The position numbers were made by a program, and so were the translations under genes. Positions 1 through 64,000 of a stretch of 64,000 nt of DNA are shown here, one piece after another (position 1 is the stretch's first letter; the number at the start of each line of letters is the position of its first letter). Under the pieces are notes generated by a model. It had not been told where the DNA came from. It saw only the letters and a list, made by a program, of their open reading frames with translations, and made no database searches. Source of the stretch: Candidatus Limnocylindrales bacterium (GTDB lineage: Bacteria; Chloroflexota; Limnocylindria; Limnocylindrales; CSP1-4); contig JBEKCH010000007.1 of assembly GCA_050014975.1 (NCBI GenBank), positions 3,785 through 67,784 of the forward strand, given 5' to 3'.

Positions 1-2
1 GG

Positions 3-614
3 GGTCGCTATTCCCATGGCCCGTTTCACGACGACGCGTGGCGATCGGACCTGGACTCGGCTGCTGCCTGGCTGAGCAGTCTTCCGTTTCATGGCCGGAT
101 CGTCGAACTGGCCGCCGGCACCGGCTGGTGGTCGTCCCTCCTCGCAAGGCAGGGCCGGCTGACTCTCTACGACGCTGCGCCGGAACCGCTCGCCAGGGCC
201 CGGGCCCGTTTGGCAGCGGCCGGCCTCACTGCGGACGTGCAGGTCCGCGACGCGTGGGCCGAGCCCGACCGATCGGTCGACGGCCTCTTCGCCGGCTTCT
301 GGATCAGTCACATCGATCGAGGGCGCCTCGACGAGTTCTTCGGGCTGGTTGCCCGCTGGCTCACCCCAGGCGGGCTGTTCGCGTTCATCGACTCGCGCCG
401 GGACCCCGAGTCAGGAGCCCGGGACCATCGGCCACCCGATGACGACGTTCAGGTTCGCCGCCTCGACGGTGGCGCGACCTTCCGCGTCCGGAAGGTCTTC
501 TACGAGCTGGCGGAGCTTGAGTCGGCGTTGCAACGGTCCGGCCTCGGCGAGATCGAACTCGTCACCACCGATCGTTTCTTCGTCCTGGGCTCGGCTCGAC
601 GCCCCGGGACGTAA
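3..614 (+). CDS. class I SAM-dependent methyltransferase, 5' end outside the window
   Basis: The frame of ORF 210..614 stays open back to the window edge. My translation gives ...GRIVELAAGTGWWSSLLARQGRLTLYDAAPE...VDGLFAGFWISHI...LTPGGLFAFID, which is the Rossmann motif I and post-I pattern of SAM methyltransferases. Confidence 0.7.
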   Translation, partial: GRYSHGPFHDDAWRSDLDSAAAWLSSLPFHGRIVELAAGTGWWSSLLARQGRLTLYDAAPEPLARARARLAAAGLTADVQVRDAWAEPDRSVDGLFAGFWISHIDRGRLDEFFGLVARWLTPGGLFAFIDSRRDPESGARDHRPPDDDVQVRRLDGGATFRVRKVFYELAELESALQRSGLGEIELVTTDRFFVLGSARRPGT

Positions 615-644
615 GCCCACCGCCGTGGTCACACCGGCCGGCAG

Positions 645-1067
645 CTAGCGCTGGACGGCCTCGTGCACGCCGACGGCCGCCGGCACGCCCAGAATCTTGC
701 GGGCCAGGTCCTCCTTGTCCACGGACAGCGCCCAGGTTGCCACGCCGTTGGCCCGAGTCAGGACACAGCAACCCTTGAGCTGAACGCCGGCGTGGGAGAG
801 TCGGTCGCTCAGTTCGCCGAAGGCGCAGGGCGTGTCTTCGATCTCCACGGTCAGGCTTGACCCGGCCACGAATGGGTAGCCCATGCTGTGGAGGACTTCC
901 CTCGTATCGTCGTCGCAGCAGTCCGTGAAGATCTCGGCGCAGGTCAGGTCGCCTGCGGTGCTCTGGTGGACCTGCACGATGTTGACGCCGCGCGCACACA
1001 GGGCCTTGGCCAGATGCGCCAGTTCGCCTGGCCGATTGGGCAGTTGAACGACGAATTGTTGGCTCAT
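645..1067 (-). CDS. ACT-domain-like small regulatory protein (tentative)
   Basis: 140 aa. The N-terminus FVVQLPNRPGELAHLAKALCARGVNI resembles the ACT ligand-binding fold, and a second similar half follows. Recognised by eye only. Confidence 0.45.
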   Translation of the reverse strand: MSQQFVVQLPNRPGELAHLAKALCARGVNIVQVHQSTAGDLTCAEIFTDCCDDDTREVLHSMGYPFVAGSSLTVEIEDTPCAFGELSDRLSHAGVQLKGCCVLTRANGVATWALSVDKEDLARKILGVPAAVGVHEAVQR

Positions 1068-1187
1068 GTCTCCCTCCCGACGATCCTGTCAGGCGGTCGG
1101 AGGTACATCCCGGTCGGCAGTCCCCACGATCTGACGCCCGTTGCTCGTGGACGAGGTCGGCGCCGGAGCGCGTGCGGTTGCTTCACC

Positions 1188-1484
1188 TTACCCGATCGCG
1201 CCTCCCTCTTGGCTGGTTCTTTGGGACGGCGTGGCCGGGGCGCGTTCGACGTCCATGGCTGCCAGGCGCACTCCGTCTCCGGGAACCCTCTTGAACACGA
1301 GCTCGGCGTCCTGGGCGCATGTTCCCGCCGAGACCTCGACCCAGGCGAAGCGGAGCGCTTCTTCCGTGTGGTCGTCGTCTTCGCCGAGGAGCAGGTGGAC
1401 GGCAGCGACGCGCGTGACGCCCAGTTCGGTGGCGCGCGCGACCACTTTGTCCAGGGCTGCCTGAGCCAGGGCGACCTGATGCAC
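1188..1484 (-). CDS. HypA-like hydrogenase nickel-insertion protein lacking the zinc-finger domain
   Basis: The MHQVALAQAALDKVV... start resembles the HypA MHE Ni-binding N-terminus. It sits directly downstream of the hydrogenase protease gene. Only one Cys is present in 98 aa and there are no CxxC pairs. Confidence 0.5.
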   Translation of the reverse strand: MHQVALAQAALDKVVARATELGVTRVAAVHLLLGEDDDHTEEALRFAWVEVSAGTCAQDAELVFKRVPGDGVRLAAMDVERAPATPSQRTSQEGGAIG

Positions 1485-1486
1485 CC

Positions 1487-2044
1487 CTACCTCCCCGCGT
1501 CCATCAGTAGCGCAACGACGGCCGAGGCCGCGGCCGGCACGGCGGCCTGCACCGCCGGGGTCAGCTGCTCGCTGAAGACGTCCGTGCTATGGACCTGGAC
1601 GGTGACGGTCTGGATGCTCGCCGGCAGGCTGACGCCGAAACGCCGCCCCAGCGCGAGGGCGGTCACCAGCGAGGCGTCGTGGGCGGAGTCGAGATGGCCG
1701 GCCGCGCGGCAATCCAGCTCCTCGAGCGCGCAAGACCGCACTTCGCCGAGCGGCCGATCCGGGAACTCGGCGGCGTCGATGACGATCGCCACGTCATAGC
1801 CGTCGAGGAACTCCATCAGGCGCAGGCCACCCACTCCGAGCCGCTCGATCTGCACGGCCGGGCAGTCGCCGCCGGCCTGGCGCAGGGCCGAAAGCCGGCC
1901 TTCGACCTCGTCGGCGATGCGCCAGCCCACGCCGTCGTCGCCAAGCACGGGGTTGCCGAGCCCGACGACGATGGTCCGCGGTCGCGAGGCCCCGGACGCG
2001 ACGCCGTCGCCGGCCGGGACGAGCTGGACGATCTGGTCGGCCAC
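1487..2044 (-). CDS. [NiFe] hydrogenase maturation endopeptidase (HyaD/HybD/FrhD family)
   Basis: Contains the GLGNPVLGDDGVGWRIA motif (GxGNxxxxDDGxG). It lies immediately downstream of the large-subunit gene. Confidence 0.85.
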   Translation of the reverse strand: MADQIVQLVPAGDGVASGASRPRTIVVGLGNPVLGDDGVGWRIADEVEGRLSALRQAGGDCPAVQIERLGVGGLRLMEFLDGYDVAIVIDAAEFPDRPLGEVRSCALEELDCRAAGHLDSAHDASLVTALALGRRFGVSLPASIQTVTVQVHSTDVFSEQLTPAVQAAVPAAASAVVALLMDAGR

Positions 2045-2056
2045 GCCGGCCTCCGA

Positions 2057-3541
2057 TCAGCAGTTCTGGGAGAGAACCTCGATCACCTCGCCGTCCGAGT
2101 CGCGGATGGCGACCGCCAGGGGCATCTCTCCGGGCAGTGAATGGGTGGCGCAGCCGAAGCACGGGTCGTACAGCCGGAAGGCCATCTCGACGCGGTTCAG
2201 CAGACCCTGGTGAACGACGCCCTTGTGGATCAGGCTCTGTGCGGCCTTCTTGACCGACATCGCCATCGGCGCGTAGTTGTTCGTGGTTCCGACGAGGAGG
2301 TTCACTGCGGTCAGCACACCGCGCTCGTCCGTCCAGTAATGGTGGGTCAGGGTGCCTCGCGGGGCTTCGACCGTGCCGACGCCCTCGGTGGGCTTCTCCG
2401 TCGGCAGAATCCGCACGTTGGGCGAGGTGATCTCGGGATCGGTCGCCAGCTCGACCATGTGCTCGGCCGCGTAGAGCAGCTCGATCAGGCGAGCCCAGTG
2501 CGTCGCCAGGCGGTGATGGACGAGGCGCTTCCCGCCCGACTCCGGCGTTGGGGCCAGGGTGTCGTAGAAGCGCTCGTAGGCGGCCTGGGCCAGCGGCGTG
2601 GCCATGCCCTCGGCGACGTTGAGACGCGACAGCGGAGTGGCGCAGTACACGCCCGAGTCGGCGCCGTCGACGAAGCCCTTCCAGCCGACCTTCTTCAGAT
2701 ACGGGAACTTGAGGTACGTCCAGGGTTCGACGTGCTCGGCGATCCAGTCGCGGTATTCGGCCGGGGCGTAGGTGCCGACGCGCTCGCCGTCGGGCGACAT
2801 GATGCTGACCCGGCCGTCGTAGAAGTTGACCTTGTTGTTCGGGTCCACCAGGCCCATGTAGTAGGTCCGGTGGGTGTAACCGTCGGAGAGGACCATCTCC
2901 TTGTAGGCGTCGTTGCCCAGGACGATCCGATCGAAGATGCCGAGGCTGAACTGGGCGAACTCGATAGACCAGCGGCCGATCTTCTCGATCTCGGCACGCC
3001 GCTCCTCCGTGATGCCGCGGGTCATGCCGCCGGGCACGGCGGCAGCCGGGTGGATCTTGCGGCCGCCGATCATCTCGATGACGTTGTGGCCTTGCTTGCG
3101 CGCCTGGATGACCTGGCCGCCGACCTCCATGCCGACCTTGGCCAGGACGCCCAGGATGTTGCGCTCGGCCGCCGGGGCGTCCGGTCCGACCACGAAGTCG
3201 GGGCCGCCCAGGGCGTAGAAGTGAGTGGTGTGGTCGGTCACATAGAAGGCGCTGTAGAGCAGCTCCCGAAGGAGCTTGGCCGCTCGCGGCGGGTCGACGT
3301 GGTAGACCGCGTCGGCGGCCTTGGCGGCGGCCATGTGGTGAGCTTCCGGGCAGACGCCGCAGATGCGGTTGGTCAGCGTCGGCATCTCCTCGACGGGGCG
3401 ACCGACGCAGAACCGCTCGAAGCCGCGCAGCTCCGGGATCTGGAAGTAGGCGTTGGCGACCTCGCCGTCCGGATCGAGGAAGATCTCGATCTTGCCGTGG
3501 CCCTCGAGCCTGGTGACGGGGTCGATGGTGATTCGTTCCAT
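2057..3541 (-). CDS. mvhA: [NiFe] hydrogenase large subunit, group 3c / MvhA-like
   Basis: Has RLEGHGKI, the RICGVCPEAHH N-terminal Ni-Fe ligand motif and the C-terminal DPCFGCATH motif followed by a 27-aa cleavable tail. The internal ATG at 3541 (MERITIDP) was chosen because the upstream part of the 814-aa ORF is an out-of-frame read-through over the small-subunit gene. Confidence 0.9.
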   Translation of the reverse strand: MERITIDPVTRLEGHGKIEIFLDPDGEVANAYFQIPELRGFERFCVGRPVEEMPTLTNRICGVCPEAHHMAAAKAADAVYHVDPPRAAKLLRELLYSAFYVTDHTTHFYALGGPDFVVGPDAPAAERNILGVLAKVGMEVGGQVIQARKQGHNVIEMIGGRKIHPAAAVPGGMTRGITEERRAEIEKIGRWSIEFAQFSLGIFDRIVLGNDAYKEMVLSDGYTHRTYYMGLVDPNNKVNFYDGRVSIMSPDGERVGTYAPAEYRDWIAEHVEPWTYLKFPYLKKVGWKGFVDGADSGVYCATPLSRLNVAEGMATPLAQAAYERFYDTLAPTPESGGKRLVHHRLATHWARLIELLYAAEHMVELATDPEITSPNVRILPTEKPTEGVGTVEAPRGTLTHHYWTDERGVLTAVNLLVGTTNNYAPMAMSVKKAAQSLIHKGVVHQGLLNRVEMAFRLYDPCFGCATHSLPGEMPLAVAIRDSDGEVIEVLSQNC

Positions 3542-3543
3542 GC

Positions 3544-4590
3544 TCACTTCTCCCCGTCGCTGTTCCAGGCCGCCCTGGAGCTGCGGAGCAGCGAACCGGC
3601 CAGGCTGAAGCGGTAGAACTGGCCGGCAGGATCGACGATCCCGTCGAGTACCCTGTCGATCTCCTCGGGCTTGGTCGCCTCTACGATCGACGCATATGCC
3701 GAGATCAGCCGGGCGCCGTAGTCCACGACGCCCTCGGCCGCGCCGTAGCAGCCGATGCACGGCGCACCGACGGCCGGGCAGAGCGCGCCGCAACCGTCGC
3801 GGGTGGCGGGGCCGTTGCAGGGCAGCCCCTGCTCGAGCAGGCAGATCTCCGGGTCGAACTGGGCGACCTGCTGGATGCGGACGAAGCGGTCGATCTTCTT
3901 GACGTCGCGCTTGCGGGCGCACTCGTCGCAGACGGTGGACTCGCCGGCGCCGAGGATCGAGCCCTTGGGCGGCAGCGGGCCGGTGCCGTTGAGCGCGGCC
4001 ACGACCGCCTGCAGGGCGGCCCAGATCTGCTTGGACTCGGGCGGGCAGCCGGGGATCGTGTAGTCCACGTCCACGACTTGGTCCAGGGTCCGGAGCATCG
4101 GCTCGAACTCGGGCAGGTGCAGGACGCCTTCGGGGGCCTGATACTCCCAGATCGGCCGGATACCGTCGGGGTTGTCCGTGCTGACCGTGGAGAAGGCCGT
4201 GTCGATGATCTCCTTGCGGCTCGACAGGTTCGCCAGGCCGGGGATGCAGCCCTCGCTCGCGCACGAGCCGAAGGCCACCATGAACTTGGACTTGCGGCGC
4301 AGGAGCCTGGCGAGGTGGACTGTCTCGTCGGTCCTCATGCTCCCGTTGACGAGGGTGACGGTGATCTCGCCGTCCGCCATGGCCTCGATGTCGGCGTACT
4401 TGCCGTCCATGATCGTCGGCCACAGGACGATGTCGAAGGCGGCGGCCACTTCGAGGATGTGCTCGTGGATGTTGACGATGGCCACGTCGCAACCGCCGCA
4501 CGAGGCGGCGCCGAAGATAGCGAGCTTGGGCTTGGCGCGGGACTTCGCGGCGGCCTTCGCCGCGCCGTTAGACCTGGCGGTCGGGCTCAT
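3544..4590 (-). CDS. mvhG: [NiFe] hydrogenase small subunit, MvhG-like
   Basis: Has the FGAASCGGCDVAI proximal-cluster motif and Cys-rich medial and distal cluster regions (CDECARKR, CNGPATRDGCGALCP, GAPCIGC). It overlaps mvhD by 4 nt. Confidence 0.85.
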   Translation of the reverse strand: MSPTARSNGAAKAAAKSRAKPKLAIFGAASCGGCDVAIVNIHEHILEVAAAFDIVLWPTIMDGKYADIEAMADGEITVTLVNGSMRTDETVHLARLLRRKSKFMVAFGSCASEGCIPGLANLSSRKEIIDTAFSTVSTDNPDGIRPIWEYQAPEGVLHLPEFEPMLRTLDQVVDVDYTIPGCPPESKQIWAALQAVVAALNGTGPLPPKGSILGAGESTVCDECARKRDVKKIDRFVRIQQVAQFDPEICLLEQGLPCNGPATRDGCGALCPAVGAPCIGCYGAAEGVVDYGARLISAYASIVEATKPEEIDRVLDGIVDPAGQFYRFSLAGSLLRSSRAAWNSDGEK

Positions 4591-5174
4591 TGGGCCACCT
4601 CCGCCTCGTGCTCCGGGTCGACTCCGTCCGGCATCGCGGGTGGCCCCCCGGCGTCACCGCCGGTTGCCTCCCAGGCCGCGTCCAGGTTCACGCTGTCGAT
4701 GTCGACGATGTTTCCCGCCGGCCAGTTGAGCGGTCCGAGGGCGCGCACCTCTTCGGTCACGCGGGCGATCTCGCTGGCCAGGCGCACGCCTTCGGCAGCG
4801 CTGGCCCAGACGAGCTGAAGGCGCGCCGGCTCGATGCCGAGCGCCTCGATCGTCCGCTGCAGCAGCTGGAAGCGTCGCAGGGCCTTGTAGTTCTGCTCGA
4901 TGTAGTGGCATTCGCCCGGATGGCAGCCGGTGACCAGGACCGCATCGGCGCCCTCGGCGTAGGCCTTGAGCACGAACGTCGGATCGAGGCGGCCCGAACA
5001 CATCAGCCTGATCAGGCGGACGTTGGGCGGGTACTTCGTTCGCGCCGTGCCCGCCAGGTCGGCCGCTCGGTAGCTGCACCAGTTGCAGGTGAAGCCGATG
5101 ATCACCGGCTCGAAGGTGGCGGCCGAAGCCGCGCCCTGCGCGAGGGCGGGTGCGACGGGTGCCTGCGCGCTCAT
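4587..5174 (-). CDS. mvhD: methyl-viologen-reducing hydrogenase delta subunit (MvhD-like)
   Basis: Has the FTCNWCSY, LMCSGR and TGCHPGECHY motifs typical of MvhD. It has 4-nt overlaps with both neighbours. Confidence 0.85.
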   Translation of the reverse strand: MSAQAPVAPALAQGAASAATFEPVIIGFTCNWCSYRAADLAGTARTKYPPNVRLIRLMCSGRLDPTFVLKAYAEGADAVLVTGCHPGECHYIEQNYKALRRFQLLQRTIEALGIEPARLQLVWASAAEGVRLASEIARVTEEVRALGPLNWPAGNIVDIDSVNLDAAWEATGGDAGGPPAMPDGVDPEHEAEVAQ

Positions 5175-7258
5175 GCTCGCACCGCCTCCTCGATCGCTTC
5201 ATGGCGGGTTACCGGATAGGCGGTCCGCTCGAGTGGCGCTCCGCTGGCTCCGATTCGGAGCAGACCTTCGATCTGCGCGAGGACCTGCTCGTCGCTGAAG
5301 CCGCTGCCGGAGATCGCTCCGGCGGGGCAGGCCGCGACACAGGTGCCGCAGCCCTGGCACATCGCCGCGTTGATGCTCGAAACGCCCTTGACGTCATCGA
5401 AGCTGATGGCGTTGTAGGGGCACATGGTGTTGCAGATCCGGCACCCGGAGCAGTGCTCGGCGTGAACCGTGGCCTTGATCGGCTCGAGGTTCATCTGCTT
5501 CTGCTGGATCCGGCCGAGGACTCGAGCGGCTGCCGCCGCGCCCTGCGCGACCGACGCCGGGATGTCCTTGGGGCCGCTGACGCAGCCAGCGACGAAGACG
5601 CCCTCGGTCATGGTCGCGACCGGATCGAGCTTGGGGTGCTTCTCGATGGCCCAGCCGTCGAAGCTGCACGAGATGCCGAACCGGACGGCCAGCTCCTTGG
5701 CATCGGCGCGGGGCTCCAGCCCGGACGACAGGATGACCATGTCGACCGGGAAGCGGCGCTGCTGACCGACGAGGGTGTCCTCGACCTGGAGGATGAGCTT
5801 GCCTTCCTCCTCCGGCGTTCGGGCCACGTCCGTGATCTCGGCCGGCTTGCCGCGAACGAAGATGCCGCCCTCCTCGAGGATCCGCTGGTAGAACTCGTCG
5901 TAGCCCTTACCGGCCGTCCGCATGTCGATGTAGAACTCGTAAATCGTCGCCTCGGTGTGCTCTCTGACCAGGTGAGCGAACTTGAGGCTCTGCATGCAGC
6001 AGATCGCGGAGCAGTAGCTGTTGTAGTTCTTGTCGCGGCTGCCGACGCAGTGGACGATCGCCACCGACTTGGGCTCGGTGACGCCGTCACGGAGGACGAT
6101 GTGGCCGTTCGTGGGACCGGCCGAGTTGGACAGCCGCTCGAACTCGAGGCTGGTGAAGACGTTCGGCAGGCGGCCGTAGCCGTACTGCTGCATCCTGCGA
6201 GCGTCGAAGAGGTCGTAGCCGGTGGCCAGGATGATGTTGCCGACCTGCAGGGTCAGGATCTTGTCTTCCTGGGTAAAGTCGATGGCGTCCGACTCGCAGA
6301 ATATCTCGCAGGCCTTGCAGGTGCCCCTCTCGAAGTACGTGCAGTTCGGCCGGTCGAGGACGGGCGTCCGCGGGACGGCCTGGTCGAACGGCGTGTAGAT
6401 CGCCTTCCGATACCCCAGGCCGGCCTCGAAGACTTCGTCGAGGACTTTCTTGGGGCACTTCTCCTGGCACACGCCGCAGCCGTTGCAGGCGTCCTCATCT
6501 ACGTAGCGGGCCTTCTTGCGGACCGTGACGGTGAAGTTGCCGACGAAGCCCTCGACTTTCTCGACCTCGCTCCAGGTCAGGAGCTCGACGTTGGGATGCG
6601 TGCCCGCGGTGACCATCTTGGGGGTCAGGATGCAGGCCGCGCAGTCGAGGGTCGGGAACGTCTTGTCGAACTGGGCCATGTGGCCGCCGATCGACGGCTC
6701 CTTCTCGACGAGATAGACCTTGAAGCCGGCGTCGGCCAGCTCGAGAGTGGCGCTGATGCCGGCGATGCCGCCGCCCACGACCAGCGTGGCGGGGTTGATG
6801 TCGACCGTCACCGGCACGAGCGGCTCGTTGCGGCGGACCCGCTCCACGCCGCCGGCCAGGATGGCCTTGGCCTTGGCGGTGGCTGCGGCCTTGTCCGTGG
6901 TGACCCACGAGTCCTGCTCGCGGATCGAGACCAGCTCGCACAGGTACGGGTTCAGGCCGCCGCGGGCGGTGGCCGTGCGGAAGGTGTTTTCGTGGAGGTG
7001 CGGGGAGCAGGCGGCGACCACGATGCGGTTGAGGCCGAGATTCTTGATGTCGTCGGTCACGAGCTCCTGGCCGGGGCTGGAGCACATGAACTTGTAGTCG
7101 CGGGCGACGACCACGCCCTGGTCGCGCAGGTTCTCGGCCGCCCATCGGGTGACCTCGGGCACGTCGACCACGCCCGCGATGTTGCTGCCGCAGTGGCAGA
7201 CGTAGACGCCGATCCGGACTTCGCCCTCGACCGGCAGGTGGCTGTGCTCGGCGGTCAT
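5171..7258 (-). CDS. hdrA: heterodisulfide reductase subunit A-like flavoprotein (HdrA)
   Basis: Has RIGVYVCHCGSNIAG, the FAD-binding VVGGGIAGISA motif and several CxxCxxCxxxCP ferredoxin motifs (CNGCGVCQEKCP, CSGCRICNTMCP, CQGCGTCVAACP). Confidence 0.9.
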   Translation of the reverse strand: MTAEHSHLPVEGEVRIGVYVCHCGSNIAGVVDVPEVTRWAAENLRDQGVVVARDYKFMCSSPGQELVTDDIKNLGLNRIVVAACSPHLHENTFRTATARGGLNPYLCELVSIREQDSWVTTDKAAATAKAKAILAGGVERVRRNEPLVPVTVDINPATLVVGGGIAGISATLELADAGFKVYLVEKEPSIGGHMAQFDKTFPTLDCAACILTPKMVTAGTHPNVELLTWSEVEKVEGFVGNFTVTVRKKARYVDEDACNGCGVCQEKCPKKVLDEVFEAGLGYRKAIYTPFDQAVPRTPVLDRPNCTYFERGTCKACEIFCESDAIDFTQEDKILTLQVGNIILATGYDLFDARRMQQYGYGRLPNVFTSLEFERLSNSAGPTNGHIVLRDGVTEPKSVAIVHCVGSRDKNYNSYCSAICCMQSLKFAHLVREHTEATIYEFYIDMRTAGKGYDEFYQRILEEGGIFVRGKPAEITDVARTPEEEGKLILQVEDTLVGQQRRFPVDMVILSSGLEPRADAKELAVRFGISCSFDGWAIEKHPKLDPVATMTEGVFVAGCVSGPKDIPASVAQGAAAAARVLGRIQQKQMNLEPIKATVHAEHCSGCRICNTMCPYNAISFDDVKGVSSINAAMCQGCGTCVAACPAGAISGSGFSDEQVLAQIEGLLRIGASGAPLERTAYPVTRHEAIEEAVRA

Positions 7259-8259
7259 TTCTCAACCTCGCTGTCGGCCATCCGCGGCATGGGCAGAGCC
7301 CGCTTGTCGGGCCTCGGCCTGCGCGCGACTGGAGCGGCTCCGGCGGCCGCGAGTGCCAATTCGGGCGCTGCCTTGAGAGCCTTCGCCAGGGTCTTGCTGG
7401 CGTTGGTGTACTCGCGACCCACGCCCACCTTCTTGGGCTCGATGCCGAACGCCACTCCCATGAGCTGCGTGAAGAACACGATCGGCATCTTGTAGTGGGT
7501 GTGGAACATGGCGTTCATCTCGCCCTGGTAGGCGTCGATGTTGATCTGGCACATCGGGCAGACCGTGACCATCATCACGGCCTCGCGCCGCTCGGCCTCC
7601 GCCACCAGGCGACGGATCAGCTCCAGCCCAACCCTGGGGGCGATCTGGGTCATGTGCCCGCCGCAGCACTCGGTCTTGAGCGGGTAGTCCACGACCTCCG
7701 CGCCGAGCGCTCGAAGCAGGCGGTCGAGATCGTTCGGCTGCTCGTGGTTGGTGTAGGCGCCGTCAACGTCCGGGCGCGGGACCATGCAGCCCAGATAGGG
7801 CGCCACCTTGAGGCCCGTCAGCGGCTTTTTGACCGCCGCCTTGACCTTGTCCAGGCCGACGTCGTTGAGGATTACTTCGAGCAGGTGGCGGACCTTGACG
7901 GTGCCCGGGTCGTAGTGCAGCCCGCCGGCGCCGAGCGCGTCGTTGACGCGGGCGTTGAGCGCGGGCTGCTGGGCCATGTAGTGGTCCGCCTTGGCCAGGT
8001 TGAGGTAGCAGGCGCTGCATGCGGCGACGAGGGGCTCGGTGCCCTTCTTCTCGGCGGCGGCGATGGCCAGGTTGCGGGCGATCATCGCGTACGCCGGGGT
8101 CGTGCTCAGGCTGACGTACTCGGTGGCGCCGCAGCAGTTCCAGTCGTCGATCTCTTCGAAGGTGATCCCGAGGGGCTCGCAGATCCCTTCGAGGGACTCG
8201 CGATAGGAGCGACCGCTGCCCTCCATGGAGCAGCCCGGGTAGTAGAGGTAGTTGGTCAT
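7255..8259 (-). CDS. hdrB: heterodisulfide reductase subunit B-like (CCG-domain protein)
   Basis: Starts MTNYLYYPGCS and carries two CCG-type motifs (NCCGATEY and ECCGGH). The internal ATG at 8259 overlaps the hdrC stop (ATGA). The upstream part of the 451-aa ORF is low-complexity. Confidence 0.85.
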   Translation of the reverse strand: MTNYLYYPGCSMEGSGRSYRESLEGICEPLGITFEEIDDWNCCGATEYVSLSTTPAYAMIARNLAIAAAEKKGTEPLVAACSACYLNLAKADHYMAQQPALNARVNDALGAGGLHYDPGTVKVRHLLEVILNDVGLDKVKAAVKKPLTGLKVAPYLGCMVPRPDVDGAYTNHEQPNDLDRLLRALGAEVVDYPLKTECCGGHMTQIAPRVGLELIRRLVAEAERREAVMMVTVCPMCQINIDAYQGEMNAMFHTHYKMPIVFFTQLMGVAFGIEPKKVGVGREYTNASKTLAKALKAAPELALAAAGAAPVARRPRPDKRALPMPRMADSEVEK

Positions 8260-8843
8260 CGGGCTCGCTCCAGCTCGTCGGCGCGCCGCAGGATCGCCTG
8301 CAGCTGCTTCTTCTGGTGGATCTGGTGAGGCAGGATGCCGATCCGACCATGACGGAACAGGCCCAGGGCCATCGGTGTCATGCGTGGCAGCCGTGGGATG
8401 AAGTGGCGCAGGTAGTGCCGCGCCGTCAGGCCCATCTCCCAGCTGCGACCGAAGTGCCTGGCCTGGCCGATGAAGACACCGGTGAAGTCCGGGCCGACGT
8501 TGTTGGGATAGGTGTGCTCCTCCTCGGCCATGACCTTGAGGGCGTACATCACATCGGTGATGAGAATGTCCTGAGGGCAGCGAACCACGCAGTGGTAGCA
8601 CGAGAGGCACATCCAGGGCGTGTTGCTGCGCAGAACCTCGTCACGCTTGCCGGCGCGGATAAGCGCGAACAGCCTGCGCGGCGTGTGATCCATGGCATCC
8701 GCGGAGGGACACGAGCCTCCGCAGGAGCCGCACTGGATGCACATCTCCAGGCGCGAGACGCCTGCCGTCTTCGCGCGCACCTCCGCGAGGAAGCGAGCGC
8801 CCGGGTCCGCTACCTCGGGGGATGAGACCTGAGCCACGACCAT
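8256..8843 (-). CDS. hdrC: heterodisulfide reductase subunit C-like (2x[4Fe-4S])
   Basis: Has the CIQCGSCGGSCP and CLSCYHCVVRCP motifs. An AAAGGGG Shine-Dalgarno-like element lies upstream on the minus strand. Confidence 0.85.
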   Translation of the reverse strand: MVVAQVSSPEVADPGARFLAEVRAKTAGVSRLEMCIQCGSCGGSCPSADAMDHTPRRLFALIRAGKRDEVLRSNTPWMCLSCYHCVVRCPQDILITDVMYALKVMAEEEHTYPNNVGPDFTGVFIGQARHFGRSWEMGLTARHYLRHFIPRLPRMTPMALGLFRHGRIGILPHQIHQKKQLQAILRRADELERAR

Positions 8844-9287
8844 CCAATCGCCCCTTTGGTTACCGGTCTTGCCCTGAAGGGTCCGGCCCCGGTCGCGCGC
8901 CGCGGCGGACGTTCGCGCCTACCTCTTGCGCGAGCGTCCGCTGACAGCGGAACCGTTGAGCCACCTCCGTCCAGGACCTGGCCGGGGTTGCAAGATATGT
9001 AGTGGGCACGCCACTGCGCTCGGGCTGGGAGCGCTCCGGGCCGGGCTTCGGCGGCAACGGACCGAGGACCGACATTGCAAGCCGCGAGAGGCGGCACCTA
9101 TCTGTTGCCCTATCCGTATTCTCGGAAGGCATATGGGGTGCCGATAGGGCCGCATGACCCGGCCCATCGGGGGCCAACCCGCCCGCGTTCTCGGGCTCTT
9201 GGGGCCGGGATTGTGGGCTCCGGCACGACCTCAACGAGGGGGGACAGGGCCTTCCGGACCCGGCGGACGATCGGGCCGCGGGCGACC

Positions 9288-10721
9288 TCAGGTGCAGAAG
9301 CGGGTCACCGCGTCCCAGAGGACGGGCAGCCCGAAGCGAAGAGCCTCGACGCTGACCCGTTCGTCGTCGCTGTGCATGAGGTCCAACAGGCCCTCGTTCT
9401 TGCCGAGCCGCAGCGGGGAGAAGCCGTACGTGGGAACGCCGATGCGGCTGAGGTGCTTGGCGTCCGTGGCGAAGGGTGCGAGGAACGGCAGCGGCACGGC
9501 TCCGGCGTCGTGGTCGCGCAGGACCTGCTCCAGCAGCGGGTAGAGCGGTCCCTCGAGCGGTGCCGAAACGGATGGCCCGACCTGCTCGCATTCGACTTCG
9601 AGACGAGCCCATAGCTCCTCGCCGATGCGGCGGCGCAGCTCGTCGCGCATCGCCGGCTCGTCGGTCCCGGGGAGTGTCCGGCAATCGATTTCGATGCAGG
9701 CGCTGCCGGGGATGACGTTGTACTTCACGCCGGCCTGGATGATGCCGACGGAGACGGTGTCGTGGATCATGGCCGAAACGGTGCGAGACAGGACCGGATC
9801 GCACAGTTCGCGGAGCGTCGCCTCGATGGCACCCGGGTCCGGGGCGGTCGGCCCGTTCGGGCCGGCCATCAGGCCCCTGATCGCGCCTGCCGCTCGGGCC
9901 GTCAGGTGCGGGATCGCCCGCGCCAGCGAAACTGCCATGGCCTCGGTCACACGCGCCGGCCCGGGCTCCGCCAGCCGCATGACGATCTGAGCGGCCAGGA
10001 CCGCGGCGTTGTCCGGGGTTGGGACGGAGCCGTGGCCCCAGCGGCCCTTGACGTGGAGCTTGTAGACCACGAAGCCCTTTTCCCCCACCTGGATCGGATA
10101 GAAACGAACGCCGGCGTAGGTCATAGCCACGCCCCCGGCCTCGTTCAGCGCCCCGGCGGCGCTCAGCCACTCGGGGTGCTCGTTGACCAACCAGTTCGCG
10201 CCGTGCCAGCCGCCGGCCTCTTCGTCGGCGGAGGAGCAGAAGATGACGTCGCGGCGCAGGCCGGGGATCGGGTCGGAGGCGGGATCGCGGCCGGCCGCGC
10301 GTGCAGCCCGGGCAAGGCGGCGCATGATCTGCACCTCCATCGCGACCATGCTCTTCATGTCGATCGCGCCGCGGCCCCAGACGTAGCCGTCGACCAGATC
10401 GCCGCCGAACGGGTCGTGTGCCCAGCCGGCCGGCTCGGCGGGCACTACGTCGAGGTGCGAGAGCAGCAGCAGCGGGTCACCGCCGCTGCCGTCGCCGTGG
10501 ATGCGCGCGACGATGGACCCGCGGCCCGGGAACGGCTCCACGACCGTGGATGGGATGCCCTCGTCGGAGAGGACCTGCTCCAGGTAGCGGGCCGCCAGTA
10601 TCTCGTCACCGGGCGGGTTGACGCTCCGGATTCGAATGAGCGCGCGCAGCAGCTCGATCAGCTCCGACAGCTCGGTATCGGCTGGCGCATGTTCGGGTTC
10701 GCCGGTCATCTCGCCAGTCAC
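9288..10721 (-). CDS. M20/M25/M40 family metallopeptidase (ArgE/DapE/CPG2-like)
   Basis: Has IRIRSVNPPGDE, LSHLDVVPA, SSADEEAGG and a dimerisation-domain pattern. 477 aa. Confidence 0.7.
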   Translation of the reverse strand: MTGEMTGEPEHAPADTELSELIELLRALIRIRSVNPPGDEILAARYLEQVLSDEGIPSTVVEPFPGRGSIVARIHGDGSGGDPLLLLSHLDVVPAEPAGWAHDPFGGDLVDGYVWGRGAIDMKSMVAMEVQIMRRLARAARAAGRDPASDPIPGLRRDVIFCSSADEEAGGWHGANWLVNEHPEWLSAAGALNEAGGVAMTYAGVRFYPIQVGEKGFVVYKLHVKGRWGHGSVPTPDNAAVLAAQIVMRLAEPGPARVTEAMAVSLARAIPHLTARAAGAIRGLMAGPNGPTAPDPGAIEATLRELCDPVLSRTVSAMIHDTVSVGIIQAGVKYNVIPGSACIEIDCRTLPGTDEPAMRDELRRRIGEELWARLEVECEQVGPSVSAPLEGPLYPLLEQVLRDHDAGAVPLPFLAPFATDAKHLSRIGVPTYGFSPLRLGKNEGLLDLMHSDDERVSVEALRFGLPVLWDAVTRFCT

Positions 10722-10775
10722 GCCTGCCTCCGAACGAAATGGAACGCCTGCCGGAGATCATGACCGAGATGCCCG

Positions 10776-10857
10776 GGACGCGCTGTTGCCGGGCATCCAC
10801 GGATCCACCTGGCCCAGTTCCGCGGACGCGCTGTTGCCGGGTTCCCACCTGGCCCAG
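10776..10857. repeat. imperfect tandem direct repeat (42-nt and 34-nt units) in the peptidase upstream region
   Basis: Unit 1 (10776-10817) and unit 2 (10824-10857) share the blocks ggacgcgctgttgccggg (18 nt) and ccacctggcccag (13 nt). Confidence 0.8.
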
Positions 10858-11193
10858 CTTGTCGGCGCGTGGGCGAGCTACTAGAGGAGTTGCAGGCTTC
10901 TACCCGGCCGCGGGCCACGCTTGCATTGGCGGTCTACGCGTGGCGAGGTGCCGATTGCGCCCCGAAGCCGAGCCAGTCCCGGCCCCACTCCCACTCGGCG
11001 GGAACTGGGCGAGATGGTGGCAGTGCTTCCCCGAGACTTGAGTTCAGTCGCCCGAGGCCGACGTTGACTCGCTCCCAGGCCGGCGCGACCTGCGCGATGG
11101 CGGCCGGCCCGCCGACTGCGGCTGCGATGGCGACCGTCGGAAGTCTTAGGCCTCAGGTGTTCAACGTCATGACGGGTTCCGCTTCCAGTGGCG

Positions 11194-12969
11194 CTACTTC
11201 GCCGTCCCCGCCGTCGCGCTCGCCAGGCGCTCCGCCAGCCGCTCGCCCGTGGTCACCGCGCCGAGCGACGCCGACGAGACCAGCGCCGCGTACTTGGCCA
11301 TCACGCCGCTCCTGTAGCGCGGCGCCGGCGGAGTCCAGCGGGCGCGCCGCGCCGCCAGGACGGCCGCAGGAACGTTGAGGTCCAGGGCGTGGCGATCGAC
11401 GTTGATGATGATCTCGTCGCCCTCCTCCACCAGCGCGATCGGGCCGCCCAGCGCCGCCTCCGGCGCCACGTGGCCGATCATCAACCCGTGGGTGCCGCCG
11501 GAGAAGCGCCCGTCGGTGAGCAGAGCCACGTGCTCGCCCAGGCCCTCGCCGACCAGCGCCGCCGTGACCGAGAGCATCTCCTGCATGCCGGGGCCGCCGA
11601 CCGGTCCCTCGTACCGGATCACGACCACGTCGCCCGGCTTGATCAGGTTCTTGCGCACCGCGTCGTAGCAGGTGTTCTCGCTGTCGAAGACCCGAGCCGG
11701 GCCCTCGTGGTAGCGGCGCTCGTGGCCGGCCAGCTTGATGACGCAGCCGTCCGGGGCCAGCGTCCCGTGCAGGATCGTCAGTCCCCCCGTGCGGCTGAGC
11801 GGCGTCTCGATCGGCACGACGACCTTCTGGCCCGCCGTCTCGACCGTGGCCGCCGCCGCGCTGGCGATGGTTCCGCCGTCGACGTTCGGGGTGCTCCCGT
11901 CGATCAGGCCCTTCTTAAGCAGCTGGCGGGTCACGAGCGACAGGCCGCCGGCCTCGAACAGGTCGGCCGCGGTGTAGCGTCCGCCCGGCACCAGGTTCCC
12001 CACGATCGGCGTCCGGTCGGCGATCTCGCCGAACTCGTCGACGTGGAGCGGCAGGCCGTACTCGTGGGCGATGGCGAGCAGGTGCAGGACGGCGTTGGTC
12101 GAGCCGCCGGTCGCCGCGACGCAGGCGATCGCGTTCTCGATCGACCTGCGGGTCACGAACTCCTTGGGCCGGATGTCGCGCCTGACCAGGTCCATGACGA
12201 TCTCGCCGCAGCGGCGAGCGGCGCCGTCCTTGCTGGGGTGCTCGGCCGGGATGCCGTTCAGGCCCGCCGGCGAGAGGCCCAGGATCTCGAGGACCATGGA
12301 CATTGTGTTGGCCGTGTACTGGCCGCCGCACGCTCCGGCGCCGGGGCAGCTGACCGACTCGATCTCGTACAGCTCCGCGGCCGACATCTTGCCGGCGCGG
12401 TAGGCGCCGATCGCCTCGAAGATGGTGACGATCGTGGCGTCGCGCTTGCCCTTGTAGACGCCCGGATAGATCGTGCCGTTGTAGAGGATCAGGCCCGGGA
12501 CGTCGAGCCGGCCCAGGGCGATGATCGCGCCCGGGATCGTCTTGTCGCAGCCGACCAGGCAGACCACGCCATCCAGCAGGTGACCGCGGACGCACAGCTC
12601 GATCGAGTCGGCGATGACCTCGCGGCTTATGAGCGAGGCCTTCATGCCCTCGGTGCCCATGGAGGTCCCGTCCGAGACCGCGATCGTGCTGAACTCCATT
12701 GGCGTCCCGCCCGCCGCCCGGATGCCCGCCTTGACGTGCTCGGCCAGCCGGCGCTGGTTGTAGTTGCACGGCATCGTCTCGATCCAGGTCGTGGCCACGC
12801 CGATCAGCGGCCGTGCCAGGTCCCTGTCGTCGAAGCCGATGGCCTTGAGCATGCCGCGGGCCGCGGCCCGATCCGGGCCGTCGGTCAGGGCGGCGCTGTG
12901 GCGCTTGGCCGGATCGCTGGGCAGGTCGTATGGCAGGGGGCGTGGGGCATCGTTCGACATGGTGGGCAC
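11194..12969 (-). CDS. ilvD: dihydroxy-acid dehydratase
   Basis: Has the [27 protein letters not shown] and [13 protein letters not shown] motifs. 591 aa. Confidence 0.9.
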
Positions 12970-13126
12970 TCTCCGCGGGGCTGGGCGGCTGCGTCTTCGT
13001 CGGCGCCAAGTCTAGGCCCTGAGGAGCGGCCTGGAGGCGCCGGGCTCGAACCTCGGCCTCCCCCGGCCCCAGCCGGTCCAAGCGACGGATGGTCGAAGCG
13101 GGCCGTGGCGGCTTCGGTCGCCGGCC

Positions 13127-14734
13127 CTAGAGGTGCGCGATCAGCCAGCCCAGGGCGGTGCCCGGGTTTGGAGAGGCGCCCGTCTGGATGACCACGTCCA
13201 GCGCCGTTCGGCTTCCGTTCTGTCCCGTTGTCACGGCCACGACCCACCATTGCGGGTACGGCGGAAGCTTTCCGAAGTCGACCGCCTGCGCCCCAGCCGG
13301 CGCGGCGGTCGCGTCGGAGGTCGGAGTGCCCGCTCTGACGCTGATGGTGGGCGCGGTCGCCGATCGGTCGACGACGATGAACAGACCGTCCGTCGACGCC
13401 GGCCACAGTTCCACGCTGACGACCCCCGTCCCGGCTGGCTGGGGGATCTCGTAGTCGAAGGTGCCGTCGGGTTGCTGGTACACGGTCAGCTCGCCCGGGG
13501 CTTGGCCCGGGGCGAGCGGCGCTCCCGGCGTTGCGTTCGGGTCGTAGGCGAACAGTCGCTCGGCCGGCAGGAGGGTGACTGCCGCCACCACGAGGATGGC
13601 CGACGCCACACCCCGCCAGGTGTACGAGCTCTCGTTGACGTGCTTGGGCCGATACGTCCCGACCACGAAGGCGAGCGGCGTCGCGAGCAGGGTGGCGACC
13701 ACGAGGCCATCCTGGTAGCCGGGCAACAGCAGGGCGAGGGCGAGCACCGCGGCGGCGCCCGCGGGCGCCCACCGCCTCCGAAGCGTGGCGTCCCTGTGGC
13801 GGCTGATCCGGGCCAGGTGGCCCATGCTCAGACGCCCGGCGGCGAACGCCCCGAGGCACACCATGATGGCCATCTGATTGGTGGCCCATGCGGCGGAGCG
13901 GAGCACGGTAAGGTCGAGGCCTGCCACCCGGCCGAGCCTGATGACCACGTCGCAAACGCCCGGTGCCAGGACGAATACTGCAACCGACAGGCTCAGCCAG
14001 AGCACCATCTCAGCCACGAGCTCGATCACCGCGCGGCGGACGGCGCGGCCGCGCCGGTCCTGCGTGTGCTGGGCCAGGTTGATGCGAGTCGCCAGGTCGC
14101 GGGGGTTGCCGAGCCGGTCGATGACCTCGCTGGTGGCGGCCGGCTCGTCGAGGCCACCCAGCGCCAGAGTGGACCGGGAGTCGGCCAGGTGGTCGGCGAT
14201 CTCCTGTCGAACGCGGTCCAGCTCGACCCGGGGCAGGTCCAGGGCGGCGCCCAGCTCGTTCGAATAGCCATCGATGGCGGCGCTGCCGGTGGCCGAGGCC
14301 GGGGGAGCCGACGGCAGCGGCGTCGTTCCAACGGGCTCCGCCTTCGGCGGCACGAACCACGATCCGGAATCCGGGTCGGGGCTGACGGCTCGGCCGGTGC
14401 GCTCGGGCTCGCTCGACGGGCCCGGTCTTCCCCGGAACGCGAGCGGCGGCCAGCCGTTCTCTTCGGCCCTTTGGAGCGCCGTCGCCGTCAGCCGGTACTT
14501 GCGCCTGGTGCGCTCACCTTCATACCAGTCGCTCTGGAGAAGATGCTCGGCTTCCAGCCGGTACAGGGTGGGGTAGAGATCTGTCTCGGCCAGCAGCCCG
14601 AGGGTACCGTCCTCCGATCCGAGCCATCGCCAGATCTCGAACCCGGAGAGGTCCTGGCCTCTCAGCGCACCCACTATGGCCCGATCGATCCTCGACTCCA
14701 GGGTCACGAGGCCGTTCCAGCTCAGCTCGTCCAT
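13127..14734 (-). CDS. PadR-type wHTH fused to a HAAS/DUF1700-like helical module, a multi-pass membrane region and a C-terminal extracytoplasmic domain
   Basis: The N-terminus IVGALRGQDLSGFEIWRWL...LYPTLYRLEAEHLL...RRKYRLT is PadR-like. Then YSNELGAALDLPRVELDRVRQEIADHLADS...VIDRLGNPRDLATRI is DUF1700/HAAS-like. Several hydrophobic spans follow. Confidence 0.65.
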   Translation of the reverse strand: MDELSWNGLVTLESRIDRAIVGALRGQDLSGFEIWRWLGSEDGTLGLLAETDLYPTLYRLEAEHLLQSDWYEGERTRRKYRLTATALQRAEENGWPPLAFRGRPGPSSEPERTGRAVSPDPDSGSWFVPPKAEPVGTTPLPSAPPASATGSAAIDGYSNELGAALDLPRVELDRVRQEIADHLADSRSTLALGGLDEPAATSEVIDRLGNPRDLATRINLAQHTQDRRGRAVRRAVIELVAEMVLWLSLSVAVFVLAPGVCDVVIRLGRVAGLDLTVLRSAAWATNQMAIMVCLGAFAAGRLSMGHLARISRHRDATLRRRWAPAGAAAVLALALLLPGYQDGLVVATLLATPLAFVVGTYRPKHVNESSYTWRGVASAILVVAAVTLLPAERLFAYDPNATPGAPLAPGQAPGELTVYQQPDGTFDYEIPQPAGTGVVSVELWPASTDGLFIVVDRSATAPTISVRAGTPTSDATAAPAGAQAVDFGKLPPYPQWWVVAVTTGQNGSRTALDVVIQTGASPNPGTALGWLIAHL

Positions 14735-15200
14735 TGGCCCCCGCAGTTCCCATGCGGCTCGGATGCCGCGAATGAGTCGGTCTTCAGAGTGTAGCCGTCG
14801 TGGTTCGTGCCGGTCGTTGCTTGTCGGGTTACGGCCGCGGCGGCCGAGCCCCCAGGCCGGGGCGGCGTCGGGTCGCAGCCGTCCCGACGCCGGTCAAGAA
14901 GATCGGGGGCACGGGGCGTCGCGACTGCCCGTCTGGACTGACACAACTGACGCCGGCGCGGGTGCTCCGTCAAGGATGTAGTCGCGGACGGGCAGGATGG
15001 GCGAGTTAGGCCGGCCGGGGCCTGCCGCCACGTGGCATTTGTGCCTGAAAACGAGCCGACGACCGCTCGAAACGGCCGGATGCCAGATGTGTATGTCTGC
15101 CCGGGCAGAAACGACCGTCCACCGCGACGAGTGGCCCGAGGCATGGCGCGAGAAAGGCCGGCCGGAAGTCCGGCGGGCTTCGACTGGTCGGAGTGTGCGG

Positions 15201-15830
15201 CTACCGCGTCGGTGCGCCCGCGCGGGTGTCGACGCGCGCCGGGTGGACGGCCTCCCAGGCCTCGATTGCCGGAAGCCTGGAGCGGACGTAGCCGATCTCG
15301 TCGGTGCCGGCCAGGATCATCGTCCGGGCGAACGGGTCGATCTCGAAGGCGAACGACTGGCCGCCGGGAAGCGTCACTCGCTCGGCCTCGAGATCCACCG
15401 TCCACATGCCATCCGGGTCGGCCGCCACGAGCGCGGCCAGCGCCGTGTGCCGCTCCGCGGAAACGACGATGGGCAGCAGCGCGTTCTTGAGCGCGTTGCC
15501 CCGGAAGATGTCGGCGAAGCCGGTCGAAACGATGGCCCGGATTCCCCATGCCCGCAGCGCCCACGGAGCGTGCTCGCGCGACGAGCCCGCCCCGAAGTTG
15601 TCGCCCACCAGCAGGATCTGCCGCCCGGCATTCGCGGGCTCGTCGATCAGGAAGGGCGGCTCGCGACGCTTTCCGTCCGGGGTGAAGCGCCAGTCGCAGA
15701 AGAGAGCGTCGGCCAGCCCGGCCTTGTCGGTGATCTTGAGGAAGCGGGCCGGGCAGATCTGGTCCGTGTCGATGTTGGCGCGCGGGATCTCGATGACGCG
15801 GCTGGTCGTCGAAACGAATGGCTCGGGCAT
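15201..15830 (-). CDS. leuD: 3-isopropylmalate dehydratase small subunit
   Basis: Has the LLVGDNFGAGSSREHAPWAL motif and lies adjacent to leuC. Confidence 0.85.
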   Translation of the reverse strand: MPEPFVSTTSRVIEIPRANIDTDQICPARFLKITDKAGLADALFCDWRFTPDGKRREPPFLIDEPANAGRQILLVGDNFGAGSSREHAPWALRAWGIRAIVSTGFADIFRGNALKNALLPIVVSAERHTALAALVAADPDGMWTVDLEAERVTLPGGQSFAFEIDPFARTMILAGTDEIGYVRSRLPAIEAWEAVHPARVDTRAGAPTR

Positions 15831-15831
15831 G

Positions 15832-17340
15832 TCAGTCGGCCTCCACGGCCGCGGACCGCGAGGTGGCCACGGCCTGCGACGCGGCGCCGCTCAGCGTCCG
15901 CGGATCGGTGACGACGCCGGTGACGGCGCTGGCGGCGGCGGTCAGCGGCGAGGCGAGGAAGGTGCGACCACCCTTGCCCTGGCGCCCCTCGAAATTGCGG
16001 TTCGAGGTGCTGATGCCGTACTGGCCGGGCTCGAGCTGGTCGCCGTTCATGGCGATGCACATCGAGCAGCCCGACTCGCGCCACTCGGCGCCGGCCGAGC
16101 GGAAGACCTCGGCCAGGCCTTCGCTCTCGGCCTGTCTCTTGACCTGCTGCGATCCGGGGACGACCAGGACGCGAAGTCCGGGGGCCACGCGCCGGCCGCG
16201 CAGGACTGAAGCGGCGGCGCGCATGTCCTCGATACGGCCGTTGGTGCACGAGCCGATGAAGACGACGTCGAGCTTTTGACCGGCGATGGACTTGCCGGGC
16301 TCGAGGGCCATGTAGGCGAGCGCGCGTTCGAGGTCGGCCCGGGCGCCCGGCTCGACCTCGGCGGGCGATGGGACTCGGCCGGTCACCGGGACGCCCATGC
16401 CCGGGTTGGTACCGTACGTGACCATCGGCTCGAGCCTGTCGCCGTCGATGACGATCGTCCGGTCGTAGGTCGCGCCTTCGTCGCTGGGGAGCTTGCGCCA
16501 GCGGGCGACGGCCGCGTCCCAGGCCGATGCCTGCGGAGCGAACTTGCGGCCGCGCAGGTAGGCGAACGTGGTCTCGTCGGGGGCGATGAGCCCGGCCCGA
16601 GCGCCGCCCTCGATCGACATGTTGCAGACCGTCATTCGTTCTTCCATCGACAGGGCGCGGATGGCGTCGCCGGTGTATTCGATGACGTGGCCGGTCCCGC
16701 CGCCGATGCCGATGCGCGCGATCAGGGCCAGGATGATGTCCTTGGCGCCGACTCCCGGCTGGAGCCGGCCGTTGATTCGCACCTGGAACGTCTTCGGCTT
16801 GCGTTGCAGCAGCGTCTGGGTGGCCAGGACCATCTCGATCTCGCTCGTCCCGATGCCGAATGCCAGCGCGCCGAAGGCGCCGTGCGTGGCGGTGTGGGAG
16901 TCGCCGCAGACGATGGTCATGCCCGGCTGTGTCAGGCCGAGCTCCGGCCCGATGACGTGGACGATGCCGCGCGTCGCCGAGCCCTGGCCGTGGAAGGGGA
17001 TCCCGAACTCGCGGCAGTTCGCCTCGATCTGGCGGAGCTGCTTGGCCGCCAGCTCGTCGGCGATCGGGATGGACGGATCAAGCGTCGGGATCGAATGGTC
17101 GGCCGTGGCCACGGTCTGGCCCGGCTTGTGGACCTTCAGTCCGCGCTCGCGAAGGCCGGTGAACGCCTGCGGGCTGGTGACCTCGTGGACGAGATGTAGA
17201 TCGATGGCCAGGATTGCCGGCGCGCCGGGGTCGGACGCCACGACGTGGTCGTCCCAGATCTTCTCGAAGAGCGTGCGCGGTTTCTCGGCCAACGTGCCAC
17301 TCGCGATGTGTTGCCCCGCCTCGCAGCGGACGGGGGTCAT
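15832..17340 (-). CDS. leuC: 3-isopropylmalate dehydratase large subunit
   Basis: Has [58 protein letters not shown] and CSMCIAMN. The start was set at the ATG at 17340, but the exact start is uncertain. The rest of the 862-aa ORF is an out-of-frame extension over the GH3 gene. Confidence 0.88.
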
Positions 17341-17345
17341 CGAGG

Positions 17346-19952
17346 TTACCAGATGCTCGCAAGCGGGCGCCGGGTCGGGCGCGGCGAGTCGCCCAGGCAG
17401 TCCCTTCCGGTTCGGGCCAGCTCGAGGGAGGCGCGCAGGCGGATGTCGCGGGAGGAAGCGCCGACCAGGATCTCGAAACGTCCGGGCTCGATGCGCCAGC
17501 CGCCGGCCTCTTCGTCCCAGTAGGCCAGGTCGCGATCTTCGAGACCGATCAAGACGTCGGTGCTCTCGCCCGGTGCCAGGTGAACCGCGGTGAAGCCCTT
17601 CAACTCGCGTGGCGGGCGCGGGACCGACGACTCCAGGTCGGCGACGTAGACTTGGACGACTTCCTTGCCGGCGCGCGTTCCGGCGTTGCGCAGTCGAACC
17701 CGCAGCCGGGCCGAGTCTCCCTCGGGCAGGCTGTCGGCGGCTACCTCCAGTGACTCGAACTCGATGCGGCTGTAGCCCACGCCGTGCCCGAAGCAGAACC
17801 GCGGCTCGATGCCCGCGGCGTCGAAGTGGCGATAGCTCAGGTTGACGCCCTCGGCGTAGATCAGTTGCTCCCGATCGTCCGGCCTGGTGCCGAGCGCGGG
17901 ATAGTCCGCCTCGCGCGCCGCGATGGTGAAGGGCAGACGGCCACCGGGCTCCGATTTGCCGAGCAGGACGTCGGCGAGGGCGTTGCCGAACTCCTGGCCG
18001 GGGAGCCACGCGTACAGGACCGCGGCGACGCGGTCCGCCCAGGGCAGGTCCATCGGGCAGCCGGCGTTGACGACGACGACGGTGTGGGGGTTGGCCGCGG
18101 CGACACGCTCCACCAGCTCGTTCTGGCGGCCGGGGAGCGTGACGGTCTTGCGGTCGCGGCCCTCCGATTCCCAGGCCTCGTCGTTGCCGACGACGACGAT
18201 CGCTGCGTCGGCCGAGGCGGCTGCCTCGACGGCCCGCTCTAGCTGGTCGCCCGGTTGCGGGGAGCGGCAGCCTATGTTCAGCTGGTAGGGGGCGTGAACG
18301 GCCGAGTGCAGCTCGGCCTCGATCAGGACCGGCTTGCCGGCCTGGAGCTCTAATATCGCGCCGTCCTGGCGGCCCTCGAACAGGGCCGTCGGAATGTCGG
18401 GTGCCGGCGGAGCGGCCCACAGGTCCGCCGTCACGACACCGCCCACTCGCAGGCGCCGGCCGCCGTAGCCGCGCACGGCGATCTCGTGCTCGCCGCTCTC
18501 CGCCGGGGTCAGCCAGCCGGACATGCGGACGGCGAAGTCGTCCTCATCGACCTCCTTGGGGAGATTTCCGAAGACGTGCAGCTCGCTCGAATCGACGTGC
18601 CAGCTCGCGGCCGGCCGGCCGGTCGGTTCCTGGCCGCGGAAGAACTCGACGCTGAGACCGGGCCGGCCGTGCAGGTCGCGAACGTCCATCGCGGTCAGGG
18701 GCGGCAGGAAGAGATCGATGCGGCAGCCCGGCTCGTGGACGATCTCCACTCCGGGAAGCGCGGCCCGGATTCCGTCCAGCGGGGTCACCGTGGCCGGGGC
18801 GGAGATGTGCGCGGCCCCACCGCCCTGGGCGCACGGGTGGGCCGCGTTCGGCCCGACGACCGCGAGCTTGTGGAGGCCGGCAGGCGCCAGCGGCAGCGTC
18901 CCGTCGTTGGTTAGAAGAACGAACGACTCGGCCGCGGCCCGGCGCACCAGTGCGGCTGCCGCCGAGTCGGAGAGGTGCCAGGGCCGCGTGGGATCGAGCC
19001 GTGGGCCGGCGATGGGCCGGGCGTCCCCGGCCGCCTGCTCGACGGCCCCACTGCCCGCCTCGGCCAGCGCCCCCACCCGAGCCGCGAGCAGCAACAGCCG
19101 GCGGGCCTTGTCGTCCAGGACCGCCTCGCTCACCGCGCCGCGGCGAACAGCCGCCGCGAGCGCAGGGCCAAAGAAGCGGGCCGGCCCGGGCATTTCCAGG
19201 TCGAGCCCCGCCACGGCTCCGGCGACCGTGTCGTCGGTGGCGTGCCAGTCGGACATCAGCACGCCGTCCCAGGCCCACTCGGCCTTCAGGATCTCGCCGA
19301 CGAGATGGCCGTGATCCGTGCAATGGATTCCATTGACCAGGTTGTAGGCGGCCATGATCGACCACGCCCCGGCGTGCGCCGCCGCCTCGAATGGGACCAG
19401 ATAGACCTCGCGCAGCGTTCGCTCGTCGACGCGGCAATCGACCGACGTTCGATGCGTCTCGGACTCGTTGGCGACGTAGTGCTTGGGCGTGGCGGCCACA
19501 CCCGCCGACTGCATCCCGTCGACGTAGGCGGCGCCGAGCATGGCGGCCAGCACGGGGTCCTCGGAGTAGGCCTCGAAATCGCGGCCGCCCAACGGCGAGC
19601 GGACCAGGTTCAGCACCGGCCCGAGCATGTAGTGGACGCCGGACCGTTTGGCCTCAAGGCCGATCCTGGCGGCGACCGCGCGCACCAGGTCCACGTCCCA
19701 GGTCGCGCCCAGGGCGGTGCCGCATGGCGTGCACGTGGCGCTCGAGCCGGCGGGGAAGGTCATGCCGCGAATGCCGTTCGGGCCGTCCAGCGCCATCATC
19801 GGCTCCAGACCGATCGAGGGCGCGCCGCAGGCGTGCCAGGCGTCGATCCCGGCCGTCAGCCCGGCCTTCTCCTCGATGCTCAGACCCCGAACCAGCGTGT
19901 CCAGGCGTTCGGGGCTGATCGGGTCTTCGGGAGTTGAGCGATCTACCTGCAT
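17346..19952 (-). CDS. glycoside hydrolase family 3 (beta-glucosidase-like) with PA14-like insert and Fn3-like C-terminus
   Basis: Has [18 protein letters not shown] and GVLMSDW (nucleophile region). A PA14-like segment ([21 protein letters not shown]) and a C-terminal [14 protein letters not shown]...[13 protein letters not shown] region are present. The start was taken at MQVDRS (ATG at 19952). Confidence 0.85.
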
Positions 19953-20287
19953 GTCTCGTCCTTCCGGGCTTCTGGCGCTTCGGGAAATCCTAGCCGAGCC
20001 GCGTAAGGGGTGGTTCGCGCCGCGTGCGTGGCCTACCCTTGTGCGGCGTCCGTCGGGAACTGGAAAGAGGCAGGGCATGGCGACCACGAAGAAGCTTTCG
20101 GGCGACGGTCGATTCCCGTTCGTGGCCGTCCGGCTTTCGCGGCGCGATCCGGAGGCCAAGCCCGCCCCTGTGGCGCCGGCGCCTTCTTCCGCGTAGACCC
20201 GCCGACGGAGCCTTCCGAGCAGCCTCGCTACAATCCGGATCGCCGTCCCGCGATGTCTTCGCACCCGTTTGCTGCAAGGTGAGGCAG

Positions 20288-23170
20288 ATGTTCGACCGAC
20301 TCGGCCGGCTCGTGCTCAGACTCCGCTTCGTCCTCGTCGCAGTCTGGGTGGTGGCCGCGATCGCCTTCGGGATCCTCGGCCCGTCCCTGGCCCAGGTCGG
20401 TTCTGCCGACGAGACCAGCTTCCTGCCCAAGAACGCCGAGTCCATGGCCGCCCGCAGCGTCATCGCGCAAGCCTTCCCGAACACGGCGGCACCTTCTTCG
20501 GCGCTCATCGTCTTCTCCCGGGCGGGTGGCCTGACCGAAGCGGACCGGGCCGCCATCGAATCCCTGGGGAGCTGGTTCGAAGGCCCGTATCGCCCGGCGG
20601 CCGTCCTGCGCTACGTCACGGCAGAGGGCACTCCCAGCCTGGCCTCGATGTTCCAGAGCAAGGATGGCGTGGTCGAGCTGGCCGAGGTGGATTTCGATTC
20701 GCCCGCGTTCCTGCCCCAGACCAACGCGGCGGTCGACGCCGTTCGGGCGCATCTCGCGGCGCCGGGCGTGCTGCCGGCCGGGCTCGTGGCCCAGGTGAGC
20801 GGCCAGGCCGGGATCGGCGACGACTACCTGGCCGCCATCCAGCAGGGTACGGATCGGACGACCCTGGTCACGATCCTGCTGGTCGTCATCGTCCTGCTGC
20901 TCATCTACCGCGCGCCGCTGGCGGCCCTGGTGCCGCTGGCCACGATCGGCTGCGCCTTCCTGGTCTCGCGCGGCCTCCTGGGTTTCCTGGCCCAGGGCGG
21001 CTGGAAGCTCTCCTCCGTTCTCGACTCGTTCATCGTCGTGCTCGTCTTCGGCGTCGGCACGGACTACACGATCTTCCTGATATCCCGATTCAGGGAGGAA
21101 CTGGCTCGCAACAGCCGTGCCGACGCGGTTCGTGTGACCGTGAGCCGAATAGGCGCGGTCATCGCCGCCTCGGCGGCGACCGTCATCGTCGGGCTGAGCT
21201 CCATGATCGTCGCCAGCTTCGGCATGATCCAGACGACCGGCCCGGCCCTGGCCCTGACGATCTTCATCACGCTGATGGCCGGCCTGACCCTCACGCCATC
21301 GTTGCTGGCGATCTTCGGGCGGCGGCTCTTCTGGCCGCTCCACGAGCAGACCCGAAACGCCGGATCGGACGGGCACGGCTTCTGGGCGGCGCTGGCCCGG
21401 CGGATCACCAGCCGACCGGGGTTGCTGGCGGGGCTCGTCCTGATCGGGTTGGGCGCGCCGCTGCTGGCCTTGCCACAGCTCAAGCAGAACTTCGATGTGC
21501 TGCAGGAGCTGCCCAGCAGCGCCGAATCCCGCGTCGGCTTCCAGATTCTGAGCCAGCACCTGCCCGAAGGCCAGCTCATGCCGATCAACGTCCTGGTCGA
21601 AGTTCCGGGTGGGGATCTGGCCGGTCCCGCGGCGCTGACCCGTATCGGACAGCTGGAGCAGTCGATCGCCGCGCTGCCGAACGTGGAGTCGGTCAGCAGC
21701 GTCGTCGACCCGACGGGCGAGGGCAAGGTCTCCGACACGGCGAGGCCCGCGATTGAGCTCGCCTCAATGGCCCAGGGGTTCTCGGAGCCGCCGAGCACGG
21801 ACCTCAACGTTCAGTTGAGCGACTCCTCTCTGGCGGGGGTCACTTCCACGGTCTCGTACGTCGGCGGGCTGGACAAGGCCTATCCGAAGGTGGCGGGCGC
21901 CACCCTGAGCGCCGCCGAGGCGGACCTGGCGGTGCTCCAGGAGGGGATGGTGGACGCGCGGCAACAGGCCAACGTGGCCGACCAGCTCGGCGCCATCGTC
22001 GACCAGCTGCAGGCCGCCGCCTCCACTGCCGCCTCGGGCTCGTCCGGCGACCTGGCCACCCAGCTGGCTCAGCTGAACACTTACCTGAACCAGCTTGGCG
22101 CGGCCGATCCCGACCTGACTTCGACCGACGCCTACAAGGCGGCCGTGGCCGCCATCCCGAAGCTCGCCGCAAGCCCGGACGCCGCTGCCTTCCTGGCGCT
22201 CCTCTCGGCCTTCCGCCAGATGCAGGCCTGGTTCGCTGCCCAGCCGACCGCCTTCTACTTCTTGCCGACGACCGCGTCGCCGACGGCCGAGCAGCTGGCC
22301 GCCCGCCAGGCGATGGCCGGGGCCCGGGCCCGGCTTCCCGGGGAGCTGGACCAGCTGGCGGCGACATTCGGCCCCGGCGACCTGTACGCGCCGCCGGACC
22401 TGGCGGCGGCCTACGTCTCCAGCACCGGCAACGTGACCCGGCTGTACGTCACCACCGTCACCAACCCCTACGACACGAGGTCCTTCGATACGGTTCACTC
22501 GCTGCGGACGCTGTTGAGCAACCAGGAGGCCGGCTTCGGGCCGGGCGCGACGACATACGTAGGCGGCTCGACCGCGGAGTTCGCGGACGTCCAGACGACG
22601 ATCTCGTCCGACTTCCTGCGCGTCGCGGCGATCACCATCGCGGGCATCCTGCTGGTGCTGGTGCTGCTGCTACTCGCTCTGGCGGCTCCGATCTACCTGG
22701 TGCTGACGGTGCTCCTCTCGTACTCGGCCAGCCTGAGCCTCTCGGCTTTCCTGGTGCAGAACGTCTTCGGCCAGCCGGGGCTCAACTACTTCATCCCGCT
22801 CATGGTCTTCGTGCTGCTGGTCGCTCTCGGCTCGGACTACAACATCTTCCTGATGTCGCGGGTCCGCGAAGAGAGCGCCACGCGGCCGCTGCGCGAGGGC
22901 ATTCGGATTGCCTCGGCGCGGACCGGGACGGTCATCACCTCGGCAGGCCTGATCCTGGCAGGGACGTTCGGCACGCTGATCACGTCGCCGCTCCAGCTGC
23001 TCTTCCAGGTCGGGCTGGCCGTTGGCCTGGGCGTGTTGATCGACACCTTCATCGTCCGCAGCCTCCTGGTGCCGGCCATAACGGCCTTCGTCGGGGAGTG
23101 GGCCTGGTGGCCTTTCCACCGCCGTCGCGGGCCGATCCAGGCGACCGAAGCGCCTCCGCCCGAGTCCTGA
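20288..23170 (+). CDS. MMPL/RND-superfamily membrane transporter
   Basis: Has duplicated halves, each ending in FGVGTDYTIFLISRFREE / LGSDYNIFLMSRVREE. There are many hydrophobic spans. An AGGTGAGG Shine-Dalgarno-like element precedes the ATG at 20288. Confidence 0.8.
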   Translation: MFDRLGRLVLRLRFVLVAVWVVAAIAFGILGPSLAQVGSADETSFLPKNAESMAARSVIAQAFPNTAAPSSALIVFSRAGGLTEADRAAIESLGSWFEGPYRPAAVLRYVTAEGTPSLASMFQSKDGVVELAEVDFDSPAFLPQTNAAVDAVRAHLAAPGVLPAGLVAQVSGQAGIGDDYLAAIQQGTDRTTLVTILLVVIVLLLIYRAPLAALVPLATIGCAFLVSRGLLGFLAQGGWKLSSVLDSFIVVLVFGVGTDYTIFLISRFREELARNSRADAVRVTVSRIGAVIAASAATVIVGLSSMIVASFGMIQTTGPALALTIFITLMAGLTLTPSLLAIFGRRLFWPLHEQTRNAGSDGHGFWAALARRITSRPGLLAGLVLIGLGAPLLALPQLKQNFDVLQELPSSAESRVGFQILSQHLPEGQLMPINVLVEVPGGDLAGPAALTRIGQLEQSIAALPNVESVSSVVDPTGEGKVSDTARPAIELASMAQGFSEPPSTDLNVQLSDSSLAGVTSTVSYVGGLDKAYPKVAGATLSAAEADLAVLQEGMVDARQQANVADQLGAIVDQLQAAASTAASGSSGDLATQLAQLNTYLNQLGAADPDLTSTDAYKAAVAAIPKLAASPDAAAFLALLSAFRQMQAWFAAQPTAFYFLPTTASPTAEQLAARQAMAGARARLPGELDQLAATFGPGDLYAPPDLAAAYVSSTGNVTRLYVTTVTNPYDTRSFDTVHSLRTLLSNQEAGFGPGATTYVGGSTAEFADVQTTISSDFLRVAAITIAGILLVLVLLLLALAAPIYLVLTVLLSYSASLSLSAFLVQNVFGQPGLNYFIPLMVFVLLVALGSDYNIFLMSRVREESATRPLREGIRIASARTGTVITSAGLILAGTFGTLITSPLQLLFQVGLAVGLGVLIDTFIVRSLLVPAITAFVGEWAWWPFHRRRGPIQATEAPPPES

Positions 23171-23381
23171 GATATGGACGGGTCCCCTCCGCCCGGGCGG
23201 TTCCCCGCGGCGCGTGGCGCAACGACAGGCTCCAGCGGTGGCCCCGGCGGGCGATACCTCCGGTACCATCGTCCCACGGTCCCGGGACTGGCGCCCGGGG
23301 ACACGGGTTGACCGCTGCTGCTACACTCGCCGGACACCGCTGGATCATGAGCCGGTGTAATCGTCGTTACGGAGAACCAGG

Positions 23382-23588
23382 TTGGGTCTGTTCAACAGCA
23401 GGAACCGCCGCCATGTCGCCATCCTGATCAGGACGGACGGTCGTCGCGTGCAGGTGCCTGCCGACAACCTCGGCCTGGTCGACGTCTCCCTCCTCGGCCT
23501 ACTTCGCTCGCTCGAGCTTGGTATTGAGCGCGTATTCGTACTCATTACCGGCTCCCGGCGGGAGGCTGGACGCAGGGACAAGCGCTGA
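23382..23588 (+). promoter_or_regulatory. candidate ilv leader ORF rich in Leu/Val/Ile codons
   Basis: GGAG lies 7 nt upstream of the TTG at 23382. Codons 23469-23546 encode 15 Leu/Val/Ile out of 26. Seven of these Leu/Val/Ile codons are A/T-ending (cta ctt ctt att gta gta att), which are otherwise scarce in this DNA. Confidence 0.45.
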
Positions 23589-23613
23589 CGACGCAAGCCC
23601 AGAACGACCAGGA

Positions 23614-23640
23614 CCCTCGCCGGAAGGCGAGGGTTTTTTG
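23614..23640 (+). terminator. intrinsic terminator / attenuator hairpin upstream of ilvB
   Basis: Stem ccctcgcc, loop ggaa, stem ggcgaggg, followed by tttttt. It lies 25 nt after the leader ORF stop and about 80 nt before the ilvB start. Confidence 0.7.
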
Positions 23641-23718
23641 ATGGTCCGGCGACACACGAGATGAAAGAGTCGGGAGCCGGGCACCCGAATCGGGGCAGTG
23701 GAAAGGAAGGGCGAAGCG

Positions 23719-25680
23719 ATGGGGACCACGGACGACGGACCGGGCCGTACGCCGACGGCGACATCGGGCCAGACACGGGGGCCGGCCCCGGGAGCCGGCA
23801 CGGCAGGGGCCGGCATGGCCCAAGCGTCCAGCGCTGAGCGCCGGCGCATCGATCACACGCCGGGCGCGGGCAGCCCGAGCGCCGAGGCGATCTCGGCCGG
23901 CCGGCGCGAGATGCTAACCGACACGCGCCGCCTCCAGATCAAGAGCCTGGCCGAGCGACGGGCCAAACGGCCCCGCATCGGCGCGGATGCGGTCTGCGAG
24001 GCCCTGATACGCCAGGGCGTGGAAGTCTTCTTCGGGTACCCGGGCGGCGTCGTCCTGCCCTTCTACGACGTCCTGGGCGACTACCCGGAGCTGCGCCACA
24101 TCCTCGTCCGCCACGAGCAGGGCGGCGCCCACGCAGCCGAGGGTTACGCCCGCGCCACCGGCAGGGTGGGGGTCTGCCTTGCCACCTCCGGCCCCGGCGC
24201 CACGAACCTGGTCACGGGCATCGGCAACGCCATGCTGGACTCCATCCCGATCGTGGCCATCACCGGCAATGTCGTCGGCTCGCTGCTCGGCAAAGACGCC
24301 TTCCAGGAGATCGACATCACGGGCATCACGCTGCCCTGCACCAAGCACAACTACCTGGTCCGGGACCCCGACGACATCCCGCGCGTCTTCGCCGAGGCCT
24401 TCCACATCGCTCGCACCGGCCGTCCGGGCCCCGTTCACATCGACCTGACCAAGGATGCCCTGATGGGCGCGTGCCTGGCCGAGCACCCGGATAGCGTCGA
24501 TCTGCCCGGCTTCAAGCCCACCTTCGAAGGCCATCCCCGCCAGATCAAGCTGGCGGCCCAGGAGATCGCGAAGGCCGAGCGGCCGGTCATCCTGGCCGGC
24601 CACGGCGTCCTGATCGCCGACGCCACCGAGGAGCTGCGCGAGCTGGCTGAGAAGGCCCAGATCCCCGTCGCGCACACGCTCCTGGGCATCAGCGCCATGG
24701 ACGAGACGAACCCGCTCAGCCTGGGCTTCGTGGGCATGCACGGCTGGAAGCACGCCAACAAGGCGATCCAGTCGTCGGATCTCCTCATCGCCCTGGGGAT
24801 GCGCTTCGACGACCGGGTGACCGGTCACGTGCCCACCTTCGCGCCCTACGCCCGGATCATCCATGTCGACATAGACCCGGCCGAGATCGGCAAGAACGTC
24901 GCCGTCGAGATCCCGATCGTGGGCGACGTCAAGCGCGTCCTGCGGGCCCTCATCCCGCAGGTCGAGGCCGTGGCTCCGGAGCGGCGCGCGGCCTACCTGG
25001 CGGAGATCGCCGGCTGGCGGGCCGAGTCGGAGAAGACGCCGTGGCACGGCTCGGGGGCGTGGCGCAACGGCCAGCTCTCGGCCGACTTCGTGGTCAGTCG
25101 CATCGGCGAGGCGACGGGCCACGACGCGACCCTGGTTGCCGACGTGGGCCAGAACCAGATGTGGACCGCCCGCTACGGCGGCTTCCGCCGGCCGAACAGC
25201 CACATCAGCTCCGGCGGCCTCGGGACCATGGGTTACGGCCTGCCGGCAGCCATGGGCGCGGCCGTCGGCCGGCCGGACAAGGAGACGTGGGCGATCGTCG
25301 GCGACGGCGGTCTGCAGATGACCGTCCAGGAGCTGATGACCCTCGTCCAGGAACACATCCCGCTTCGGATCGCGCTGCTGAACAACCACAAGCTGGGCAT
25401 GGTCCGGCAGTGGCAGGAGCTCGTCTACGCCGGCAACTACCACTCATCACACCTGCTCGGCCCCAACTGGTGCAAGCTGGCGGAGGCCTATGGCGTCGCC
25501 GCCTTCCGTGCCGATCAGCCGGGCCAGGTCGACGCCGCCATCGCGTCGGCCCGGGCCGTGGACGGCCCGGCGCTGATCGAGTTCTGTATCGCCGAGGAGC
25601 AGAACGTCTTCCCGATGATGCCGGCCGGCAAGGGCCTGTCGGATCTGCTCGAGGAACAGTTCGAGGAGCCAAACCAATGA
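23719..25680 (+). CDS. ilvB: acetolactate synthase large subunit
   Basis: Has [44 protein letters not shown] and [15 protein letters not shown]...GDGGLQM (the TPP motif). The ATG at 23719 follows GAAAGGAAGG. The start is uncertain within the 660-aa ORF. Confidence 0.9.
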
Positions 25681-26285
25681 GCCCCACCGGTTCGACCCCC
25701 GGCGGCAGCGCCGATCCGGCCCACCCGGCGCCGGTCCACACCGCTCCGCCCGCCCGGGCCCTGCCCGGCAACGGCCAGACGCATCGTCACGTTCTGGTGA
25801 CCATCGTCCTGAACAAGCCCGGCGTCCTGAACCGCGTCGCCAGCCTGATGCGGGCGCGCAACTTCAACATCGAGACCCTGGCGGTCAGCCACACCGACCA
25901 GCCGGAGGTCAGCCGCATGACGATCACGCTGCGCGGAGACGACGTGGCGGTCGAGCAGGCGGCCAAGCAGCTCTATCGGCTCATCGACGTGCTCAAGGTC
26001 CAGGACGTCACCAGCGAGCCCACGGTCGAGCACGAAATCGCGCTGATCAAGGTCCGGGCCGACGACCGCAATCGCGGCGAGGTGCTGACCATCGCAGATA
26101 TGTACAAGGCCAAAGTCGTGGACCTGGCGACCGAGTCGCTGATCGTGGAGGCGACCGGTACCGAGGCCGAGGTGGACGCGCTCATCGCGCTCCTTCGCGG
26201 ATTCGGGATCAAGGAGCTCGTCCGCTCGGGTACCGTCGTCATGTCCCGGGGTGCCGGGTCGATCGAGGAGGCAGTCAAGCGATGA
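25677..26285 (+). CDS. ilvN: acetolactate synthase small (regulatory) subunit
   Basis: Has an ACT domain, [33 protein letters not shown]. The ATG overlaps the ilvB stop (ATGA). Confidence 0.85.
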
Positions 26286-27325
26286 CCGCACGCATGTACT
26301 ACGACAACGACGCCGATCCCAGGGCCCTGGCCGGCCAGAAGATCGCCATCATCGGCTACGGCAGCCAGGGCCACGCCCACGCCCAGAACCTTAGTGATTC
26401 CGGCTTCGACGTCGTAGTCGGCCTGCCGCCCACCTCCAAGAGTCGAGCCCTCGTCGAGGAGGCCGGACTCGAGGTCGCGAGCATCGAGGCTGCCGTCAAG
26501 GCCGCCGACGTGATCATGATCCTGGTCCCGGACACCATCCAGAAGAAGGTATACGAAACCTCGATCCAGCCGAACATGCACGCCGGCCAGCTGCTCATGT
26601 TCGCCCACGGCTTCAACATCCGGTTCGACCGGATCCGGCCAGGCGAGGGGATCGACGTGGGCATGGTCGCCCCCAAGGGCCCCGGCCACCTCGTCCGCTC
26701 CGTCTTCGAGCAGGGCGGCGGCGTGCCGGCCCTCTTCGCCGTCGAGAAGGACGCCACCGGCACCGCTCGCGCCCGCGTGCTCGCCTACGCGCGTGGCATC
26801 GGCGCGACGCGCGCCGGCGTGCTCGAGACCACCTTCAAGGAAGAGACCGAGACCGATCTCTTCGGCGAGCAGGTGGTTCTGTGCGGCGGGGTCACCAGCC
26901 TGATCAAGGCCGGCTTCGAGACACTGGTCGAGGCGGGCTACCAGCCGGAGCTGGCCTACTTCGAGGTCATGCACGAGCTGAAGCTGATCGTGGACCTGAT
27001 GTACCGCGGCGGCATGAACTTCATGCGCTTCTCGGTCAGCGACACGGCCGAGTACGGCGACTACGTCTCCGGCCCGCGGATCATCGACGCCCGCGTTCGC
27101 GAGGAGATGCGCAAGGTCCTGCACGAGATCCAGGACGGCAGCTTCGCGGCCCGCTGGGTCGCCGAGAACGAGGCCGGCCTGCCCGAGTTCAAGAAGATGC
27201 GCGAGGCCGGTCGCGACCACCAGGTCGAGCAAGTCGGCGCCCGGCTCCGCAAGGCCATGCCGTTCCTCAACCCGGTGGAAGTCGTCGACGGCCAGCCGCA
27301 GGCGGCCGCAAGGTCAAAGGACTGA
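26282..27325 (+). CDS. ilvC: ketol-acid reductoisomerase
   Basis: Has [21 protein letters not shown] and conserved C-terminal knotted-domain motifs. Confidence 0.9.
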
Positions 27326-27346
27326 TCGCCCCCGGAGGGTATTTCG

Positions 27347-29005
27347 ATGAGCGAGATCGCACCCGCCAACGTACCCGGCCGGGGTGTAGCCCCGGGTTCC
27401 GTCCGCATCTTCGACACGACGCTGCGCGACGGTGAGCAGGCTCCCGGGGCCGGGCTCACCGTCGCCGAGAAGGTCGAGGTCGCCCGTCAGCTCGTCCGTC
27501 TCAACGTGGACGTCATCGAGGCCGGCTTCCCGGCCAGCTCCCCGGGCGAGTTCGAGGCAGTCCAGCAGATCGCCCGGGAGACGAAGGGCGTGGCCGTGGC
27601 CGGCCTGGCCCGCTGCAAGGACGGCGATCCGCAGCGCGCCGTCGAGGCTCTCCGAGTGGCCGAGCGGCCGCATCTCCACGTCTTCATCGCCAGCAGCGAC
27701 ATCCACCTGAAGCACAAGCTGCGCATCTCCCGAGACGAGGCCCTGCTGGCCGCGGCGAAATGGGTGGCCTACGGGCGCAAGGCCCTCGGGCCGGACGCCG
27801 AGATCGAGTTCAGCGCCGAGGACGCGACGCGCACCGACCTCGATTTCCTGATGAAGATCTACGAGGCGGCGGTCGACGCCGGCGCGAGCACGCTCAACAT
27901 CCCCGACACCGTTGGCTACGCCATCCCGGCCGAGTTCGGGCAGCTGGTGAGCCGGGTCGTCGATCGCTTCGGTTCCGCCGCCACCATCTCCGTCCACTGC
28001 CACAACGACCTGGGGTTGGCCACGTCCAACACGCTGGCGGCGCTGCAGCACGGCGCCCGTCAGCTGGAGGTCTGCGTCAACGGCTTGGGCGAGCGAGCCG
28101 GCAACGCCTCGCTCGAAGAGGTCGTGATGGGCATCAAGACCCGTCCCACGCAGTTCCCGAACCTGGCGAGCCGCGTGGTCACGGAGCAGCTCACGCCGGC
28201 CAGCCGGCTGGTCAGCTATCTGACCGGCTTCACCGTCCAGCCGAACAAGGCGATAGTCGGCGGCAATGCCTTCGCTCACGAGTCCGGCATCCACCAGGAC
28301 GGCGTCATCAAGAACCCGCTGACCTACGAGATCATGACCCCGCAGTCGGTCGGGCTGTCCGGCAGCCAGCTGACCATCGGCAAGCTGTCGGGGCGGCGCG
28401 GCCTGCGCGAGAAGCTGCGCTCGCTCGGCCACGACATCGAGGGTGAGGCACTGGACGCGGTCTACGCCCAGGTCATCGCCCTGGCCGACGCCAAGAAGGA
28501 GGTTACCGACGGCGATCTCCTGGCCATCGTCGAGCAGAGCGCCACCGCGGCGCCGGACACGATCTGCCTGCAGGGCTGGAGCGTGACGAGCTCCCACGGC
28601 GGCCGGGCCATGGGGATGATCTCCCTGTCCGTGCTCGACCAGCCGCGCTCGATCGAAGCCACCGGCAACGGTCCGGTCGACGCGCTCTACGGCGCCATCG
28701 ACCAGGCGCTCGAGTCGGTGCTCGGCTGGAAGCCCATCCTCGACGAGTACCAGATCAGGGCCGTCTCGGCCGGCGAGGACGCCCAGGGCCAGGTCGTGGT
28801 CCGCGTCCATCGCTCCACCGGGGCGGGCGGCGACGCCTTCGTGGCCACCGGCCACGGCCTGTCCACCAACATCATCGAGGCCTCCGTGGCCGCCTACCTG
28901 TCCGGGGCCGAGAAGCTCCAGCAGGAAGCCGTGGCGCGCCAGGCGATGCTCGAAGAGGCTCGCGCCTCCGGCCACGCCCCCGAGAGAGTGGAGAAGCTCC
29001 CGTGA
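27347..29005 (+). CDS. leuA: 2-isopropylmalate synthase
   Basis: Has [44 protein letters not shown] and a C-terminal LeuA-dimer-like regulatory domain. Confidence 0.85.
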
Positions 29006-30167
29006 CGGCGCCGGCGCCAGCCTACCGCCTCGTCGTCGTTCCCGGCGATGGGATCGGCCCCGAGGTGATCGCGGGCGGCCGGCGCGTCCTCGAGGCCGCC
29101 GGCCGGCTCTTCGGTTTCCGCTTCGAGTGGCACGAGGTGCTGATCGGCGGCGTCGCCATCGACGCCTACGGCGTACCGATGCGCGACCAGGACCTGGCCG
29201 CCTGCGCCACCGCGGACGCCGTCTACTTCGGCGCGATCGGCGATCCGAAGTACGACGACCCCAGGGCCGGAGTCCGGCCCGAGCAGGCGCTCCTGGCGCT
29301 GCGCAAGGGCCTCGGCCTGTACGCCAACCTGCGGCCGGTCACGGTTCAGCCCGTGCTGCGCGGCAGCTCGCCGGTCCGCGAGTCGCTGCTCGAAGGCGTC
29401 GACATGCTGATCGTGCGCGAGCTCACCGGCGGGCTGTACTTCGGCCTGCCCTCCGAGCAGCGCGACACTCCGGCCGGCCGCGAGGTCGTGGACACGCTGA
29501 CCTACACCGAGGGCGAGATCCGCCGCGTCGTGAAGCTGGCCTTCGAGCTGGCCCGCAGTCGCCGCAGGAAGCTGACCAGCGTCGACAAGGCCAACGTGCT
29601 CTCGTCCAGCCGGCTGTGGCGGACGATCGTCGAGGAGACCAGGCCCGAGTACCCCGACGTCACGGTCGAGCACCGGCTGGTGGACGCCTGCGCGATGACG
29701 CTGATCCAGCGGCCCGCGGTCTTCGATGTCATCGTCACCGAGAACCTCTTCGGCGACATCCTTTCGGACGAGGCCAGCGTCCTGGCCGGTTCGTTGGGCA
29801 TGCTGCCGTCGGCCTCCATCGGCGAGCGGCGGACGGCGCACGGTCTCTACGGCCTGTACGAGCCGATCCACGGCTCCGCTCCCGACATCGCCGGCAGGGA
29901 CGTCGCCAATCCGCTGGCCGCGATCCTCTCCGGCGCGATGATGCTGCGCTGGTCGTTCGGCCAGGCGGCTGCCTCCGAGGCGATCGAAACGGCGGTCGCC
30001 GCGGCCCTGGCCGGCGGCTACCGGACGGCGGATCTCGTCGCCGCGACCGGCGAGCAGCCCGGGCAGAAGAAGGTGGGCACGCGGGCCATGGCCGATGCCG
30101 TCGTGGCGGCGCTCGAGGCGGGTGCCGCGGCAGCTGGCGCCGGCGCCGGAGCGAAGGCGGCCGCCCG

Positions 30168-30171
<4 letters not shown>
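29002..30171 (+). CDS. leuB: 3-isopropylmalate dehydrogenase
   Basis: Has the NLFGDILSDEASVLAGSLGMLPSAS motif and YEPIHGSAPDIAG. Confidence 0.9.
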
Positions 30172-31844
<1,673 letters not shown>

Positions 31845-31859
31845 CCGGCGGAGCGTTCG

Positions 31860-32756
31860 ATGGCATCGCCAGCATCCGGAGCTGGGTCCCGGCCGGATCA
31901 GCCCGCGGCCTCGCCGCGCGTCGCCTTTCAGGGAGAGCCCGGCGCCTTCAGCGAGGAGGGCGTCCTCTCGGTGTTCGCCTCGCCGGAGGCCGTGGCGATG
32001 CCGACGTGGCGGGCCGTCTTCGAGGCCGTCCACGAGGGATCGGTCGACGCCGGCGTCGTCCCGATCGAACGATCGGCCGGCGGCAGCGTGCGCGAGATCT
32101 ACGACCTGCTCTTCAAGTTCGACGAGGTCCGGATCGCGGCCGAGGTGACCGTGCCGGTTCGGCTGGCCCTGCTGGCCCTGCCGGGCCAGACGCTCGACCA
32201 GATCGAGCGGGTCTACAGCATCGCCCAGGCCCTGGACCAGGCCGAGGAGTTCCTGCGATCGCGGCCGTGGTCGGTGCTGACCAGCTACAACACCGCCGGC
32301 GCGGCCAAGTCCATCGCGGACAGGGCCGAGATGGGCGCGGCGGCCGTTGCCTCGGCCCGCGTGGCGCCGCTGTACGGCCTGGAGGTTCTGGCCGAGGACA
32401 TCCAGACCGGCGCCGCCAACCGGACCCGCTTCGCCGTCCTCACGCGCGATCCTTTACCTGATTCGTGGTTCGTACCGGCGACGCTGGCCGGGCCCATGAA
32501 AACGACGCTGGTCTGGGCGGTGCGCAACGTGCCCGGCAGCCTGTATCGCTGCCTGGGCTGCTTCGCCGAGCGCAGGATCAACCTGTCGCGCCTGGAGTCG
32601 CGGCCCAGCCGGGGCGTGCGCTGGGAGTACGTCTTCTGGGCGGACATGGACTCCGACCCCGGGGCTGCCGACTGCGCCGCGGCGCTGGCGGCGTTGCTGC
32701 GCGAGGCCGTGATGGTCCGGGTGGCGGGCGTCTACCACCGCGCCGCCGAGGAGTAG
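31860..32756 (+). CDS. pheA: prephenate dehydratase
   Basis: Has VAFQGEPGAFSEE, TRFAVL and the LSRLESRPS ACT-domain motif. Confidence 0.8.
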   Translation: MASPASGAGSRPDQPAASPRVAFQGEPGAFSEEGVLSVFASPEAVAMPTWRAVFEAVHEGSVDAGVVPIERSAGGSVREIYDLLFKFDEVRIAAEVTVPVRLALLALPGQTLDQIERVYSIAQALDQAEEFLRSRPWSVLTSYNTAGAAKSIADRAEMGAAAVASARVAPLYGLEVLAEDIQTGAANRTRFAVLTRDPLPDSWFVPATLAGPMKTTLVWAVRNVPGSLYRCLGCFAERRINLSRLESRPSRGVRWEYVFWADMDSDPGAADCAAALAALLREAVMVRVAGVYHRAAEE

Positions 32757-33217
32757 CGGTCGCGGAGCGACCAGCGCATTCCTGCGTTGGCTCCTGCGCG
32801 CCCCGCTCACGCACGAGCAGTGCAGGTGACGCCGTCTGACCTCTGACTGGGGCCATCGGCCGGCGAGTCGTACCACCGGGTAGTCGCGTTGAGGTATACG
32901 GGCGAGCTACCGGCCCCTGGACCCAAATCGTCGTTTCGGGCCCCACCCCCGGTACCCCTTAGGTCCCGGTGCACTCACGCCACTCCGCCGGGCCCGTCCT
33001 GGCGACCGCTTCCGCCGCAGGTCTCGTGCGCCGGACTGAGCACGGGTCGTATAGGTTTTGACACGCTGTGTAACTGAAGTACCGACCGCGATAGGCCTCT
33101 GGTATGGCAGCGACCCCGTAAGTTATGGGGTTTGATCTCGCCAACGCTCGGTTCCACGACTCGGGTTGTGGCACCGCGCTCAATCGCACAGGTCCTCATA
33201 AAACCAAGGGAGAAACA

Positions 33218-33700
33218 ATGCGGAAGCACTTCGGCAAACGGCGGATCGTTCCGTTCGCGATGGCCTTGCTGGCGCTCACTCTTTTCAGCGGCGTTGCCTT
33301 TGCATACTGGACCATGACCGGCGCCGGCACCGGCACCGCCTCCGCAGGCAACGTTTCGGCCCTGACGGTTGTCCAGACCACCGTCCTCAACCCGATGTAT
33401 CCCGGCGACAGCCCCCAGACGATCAGCGGCGACTTCAACAACCCGAACCCCGGCCCGGTCTACGTCACCAGCGTGACCGCCAGCATTGGCTCGGTCACCA
33501 AGGCCGGCGGCGCGCCTGCGGGCACCTGCGACGCCACCGACTTCACGCTGGCCAACGCCACCATGACGGTCGGCGCCGAAGTGCCGTCGGGCAACGCCAA
33601 GGGCGCCTGGACGGGGGCGACGATCCATTTCAACGACAAGAGCACCATCCAGGACGCCTGCAAGGGCGCAACGGTCAACCTCTCCTATTCGAGTAACTGA
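33218..33700 (+). CDS. secreted protein with an AYWT-type (SipW/TasA-like?) signal end; paralogue of the next gene
   Basis: AAGGGAG lies upstream of the ATG at 33218. The N-terminus is MRKHFGKRRIVPFAMALLALTLFSGVAFAYWTMTGAGTG. The C-terminal blocks NPNPGPVYVTSVTASI...C...QDACKG..V.LSYS are shared with ORF 33774..34415. Confidence 0.6.
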   Translation: MRKHFGKRRIVPFAMALLALTLFSGVAFAYWTMTGAGTGTASAGNVSALTVVQTTVLNPMYPGDSPQTISGDFNNPNPGPVYVTSVTASIGSVTKAGGAPAGTCDATDFTLANATMTVGAEVPSGNAKGAWTGATIHFNDKSTIQDACKGATVNLSYSSN

Positions 33701-33773
33701 GACGGCGTAGAGGGGCGGCCCCCAACGGGGCCGCACCCCACAGACCGTCACCTACGCAAGAGATCGCGAGGAC

Positions 33774-34415
33774 GTGATCCAGGTGACAGGTAAGCCGTCC
33801 AGCGACGCTCACGAGAACTCCCGATGGCGGCGCTGGCTCCCGCTTCTTCTTCTGCTGCTGCTCGTGATCGCGCTGGCGTGGACGTGCCGTGGCGCCGTCG
33901 ACACTTGCCCGCAAGGCAGGTCGCCGGCGCCTTCCGTCGCCGCGTCCAGCGCGACCTCCTTCGGCTCGCCGATCGTCTCGACCCCGGCACCGACCGCGAT
34001 CGTCGCGACTCCTGCACCGTCCGTGATCGGCGGTGGGAGCGGCATACCTCAGGCCGGTGGATCCGACTTCAAGATCACGGGTAGCGGTGTGAGAAACCTC
34101 GTGCCCGGCGTGACGAAAACGATCGCGCTCACGCTGACCAACCCGAACGGCATCCCGATCTACGTCACCGCCTTGACCGTGACCGTGTCGGCGGGCAGCA
34201 CTCCGCCCGGCTGCGCCAGCGAGGGCAACCTCCGGATCACCCAGTCGAACGCATCGGGCGCCGACCCGATCGCCATCCCCGCGAACGGCAGCGTGACCCT
34301 GACGAGCCCACCGCGCGCGCCGCGGATCACGCTCCTCAACCTGCCGGCCGTGAACCAGGACGCCTGCAAGAACAAGACCTTCGTCCTGACCTACAGCGGG
34401 AGTGCCCATTCGTGA
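33774..34415 (+). CDS. membrane-anchored or secreted paralogue (shared YVT...QDACK domain)
   Basis: Has a poly-Leu hydrophobic N-terminus and a Pro/Ala/Ser linker. The blocks [17 protein letters not shown]...C...[16 protein letters not shown] align to the previous protein. Confidence 0.55.
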
Positions 34416-35173
34416 ACTCGGCGGCCGTCTCTCGGAAGCGCAAGCGGCTGTTCGGGAAGAGCAGGTGGCTTTCCGTGCTGGCCGGCCTGGCATTGGCGCT
34501 CGGGTCGGCCACGAATGTCGGTGCCTACTGGACATCGCCCGGTACCGGCAGCGGCAGCGGTAAGTCCGGAACGCTCGCCGCTACCTCGGTCAGGGCCACT
34601 CAGGGGTCCGGAGCGACGGCGATTCTAACCTGGAGCGCCGTCACGCCGCCGGGATCGGGCTCCGTTTCCTACTACGTGCTGAGGGATGGCGGGAGTCCCG
34701 CCGGAAACTGCCCGACCCAGGCGGCGCCGACCTCGGTTCTCACGTGCACCGATAGCGGGCTGAGCAACGGCACCCACAGCTACACGGTGACGGTGCTCTA
34801 CCACTCCTGGACGGCAACGAGCTCACCGGCGACGGTCACCATCAATCCAACCGTGGCGTTCGCCAGTGAAGCCGCGCCCAGTGGCGACGGCAACCTGTAT
34901 GACACGATCAGCGGGACGGGCTTCCTGCCCGGCAAGAAGCTCGTCATCATCACCTACGAGTTCGGCACCAACATCCCGATCGCTCTCGGTGACTACGGCC
35001 TGAACCCGACCTCCGCCGCGGACGGGACGTTCACCGTCTCGTTCGAGGAGAACTGCATAGACGGGGCTGGTGTCCAGCAGACGACCGATCTGGCGGTGAC
35101 CGTCACGGCGACGGACGGCACGAACAACGCGATCGGTGGGGGCACCATCGTCTGCAGCCAGTATCGCCACTAG
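34412..35173 (+). CDS. secreted protein with AYWT-type signal end and Fn3/Ig-like repeats
   Basis: The GTG start overlaps the upstream stop. The N-terminus ...[23 protein letters not shown] parallels the first gene. ILTWSAV...YYVLRDG...YTVTVLY is Fn3-like. Confidence 0.55.
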
Positions 35174-35328
35174 TCCGGCCGGCCGTATCCTGGTCGTCAA
35201 GGGCGAATCGCCCACGGCGACGTCGCAGTACGACATACTCGTCGCCTGCGACACGACGACTATCCTTCGGCCCTTCAGCTCGGTCAGGCTGGGCGTCCGC
35301 TGGGCGGATCGGACGGGCGGAATCCATC

Positions 35329-37014
35329 TTGCGGGCGCGGTGCCAGAGCGAGGTCAGGGTGATCGGAGAGACTCTCTCGACTGAGGCGGAGCGAGTCCGT
35401 CGACGCGCGGCCGGCCTGGCCGGCGGGCTTTCGCGAGCGGCACGGCGCTCCGCGACGATCGCCCAGGAACGGGCCGTGTTGCGAATGCTCGGAGTCGATG
35501 GGCTGGATGGGGCCGGCCACCCGCTGGCGGCGTCGCTCGTCGAGCGCTACTGCGGATCCGATCGAGGGCGCCTGGCCCGGGGCGCGATCCTGCCGTTCGC
35601 GGTGGCTCTGCTCGAATACGACCTGTCGCCCCGCGACCTGGCTCTCGAGGTGGTTTCGGGGGCGATCGACCTGGGGCTGGAGGCCGAGCTGCTCGAGCGA
35701 CCCGATCGACTCGCCGCCGCCGAGACGCACGCGGCAGGGCTGCTGGCCGCGGCGCTGGCCCGCTTCGACGCCAACCGGACTGCCGCCCGCGACATGCGGG
35801 ACGTGCTGGGCCAGGCCGAAGAGCCCTGGCTCGGGGTGGCCCTGGGCGCGGACGAGATCGGCCCGGCTGCCGAGGAGGCCAGGATGCTGCTGGCCGAGGG
35901 TGCGGATGTCGTGCTGATCAGGGTGCCGGCGAGCTGGGAGTTCGCCGAAGCCCGCCGGCAGGCGGGCCTGGAGATGACGGGCCTCTTCGATTTCCGCCAG
36001 TCGGGCGGCTCCGACGGACGGGGCTCGGCCGCGAGTAAGTCCGCTCGGCAGCGTGGCGGACGACCACGTGCGCCGCTCCCGCCGCGGATCGAGCGCGATC
36101 TCGTCCCGGCCGGCAGCCAGCGCGGCCTGGCGGAGCTGCGCAGGGCGGTGGATGAGGCGGCGGCCGAACGGGGCTGTTACGCCAGCCTGATGACGGAGAC
36201 CTCCGCCTTTGCCGCGCCGGAGCAGGCCGTGGTCGCGGCCTTCGAGCGAATCGACCTGGTCAAGGCGGACCCGATCCGCGAGATCGTCGAGGACAACGTC
36301 GATCCCGACCGCGCGCTCGCGGACCACGCCTTCGCTCATCGGCTCCACGCCCGAGCGGGCTCCCGGGTGGTGATGGGCCCCGGGCCGCTGGCACTCGGCG
36401 CGGACGTGGCGAGCGGCATCCCCGCCAGCGCGGCCGTTCGCGCGGGACGCGCCCTCGCGCTGCAGGCGCTGGGCGTGGAGCTGGCGCTGGCCGACGGCCT
36501 TCCCGCGAACCGGCTCCTGCTGGGCGCCGTCCCGGACTGGGTGGCACAGGATCGCAACCATCGCTCGATCCTGGTCCAGGCCTGGCTGCGGCACCTCGTC
36601 TTTCCGGACCACCGCCTGGTGGTCGAAGAGCCGCTCTGCGAGGTTCAGCCGCGCGGTCGGGACTCAGCGCTGGTCGCGGCGCTGTCGGGCGCGCCGGCGG
36701 CGCTGGTGATCCGGGACCGGGACGCCGGCCGCGTTGCCGATTCGGCCGCCGACCTGGGCGCGGCCGCCGCCGCCGCGGCGGCGTTGCGGGCGGCACTGGG
36801 CGTCGCCGAGCTGCACGGCGACGCGGCGGAGCTGGCGGTGAGCATCCTCCAGGCGGCAGACGCGGCCCTGGAGCAGCTGACCGGCGAGGGGTGGGGGAGC
36901 CTGCTCGGGCCCGCCGGGAGCGGTCAGGAGGTCGAACGGCTCGGCCGCGCCGCGGTCGTCGAGCGGGCCACGGGCCCGACTTCCGGGGAGAGGCTGCTGG
37001 AGGGACTGGCGTAG
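35329..37014 (+). CDS. hypothetical protein, possibly lysine-5,6-aminomutase-alpha-like TIM-barrel family (weak recollection)
   Basis: 561 aa. The N-terminal block QERAVLRMLGVDG and the ADVVLIRVP segment recall that family. No partner subunit gene is nearby. The start is uncertain. Confidence 0.3.
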   Translation: MRARCQSEVRVIGETLSTEAERVRRRAAGLAGGLSRAARRSATIAQERAVLRMLGVDGLDGAGHPLAASLVERYCGSDRGRLARGAILPFAVALLEYDLSPRDLALEVVSGAIDLGLEAELLERPDRLAAAETHAAGLLAAALARFDANRTAARDMRDVLGQAEEPWLGVALGADEIGPAAEEARMLLAEGADVVLIRVPASWEFAEARRQAGLEMTGLFDFRQSGGSDGRGSAASKSARQRGGRPRAPLPPRIERDLVPAGSQRGLAELRRAVDEAAAERGCYASLMTETSAFAAPEQAVVAAFERIDLVKADPIREIVEDNVDPDRALADHAFAHRLHARAGSRVVMGPGPLALGADVASGIPASAAVRAGRALALQALGVELALADGLPANRLLLGAVPDWVAQDRNHRSILVQAWLRHLVFPDHRLVVEEPLCEVQPRGRDSALVAALSGAPAALVIRDRDAGRVADSAADLGAAAAAAAALRAALGVAELHGDAAELAVSILQAADAALEQLTGEGWGSLLGPAGSGQEVERLGRAAVVERATGPTSGERLLEGLA

Positions 37015-37066
37015 GCCAGCCGGCCTCTGCCTCGAGCCCGACGCCTCCTCCCACCGCTCCGGCCCG

Positions 37067-38050
37067 GTGCTAACATGCGCCGGGGTTGGCGGAGAGTCGG
37101 CAAGAGGAGAGACCCTGAACAGTTCCAGCGAGCGTACGGTGGCGCTCGTCGGCCGGCGCGTGCCGGTCACCTACATCCTCGCCGTGATCGCCGCCGTGGC
37201 CACCTGGCTCTTCATCGTCGCCTGGTGCGAGCCTTACGGTCGATGGCCGGGCACCGCTATGGATGCCCACGCCTACTGGTCGGCGCCGGGTGGCCCCGAC
37301 CCATATGCCATCGCGTCCGTCGGCCACCCCAACGCCTACCTGTATTCGCCGGTCTTCCTGCAGCTGCTCTGGCCGATGCGGCTCCTGTCGTGGCAGGGCT
37401 TCGTCGCTGTCTGGGCCCTCTTCCCGCTCGCCGCTCTGGCCTACCTGACCGGCCCACGCCTCTTCCTGCTCGGGCTTGCCTTGACCTTCACCGAAGTGGC
37501 TGGCGGCAACATCGAGCTGCTGATCGGAGTCGCCATCGTCCTCGGTTTCCGCTGGCCGGCGGCCTGGTGCGTCGTGCTGCTGACCAAGGTCACGCCGGGG
37601 CTGGGGCTGCTCTGGTTCGTCGTCCGCCGGGAGTGGCGCTCGCTTATCGTCGCCCTGGCTGCGACTGCGGCGGTGGTGGCGGTCTCATATGCGATACAGC
37701 CCGAGGCATGGGTCCGCTGGCTTCAGGTCCTCACCTCGAACACCGGTGCGACCAATGGCACCTGGGCCGCGATACCCATTCCGTTCATCGTCCGCTGCCC
37801 GTTTGCCGTCGTCGTTGTTGTTTGGGGCGCCCGCACGAACCGCCGCTGGACGGTCCCCATCTCGGCCATGCTGGCCCTGCCGGCGCTGTGGTACGGCGGC
37901 CTGAGCATCATCATCGCCACGCTGCCGCTGCTCGGGGCGCGGACGTGGGGCGAGCTCCGCCAGGTCCTGGGTCGCGGCTGGGCCGAGCTCGCCGGGGAGC
38001 TGAGAGCCGCCCATCGAGCGATCGGCCGGCGGTTCCTGGAGGCGGAGTGA
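37067..38050 (+). CDS. polytopic membrane protein, GT87/DUF2029-like glycosyltransferase (tentative)
   Basis: Has multiple hydrophobic spans and the DAHAYW...AYLYSPVFLQLLWP pattern typical of DUF2029. The start is uncertain. Confidence 0.45.
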   Translation: MLTCAGVGGESARGETLNSSSERTVALVGRRVPVTYILAVIAAVATWLFIVAWCEPYGRWPGTAMDAHAYWSAPGGPDPYAIASVGHPNAYLYSPVFLQLLWPMRLLSWQGFVAVWALFPLAALAYLTGPRLFLLGLALTFTEVAGGNIELLIGVAIVLGFRWPAAWCVVLLTKVTPGLGLLWFVVRREWRSLIVALAATAAVVAVSYAIQPEAWVRWLQVLTSNTGATNGTWAAIPIPFIVRCPFAVVVVVWGARTNRRWTVPISAMLALPALWYGGLSIIIATLPLLGARTWGELRQVLGRGWAELAGELRAAHRAIGRRFLEAE

Positions 38051-38176
38051 AGGCGTGCGACCGGCTCGCGAGGTGTGGCTGGATCGCGGCCCCGACCCGC
38101 ACACCCGGCGCTCGCTTCCGCGTCCTCGTAGGATTGCCTCAACAGCGTCCAGGTTCGAATCGGGAGGAGACATCCG

Positions 38177-38851
38177 GTGCCTGATCCGTCTCAATCGCCG
38201 GTCCGTGACACCGTCTGGCCGACTCTTCACGTGTCGCGGCATCCGGCCATCCTGCACAAGCTCCGGATCCTGCGGGACGAGCGGACCGAGCCCAAGAAGT
38301 TCCGCGAGGTCGTCCGCGAGCTATCGTGGCTGCTCGGCTACGAGGCCCTGGCCGATGTCGAGGTGCGCCCACTCTCCGTTACGACGCCGCTCGAGACCAC
38401 CGATGCTTACGAGCTCGGCGTTCGCATCGGACTCGTTCCGATCCTGCGCGCCGGCCTGGGCATGGTCGACGCGATGCTGGAGCTGATGCCCACGGCCGAG
38501 GTCTGGCACCTGGGCCTGTTCCGCGACGAGCGCACTCTCCGCCCGGTCGAGTACTACAACAAGCTGCCCGACTCGGCGTCGGTGGACCTGTGCCTGATCC
38601 TGGATCCGATGCTCGCCACCGGCGGCTCCGCCACGGCCGCGATCGAGGTCCTGAAGCGCTGGGGCGCGACGCGGATCAAGCTCGTGAACCTGATCGTGGC
38701 GCCGGAAGGGGTGAACGTCATCACCGCGGCTCACCCGGACGTGGAGATCTACTGCGCGGCCGTGGACCGCCAGCTCAACGACCGCGGCTACATCATGCCC
38801 GGCCTGGGCGACGCCGGCGATCGCCAGTTCGGCACCGGTCGCACGCCGTAG
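38177..38851 (+). CDS. upp: uracil phosphoribosyltransferase
   Basis: Has [27 protein letters not shown] and [12 protein letters not shown]. Confidence 0.9.
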
Positions 38852-38938
38852 CGCTCGATAGCGCGCGGCGGGCCGATTTCGGTGGCCCGCGGCAGCCTGC
38901 TCCATGGCCGTGCCCGAAACCGCTAGCATCACGCTGAT

Positions 38939-41677
38939 ATGTCGTCCAAACCTGCTCCTGCGGATTCCACGGCGCCGCCGGTGTCGGGCGGATCGAGCCC
39001 GGTCGACTCGGTCCCGATCGGCCCGCCGCAGAGTGGTCTGACTTCGGCCGAAGCCGCCCAACGGCTCAGACAGGACGGGCCCAACGCCCTGGGCGCCGAA
39101 GGCCGCCGTGGGCCGCTGGCCGTCCTGATCGGCCAGTTCGCCAGCCCGCTGGTCCTGATCCTCGTTGCCGCCAGCTTCGTGAGCATTGTCGTCGGCGATC
39201 GCGTGGAGGCCGGCATCATCCTGACAATCGTGGCCATGAGCGCGCTGCTGGGCTTCGTCCAGGAGGCCCGCTCAGAAGCGGCCGTGGCCGCGCTCCAGGC
39301 CCGCCTGGCGTTGCGCGCGACGGTAATCCGGGACGGCAAACAGCAGGACATCCTGATCCACGACGTCGTCCGCGGCGACGTCGTGGTCCTGGGCGCCGGC
39401 GACATCGTCCCGGCGGACGTGCGCCTGCTCGAGGCCAACCACCTGTTCGTGGACGAGTCGTCGCTCACTGGCGAGTCGGCGGCGTCGCTCAAGAACCCTA
39501 TGTCGGGAGATCTCGATCCCGACAAGGAGGACGATCGGGCCGGGCTGGGCTTCTTCGGGACGAGCGTGGTGAGCGGCACCGGAAAGGCCGTGGTCACCGC
39601 GACAGGAGCCAAGACGAGCTACGGGACGATCGCCCACCGGCTGGCCGAGCGCGCCCCCGAGACCGATTTTCAGCACGGCGTCCGCGCCTTCAGTCTGCTG
39701 ATCGGCCGAGTCACACTGATCCTCGTGGTCGGCGTCTTCGCCATCAACGTGGCCCTCCGGCGGCCGCTCTTCGACGCGCTGCTCTTCTCCATCGCCCTGG
39801 CCGTCGGCCTGACGCCCGAGCTGCTGCCGGCCATCGTCACGCTCAACCTGACTCGCGGCGCCCGCGCCCTGACGGCGCACGGCGTCCTGGTCAAGCGGCT
39901 GCCGGCGATCCAGAACCTCGGCAGCGTCACGGTTCTTTGTACGGACAAGACAGGCACCCTGACCCTCGGCAAGCTGGAACTGGTCAAGGCCGTCGGAATA
40001 GACAAGGACGATGCCGGCGAGGCCTCCCACGCCCTCGAACTGGCCTATTTGAACAGCCACTTCGAGTCGAGCTTCCAGAACCCCCTGGACACGGCGGTGC
40101 TGGCGAGCGCGCCCAAGCCGGCCGACCTGGGCGTCTATCGGAAGCTCGCCGAGCTTCCGTACGACTTCAACCGGCGAATGCTGAGCGTGGTCGTCCAGCG
40201 CGCGGACGAGCCACCGCTGCTCGTGACGAAGGGTGCACCCGAGGCGGTCGTGGCAGCCTCGAGCAGCGTCAGGGAGGACCACGCCGCGCGCGCTATCCAC
40301 AAGGCGGAGCACGATCGGCTGGCCAGGCTCGTCAATGGCGCCTCTGCCGACGGCTTCCGTTTGGTCGCCGTCGCGTCGAGGGTGCTAAGGCCCGACGAGT
40401 TGACCGGTCTGTCTGCCCGGGCTCCGGCGGCGAGCGCTCGGGCTTCAACTGCGAAGGCTCCGGCTACCGCCACGAAGGCTTCGGCTCCGGCCGTAGCAAT
40501 CGCCCTTGCCGATGCCTCGCGCCTGGAGCGGGACCTCACCTTCGAGGGCGTCATCCTCTTCAGCGACCCGCCCAAGCCGGACGTCGGCCAGGCGATCACG
40601 TCGCTGGCCAACCAGGGGATCGCCCTCAAGATCATCACCGGTGACAACGACCTGGTGGCTCGCCACGTGGCGGGGCTCGTTGGGTTGAAGGTCGACGGCG
40701 TCCTGACCGGCGATCAGATGCGGAAGCTGACCCACCCCGCGCTGGTGGCCCGGGCGCCCCGCACCACGATCTTCGCCCGCGTCGATCCGGATCAGAAGCT
40801 GCAGGTCATCCGAGCCCTGCGCGAGTCCGGTCACGTCGTGGGCTACATGGGCGACGGCATCAACGACGCCCCGGCGCTTCACGTGGCGGACGTAGGGATC
40901 AGCGTCGACAACGCCACCGACGTGGCCCGTTCCGCGGCCGACATCATCCTTCTGGAGCCGAGCCTGGCGGCGATCAGCCAGGGCGTGACCGAAGGCCGGC
41001 GGACGTTCGCCAACACGCTCAAGTACATCCGCATGGGCACGAGCTCGAACTTCGGCAACATGATCAGCATGGCTGGGGCAGCGGCCCTGCTGCCCTTCCT
41101 GCCGATGACACCGGGCCAGATCTTGCTCAACAACCTCATCTACGACGCTTCGCAGACGGCGATTCCGACGGACAACGTGGACGCGGATGTGCAGGCCGAG
41201 CCGGCCCGCTGGGATGTCCATGCCATCGAACGGTTCATGGTCGTCTTCGGGCCCGTCTCGTCGATCTTCGACTACATCACCTTCGGCGTGCTGCTCCTGA
41301 TGCTCGGCAACAACGCGGATTCGTTCCACACCGGCTGGTTCGTGGAGTCGCTCTTCACCCAGATCCTGGTCGTGCTGGTCATCCGGACGCGTCTCACGCC
41401 GTTCTGGCGGAGCCGCCCGAGCAAGCAGCTCGCGGCGGCGATCGCGGCGGCGCTCGTCGTTACGGTGATCATCCCGCTGAGTCCGCTCGGATCGGTGATC
41501 GGCTTCGGGGCGTTGCCGTGGCAGTTCTGGCTGCTGGTCGTGCCGATCGTCGCCGCCTACCTGACACTCGTGGAGCTGACCAAGTACTGGTTCGACCGGC
41601 GCGAGGCGCGGCGGCCCGAGGCGGTCGCCCGTCACTCGGCCAGGACGCTGCGCCGGTCGAGCGCCTCGAGCCAGTAG
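38939..41677 (+). CDS. mgtA: magnesium-translocating P-type ATPase
   Basis: Has PELLPAIVT...VKRLPAIQNLGSVTVLCTDKTGTLT, TGDN and GDGINDAPAL. 912 aa, with an Ala-rich insert. Confidence 0.8.
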   Translation: MSSKPAPADSTAPPVSGGSSPVDSVPIGPPQSGLTSAEAAQRLRQDGPNALGAEGRRGPLAVLIGQFASPLVLILVAASFVSIVVGDRVEAGIILTIVAMSALLGFVQEARSEAAVAALQARLALRATVIRDGKQQDILIHDVVRGDVVVLGAGDIVPADVRLLEANHLFVDESSLTGESAASLKNPMSGDLDPDKEDDRAGLGFFGTSVVSGTGKAVVTATGAKTSYGTIAHRLAERAPETDFQHGVRAFSLLIGRVTLILVVGVFAINVALRRPLFDALLFSIALAVGLTPELLPAIVTLNLTRGARALTAHGVLVKRLPAIQNLGSVTVLCTDKTGTLTLGKLELVKAVGIDKDDAGEASHALELAYLNSHFESSFQNPLDTAVLASAPKPADLGVYRKLAELPYDFNRRMLSVVVQRADEPPLLVTKGAPEAVVAASSSVREDHAARAIHKAEHDRLARLVNGASADGFRLVAVASRVLRPDELTGLSARAPAASARASTAKAPATATKASAPAVAIALADASRLERDLTFEGVILFSDPPKPDVGQAITSLANQGIALKIITGDNDLVARHVAGLVGLKVDGVLTGDQMRKLTHPALVARAPRTTIFARVDPDQKLQVIRALRESGHVVGYMGDGINDAPALHVADVGISVDNATDVARSAADIILLEPSLAAISQGVTEGRRTFANTLKYIRMGTSSNFGNMISMAGAAALLPFLPMTPGQILLNNLIYDASQTAIPTDNVDADVQAEPARWDVHAIERFMVVFGPVSSIFDYITFGVLLLMLGNNADSFHTGWFVESLFTQILVVLVIRTRLTPFWRSRPSKQLAAAIAAALVVTVIIPLSPLGSVIGFGALPWQFWLLVVPIVAAYLTLVELTKYWFDRREARRPEAVARHSARTLRRSSASSQ

Positions 41678-42546
41678 TCGACCGAGGCGGCCAGGTCGCC
41701 GAGCACGGCCGCATCCTCCTGCTCGAAGGCCGGGATGATCTCGAGGATCAGGGCCAGCTCCTCCACGCCGCTCTCGCCCAGGGCGTCGATGACGCGATCG
41801 GCCTCGATGCGGCCGCGGGCGTTGGCGGCGGGAGTGAAGGGCCAGTGGTGGTCGCCCTCGGCGTCGGACTGCTGGAGCTGGACCTCGAAGGCGACCCTGC
41901 CCAGCTCGCTCAGCCAGGCGTACGGATCGCGGTCGGCGCCGGCGCTGCCCGGAACGCACATGTGGCCCACGTCCAGGGCAAGACGGATCGGAGCGTGGCC
42001 GCCATCGCCTTCGGTCACCAGGTCCTGGATCATGGCCATCGTCGAGGGTTCGCGGGCCGCGGCCAGGTTTTCGACCAGCAGCGCCTGCTGGCCGTGGGCG
42101 CGAGCGTCGGCGGTGAGGCGATGGAGCGCGGTCCGAAGCCCCTCCCATCGCTCCGTGCGCCGCGCCGGGTCGTGCCAGTCGCTCACCGAGAAGGCGCCCA
42201 CGTGTCCGCCCGTGGCAACCGCCCCCAGGCTTTCGCTGAAGGCGATGGCCCGGCGGAACCATTCCTCGGCGTGGTCGCGGCCGCCGGCATCGGGGCCGAG
42301 CAAGAGGTTCGACGAGTAGGCAGCGAGGCCGGTGAAGGTCGAACGGACCTTCAGAGCGAAGGGCCCGGCGGCCGCCGTCACCTCGGCGGCCTGCTCGGGG
42401 ATCGAGCCGCTGGCGAGGTCGACCAGGTCGAAGGAGTGCTCGACCAGAGAAAGACCCAGCCGGTCGCCGACGATCGGCGCCCAATCGGTCGCCAGGGGCC
42501 AGCGCTTGACCGCGAAGCAGGTGTTGATCCCGAGCTCGAGTCGCAT
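41632..42546 (-). CDS. sugar phosphate isomerase/epimerase (xylose-isomerase-like TIM barrel)
   Basis: 304 aa. The family pattern (ENL..., HVGH/DVGH metal ligands) was recognised by eye. It is the last gene of the DeoR-linked operon. Confidence 0.55.
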   Translation of the reverse strand: MRLELGINTCFAVKRWPLATDWAPIVGDRLGLSLVEHSFDLVDLASGSIPEQAAEVTAAAGPFALKVRSTFTGLAAYSSNLLLGPDAGGRDHAEEWFRRAIAFSESLGAVATGGHVGAFSVSDWHDPARRTERWEGLRTALHRLTADARAHGQQALLVENLAAAREPSTMAMIQDLVTEGDGGHAPIRLALDVGHMCVPGSAGADRDPYAWLSELGRVAFEVQLQQSDAEGDHHWPFTPAANARGRIEADRVIDALGESGVEELALILEIIPAFEQEDAAVLGDLAASVDYWLEALDRRSVLAE

Positions 42547-42576
42547 CTTCGAACTCCGTTCTGTGGGCCGGTCCGG

Positions 42577-44115
42577 TCAGCCTGCTGAGTCGCCGCTGCG
42601 CCGAACGACCGCCGAGGCCGCCAGTTCCTCATAGGCGCGGTAGGTCTCGTCATAAGTTGAGCGAGTCGCGGCGGAGGGCTCGATCGGGGGCTCGGGCCGG
42701 ACACAGCGGGCGATCGCCTCGTTCACGTCCCGATAGACCCCGGCCCCGATCCCGGCCAGCATCGCCACGCCAGTGGTGGCCGCGTCGCCGGGGATCGGCC
42801 TCACGGGGAGGCCGGTGACGTCGGCCTTGATCCGGTTCCACGTCGCCAGCCGCGTGTCGCCGCCCGACACGCGCAGCTCCGTGACCGGGGCGCCGGCTCG
42901 GCGCAGCAGCTCCAGCTGGCTCCGGATCGCGAAGGCCGCACCCTCCAGCATCGCCCGGGCCAGGACCGCCCGGCCGTGCCGCTGCGAGAGCCCCGTGAAG
43001 GCCGCTCGCAGCTCCGCGTCGGTGCGCTCGCCGTCGCCCAGGACCGGCAGAGCGAGCACCCCGTCGGCGCCAGCGGGTACCGCCGCGGCCTCGGCGTCCA
43101 GGGCCACGTAGTCCGGCCCGCTCGCATGGCCTGAGCGACCGCCGTACAGCAGGTCGGCCAGCCACGCCACCGCGGCGCCGGTCGTGTTGATCCCCGTCTC
43201 GGTCGTGAACGTGCCGAGAATCACGTGCGGGTAGTGGGTGATGAGCAGCTCCGCCAGCGGCTCGCGGACCACGGAGTTGAGGCACGTCGAGGAGCCGGCC
43301 ATCTCGCTCACCGGTCCCGGCTCCACGACGCCTGCTCCGAGGGCGCAGGCCTGGGAGTCGGCGCCGCCCAGGACGACCGGCACCGGGCCGGCCCCGAACC
43401 GCCGGACCAGCGCCGGCCGCAGCTCGCCGATCACTTCGGCCGAGCGGCGAACCGGGGGGACCGCGCCCGCGTCGATGTCCAGTGCCGCCAGCATCTCCGC
43501 GCTCCAGCAGCCGGCGCGCAAGTCGTAGAGAAGGGTCGCGGCGGCGTGAGTGCCGTCCGTGGCGGCGACTCCGGTGAGTGCCTCGACCGCCAGATCGCGC
43601 GGCTGGAGGAACAGCGGGTCGCGGGCCCAGATATCCGGCCGGTGGCGCCGCAGCCACAGCATCTTGGGGGCGATGTGGAAGGCCGAGGGCAGGTGGCCCG
43701 TGAGCGAGTGGATCCGCTCGTCGCCGAAGCGCTCCCGCAGCCCGGCGGCCTCGGCCGTGGCACGGTTGTCGCGGTACATCAGCCCGGGCCCGAGCGGCTC
43801 GCAGTGGCGATCCACGGGCACGACGGACGGGCACTGTCCGGTAAGGCCGATGGCGCGGATCCTGACGCCCCGGCGCGGGCCGCTGCCCGGGCCGGCCCCG
43901 CCGCTCAGCAGCCGGCGGATCGCCTCCCCCAGCGCCCCCAGCGCCGCGGACCGCCACAGCCTGGCGTCCTGCTCGGCCCAGCCCGGCTCGGGAGTTTCGA
44001 TGGGGTAGCCGCGGCGGACCTCGAGCAGCCGGTGCCCGTCCAGGTCGAAGGCGACCGCTCGCGCGCCGGACGTTCCGACGTCGATCGCCAGGAGCACCTC
44101 GTTCGGAGCCGCCAT
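42577..44115 (-). CDS. FGGY-family carbohydrate kinase
   Basis: Has LAIDVGTSGARAVAF, EPGWAEQD and GGADSQACALGAG. The internal ATG at 44115 (MAAPNEV) was chosen. Confidence 0.75.
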   Translation of the reverse strand: MAAPNEVLLAIDVGTSGARAVAFDLDGHRLLEVRRGYPIETPEPGWAEQDARLWRSAALGALGEAIRRLLSGGAGPGSGPRRGVRIRAIGLTGQCPSVVPVDRHCEPLGPGLMYRDNRATAEAAGLRERFGDERIHSLTGHLPSAFHIAPKMLWLRRHRPDIWARDPLFLQPRDLAVEALTGVAATDGTHAAATLLYDLRAGCWSAEMLAALDIDAGAVPPVRRSAEVIGELRPALVRRFGAGPVPVVLGGADSQACALGAGVVEPGPVSEMAGSSTCLNSVVREPLAELLITHYPHVILGTFTTETGINTTGAAVAWLADLLYGGRSGHASGPDYVALDAEAAAVPAGADGVLALPVLGDGERTDAELRAAFTGLSQRHGRAVLARAMLEGAAFAIRSQLELLRRAGAPVTELRVSGGDTRLATWNRIKADVTGLPVRPIPGDAATTGVAMLAGIGAGVYRDVNEAIARCVRPEPPIEPSAATRSTYDETYRAYEELAASAVVRRSGDSAG

Positions 44116-44117
44116 CG

Positions 44118-45086
44118 TCACCCCCGCACGAGCTGGTGTGCCGAAACCTTGTCCTTCTCCAGTGTGATCAGCGCGCCGTTCAGCGTACCGGTCGAGTAGT
44201 CGCTGCCGGGATTGATGGCGATCGTCCGACCGACCCGCCGGATGCCCGACGACTCGTGGATGTGGCCGTGCAGGCCCAGGAGGGGCTGGCGAGCGGTCAG
44301 GAGATCCCACACCGCCGTGCTCCCGACCGGCGCCATCTTGACCTGGCCCAGGACCTGCTGGACCTGCAGGTTCTCGTCCAGCACCGGCGCGTCGTCGAGC
44401 TGGGTGCCGAACGGCGGGACGTGGACGTTGACGATCGCCCGCTCGGGCTGGGTTAGCTGGCGGGCCAGTTTGTCCAGCGAGATCGTCAGTTCAGGCTCGG
44501 TCTGCTCGCGGTAACTGTGCCAGGGGGTGATGTTCGAGAAGCCCCAGCTCATCATCTCGTGGTCGTCGTCGAGCCAGATGACCTTGCCATCGTCGTGCTC
44601 GCCCCACGGGGCGGAGTCCAGCAACTCGGCCAGGGGCGGCGGGTCGTCGTTGCCGAGCATGAAGAAGAGGCGCTTGCCGGTGGGTCTCAGCCGCTCGTCC
44701 GCGAGCGCCAGCCAGCCCTCGAGCCGCTGGCGCATCAGGCGCAGGAAGAGCTCGTCGAGGGTGCCCATCGCCTTGCGCTGCTCGAGCTCCCCGGGCTCGG
44801 CTCGATACGGGTAGTAGCCGTGATCTTCGATGAGTTTCTCGAGGGCGGCGAGCTCCGGTCCATCTTCGACCTCGTAGCTGGTGCCGATGAAGCTGCACAG
44901 GTACTTGCCGCCCGGCGCGCGAACGATCGACTGGATGGCCTTGCCGGCCAGGTCGCCGCCCAGGACCATGACGTCCGCGCCGTAGACGGGCCCGGCGTTC
45001 AGGAACTTGCGGAAGCACTTCGAAGACCCGTGCAGGTCCGTGACGAAGTAGAGCCGCGTCTTGCCCGCCATAGTGCGAGCCGTCAC
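44118..45086 (-). CDS. metallophosphoesterase
   Basis: Has LYFVTDLHGS, VLGGDLAGK, LGNDDP and GLHGHIHES. Confidence 0.6.
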   Translation of the reverse strand: MTARTMAGKTRLYFVTDLHGSSKCFRKFLNAGPVYGADVMVLGGDLAGKAIQSIVRAPGGKYLCSFIGTSYEVEDGPELAALEKLIEDHGYYPYRAEPGELEQRKAMGTLDELFLRLMRQRLEGWLALADERLRPTGKRLFFMLGNDDPPPLAELLDSAPWGEHDDGKVIWLDDDHEMMSWGFSNITPWHSYREQTEPELTISLDKLARQLTQPERAIVNVHVPPFGTQLDDAPVLDENLQVQQVLGQVKMAPVGSTAVWDLLTARQPLLGLHGHIHESSGIRRVGRTIAINPGSDYSTGTLNGALITLEKDKVSAHQLVRG

Positions 45087-45898
45087 GAGCCGATCGAGGC
45101 GCGGACCCTGCGGACCGCGTCCATCAGGCGTCGGGCGCGGTCGGGATCTACGGCGTTCCAGGTGATGCCGTCGACCTTGAGGCTGGTGCCGACGATCGCG
45201 CCGTCCGCGACCTTGAAGATTTCCGGGACACGATCCGCGGAGACCCCGGTGTTGGCGATGATCGGCGTCTCGGGGGCCGCCTGCTTGGCCTCGATCAGAT
45301 CGCCCAGCGCCATCGGGCTGCCGGCCGCCCAGCCGCTGATGAGGATCGCGTCCATGCCCATGAACGCCGCACCGCGGGCCCGGTCGGCGACGCTCCGCGT
45401 CCCGAGAGGGCTGCTGAACTCGGGCGAGATGTTGTCGAAGAGGGCCACGTTCGCCGCGCCGATCGCGGCGCGGTAGCCGGAGATCTCACCGATGTCGGGC
45501 GCGATGATGCCGAGGTCGGACTCGTAGACGCCCGTCAGCACCTCGCGGATGAACGACGCGCCGGTGGCGCGGGCCACCGCCAGGCTGGCCATCGGGTCCC
45601 ACAGCAGGTTGACGCCGAATGGGACTCGAATGCGATCGCGCAGCCGGCCGACGGTCGCCGCCATCGCCGTCGCGATCTCGACGCCCACCTTCAGCTGGTA
45701 GGGGTAGTCCTTCTCGTTGCAGAAGAGCACGCCGTCGACGCCAGCTTCCTGCAGCACCTCGAGGTCGCGCGCCACCGGGGCCAGGATGGCATCCGGCCCA
45801 CCCGCGACATCGTGCAGCGGGCGTCCGGGCAGACCGGGCAGATGGAGCATGGCGACGACGGGTTTCTTGACGCCAAAGATGCGGTCCAGGCTGCTCAT
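45083..45898 (-). CDS. BtpA/SgcQ-family TIM-barrel protein
   Basis: Has VVAMLHLPGLPG...LQEAGVDGVLFCNE, and a later GAIVGTSLK segment. Confidence 0.55.
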   Translation of the reverse strand: MSSLDRIFGVKKPVVAMLHLPGLPGRPLHDVAGGPDAILAPVARDLEVLQEAGVDGVLFCNEKDYPYQLKVGVEIATAMAATVGRLRDRIRVPFGVNLLWDPMASLAVARATGASFIREVLTGVYESDLGIIAPDIGEISGYRAAIGAANVALFDNISPEFSSPLGTRSVADRARGAAFMGMDAILISGWAAGSPMALGDLIEAKQAAPETPIIANTGVSADRVPEIFKVADGAIVGTSLKVDGITWNAVDPDRARRLMDAVRRVRASIGS

Positions 45899-45905
45899 GC
45901 TGCTC

Positions 45906-46715
45906 TCAGGCCTCCGCTGCCTCGTCTTCTTCGGTGTGCCGGCGGCTCCCGGCCACCGCGACCACGACCTTCATGCCAACGGCCCGGAGCGCCTCAAGCT
46001 CGCTCTCGGGAGCGGAGGCGTCCGTGACCAGGGTGTGAATGCTCTGTGCCGGCGCGACCATGGCGCTGGCCACCTGCCCGATCTTCGACCCGTCGGCGAT
46101 CACCATCAGCCGCTCGCTTCGCTCGATGGCGACGCGGTGGATCTCGGCCTCTTCGTCGTTCAGGTCGGTCAGGCCCCAGCGGGCCGTCAGGCCGGCCGTG
46201 CCCAGGACGGCCAGGTCGAAGCGATACCGCTCCAACGTGGCGCGCGCGGCCGGACCCACGCAGCTCAGCTCGTCACGCCGGACGTCGCCTCCCAGCACGA
46301 CGGCGCGCGAGGGCCGGGTCCCCAGCATGCCGGCGATCGGCAGAGATCCGGTCACCACCGTCAGGTCGGCACGGGCGGGGAGATACCTGGCGAAATGCTC
46401 CGCCGTGGTGCCGATGCCCACGTAGAGCAGACGCGCATCCTCGATGAGCCCGGCCGCGGTCAGGGCGATGAGCCGCTTCTCGCGGGCGTTGGCCAGGGCG
46501 CGGGCGTTGAAGGCCACGTCCAGGGAGCGGGTCAGGTGGGCGGTGGCTCCGCCGTAGGTGCGGCGCAGAAAGCCGTCGCGCTCCAGGCGGGCGATGTCGC
46601 GCCGGATCGTCATTTCCGAGCAGCCGTACTCGCGGGCGAGGTCGGCGACCTGGATCGACACGCCCTCGGCTACTCGCTCGATGATCTTCACGCGGCGGTC
46701 TGCGGCCAGTGGCAT
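45906..46715 (-). CDS. DeoR/GlpR-family transcriptional regulator
   Basis: Has the N-terminal HTH VADLAREYGCSEMTIRRDIARLERDG and a DeoR C-terminal sensor pattern. Confidence 0.8.
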   Translation of the reverse strand: MPLAADRRVKIIERVAEGVSIQVADLAREYGCSEMTIRRDIARLERDGFLRRTYGGATAHLTRSLDVAFNARALANAREKRLIALTAAGLIEDARLLYVGIGTTAEHFARYLPARADLTVVTGSLPIAGMLGTRPSRAVVLGGDVRRDELSCVGPAARATLERYRFDLAVLGTAGLTARWGLTDLNDEEAEIHRVAIERSERLMVIADGSKIGQVASAMVAPAQSIHTLVTDASAPESELEALRAVGMKVVVAVAGSRRHTEEDEAAEA

Positions 46716-46790
46716 CGGGGGATCTTTCCGGTTTGGGGCGCTTCCGTCTCCACGAAGGCTCTAACAGACTCGAACATCTGAATTGATGAT

Positions 46791-46825
46791 ATCGCACATA
46801 ACTTGATTGACGCTAGGTGTGCGAT
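46791..46825. promoter_or_regulatory. 8-nt inverted repeat flanking a TTGACG hexamer in an AT-rich divergent intergenic region (candidate operator/promoter)
   Basis: atcgcaca (46791-46798) and tgtgcgat (46818-46825) are exact reverse complements. ttgacg lies at 46807-46812. This is the only markedly AT-rich intergenic stretch in this part of the window. Confidence 0.4.
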
Positions 46826-46943
46826 TGTGTTTACATTCCGTTGGGCTGAAGGACTGTCGAGCGGCGGACCCTGCTGTGAGGCCCGGGCTGCAGCATCCTC
46901 GGCCGGAGACGCGATCCTCGCGAGGATCGCCAGGAGGTGACGA

Positions 46944-48560
46944 GTGGCAGGAGGTAGTCAGCTCTTCGTCCGCCAGAGCACCGGCCTCGTACGGGAGGCC
47001 AACGCCCTCGACGCGACGATCTTCAACGCCGTCTTCTCGGCGCCGGTCGGCGCCACGCTGGCCTGGGGCGTCTTCTTCGCCCTGTCCGCTTTTCCCGGCT
47101 CGGACCTGGTTTGGGCGACGATCATCTCGTTCGTCATCAACATCCCCGTCCTGTTGATGATGGCGCTCCTGGCGTCGAGCATGCCGCGCACGGGAGGCGA
47201 CTACGTCTGGGTAAGCCGGATCCTGTCCCCGCCGCTGGCGTTGGTCTCCAACTTCGGGGCGGCTCTTTCGGCGACGATCGGGGCCACGTTCTGGGCCCGG
47301 TACTTCCCGGTCTACGCGCTCGGCCCCATCCTGGCGACCCTGGGCATCACGTTCGACAACAAGACCCTGGTCGACTGGGGCACGAGTTTCCAGACCGACA
47401 CCCACTGGGTCTTCGTCGGGGCGATGGTGATGGTCGTGCTCATGGGCGCGATCCTGATCGCTGGCCTGCGGACGACATTCCGCTGGCAGAACGCCTTCTG
47501 GATCATCGCCTCGGCCGGCACGTTCCTGGCGTTCATCGTGCTGGTCTTCGGAAACCACACTGACTTCGTCAACAACTTCAACTCGGTCAGCGCCAAGTAC
47601 GCCAGCCCCGCGGCGGCCACCCTCATCAGCAACGCCGGCGTCACGCCCGGATCTGTGGCAAACGCTGGCAACATGAACGCCACGCTCCCCTCCGTGTTCG
47701 TGATCATGACCTTCATGATGTGGAACTGGTGGTCGGTCTACCTGAGCGGCGAGCTCAAGAGCGCTGCAAACCGCGCTCGCCAGCTCTCCATCATGTTCGG
47801 GGCGCTCGCCTGGGACGTGATCTTCATCGTCGTCGGCGTGCTGCTCCTCTTCAAGGTGACCGGCTACGACTTCATGGTCGCGGTCAACTCGGCTACGTCC
47901 GGCTACCTCATCCCGACCGGGCCCTGGTACCACTTCCTGGCGGCCCTCACCTACAACATCCCGATCTTGACCTTCCTGATCGTCGGCTCGTTCCTGTTCT
48001 GGAGCCTGCCGGCCATGGTGGGTAACACCTACATGCCGATTCGAAGCTGGTTCGCCTGGTCCTTCGACCGCCTGCTGCCGGAGAAGCTCTCCGAGGTCAA
48101 CGAGCGGACCCACTCGCCGGTCTGGGCGATCATCTTCGAGATGGCGCTGGTCACCCTGATGCTCATCTGGAGCATCATCAGCACCACGTTCGGGACCTGG
48201 CTCGCGCTCGGCGTCCTGGCGGGCGTCGTCTGCGTCGTGATCGTGGGCTTTGCGGCGATAGCCTTCCCGTTCCGCCGGCCGGACCTGTATCAGGCCTCGC
48301 CGGCGAACTGGAAGTTCCTGGGGATCCCTGTGCTGTTCATCGTCGCTCCCCTCTCGATCATCGTGATGTTGTACCTGACCTGGTGCACCCTGGCCTTCCC
48401 GGCCCTGGCAATTGGCACCACGGCCAACTACTGGTGGGTCCCGGCCTTCATGGGCATGATCGTCGTGGTCGGCCTCGTCGTCTTCTACGTCTCCAAGTTC
48501 GTCAGGCGACAACAGGGCATCGACATCGACCTCGTCTACAAGGAACTCCCACCGGAGTGA
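46944..48560 (+). CDS. APC-superfamily amino acid/polyamine permease
   Basis: 538 aa with about 12 hydrophobic spans. The block LASSMPRTGGDYVWVSRIL is typical of APC permeases. Confidence 0.7.
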   Translation: MAGGSQLFVRQSTGLVREANALDATIFNAVFSAPVGATLAWGVFFALSAFPGSDLVWATIISFVINIPVLLMMALLASSMPRTGGDYVWVSRILSPPLALVSNFGAALSATIGATFWARYFPVYALGPILATLGITFDNKTLVDWGTSFQTDTHWVFVGAMVMVVLMGAILIAGLRTTFRWQNAFWIIASAGTFLAFIVLVFGNHTDFVNNFNSVSAKYASPAAATLISNAGVTPGSVANAGNMNATLPSVFVIMTFMMWNWWSVYLSGELKSAANRARQLSIMFGALAWDVIFIVVGVLLLFKVTGYDFMVAVNSATSGYLIPTGPWYHFLAALTYNIPILTFLIVGSFLFWSLPAMVGNTYMPIRSWFAWSFDRLLPEKLSEVNERTHSPVWAIIFEMALVTLMLIWSIISTTFGTWLALGVLAGVVCVVIVGFAAIAFPFRRPDLYQASPANWKFLGIPVLFIVAPLSIIVMLYLTWCTLAFPALAIGTTANYWWVPAFMGMIVVVGLVVFYVSKFVRRQQGIDIDLVYKELPPE

Positions 48561-48580
48561 CCCCTCCACTCCGGATCGCC

Positions 48581-48620
48581 CAGCGGCCCCGGCCAACAGC
48601 CGGGGCCGCTGCTGTTACTC
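48581..48620 (+). terminator. strong stem-loop terminator after the permease gene
   Basis: A 13-bp perfect stem, cagcggccccggc / gccggggccgctg, with loop caaca, is followed by ctgttactc. Confidence 0.6.
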
Positions 48621-48662
48621 TCCACCTGTCGAGAACTTCGCCCACGATCTGGAGTAGCAACC

Positions 48663-49421
48663 GTGCCCGACCCATCGGCCATCCTGCCTGACATCGAGGC
48701 CGAGGCCGAGCGTCTCTCCAGGCTCGCCGTCACGGAAGGAATCCCGATGCGCCTGATGGGCGGCCTGGCCGTCCGGCTCCGCTCCGAGTCGGTGCGCAAG
48801 TCACCCTACGTGCGCGAGTACGCGGACATGGACTTCGCTGCGAGCTCCAGTGCGCGCGGCCTGGTCAAGGCCTTCCTGGAGCGCGAGGGCTACGTACCCG
48901 AGAAGCTCTTCAATGCCATCCACGGCGCGCAGCGCCTCAATTACGCCGAGCCCAACGGCCGCTGGACGATGGACATCCTGATCGACGAGCTGGCGATGAG
49001 CCACCGCCTGGACCTGCGGGGCCGGCTCGACGGCCCGCAGCCCACGCTTTCGCTGGCGGACCTGACCCTCACCAAGCTGCAAATCTGGGAGATCAACCGG
49101 AAGGACCTGGGCGACGTGCTCTGCCTGCTGGCCGACCACCCGCTCGGGCAAGATGGCGACGGGGCGATCGGGCTCGATCGAATCGGAGCCGTGCTCGGCT
49201 CGGACTGGGGTTTCTGCCACACGGCCGAGCGTAACCTGGGCAAGGTTGCCGAGCTGTGGGCCGCCGAGCCGGTGGCGGGTGCCCGCTTCGACGTCGCCCG
49301 CCAGGTCGAGGGAATTGCCGCCGCCATCGCTGCCGCCCCAAAATCGCTCGGCTGGAGGGCGCGCGCCCGCGTCGGCGAACGCGTGCGCTGGTACGAGACT
49401 CCCGAAGAGGTCCAGCACTAG
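48663..49421 (+). CDS. hypothetical protein, possibly nucleotidyltransferase-fold
   Basis: MRLMGGLAVRL...YADMDFAAS resembles a minimal NTase G[GS]...DxD pattern. This is weak evidence. Confidence 0.3.
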   Translation: MPDPSAILPDIEAEAERLSRLAVTEGIPMRLMGGLAVRLRSESVRKSPYVREYADMDFAASSSARGLVKAFLEREGYVPEKLFNAIHGAQRLNYAEPNGRWTMDILIDELAMSHRLDLRGRLDGPQPTLSLADLTLTKLQIWEINRKDLGDVLCLLADHPLGQDGDGAIGLDRIGAVLGSDWGFCHTAERNLGKVAELWAAEPVAGARFDVARQVEGIAAAIAAAPKSLGWRARARVGERVRWYETPEEVQH

Positions 49422-49465
49422 GCCGCGCGATTCGGGCGCCCGCCGGCACCGCGTGACCGCGCGTT

Positions 49466-50320
49466 CTACCGGAACGCCGCCAGCACCTCGCGGCCGAGCA
49501 CCTCGATCGAGCGCGGCGAGGCCGGCCCGGGCCACGCGTCGAGGACGATCTTCTGGACCCCCGCCAGAGCGTAGGCGGAGAGCAGTCGCCGCTGCTCGGA
49601 CGGCGTGGCGTGCGCGTTCGCGCCGTCCCAGGCCAGCATCGCCGAGCGGCGAACCGCCGCCGGATCGCGGCTCACGGCGCGGCAGGCGTTGCCCAGCCGA
49701 ACGAAGACCTCGCGGCAGTCGTCCGGGCTCGGGTTGTCCAGGTTCAGCTCGTCCGCGTACATCGCCGCCAGGCGGACCAGCTTGGGCTTGCCGTGGCCGC
49801 CGACGACGATCGGCGGATGCGGCCGCTGCACCGGCTTGGGCTCGCAGACCGCGTCGCGCAAGCGGTAGTGGCGGCCTTCGAAGCTGAGATGAGACCTCGT
49901 CCACAGGCCGATCAGGATCTGCAGCTGTTCCTCGAGCATCTCGAAACGCTCGGCCAGGGACGGGTAGGGGATTCCGAAACGCTCGTGCTCCGCGTCGTAC
50001 CAGCCGGCTCCGATCCCCACGTCGACCCGCCCGGCGCTTATCTCATCGACGGTCGTGACCATCTTCGCCAGCTCGATCGGGAGCCGGAAGGTGACCGGGC
50101 TGACCATCGTGCCGAGGCGGATCCTCGTCGTGTCTCGGGCCAGAGCGGCCAGCGTCGTCCAGGCCTCGGTCGCGTGAGCCGACCAGTCCCCCTTGAGAGA
50201 GAGCCAGTGGTCCGACCGAACGAAAGACTCGAACCCGGCGGCCTCGGCCATCTGCGCCAGCTCGCACATGCGCGAGTAGGGCAGGCCTTCCTGAGGATCG
50301 ACCATGAAGGCGAAGCGCAT
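49466..50320 (-). CDS. LLM-class (luciferase-like) F420-dependent oxidoreductase
   Basis: Has MRFAFMVDPQEG...AEAAGFESFVRSDHW and a luciferase-like TIM-barrel pattern. Confidence 0.65.
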   Translation of the reverse strand: MRFAFMVDPQEGLPYSRMCELAQMAEAAGFESFVRSDHWLSLKGDWSAHATEAWTTLAALARDTTRIRLGTMVSPVTFRLPIELAKMVTTVDEISAGRVDVGIGAGWYDAEHERFGIPYPSLAERFEMLEEQLQILIGLWTRSHLSFEGRHYRLRDAVCEPKPVQRPHPPIVVGGHGKPKLVRLAAMYADELNLDNPSPDDCREVFVRLGNACRAVSRDPAAVRRSAMLAWDGANAHATPSEQRRLLSAYALAGVQKIVLDAWPGPASPRSIEVLGREVLAAFR

Positions 50321-50557
50321 CGATCGGTTCCTCGCTACCCGGGGCTCTCAGCGTCTCTCGCGACCCGGCCCGATCCTCGCCCGGCCGTGGTGCATCTGTC
50401 GTGCATGTCGTACAGCACGAGTCAAGGGCGTGCAAGGCCCGTCGAGCTTCAGCGTCGACCCGCCGGGCTGACGACGTTTCGATCCGAATGTAGGATCGAG
50501 GCTGCATGCGCGGCCCGCCCGACCGCGAGAACGACCCAGCTGACCCGGAGGCACCAC

Positions 50558-51136
50558 GTGGCCGAGTTCAAGATCGAGCCGGCGAAGACGGCGCTAGTGG
50601 CAATCGACCTCCAGCGCGGCATCGTCTCGGCGCCGGCGGCGCCGCGGAGCGGGCTGGAAGTGGTCCAGAAGGTCGCGCAGCTGGCGAAAGCGCTTCGAGC
50701 GGCCGGGGGAACTGTCGTTTTGACGCGGGTCACGCCGTCCGCCGACGGCAAGGACGGCCTCAGGCCCCTCACCGATGCCGCTCAGGCAGCCGGCCGGACG
50801 CTGCCACCCGACTGGGCCGAGCTCGTGCCGGAGCTCGGGGTCCAGCCGACCGACCTGACCATCACCAAGCGCCAGTGGGGCGCCTTCTACGGCACAGAGC
50901 TGGATCTGCAGCTGCGCCGCCGGGGCGTGGACACGATCATCCTGTGCGGCATCTCGACCAGCGTCGGTGTCGAAAGCACGGCCCGTGACGCTTACGAGCG
51001 CGGCTACAACCAGGTTTTCGTGGAGGACGCGATGGCCGGCCGCGACCCCGAAGAGCATCGCCACACGGTGCTTTCTCTGTTCCCGCGCATCGGGCGGGTT
51101 CGGTCGACCGCCGAGGTTCTCGCGGCGATCGGGTGA
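50558..51136 (+). CDS. isochorismatase-family hydrolase
   Basis: The GTG at 50558 follows GGAG. Has ALVAIDLQ, ITKRQWGAFYGTELD and IILCGISTSVGVEST (catalytic Cys context). Confidence 0.75.
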   Translation: MAEFKIEPAKTALVAIDLQRGIVSAPAAPRSGLEVVQKVAQLAKALRAAGGTVVLTRVTPSADGKDGLRPLTDAAQAAGRTLPPDWAELVPELGVQPTDLTITKRQWGAFYGTELDLQLRRRGVDTIILCGISTSVGVESTARDAYERGYNQVFVEDAMAGRDPEEHRHTVLSLFPRIGRVRSTAEVLAAIG

Positions 51137-51250
51137 CCTCTCGCACCCGGGAATCCGATCGGGAGCGGTCGGGCCGAGGCGCCGTGCCGTCCTCTTACAC
51201 TCCCCTTACGAAGCGGTGGTACCAGTGCTGCCCGTAAGTCGAGATCATCG

Positions 51251-51640
51251 ATGGCGTCGGTTCCAGGTCGGCATCAGGGAGACGTAGTGGCGCAACGATC
51301 TAGCGCACGAGGGCTGGGGGCGGCCGCCGCGGCGCTCCTCCTGGGTCTGGCCGTGATCGCCTGCGGTCCGCGGGGTGCGACGCCGGCGCCCAGCGGCCTG
51401 CCCGGGCCAACGGCGAGCCCGACTTCGAGCGCCCCGGGGGCGGGCTCGACCGCCCAATCGTCGGGGCCGTCGGCTTCCGATTCGGGGTCGGCCTCCGCGT
51501 CGGCGTCCGCGTCGGTCACGCCGGGCGGTCCGGCCACCCCCGATCCCGTGGCCAGCGAGCTTGACCAGATCAACCAGCTGATCAACGACATCAACAACTC
51601 AATCTCGAACTCGGACTCGTCGCAGCAGGGCGGCGAGTAG
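51251..51640 (+). CDS. putative lipoprotein with low-complexity Ser/Ala/Pro region and Asn/Gln-rich tail
   Basis: Has the lipobox-like LAVIAC, then the PTSSAPGAGSTAQSSGPSASDSGSASASASAS region, and ends ELDQINQLINDINNSISNS. Confidence 0.5.
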   Translation: MASVPGRHQGDVVAQRSSARGLGAAAAALLLGLAVIACGPRGATPAPSGLPGPTASPTSSAPGAGSTAQSSGPSASDSGSASASASASVTPGGPATPDPVASELDQINQLINDINNSISNSDSSQQGGE

Positions 51641-51660
51641 GCCGCCAGATCGAAGGATCC

Positions 51661-52428
51661 TTGATGTACGCCCGCTTTCACAGAGTCATCGTCGTAATCG
51701 GGGCGATCGCACTGGTGCTCACCTCATCGGCGAGCGTGGGGGCCGCGTCGCCCGCCCCGGTCGTCGGCGGGCCGAGCGGGCAGGGCGTCTGCGCGGCACA
51801 GGCTCGGGCGGCTCGCTCGAACGGGACGGTCGCTGCCCTGCGCGCCTTCGGCAATTGCGAGATCGCACGACGGCAGGCCACGCTCACCACCCTGGCCGCT
51901 GCGGTCAGAGGCTCGAAGGTCCTGACGGCCTCCGACCGCTCCGCGCTGGCGTCCATGATCGCTGCCGATTCCTCCGGGCTCGCCACGCTCAAGACCGCGA
52001 TTAGCGGCACGGTTTCACTGCCGACGCTGAAGCTCGAAATCGTGGCGATCGCGTCGAAGTACCGCGTCTACCTGCTGCTCGGCCCGCAGGTCTACCTGAC
52101 GAATGCCGCCGACGGCGTGCTCGCGCTGCAGCCCGCCCTCTCGGGGCTGGCGGCAGACCTGGCGCGGCGCATCGCCGCGGCCCAGGCGAGCGGCGCGGAC
52201 GTGACTGCGGCTCAGGCCGCGCTCGACGCCATGAACTCCGAGACCGCCGCGGCGATGAGCCTGGCCTCTCCGGTGCCTGGCATGCTGCTGCCGCTGACGG
52301 CGGCGGACTGGAACGGCGGAACGGCCGGGCCGGTCATCGTGCGCGCGCGCTCGGCCCTGGTGGCGGCCGGCGCGGACCTCCGGAGCGCGGTCAGCCACGC
52401 CCGCGCGGCGCTCGCCGGGCTCGAGTAG
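51661..52428 (+). CDS. secreted hypothetical protein (Ala-rich helical)
   Basis: Has the signal-like N-terminus VIVVIGAIALVLTSSASVGAASP. No family was recognised. Confidence 0.45.
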   Translation: MMYARFHRVIVVIGAIALVLTSSASVGAASPAPVVGGPSGQGVCAAQARAARSNGTVAALRAFGNCEIARRQATLTTLAAAVRGSKVLTASDRSALASMIAADSSGLATLKTAISGTVSLPTLKLEIVAIASKYRVYLLLGPQVYLTNAADGVLALQPALSGLAADLARRIAAAQASGADVTAAQAALDAMNSETAAAMSLASPVPGMLLPLTAADWNGGTAGPVIVRARSALVAAGADLRSAVSHARAALAGLE

Positions 52429-52532
52429 CCTGAGGGCCGGGCTCCAGAAACCGGCTTTCACCCTGGGCGTTGACCCTCAGCCGCGTCTCAGGCACGTGCA
52501 ACGTTCTCGCCTGAAGACACACCCAGGACAAC

Positions 52533-52573
52533 GAAACAGCCGGCCGCGGAGGGGAAAAGCGACCGGCTGTTTC
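52533..52573. terminator. hairpin between convergent genes (possible bidirectional terminator)
   Basis: gaaacagccgg (52533-52543) and ccggctgtttc (52563-52573) are perfect 11-nt reverse complements. T-rich flanks are present on both strands. Confidence 0.5.
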
Positions 52574-52759
52574 TCATTCGCGGCCGGGCTGGACCCCGGC
52601 TCGACCACGCCGGCATTGGGCCACCCGTTTGTGAGCAAACGCTGAATTTCGGCCGATTGGAGGGATTCCCCCGGCCCGGCGAGCCCACCCAGCGCCTTTC
52701 GTGACGGGTTCCGGCGCGCCGAACGCCTCCAAGGACGCGCCTCGGGCCGCGGCGACCCC

Positions 52760-53852
52760 TCAGGGTGCTCCGGCAGCCCAGGCCTCGACAGACGTCGTAA
52801 CAGGCGCCCCGCTCGAAGCGGACTCTTCGATCGCCAGCGCCACCAGGTGGTCCTGGCAGCCGTCCGCCAGTGGATACGGAGCCGCGCCCTCGCCGCGTAC
52901 CCAGGCCGCCATCGCCGTCAGCATGGTGCCGATCGCGATCTCCTCGTCGTTGAGGCGCAGCCCCGGGAACGGATTGCGGTAGAGGATGGTGTCACCCAGG
53001 CTGATGTGGTCCGTGTCGAAGCCGTCGAGATCGAGGTCGTATCCGGTCTGGCGGCGCACCAGCGGTGAGCGCGCGATCGTCCGGGGTCCGACGAGCCGAA
53101 CCACCTCGTCGTTCGCGATCTCCCCCGCCGAGCCGCGGATCACGATCCGGCGCGACCGCAGCTGGTTGTGCCACTGGTTTTCGGTGAAGTCGTAGAGCCC
53201 CATGGATCCCCCGAAGTCGATGGTGGCGATGGTCGTCTTCGCCTCCTTCGGCCGGTCGTCGTCGGTCCAGCTGTCGCGAGCCAGCGGGTCGATCAGGGGG
53301 GCGACGAAGGTCCGGGCGTTCACCGTCGCAGGCTTGAACCGGGCACCGAGGAAGGCCCTCATCAGGGCGACGGCTTGATACAGGTGCGTCGAGGAAACCT
53401 GGACCGAGGTGACCGTGCCGATCGCCCCCCAGGCGGACGAGCGCCAACCGCGAGGCGTGGCTGGGCATGCGCGGGTACTGCTCGGCGACCTGGACCAGGC
53501 CGCTCGCCCCCACCGATTGCCACAGGCTCCGGAGCCCATCCAGGTTGGGCGCGGGCGGCGTCTCGGAGAGGACCGGCAACCCGAGCTCGACTGCGGCCTG
53601 CACCAGGCCCGGCGTCGCCGCCCACGGCACGCTGACCACCACGAAGTCCGGACGCTGGCTCGTCACCAGCTCCGAGAGCGAGCCGTATGCGGGCACGTCC
53701 CACTGCCCGGCCATCTGCTCGGTCTTGTCCGGGCTGTGCCCGACGAGGCCGGCCGCCTCGAGCTGCGCCGGGATCAGGCGGGCCAGCCGCAGGTAGAACT
53801 GCGCTCGCCAGCCGGTGCCGACGACGCCGAACCGGCATGGCATCGCCGTCAT
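52760..53852 (-). pseudogene. Gfo/Idh/MocA-family oxidoreductase interrupted by a frameshift
   Basis: The Rossmann half (CRFGVVGTGWRAQFY...VAEQYPRMP) is in ORF 52992..53852. The C-terminal half (AIGTVTSVQVSSTH...) is in ORF 52760..53539. The frames switch around a C6 run at 53425-53430. Confidence 0.6.
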
Positions 53853-54378
53853 GCCGGCCCCGCCCGACGACGGCGATGGTGCCGTCGTCGGCCATCGAGG
53901 CCTCTGTCGAGACGTGTTTGCATGCCAGCGACGATATCAGGTGCGCTGCCGAAAGGCGGCCGCCGGCGTCGCCACCCACACCGGGAACCTGGCCGCCGAT
54001 GCCGCAGACCACTACCCCTGGTCGTCGACGATCAGCGAGGTGAAACTCCGCGACGGCAGCCGGGGATCAGGTCCAGCCGGAGCGCCAGCGTCAGGTCGAC
54101 AACGTGCGCAGCCTGGCATCCTCGTTCAGGCTCATGGCGAAGCAGCCGCTGCCACAATGCGAGGCGGCCGGGCGGGTACTGGCCACCTCAGACCCGGCCG
54201 CAGGCCATTCTGGCCACCCAATCCTGATGGCAACCTGAATCCCGGCGCATTCGAGGAATTCCCCTGACCCTCGAGCCGCGGTTATTCTCGCCACCCCTGA
54301 GGGCGGCCGCCCCTCGGCGATTCGTCCGCCCCGGTCAACGCGACTGCGCGTTGCTGCTGGGAGCGAATCGACGGTTCG

Positions 54379-55368
54379 TCAGGACGTCGCAGACCGCGTG
54401 GCGGCGGCGACGGCGACCGCGAGCTGCCCGGCGACCCGGGCGTTGTTGACGATCAGGGCGACGTTCGCCCGGACCGAGCCGCCCCCGGTGATCTCGGCGA
54501 CGCGGGCCAGCAGCCAGGGAGTGAGGGCCGGTCCCTCGATCCCCGCCGCCGCGGCGTCGGCGATCGCCTGCTCCACGGCCGCGCGCGCGTCCGCGAGAGG
54601 GTAGGCGTCCGCTTCCGGGACCGGGACGCAGAGGAGCAGGCCCGATCCGAGCCCGAGGCCGAGGTGGGTCGCGACCAGCCTTGCGGCAGCCGCCACGTCT
54701 GCGACCGACGCGGGCGCGCGGATGCCGCTCCCTCGCGACCAGAAACCGGGGATCTCATCGGTGCCGATGGTCACGACCGGGACGCCGCGCGTCTCGAGGT
54801 ACTCGAGGGTGGCCGGCACATCGAGGATCGCCTTCGGCCCGGCGCAGACGACCGCGACAGGCGTCCGGGCAAGCTCCTCGAGGTCGGACGAGATGTCGAG
54901 GGTCGGCGGGGCGGATCCGCCGGGCGCTCCGAGCGCGCCGCGGTGGACGCCGCCGATGCCACCGGTGGCGAAGACACCGATCCCCGCCGCGGCGGCGGAG
55001 ATCATCGTCCCGGAGACCGTCGTCGCCGCCCACCCGCCGCCGGCGAGCGCGATGGAGAGGCTCGGTCGGGCCGCCTTCATCACGCCTTCGGTCGTGGCCA
55101 GCGCCACGAGCTGTCTCTCGTCGAGCCCGACGAGGATCCGTCCGCCCTCGATCGCGATTGTCGCCGGTACGGCGCCGCTCTCGCGCACGGCGAGCTCGGA
55201 CGCGCGGGCCACCTCGACGTTCTGCGGGTACGGCAGACCGTGGCTGATGAGTGTCGACTCGAGGGCGACGACGGGGCGACCTGCCGCGATGGCGTCGGCG
55301 ATCTCGGGAGCGATCGCTAGCCGGCCGCGGAGACCGGCCGGAACCGACTGTTCGAATCCTGTCTGCAT
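54379..55368 (-). CDS. psuG: pseudouridine-5'-phosphate glycosidase
   Basis: Has PVVALESTLISHGLPYPQN, PATIAI and VFATGGIGGVHRGA. The internal ATG at 55368 (MQTGFEQ) was chosen. Confidence 0.88.
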   Translation of the reverse strand: MQTGFEQSVPAGLRGRLAIAPEIADAIAAGRPVVALESTLISHGLPYPQNVEVARASELAVRESGAVPATIAIEGGRILVGLDERQLVALATTEGVMKAARPSLSIALAGGGWAATTVSGTMISAAAAGIGVFATGGIGGVHRGALGAPGGSAPPTLDISSDLEELARTPVAVVCAGPKAILDVPATLEYLETRGVPVVTIGTDEIPGFWSRGSGIRAPASVADVAAAARLVATHLGLGLGSGLLLCVPVPEADAYPLADARAAVEQAIADAAAAGIEGPALTPWLLARVAEITGGGSVRANVALIVNNARVAGQLAVAVAAATRSATS

Positions 55369-55423
55369 GACGCGATGGTACAGGCCCGGCGCCGGCTCGG
55401 GCCACCACCGCCAGCCGCAGCCG

Positions 55424-56353
55424 TCAGCCGAAGGCGAGCTCCTCGCGGGGCCGACGCAGGTGCCGGATCGCCAGGCGGTGACCTGCGAGGACGCCGCGCC
55501 GGAGGCCGGCGGCGGTCGAGACACCGTCCCGCCGGGCGGCCAGCCAGCCGAGGATGAAGCCGGCATCGAAGGCGTCCCCCGCACCGGTCGTATCGGACGC
55601 GGCGACAGCCTTCGTCGCGACCTCGAATGTATGCACCGCGGGCCCCTCGCGATAGAGGAGCAGGGCCCCCTTGGGGCCGCGCTTGAGGACGACGATCGGG
55701 GCGAGGTCGAGCAGCTCCTCGTCGCCAGAGCCGAGCGCGCCCGCCTCGGAGCCGGCCGCGAACAGGAGGTCCGGTTGCGCGCCTCGGACCACCTCGACCG
55801 CTGCGCGCCGCCCGAGTGCCAGGAGCGGTTCGGTCGACGATAGGTCGACGGTAACGAGCGCTCCGGCGGAGTGGGCCAGGTCGGCCGCCCGCTTCCCGGC
55901 ATCGCCGAGCGGATGATCGAGGAGCGAGTAGGTCGGGATGTGGACCAGCTCGGCGGACGCGAACCACTCCTCGCGCAGGTGCTCCGGGGCCAGGCGGAGG
56001 GCCGCGCCACGATCCTGCACGAAGGAGCGCTCGCCGCCCGGTGCCACGAACACGCCGACCCGGCCCGTCCGTTGGCCGGCGATGTGGACGACACGCGGCC
56101 TGACGCCGTCACCGCGGATCGTCCTGACCAGCGCGCGGCCCGCGGCGTCGCGCCCGACCGCGGCGATGAGGGTGACCCGCGCTCCGCCTCGACCCAGGCA
56201 GCGGGCCGTGGTGGTCGCCGAGCCGCCCTGGCGGAGCATCACGCGGCCGGGGACGTCGGTGCCGGGCGAGAGCTCCCTGGTGGGCGCGAGGACGACATCG
56301 ACGACCAGGTCGCCGATCACGACTACGCGGGGACGATGCTTTCGCTCCGGCAT
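55424..56353 (-). CDS. psuK: PfkB-family carbohydrate kinase, probable pseudouridine kinase
   Basis: Has VVVIGDLVVDV and the C-terminal DTTGAGDAF PfkB motif. It lies adjacent to psuG. The start was taken at MPERKH (56353). Confidence 0.6.
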   Translation of the reverse strand: MPERKHRPRVVVIGDLVVDVVLAPTRELSPGTDVPGRVMLRQGGSATTTARCLGRGGARVTLIAAVGRDAAGRALVRTIRGDGVRPRVVHIAGQRTGRVGVFVAPGGERSFVQDRGAALRLAPEHLREEWFASAELVHIPTYSLLDHPLGDAGKRAADLAHSAGALVTVDLSSTEPLLALGRRAAVEVVRGAQPDLLFAAGSEAGALGSGDEELLDLAPIVVLKRGPKGALLLYREGPAVHTFEVATKAVAASDTTGAGDAFDAGFILGWLAARRDGVSTAAGLRRGVLAGHRLAIRHLRRPREELAFG

Positions 56354-56464
56354 TCGTTGCTCCTCCGTCAAGCGGCCGCTGGCGAGCTCCCTCGCTCTGT
56401 CGCCCGAAACGGCACTCGCGCGATGATAGCCGCGCAGGATGCGCCGGGCGCGTGACCGGGGGAG

Positions 56465-56540
56465 TGGAGCGGGAGACGGGATTCGAACCCGCGACATTCT
56501 GCTTGGGAAGCAGACACTCTGCCAGCTGAGTTACTCCCGC
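56465..56540 (-). tRNA. tRNA-Gly (anticodon CCC), CCA encoded
   Basis: The minus-strand 76-mer is GCGGGAGTAACTCAGCTGGCAGAGTGTCTGCTTCCCAAGCAGAATGTCGCGGGTTCGAATCCCGTCTCCCGCTCCA. It folds as a cloverleaf with a 7-bp acceptor stem, anticodon loop TTCCCAA and T-loop TTCGAAT. Confidence 0.9.
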
Positions 56541-56573
56541 TCGGAGCAGAGAGAGTTATAGCAGATCGCGCGG
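56502..56573. repeat. direct repeat copy A: tRNA-Gly positions 1-39 plus about 33 nt of upstream flank
   Basis: cttgggaagcagacactctgccagctgagttactcccgctcg is identical to 59407-59448. The flank ...gagttatagcagatcg.gcgg is similar but diverged. Confidence 0.85.
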
Positions 56574-56624
56574 AAGTCGAGCGCGCGGGCCAGCCGGCTT
56601 GGCCAGCTGGGCTTCCCCGTCAGC

Positions 56625-56954
56625 TCAGGCCCGCTCGAACGCCATCGCAACGGAGCCACCTCCGCCGAGGCAGAGCGTGGCCATCGCATAGCGGCCAGCG
56701 CTACGGCGCAGCTCGTATAACAAAGTGGCGACGATGCGGGCGCCGCTCGCGCCGATTGGGTGGCCGAGCGCGATCGCGCCGCCGTTCACGTTAACCTTGC
56801 CGAAGTCGACACCGAGCGCTCGGCCGTCGGCGAGGACTTGGGCCGCGAAGGCCTCGTTGATCTCGATCAAGTCGAACGAATGGAGCGGGATCCCGGTCCT
56901 CGCGACGAGATTCTTCACGCCGGTCACGGGAGACATGCGGACCCAGCTCGACAC
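56625..56954 (-). pseudogene. C-terminal fragment of a thiolase (acetyl-CoA acetyltransferase) gene
   Basis: DLIEINEAFAAQVLA...VNVNGGAIALGHPIGASGARI...ATLCLGGGGSVAMAFE is the last roughly 100 aa of a roughly 390-aa thiolase. Nothing corresponding to the N-terminal three quarters is present. Confidence 0.75.
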
Positions 56955-57513
56955 AGCGCTCCGTGCGCTCGGGGAGCTCCTGGTGGCCCGGGGCCTCCAC
57001 TATGAGGTCGTCCTCATCGGGGGCGGCAACCTCATCCTGCGCGGCCTGGTCACGCGACCGACCACCAAGGATCTCGACCTGCTCGGCGCGTGGACGGCCA
57101 CCGGGGTCGAGCCGATGCGGCCGATGCCCGAACGGCTTCGCACAGCGGTTCTTGATGTCGCGCGCGCCTACGGACTCGCGAACGACTGGATCAACCTCGG
57201 CCCCGAGTCGCTGCTCGATCTTGGCCTCCCGGCCGGCTTCCTTGGGCGCCTCGAACGACGCGACTACGGCGGGCTCGTCACCTGGCTGGCGGGCCGCTTC
57301 GACATGATCTGCTTCAAGCTCTACGCCGCCGTCGACCAGGGACCGCGGAGCCGGCATCTGCAGGATCTGGAGGAACTCGGTCCGGATCGGGACGAGCTCC
57401 TGACCGCCGCCCGCTGGAGCCTCACCCACGACCCGTCGCCCGGGTACCGATCGGTGCTCGTCGAAACGCTCCGCCGCCTCGGAGTGGAGGATGCCGATGG
57501 CCGGCTCGACTAG
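56935..57513 (+). CDS. nucleotidyltransferase-fold protein (DUF6036/AbiEii-like, tentative)
   Basis: The ATG at 56935 gives MRTQLDTALRALGELL. EVVLIGGGNLILRG...TKDLDLLG is the minimal NTase G-G...DxD pattern. Confidence 0.4.
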   Translation: MRTQLDTALRALGELLVARGLHYEVVLIGGGNLILRGLVTRPTTKDLDLLGAWTATGVEPMRPMPERLRTAVLDVARAYGLANDWINLGPESLLDLGLPAGFLGRLERRDYGGLVTWLAGRFDMICFKLYAAVDQGPRSRHLQDLEELGPDRDELLTAARWSLTHDPSPGYRSVLVETLRRLGVEDADGRLD

Positions 57514-58390
57514 CTCGCTCCAGAGCGCATTGCTCAGCCGAGCGTGGACCCAGTGGATCGCGCTCGGCGTCGACGCCGTCGGTGAACGTGACGATGCCGT
57601 GGTCGACCCTGAGGCGCTCATCGCGCTCACGGCGGAACTGGGTGACGCCGACGCCCGCCTGCGCGATGTGAGCACCGACTGGTGCGTCGCCTACGGCCGG
57701 TACGTCAACGGATCGCGCCTCAAGCAGGTGGCCCACGAGCTCAGGACGCCGCCCGAGGCGATCGGTGAGTACGTGGCCACGGTCGCCGCTGCCACCGGCC
57801 CCACCTGGCCGATGGCGACCCAGCCGCGCTCGGACTACGTCACGCGTGGCAAGGCTCGGCTCGACTCGGCTTTGGCGCCGCCGCTGCTACGGATCCGCCT
57901 GCGCGCGGCTTTCGGGGTGAATGCCCGGGCCGACATCCTCGCAGCCCTGTTGGCGGCACCCGCGCTCGGCCTCAGCGTCGCCGACCTCGCCCGGACGACG
58001 CGCTTCACGAAGCCCAGTGTGGCGTTTGCCGTGGATGCGCTGGTGCTGGCGGGGTTGCTTGAGACGCGGATGGTTGGCAACGAACGACGCCTTGCCCTGG
58101 CCCGCGCCGACGAGATCCTCCCGGGACTCCGACCATCCATCGCCCAGCCAGACTGGGTCACCCGATTCGGCGTGGCGCTGGAAGTGCTTCGTTTCGCCAG
58201 GCAGGAAGGGATGTCACCGTCGGTGCGGGCGATCGAGGCACGTCGAGTCGTCGAAGGCTTGCGGACGAGGATCCTGAGCGAGGGGCTCCCTCAGCCGAAC
58301 GCCGCCGCATTCGGCGACCAATTCTCGGGCGCCTTCGACCGATGGGTCGTCCAACTCGTGGACAGCCTGAGGAGCCCGAGTCGAGCGTAG
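57497..58390 (+). CDS. hypothetical protein with a central winged-helix-like segment
   Basis: ILAALLAAPALGLSVADLARTTRFTKPSVAFAVDALVLAGLLE resembles a MarR/ArsR-type wHTH. GGAGG lies 6 nt upstream of the ATG at 57497, with an alternative ATG at 57491. It overlaps the 3' end of the upstream gene. Confidence 0.4.
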   Translation: MAGSTSSLQSALLSRAWTQWIALGVDAVGERDDAVVDPEALIALTAELGDADARLRDVSTDWCVAYGRYVNGSRLKQVAHELRTPPEAIGEYVATVAAATGPTWPMATQPRSDYVTRGKARLDSALAPPLLRIRLRAAFGVNARADILAALLAAPALGLSVADLARTTRFTKPSVAFAVDALVLAGLLETRMVGNERRLALARADEILPGLRPSIAQPDWVTRFGVALEVLRFARQEGMSPSVRAIEARRVVEGLRTRILSEGLPQPNAAAFGDQFSGAFDRWVVQLVDSLRSPSRA

Positions 58391-58484
58391 GGCGGATCGG
58401 CACGGACCGTCCCGCCGGCCTCGCTCATGCCAACCAGCACGATCAGGCGCGGCTTGTCGGAGCGTTTGGTATCATTCCGATTGG

Positions 58485-58513
58485 TTGACGGTTCTCTGAA
58501 GCAAGAGTATCGT
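58485..58513 (+). promoter_or_regulatory. sigma-70-like promoter upstream of vapBC
   Basis: TTGACG (58485-58490), a 17-nt spacer and TATCGT (58508-58513). GGAAGGA lies 5-6 nt before the ATG at 58560. Confidence 0.45.
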
Positions 58514-58559
58514 TCGCACTGCTCTCGAACGGCGAGACTATGACTTAGGAAGGACAGCC

Positions 58560-58802
58560 ATGTCCGAAACTGTAAGCGCGGAAGCACGGCTCCGCGCGCG
58601 GAACCAGCTCACAATCCCGGACCCGATCGTGCGGGCCGCGGGGATCGAGCCCGGGGAGAAGTTCGTTGTTGAACTCGAACCAGACGATCAAGACACTGTT
58701 CTGCTTCGGCGTGTTCGGAACAGCTACGCCGGTTCTCTGCCAGGTCTTTGGGGACCGGATACCAAGACCTACCTCGAGGGCGAACGCGCGTCCTGGGGCT
58801 AA
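58560..58802 (+). CDS. vapB: AbrB/SpoVT/MazE-fold antitoxin
   Basis: Has the RNQLTIPDPIVRAAGIEPGEKFVVE swapped-hairpin motif. 80 aa, directly upstream of a PIN gene. Confidence 0.7.
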   Translation: MSETVSAEARLRARNQLTIPDPIVRAAGIEPGEKFVVELEPDDQDTVLLRRVRNSYAGSLPGLWGPDTKTYLEGERASWG

Positions 58803-58805
58803 GCC

Positions 58806-59279
58806 ATGAGCAGGTCCTCCCTTGAGGCCGCGATTCCTCGTGGCGCTCAGATCCTGCTGGATACTTCCGTCGTCCTGGCGTATTTCGACGGTCGTGAGGC
58901 GATCAGTCCGGCGGCAACGCTGGTCATCGACGAATTCGTCAACAGCGGCCGTAACCCCGGGAGGATCAGCGCCGTGACTGTTGGCGAAACCCTGGTCCGT
59001 CCTATGAAAGCCGGTCAGGCGGCCGTGAACGTGGTCGAGTCGTTCCTGCTCCATTTCCCGAACCTGTCCGTGACGGTGGTGGATTACGGAGTCGCCCGCG
59101 AGGCGGCGCGCCTTCGTGCGGCGACCGGGCTCAAGACCCCCGACTCCCTGATCATCGCCTCGGCACTCGACGGTATCACCTCGGTCGTGGTAACAAATGA
59201 CGAGCGGTGGGCCGGCGCCATGGCGAAGGCCGCGCCGGGCCTGACTCTCTGCCATCTAGACGCCCACGTTCCACTCTAG
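58806..59279 (+). CDS. vapC: PIN-domain ribonuclease toxin
   Basis: Has ILLDTSVVLAY (first acidic residue), ...TPDSLIIASAL... and ...VVTNDERW, typical of PIN proteins. 157 aa. Confidence 0.7.
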   Translation: MSRSSLEAAIPRGAQILLDTSVVLAYFDGREAISPAATLVIDEFVNSGRNPGRISAVTVGETLVRPMKAGQAAVNVVESFLLHFPNLSVTVVDYGVAREAARLRAATGLKTPDSLIIASALDGITSVVVTNDERWAGAMAKAAPGLTLCHLDAHVPL

Positions 59280-59406
59280 GGGCGTCGGGGTCGGAGACCC
59301 AGATTCGTCGGGCGCCAGCCCCTCCAAGGGCCACGAGCGACAGCGTATAACTGGGTCGAAATGGAGCGGTCGCCACGAGGGGAGCGATGGCTCCGGGAGG
59401 CTCAGA

Positions 59407-59480
59407 CTTGGGAAGCAGACACTCTGCCAGCTGAGTTACTCCCGCTCGCGGAGCAGGGGTAGTTATAGCAGATCGAGCGG
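59407..59480. repeat. direct repeat copy B: orphan 5' half of tRNA-Gly plus upstream flank
   Basis: Matches tRNA positions 1-39 exactly, and identity stops at the 3' edge of the anticodon loop. The flank tcgcggagcaggggtagttatagcagatcgagcgg parallels 56541-56573, including a TATAAC (minus strand) -10-like hexamer. No 3' half is present. Confidence 0.85.
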
Positions 59481-59938
59481 TTCAACCTATCGACTTACCG
59501 ACCCGAGGAGTCCTCCCAGTCGGGGGCCGCCTATGCAGCTCACAACGGGACGGCTTCCAACCCAGTCTGGTCGGGCAATCTCGTTCGTCATCGGCTCAAC
59601 CGCGGTCGGCTCAATGTCGCCGGTTCGCTGTCACGCAGATCCGTTGTCCGGGACCCGGACAGGCGTACGTTGCCAAACGCCAAGCCGCCGCCGACACGAC
59701 GACCGAGGCCATCCGAGCGCTGCGTCGACCCCTCAGCGACGAGTTGTTCCGTCGTCTCCAGACCGATGAGGCTGCTCGAGCCCGCATCGGAGACGCTGCC
59801 CGAGCCGCTGCTTGACACAGGGGCAACACGTCGTTCGGCGGTCGTTCGCTTTGAGCGAGTCAGAGCTTTTGTCAAGTGGAGATAAACGGGCCGTTGACCG
59901 CGGCTAGACTGCGGCCAGCGCTGTAGCATGGAGGAGCC

Positions 59939-62053
59939 ATGGAGACCGGAAGTCTGATTGGACGAGTCGGGACGCGGATCGATGCCGACGACCTGTCGGC
60001 GGAGTTGGTCGCTGCCTCAGCGAAGCTCATGGCGCTCATCGAGCCAGCGGCATACGTGGGCGAGGTCTATTCCATCGGGTACGACGAGGCGTTAGTCCAG
60101 ATCCACGATTTCAACCGTCAGCAGGTCGGGGGAATTCCAGCTCTTTCATTCCTGGTCGCCACTCGTGTCGACCCGGCCCTAACGTCCGATGTCAGAACGG
60201 AGGATGCGTCCGTCCTGCTCCTTCGTGTCTTGGACAAAGCCGACTTGCCCAACGCCCAGGAAGCGCTCAGGGTACGTGTTGAGACCGCCCAGCGAGTCAG
60301 TGGGGAAACTAACAAGCGTTGGGATGATCGTGAGGTCATGGATCCCACCACCCATCACTTGCTCAGCTTCGCTGGTGTCAAGTGTCGGGTCCTTGGAACG
60401 TTCTATGTGGCGGAGGTGGAAGGTCAGCCGTCCTCGGCTTACGCCCTTCACTTCGGATCTGACATCAGCAACTACTACCCGAACCGTGGGCTGAAGGTCT
60501 TCAAGCCGCGCGGAGATGCATTATCGGAAATCGTTAACTTTCGAGACCCATCCCGTCCCGACGCTGTATCCAAGCATCTTGTGCGGATTGGTGGAGTTCG
60601 CTACGCGTCGACGAATCGGGCGTTCCAGAGAGTCAGCGACGTGCAGGTCGCCATCACACCAACGGATCTCTTGGGCCAAAAGACTGCGCTGTTCGGGATG
60701 ACCCGGACCGGCAAGTCCAACACCACGAAGATCATTCTGACCTCCGTTTTCGCCCTGCGGTGGTCCGCGGATCCGGTGCGGGTGGGTCAGATCGTTTTCG
60801 ACCCTAATGGTGAGTATGCGAATGAGAACCCACAGGATCTAGACAACAAGAGGAACCCGAACGCCATCAAGAATGTGTGGGCAGTTGGGCCGCTCGCTGA
60901 TCACGCCCAGCTTGCCGAAGACGTCATTACCTACGGCATTACACGTCACCCTAACGACCCGAATCGACGCCTGATGCTCCTCAACTTCTTCCTGGATGAG
61001 AACCTGGAGATCGGCAAGCAGATCGTCGATGCGGCTCTCTCCGGCGACAGCAGCAAGTACCTTGCGAACTTCCGGGACGTCAGGCTAGAGCCGCCTGACC
61101 CGGCGGACATATCCGCAATGACACGACACAAGAGACGGGTTCTGGCGTACCGATCCCTTCTCTTCCAAGCGGGTCTGGTTCCCCCTGCCAGCCTCTCACC
61201 CATGACGAAAGGCCTCTTCAACCAGGGGCTGATCAACGCCCTGCTCGCATCTCCCGGATACGCGGTCGCGGGGACGATGCTGGGCAAGCCCAACCCGACT
61301 TGGTCTGAGATCGCCACGTCAATGAAGATTCTTCGCGAGTTCATAGACGATCCGAACTCAGGGTTCGTCCAGTTCAATCAAACTTACGTTGGCTCCAGTT
61401 CATCGGGATCATGGGCTGACGACGACCTCCGGAAGATTCTCGGCATGTTTCAGTACGCCAATGGCTCGAGACTCGTGGGCCGGGTGCGACCGCAACACAC
61501 AAACTCGACGACCATAGACTTCGCCGAGGAGATCTACGACGAGCTGGAGCGCGGCAAGCTCGTGATCATCGACCAGTCCGGGGGTGATCCTGAGCTGAAC
61601 AAGGGTTCGGCGGACCGCGTTATCAAGCGCGTGTTTGAGCGTAGCCAAGAGCGGTTCCGTAACGCTGAGGAGCCACCAGATATCCTCGTCTATGTGGAGG
61701 AGGCACATAACATCCTTCCATCATCGAAGGAGCTTGACCTCCAAGACATATGGGTGCGCACCGCGAAGGAAGGGGCCAAATACCGCATTGGGTTGGTTTA
61801 CGCGACCCAGGAGGTGAGCTCGATTCAGCGTAACATCCTGCGGAACACGGCGAATTGGTTCATCGGACATCTGAACAATACCGACGAGACTCGAGAACTC
61901 AATAAGTTCTACGATTTTGCGGACTTCGAAGGGAGCATTCTCCGGGCCCAAGATAGAGGATTTGTTCGAATGAAGACGCTTTCGAACCCGTTCGTGGTCC
62001 CGGTCCAGGTCGAGCGTTTCTCCATCGAGTCCCCGCCCTCGCTGGATGACTGA
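59939..62053 (+). CDS. herA: HerA/FtsK-class hexameric ATPase (DUF87-type)
   Basis: Has an N-terminal HAS-barrel-like segment ([19 protein letters not shown]...[10 protein letters not shown]), Walker [15 protein letters not shown] and Walker [14 protein letters not shown]. The block [21 protein letters not shown]...NWFIGHLNN is typical of HerA. GGAGGAG lies upstream of the ATG. Confidence 0.8.
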
Positions 62054-63408
62054 TGCCATACGAAGGTGAGTTCGCAAGCTACAGGCCGCTCCGCAGGATT
62101 GTCGAGTCCGAGGGCGTGCAGAAGTTGCTCCGTCTGTCGCGTGTCCGGAAGCGTGAAGACACCCGCGCGTCGGTCACACCTGCGTTGGCCCCACCGCCGG
62201 GCAGACTACCCGGCTTGGTGATCGCGATCGACGGAAGCAATGCGGAGGTCGATGTCCAGACCGGATACCCGGGCGCGAAGATTGGCTACTGCACGGTGGC
62301 CAGCGTCCTGGTCGACTTGGAGTTGCTTGAAACGCTCGACGAGCACCGTCCTGTAGACCCGATCCGATTCCGGACCGTGGAGCAGGCGGCATCGATCGAT
62401 GCAGCCCTGCCCGGCAGTAATGTGGTAACACGCACGCTCGACTCAGCTCGCGAATCCTTCCGGCAGACACTTCACGAAGTACTGAGCGACGCCGTCGTCG
62501 ACGAGCAGGATCGTACGCCACTTCTGACGACATACGAAGAATTGCTGGCGTGGAAGCCGGCAGGTCAATTCGGCGGTCAGGCGTGCCCGTATGAACTTGA
62601 GCTGGGATGCCAGCAACGGCTGAGCGTCCGACCTGGAACAACATCCTGCAGTTGCGCACGCTCCCGGGCGATCTTCTCGACGGACGCTCTTCGCATTCAC
62701 GAGGCCTTCCGGGACCAGGGCACGAATGGAGAAGCGCTCGGTGAAGTAATGCAGGTGTGGGAGCGCCTCTTTTTGGTGCACCTCTTGAGGTGCTTCGAAA
62801 GAAGAGCGTTGCTAGGCCGAATCGATCGGGTCGCATTCGTGTTGGATGGTCCGCTTGCTGTCTTCGGTCATCCCGCCTGGCTGAGCGCGGCGATCAGCTC
62901 TGAGCTGAAGCGAATCAACGTGCAAGTGCGGGAGAAGACCGGACGTGATCTTCTCTTGATCGGGGTCGAGAAGACTGGGACATTTGTTTCGCACTTTGAT
63001 GATCTCGACCAGCGGGACGAGTCCGGCACGACTCTCTTCGACCCGCGAAGTGTCTTCATGCCCGATGACCAGTACATCAAGTCAAACATCGTCTTTAGCA
63101 CAAGTCCAAAGCGCTACGGTCTCGATACCTACTTTGGCCGGAAGGTCTTCTACAAGACCCTGTCCGGTGCGCGGCTCGTCGTCGACATTCCATTCCTGAA
63201 CGACGAGCAGGACAGCCTAGCGAGCAGCGACCTGGAGCCATACTCGGAGATTGGGACGGTCTGCGGGCTCCTCGATAGGCTCGTGTCGTCCAGATATCCG
63301 AACGCTCTGACCTCGCTGGTATCGGCGAATGCTCAAGCTGCGATCCCACTCAATCTCGGCGGTAAGGTATTGGAGCAACTTGCACGAGCCTTGATGCGCC
63401 ATGACTGA
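62053..63408 (+). CDS. nurA: NurA-domain nuclease
   Basis: Has LVIAIDGSNAEVD (catalytic Asp motif), FVLDGPLAVFG and LLLIGVEKTGTFV, matching the NurA IDGS / DGxL / GxxK pattern. The start overlaps the herA stop (TGATG). Confidence 0.7.
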   Translation: MPYEGEFASYRPLRRIVESEGVQKLLRLSRVRKREDTRASVTPALAPPPGRLPGLVIAIDGSNAEVDVQTGYPGAKIGYCTVASVLVDLELLETLDEHRPVDPIRFRTVEQAASIDAALPGSNVVTRTLDSARESFRQTLHEVLSDAVVDEQDRTPLLTTYEELLAWKPAGQFGGQACPYELELGCQQRLSVRPGTTSCSCARSRAIFSTDALRIHEAFRDQGTNGEALGEVMQVWERLFLVHLLRCFERRALLGRIDRVAFVLDGPLAVFGHPAWLSAAISSELKRINVQVREKTGRDLLLIGVEKTGTFVSHFDDLDQRDESGTTLFDPRSVFMPDDQYIKSNIVFSTSPKRYGLDTYFGRKVFYKTLSGARLVVDIPFLNDEQDSLASSDLEPYSEIGTVCGLLDRLVSSRYPNALTSLVSANAQAAIPLNLGGKVLEQLARALMRHD

Positions 63409-64000
63409 CACCCGCAGCTACGGTACGGCCGCCGAGCGCTGGTCGGGCGTGGGACCCTACTATGCGATGTTTCCCGTGTCCTTTGCCGACACGGTGATTG
63501 GCGAATACACGGAGTCAGGGGAAACGGTTCTCGACCCGTTCGCAGGACGGGGAACGGCTCCGTTCAGCGCCGCCACGCTAGGTCGAGTGGGTCTCGGCAT
63601 AGAAGTTAACCCGGTCGGATGGGTCTATGGGGCCACCAAGCTGCACCCGGCAGCCGAAGCAGACGTCGTGGCGAGGCTCGTCGAGATCTCAAAGGAGCGG
63701 TATCGGTTTCGCCTTGCCGCCCGACGGCTCCCAGAGTTCTTTCAGGACTGCTTCGATCCGGGTGTTCTCTCGTTCCTCCTTGCGGCTCGGAAGTCGTTGG
63801 AATGGCGGAGGCTCAGCGTCGATCGGACATTGGCAGCCCTGCTTCTCGTATACCTCCACGGAAAGCGCGGCTTCGCCCTCTCTAATCAGATGCGCCAGAC
63901 GAAGGCGATGGCGCCGAATTACTCGATTGGCTGGTGGCGTAAACGTGGATTGAGGCCTCCGGCCGTGGATCCGGTCGAATTCCTGGAGCCACGCATCAGA
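63401..64000 (+). CDS. DNA methyltransferase-like protein (N4/N6 family AdoMet-binding block), 3' end outside the window
   Basis: This ORF is not in the supplied track because it runs off the window end. My translation of frame 2 from the ATG at 63401 is MTDTRSYGTAAERWSGVGPYYAMFPVSFADTVIGEYTESGETVLDPFAGRGTAPFSAATLGRVGLGIEVNP.... It resembles the ...FP..L....I...T..GD.VLDPFxGSGTT..AA..LGR..IGIE block. It overlaps the nurA stop by 8 nt. Confidence 0.6.
   Translation, partial: MTDTRSYGTAAERWSGVGPYYAMFPVSFADTVIGEYTESGETVLDPFAGRGTAPFSAATLGRVGLGIEVNPVGWVYGATKLHPAAEADVVARLVEISKERYRFRLAARRLPEFFQDCFDPGVLSFLLAARKSLEWRRLSVDRTLAALLLVYLHGKRGFALSNQMRQTKAMAPNYSIGWWRKRGLRPPAVDPVEFLEPRIR

Follow-up and report, generated by a model that had tools for sequence, protein, structure and literature searches.

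TdpABC is reportedly a phosphorothioate (PT)-based restriction-modification (R-M) system of thermophiles, described by An et al. in 2025 (Nat Chem Biol). The PT is said in the same work to stall or exclude TdpAB. The PDB entries of this system are 8wet, 8wfd and 8y1k. Tdp is also cited elsewhere as a PT-based R-M system (PMC12914056). In Thermus thermophilus, the tdtA operon of ICETh1 comprises TthHB27I/Tth111II, the NurA-like TTC1878, TdtA (TTC1879) and the methylase TTC1880. The NurA, TdtA and methylase of this operon have been assigned to DNA donation (transjugation), with minor effects of the methylase (PMC5365140, PMC7767461 for both statements). Here, we analyzed a stretch of 64,000 nucleotides (the window) from Candidatus Limnocylindrales bacterium. 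A sequence-only reading had proposed that three genes at its end form an R-M-like system built on HerA and NurA.

Results

The three genes, referred to below as the cassette, and the features next to them are as follows.

56465..56540, minus strand: tRNA-Gly(ccc), intact, on the inner border of the accessory region (ARAGORN)
58560..59279, plus strand: toxin-antitoxin-like gene pair, an 80-aa ORF and a PIN VapC-like gene (Pfam PIN, 1.8e-14)
59407..59447, minus strand: 5' half of tRNA-Gly(ccc) through the anticodon loop, an exact 41-nt copy (alignment with the intact tRNA)
59939..62053, plus strand: HerA/FtsK-class hexameric ATPase, TdpA-like, 704 aa (Pfam, PADLOC, PDB sequence match)
62053..63408, plus strand: NurA-family (RNase H-like) nuclease, TdpB-like, 451 aa (Pfam, AF2 and Foldseek)
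63401..64000, plus strand: DNA amino-methyltransferase, PF01555 by sequence, codons 1-200 of 365 (Pfam, PADLOC, AF2)

The three ORFs are as tightly packed as had been described. By direct reading of the sequence, the HerA stop and the NurA start overlap in TGATG at 62051-62055, and the NurA stop and the methyltransferase start overlap by 8 nt, ATGACTGA at 63401-63408. The identical contigs L001-L006 supply the complete methyltransferase of 365 aa, which ends about 498 nt beyond the window. The suggestion that the operon gains more components past this point did not hold: no fourth component was conserved across 68 genomes (more than 12 phyla) and 80 metagenome contigs. Judging by their relatives in many phyla, with 55-68% identity, all three genes are real.

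The G+C content of the cassette region is 0.57-0.61 versus 0.69-0.74 upstream. Together with this drop, the tRNA gene, the 41-nt tRNA fragment and the PIN (VapC-type) gene at 58806-59279 were all found, in agreement with the earlier description of a low-G+C setting adjacent to a tRNA and vapBC. The 41-nt copy, which separates the cassette from the vapBC segment, marks a scar of integration or rearrangement. The same two toxin-antitoxin-like genes were called in L001-L003; the pair is context and lies outside the cassette.

HerA matched the Pfam DUF87/HerA (2.3e-10) and PADLOC HerA (1.6e-17) profiles. Its Walker A GMTRTGKS (motif block aa 253-262), VYVEEAH with the Walker B VEEAH (584-590) and RIGLVYATQ (616-624) are invariant in 48 orthologues. 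In the PDB sequence search, the top match was TdpA (8wet_A), which scored 1.9e-18 when the single sequence was the query and 1.6e-25 when the family profile was; the runner-up gave 6e-13 and the canonical HerA 4d2i gave 5e-7. The NCBIfam HerA equivalog was matched with 35 bits, far under its 970-bit cutoff. The top NCBIfam match was the DNA-translocating ATPase CedD, weak and also far under the cutoff. A HAS-barrel at the N-terminus of HerA had no Pfam match.

The Pfam NurA profile covered the whole length of the second protein (residues 55-429; 2.5e-6, 27.6 bits against a cutoff of 21). This protein carries AIDGS (58-62), LDGPL (264-268) and GVEKTG (304-309), as well as an insert with a four-Cys cluster (C178, C186, C199, C201). 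Residues D60, D265, E306 and H314 and the cluster cysteines are invariant or nearly so among orthologues. Relatives are annotated by NCBI as 'DNA double-strand break repair nuclease NurA'. The NurA family profile had no sequence match whatever in the PDB, and no NurA model of PADLOC matched this protein. Using Foldseek with the AF2 model (pLDDT 78, pTM 0.82), we found that the top PDB match was the TdpB chain 8wfd_G (6.8e-7, TM 0.43/0.51), which comes from the TdpAB-DNA complex and ranks above four bona fide NurA structures, which came next. Among solved structures, the nearest relatives of HerA and NurA are thus the two components of TdpAB.

The part of the methyltransferase within the window matched Pfam N6_N4_Mtase (3.2e-8), and the full-length protein matched Pfam with 2.4e-11 and PADLOC MTase_II with 4.5e-19. 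The motifs VLDPFAGRGT (43-52), LGRVGLGIE (60-68) and SPPY (aa 241-244) do not vary among 55-57 orthologues. Since motif I (DPFAGRGT) comes before motif IV (SPPY), the topology is alpha/Dam-like; the best DNA-methyltransferase fold match of the AF2 model (pLDDT 88.7) was E. coli Dam. The SPPY motif suggests N4-cytosine as the product; N6-adenine is possible. The middle region, a putative target-recognition region, is conserved within the close family. Thus, profile or structure searches backed the families assigned to all three proteins, and every motif quoted for them in the sequence-only reading was found in the translations.

With the patterns used, the cassette gave 68 hits, scattered over many phyla, among 185,579 species genomes. 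The NurA-side survey found the triad, with unchanged gene order, in virtually all 68 loci, with identity of 53-68%. They belong to Acidobacteriota, Pseudomonadota, Myxococcota, Planctomycetota, Verrucomicrobiota, Actinomycetota, Chloroflexota, Spirochaetota, Patescibacteria and others. The flanks are unrelated between loci; the three genes alone are conserved, in fixed order. In the methyltransferase-side survey of 80 loci, L125 was the sole case in which both NurA and HerA were missing although there was enough sequence to accommodate them. The three genes correlate with one another in their pairwise identities (r 0.76-0.89, with 0.89 for methyltransferase versus NurA). The three-gene linkage is close to obligate on both sides of the survey, and the cassette is horizontally mobile. 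Its sporadic distribution is that of an accessory element, as had been supposed, and not of the core genome.

Many immediate neighbors of the cassettes are housekeeping genes. Others encode Type I R-M, DrmMI, BrxH, DndC, SngC, TmtA, HipA and PIN proteins. In Pyxidicoccus, the HEC-01A/B defence pair (4.6e-148 and 3.1e-69) is inserted between NurA and the methyltransferase. In a Vibrio prophage, the module lies between integrase and excisionase, and the same element carries Shedu and Gabija genes. A search of IMG/VR for the cassette found nothing.

Among 13 distant HerA-NurA branches sampled, the methyltransferase families proved interchangeable. A PF01555 enzyme is present in the Halorarius plasmid, the Deferribacter plasmid (in the order methyltransferase-HerA-NurA), Succinivibrio, L161, L164 and L168. 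L160 has a PF00145 C5 methyltransferase with overlapping stop and start, and the Sulfurimonas and Vibrio prophage loci have a convergently transcribed PF02086 Dam-type enzyme. The other four branches (cyanobacterial plasmids, L162/L163, L165 and L169) have no obvious methyltransferase; the cyanobacterial plasmid branch carries an exonuclease protein. HerA is repeatedly broken or deleted: it is interrupted by IS66 in L028, by a 2.8-kb insert in L036 and by IS200/605 in Deferribacter, is truncated at the N-terminus in L126 and is missing from L041 and L069. In L125, HerA and NurA are replaced, and the last NurA codons remain fused to another ORF. The methyltransferase was lost in no decayed locus, although these events are few and the asymmetry alone is not statistically significant.

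Discussion

The cassette is probably an R-M-like module that is based on methylation, serves defence (or selfish addiction) and uses a processive translocase-nuclease like TdpAB. The methyltransferase would mark host DNA. A HerA hexamer and a NurA dimer may form a translocase-nuclease complex resembling TdpAB, which would load onto DNA, pump it at the expense of ATP and degrade it processively. Marked self DNA would be spared by its methylation, and incoming unmarked DNA would be destroyed. By analogy with phosphorothioate and TdpAB, the methyl mark may stall or exclude the motor-nuclease; alternatively, the methyltransferase itself may be the sensing subunit. The HEC-01 insertion, the defence-gene neighbors and the Vibrio prophage element argue for such defence, as does the low-G+C island beside the PIN toxin gene, the intact tRNA gene and its 41-nt fragment. 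Further support comes from the kinship of HerA and NurA with TdpAB, from the conservation of just these three genes within unrelated flanks and from the exchange of unrelated methyltransferase families in distant branches. The decay that removes HerA and keeps the methyltransferase points the same way. Orphan methyltransferases are also left by classical R-M. Against the R-M reading stand the conserved middle region of the methyltransferase, where typical R-M diversifies specificity, the four of 13 distant branches with no obvious methyltransferase, the many housekeeping neighbors and the empty IMG/VR search. No methyl-reading or sequence-reading domain is recognizable in HerA or NurA, which also counts against it, as does the assignment to DNA donation of the one experimentally studied operon with like gene content, that of Thermus ICETh1. 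On balance, the computational results support the R-M-like reading of HerA-NurA with a methyltransferase, and none of them refutes it.

It seems rather unlikely that the cassette serves defence or conflict with methylation as something other than a plain self-mark, for example with the methyltransferase as a sensor or activator of the nuclease (BREX-like or Type III-like), with targeting of modified DNA or with abortive infection by degradation of the host chromosome. The coupling through the 8-nt overlap and the co-evolution with NurA fit a stoichiometric methyltransferase subunit, its putative target-recognition region is conserved, and SIR2-HerA and DUF4297-HerA use assembly-triggered effectors (PMC11472057, PMC11291478). 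However, the convergent Dam-type enzymes and the C5 replacement suggest that the mark itself matters and not one protein partner, and orphan methyltransferases outlive HerA and NurA. We also find it distinctly improbable that the cassette serves a mobile element for DNA donation or secretion in the manner of the 'DSS' of Thermus ICETh1, with the HerA-like ATPase exporting processed donor DNA. Transjugation in Thermus needs NurA and TdtA, the tdtA operon is equal in gene content, CedD is the top, if weak, NCBIfam match of HerA, and the cassette lies in mobile low-G+C DNA. Nevertheless, integrase, relaxase, secretion and competence genes and the type IIG enzyme are not conserved with the cassette, and its closest solved relatives form a restriction complex. 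The methylase has minor transfer effects in ICETh1, whereas here the methyltransferase is the gene most stably kept, and one methyltransferase family can stand in for another.

A housekeeping pair for double-strand-break end resection, with the methyltransferase as a mere neighbor, is hardly credible. HerA-NurA is the end-resection machine of archaea and Deinococcus, the NCBI name of the nuclease refers to repair, and its model matches bona fide NurA folds. But the pair is sporadic, with about 60% identity across many phyla, foreign G+C and unrelated flanks; Mre11/Rad50 linkage is absent, IS elements disrupt HerA, the equivalog score of HerA is far too low, and the methyltransferase partner is obligate.

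As the sequence-only reading had anticipated, neither the literature searches nor PADLOC gave a named equivalent of the HerA-NurA-methyltransferase architecture. The novelty is tempered, since TdpABC has the same motor-nuclease with another mark and the Thermus ICETh1 operon has already been studied (PMC5365140).

Like the cassette, TdpABC has three genes, for a hexameric ATPase of the HerA class, a nuclease with the NurA fold and a single enzyme that modifies DNA. TdpA and the window HerA share the blocks GKSN..K.ILT (Walker A), EEAHN (Walker B) and AKEG.KY.IG..Y.TQ, and the likeness is confined to the ATPase core. TdpC forms PT, whereas the cassette has a SAM-dependent base methyltransferase; its mark would lie in the major groove and not in the backbone, which means that it could not simply be sensed in the way PT is. 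The cassette proteins are larger than TdpAB (HerA, 704 versus 586 aa; NurA, 451 versus 358 aa, with the four-Cys insert), and they occur in mesophilic soil and freshwater bacteria instead of thermophiles. The likeness to ICETh1, by gene content alone, is a co-transcribed NurA-family nuclease, HerA/FtsK-class hexameric ATPase and PF01555 N4/N6 methylase; a mobile element inserted at a tRNA gene is also common to both. In ICETh1, the order is NurA-ATPase-methylase, a type IIG restriction-methylation enzyme is added, and the proteins are of 377 and 410 aa. Canonical HerA-NurA (Sulfolobus, Pyrococcus, Thermococcus, Deinococcus) shares both folds, the likely hexamer-dimer architecture and the ATP-driven threading of DNA into the nuclease, which is predicted for the cassette. 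Its sequence similarity to the cassette is weak for HerA and below detection in the PDB for the NurA profile, and the cassette differs in having no Mre11-Rad50 linkage, an obligate methyltransferase and a mobile, sporadic occurrence.

SIR2-HerA and DUF4297-HerA are also compact and mobile defence operons in which an effector accompanies a HerA-class ATPase, and PADLOC HerA models matched the cassette. Their effector is a NADase or Cap4-like nuclease instead of NurA, they have no modification enzyme and follow abortive-infection-type logic, and the window HerA is less similar to them than to TdpA. R-M types I-III, BREX, DISARM and MADS likewise link a DNA methyltransferase to ATP-dependent machinery acting on unmarked DNA, and classical R-M is also a mobile selfish unit. 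Unlike classical R-M, the cassette has no PD-(D/E)xK or HNH endonuclease, SF2 helicase or specificity subunit; unlike BREX and DISARM, it has no PglZ, BrxC or DrmA/B. MADS is an 8-gene operon, and the match of the cassette to mad8 is at the P-loop level only. In contrast to all of these, restriction by the cassette would rely on a ring-shaped translocase that feeds DNA to a nuclease with an RNase H fold. If the restriction reading is true, the cassette is an R-M-like system built on HerA-NurA, in which base methylation replaces the phosphorothioate mark.

The cassette genes and their island

For the right end of the window, the sequence-only reading had claimed three ORFs with overlapping stop and start codons, lying in DNA of lowered G+C close to a tRNA gene, a tRNA fragment and vapBC. 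These features are present, together with a thiolase fragment:

56465-56540, intact tRNA-Gly(ccc) gene
56625-56954, minus strand, thiolase C-terminal domain fragment (103-109 aa), directly beside the tRNA gene
58806-59279, PIN toxin gene
59407-59447, minus strand, exact 41-nt duplicate of the tRNA-Gly(ccc) 5' half, through the anticodon loop
59939-62053, plus strand, HerA-type ATPase ORF, 704 aa
62053-63408, plus strand, NurA ORF, 451 aa
63401 to the window end, plus strand, methyltransferase ORF, the start of a 365-aa protein

The overlaps TGATG and ATGACTGA can both be read in the sequence, and the three genes are translationally coupled in the window. A scan of 59280-64000 for promoters and terminators gave nothing above shuffled expectation. 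The G+C content falls from 0.69-0.74 to 0.57-0.61 at the island. The tRNA duplicate lies 2.9 kb from the intact gene, and the interval between them contains the thiolase fragment, a 262-aa unknown ORF, a MarR-like gene and a PIN toxin pair. The thiolase fragment is probably a truncated pseudogene resulting from the rearrangement that made the island. In the usual model of integration at tRNA genes, the 3'-end of the tRNA is involved. The repeat here is a 5' half and no integrase is present; as this does not fit a simple integrase model, the duplicate is taken only as a scar.

The three proteins

All sequence motifs that had been quoted for the three proteins are present, and the assignment to the HerA, NurA and methyltransferase families agrees with the profile searches (Pfam, PADLOC). 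The HerA core matches Pfam DUF87/HerA (2.3e-10) and twelve PADLOC HerA models (best 1.6e-17). The P-loop motifs of the HerA clade, Walker A GxxGxGKS/T and Walker B hhhh(D/E)EAH, are invariant across orthologues. No HAS-barrel domain was matched by Pfam in the window HerA at E<=1. The PDB matches of this protein are all HerA-class. The nearest solved structure is TdpA, the HerA-class ATPase of the phosphorothioate-based TdpABC system (1.9e-18 with the single sequence, 1.6e-25 with the family profile). With the family profile, TdpA is ahead of the next HerA (6e-13) by 12 orders of magnitude. Walker A, Walker B (EEAHN) and the C-terminal blocks are common to both proteins. The window HerA is predicted to form a hexameric DNA-translocating ring.

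Residues 55-429 of the second protein match Pfam NurA above the gathering score. D60, D265, E306 and H314 are invariant in the orthologues and would be the catalytic positions of the NurA fold. A four-Cys insert (C178, C186, C199, C201) is also invariant. The NurA has no matching model in PADLOC v2, and its family profile matched no PDB sequence, so a comparison of folds was required. The AF2 model (pLDDT 78, pTM 0.82) has as its top Foldseek match 8wfd_G (E 6.8e-7, TM 0.43/0.51), which is TdpB within the TdpAB-AMPPNP-DNA complex. It is followed by the NurA structures of Deinococcus, Pyrococcus, Thermococcus and Sulfolobus, with a probability of 0.87-1.00 over all these matches. There is no detectable sequence-level match to TdpB, and therefore the relationship of the two nucleases is distant.

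The third protein matches Pfam N6_N4_Mtase and many PADLOC Type II methyltransferase models; at full length it matches PF01555 in two stretches (2.4e-11). Motif I (DPFAGRGT, 45-52) lies near the N-terminus, ahead of motif IV (SPPY, 241-244), and both are invariant in orthologues. This motif order is permuted relative to ordinary PF01555 enzymes, in an alpha/Dam-like manner. The AF2 model is confident (pLDDT 88.7) and has a Rossmann methyltransferase fold, with E. coli Dam as the best match among DNA methyltransferases. We take the Ser in motif IV to suggest N4-cytosine as the predicted target base.

Conservation and mobility of the triad

Eleven public contigs encode a NurA identical to that of the window, and six of them were inspected past the window end. 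In these six, the methyltransferase is 365 aa long and stops about 498 nt beyond the window end; nothing conserved and no convincing ORF follows. The same six contigs were obtained from distinct samples and data sources (ENA, JGI, Logan), and all break about 390-440 bp after the stop. This last stretch, which is 12447-12886 of L001 (about 500-940 nt past the window end), ends with a short direct repeat, GGCCATG(A/T)(G/A)AAAGTCCCCAC, in two copies; the repeat has no copy elsewhere in the window. The shared break points to a multi-copy element, or to a strain-variable junction, shortly after the contig ends.

The family is large. A 90%-clustered protein collection contains more than 1,700 relatives of the NurA, and an exhaustive profile search gave 822 clusters of this type at 50% identity. 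Relatives were not found among IMG/VR viral contigs. Scanning one genome per species, we obtained 68 loci from more than 12 phyla, with 43-64% identity. A SAM-dependent methyltransferase is the product of the third gene in 64 of the 68 loci, as in the window. The order HerA-NurA-methyltransferase is kept, and tight, in essentially all 68. The sequence-only reading had suggested that the operon may have further components past the window. When every flanking ORF of the 68 loci was clustered all-against-all, only the three cassette genes recurred (in 61-66 loci); the next cluster reached 4 loci, and thus no fourth component was found. Loci that are close in one of the three genes tend to be close in the others (correlation of pairwise identities, r 0.76-0.89). 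The recurrence of the triad and these correlations therefore indicate a complete, co-inherited and horizontally mobile three-gene unit.

We also surveyed 80 metagenome contigs fetched on methyltransferase similarity alone. Among these, L125 alone offered enough space for NurA and HerA but contained neither. In another, L126, HerA lacks residues 1-221. The remaining shortfalls are consistent with short contigs or contig edges, although L108 and L109 missed the expectation only slightly. In L125 (4689-7095), the orphan methyltransferase follows an unrelated 431-aa ORF that has no Pfam match and ends in the last 10 residues of NurA (LARALMRKD; pattern LARALMRxD). This locus is a recombination scar with the methyltransferase left behind. 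A split DUF4238 gene lies upstream.

Several loci depart from the common arrangement. At the contig end of L037 (a Terriglobia MAG), a 191-aa PAPS-reductase/DndC-like ORF with an SGGKDS motif (186-761) lies 15 nt upstream of HerA, and PADLOC reports a DndC match among the neighbours. Such a fragment adjoins the cassette in this locus only; it may be what is left of a modification gene of the Dnd or Tdp type beside a methyltransferase-type cassette. In the distant branches L162 (2819-9647) and L163, HerA-NurA is followed by two co-oriented proteins of 466 and 529 aa, without a methyltransferase. Neither has a Pfam or PADLOC match, and they may be a different third component. A Tolypothrix plasmid (L075, 3626-10329) carries an HTH regulator, HerA, NurA, a 114-aa ORF and an 816-aa protein with a DEDDh exonuclease domain and a P-loop region, again without a methyltransferase. 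This variant is also found on Calothrix and Nostoc plasmids.

Evidence for restriction-modification logic

Modification and restriction genes are linked in this family and move as a unit through variable contexts or defence islands. In addition, though in small numbers, the modification enzyme is interchangeable, and the restriction genes decay first, leaving orphan methyltransferases. A methyltransferase is adjacent to HerA-NurA in 9 of the 13 sampled distant branches. In the distant long-NurA/HerA branches, three unrelated families occupy the third position. L160 has a PF00145 C5-cytosine methyltransferase with an overlapping stop and start; Sulfurimonas paralvinellae and a Vibrio prophage have a PF02086 Dam-type enzyme that is convergent and adjacent. 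PF01555 enzymes accompany HerA-NurA in Succinivibrio dextrinosolvens, in several metagenome contigs and on two plasmids, one from Halorarius and the other a Deferribacter megaplasmid.

At least seven loci have a lost or interrupted HerA or NurA, and none has a lost or interrupted methyltransferase. HerA is absent in L041 and L069; it is interrupted by IS66 in L028 and by a 2.8-kb insert in L036. The Deferribacter cassette and a second divided operon are as follows:

L158, 4946-11419, Deferribacter desulfuricans pDF308, order methyltransferase-HerA-NurA, HerA split by IS200/IS605 tnpA-tnpB
L016, 11362-15341, Pyxidicoccus sp. 3LFB2, HEC-01A/B pair between NurA and the methyltransferase, with small ORFs alongside

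On pDF308, an identical IS200/IS605 copy lies 6 kb away, and a HipA toxin gene is nearby. The asymmetry of decay is only suggestive of restriction-modification logic, because the cases are few and HerA offers a larger target.

In the Pyxidicoccus locus the operon is split by about 4 kb, and all three cassette genes are intact. HEC-01A is an AAA_21/OLD-like ATPase, HEC-01B is a DUF4276 protein, and the pair is a candidate defence system in PADLOC. The name HEC denotes candidates first found embedded in Hma defence operons. Among the matches listed, immediate neighbours of the cassette in other genomes include Type I R-M, DrmMI, BrxH, DndC, SngC, TmtA, HipA and PIN; ordinary housekeeping genes also occur there. 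In the Vibrio prophage, the module is flanked by integrase and excisionase, and Shedu and Gabija genes are part of the same element. The DefenseFinder-style notes of the submitters on this prophage flag only the methyltransferase of the module. Methyltransferase swaps, asymmetric decay, embedded defence genes and defence neighbours all point the same way, to restriction-modification logic.

Proposed mechanism and significance

The catalytic motifs of all three enzymes are kept across the family, and the motor-nuclease pair is similar to a complex with established DNA threading and cutting activity. HerA6-NurA2 would assemble, load onto DNA and degrade it processively. The methyltransferase would mark self DNA, and the methyl mark would keep it from degradation. 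There are two candidate readers of the mark: in NurA the four-Cys insert, and in HerA the long insertion (300-530) that separates the Walker motifs. We consider the chances about even that HerA-NurA-methyltransferase is a widespread unnamed R-M class. In such a class, a processive ring translocase would feed an RNase H-fold nuclease, not a site-specific endonuclease, and base methylation (m4C, m6A or m5C by lineage) would take the place of the backbone phosphorothioation of TdpABC. In a variant of this scheme, the methyltransferase may act as the sensor of a defence system, or the cassette may cause abortive infection. In the window family, the genes are tightly coupled and co-evolve, which would allow the methyltransferase to be a subunit. 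Since unrelated methyltransferases substitute for one another and some are convergently transcribed, we argue that the methyl mark matters rather than one particular protein partner.

The sequence-only reading gave no named system of this architecture, and our search of the full-text literature likewise found no paper describing a HerA-NurA-methyltransferase defence system. The PADLOC models searched do not recognise the gene set as a system. The cassette is not categorically new, because TdpABC has been published and the ICETh1 operon has been studied. It is a well-supported candidate for R-M-like defence; the family is sizeable and can be tested directly, since it has several cultured carriers. 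Candidate carriers of the triad include Succinivibrio dextrinosolvens (CP068345.1, about 399.6-404.2 kb), Planctomycetales bacterium 10988 (CP043547.1), Micromonospora sp. CPCC 205539 and Pyxidicoccus sp. 3LFB2, and Sulfurimonas paralvinellae (CP041406.1) has the Dam-type variant. If confirmed, the cassette would extend the Tdp-type restriction machinery, a recent discovery, by a branch based on methylation, and the HerA-NurA motor-nuclease would be a general restriction chassis used with at least four chemically different DNA marks. Genes now annotated as "DSB repair nuclease NurA", "DUF87" and "site-specific DNA methyltransferase" would receive a defence reading. The mechanistic question would then be how a ring translocase or an RNase H-fold nuclease senses base methylation. 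The R-M class outlined above would imply that methyl marks are read during translocation in a new manner.

Comparison with known systems

A canonical HerA-NurA module for double-strand break repair was rejected because of the sporadic cross-phylum distribution, foreign composition and variable flanks of the cassette. The IS disruptions, the lack of conserved neighbours and the scores of the window HerA against the NCBIfam HerA equivalogs (32-37 bits vs cutoffs of 800-970) also counter it. Membership in MADS was rejected too: the HerA P-loop gave no more than a partial match to mad8 (5.8e-14), and the cassette has three genes, whereas MADS is described as an eight-gene mad1-8 operon.

The Thermus thermophilus ICETh1 tdtA/DSS operon (TthHB27I, NurA-like TTC1878, TdtA TTC1879 and the PF01555 methylase TTC1880) equals the cassette in gene content at the level of Pfam families, as compared by published descriptions. 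It is genetically needed for DNA donation in transjugation (PMC5365140, PMC7767461), and for this reason we kept a role in DNA export among the explanations, as an improbable one by analogy. The cassette is not accompanied by genes for transfer or integration, or by type IIG genes; the clustered flanking ORFs of the 68 loci contain no conserved type IIG enzyme or integrase. Moreover, the nearest structures belong to a restriction complex, and the ICETh1 methylase is of little weight for transfer (PMC5365140, PMC7767461). If the restriction-modification reading is true, it invites the Thermus "transjugation" operon to be re-read as a member of the same class.

The closest likeness is to TdpABC. 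The window cassette encodes a TdpA-like HerA-class ATPase and, adjacently, a distantly TdpB-like nuclease. In the Tdp system, phosphorothioate on self DNA reportedly blocks translocation and cleavage by TdpAB. In contrast to TdpABC, the cassette has a methyltransferase where TdpC would be, and therefore it is not a Tdp system. TdpABC is listed as a third phosphorothioate-based R-M system, in which the single gene tdpC makes the mark (PMC12914056). By analogy, the window cassette plausibly works like a Tdp system.
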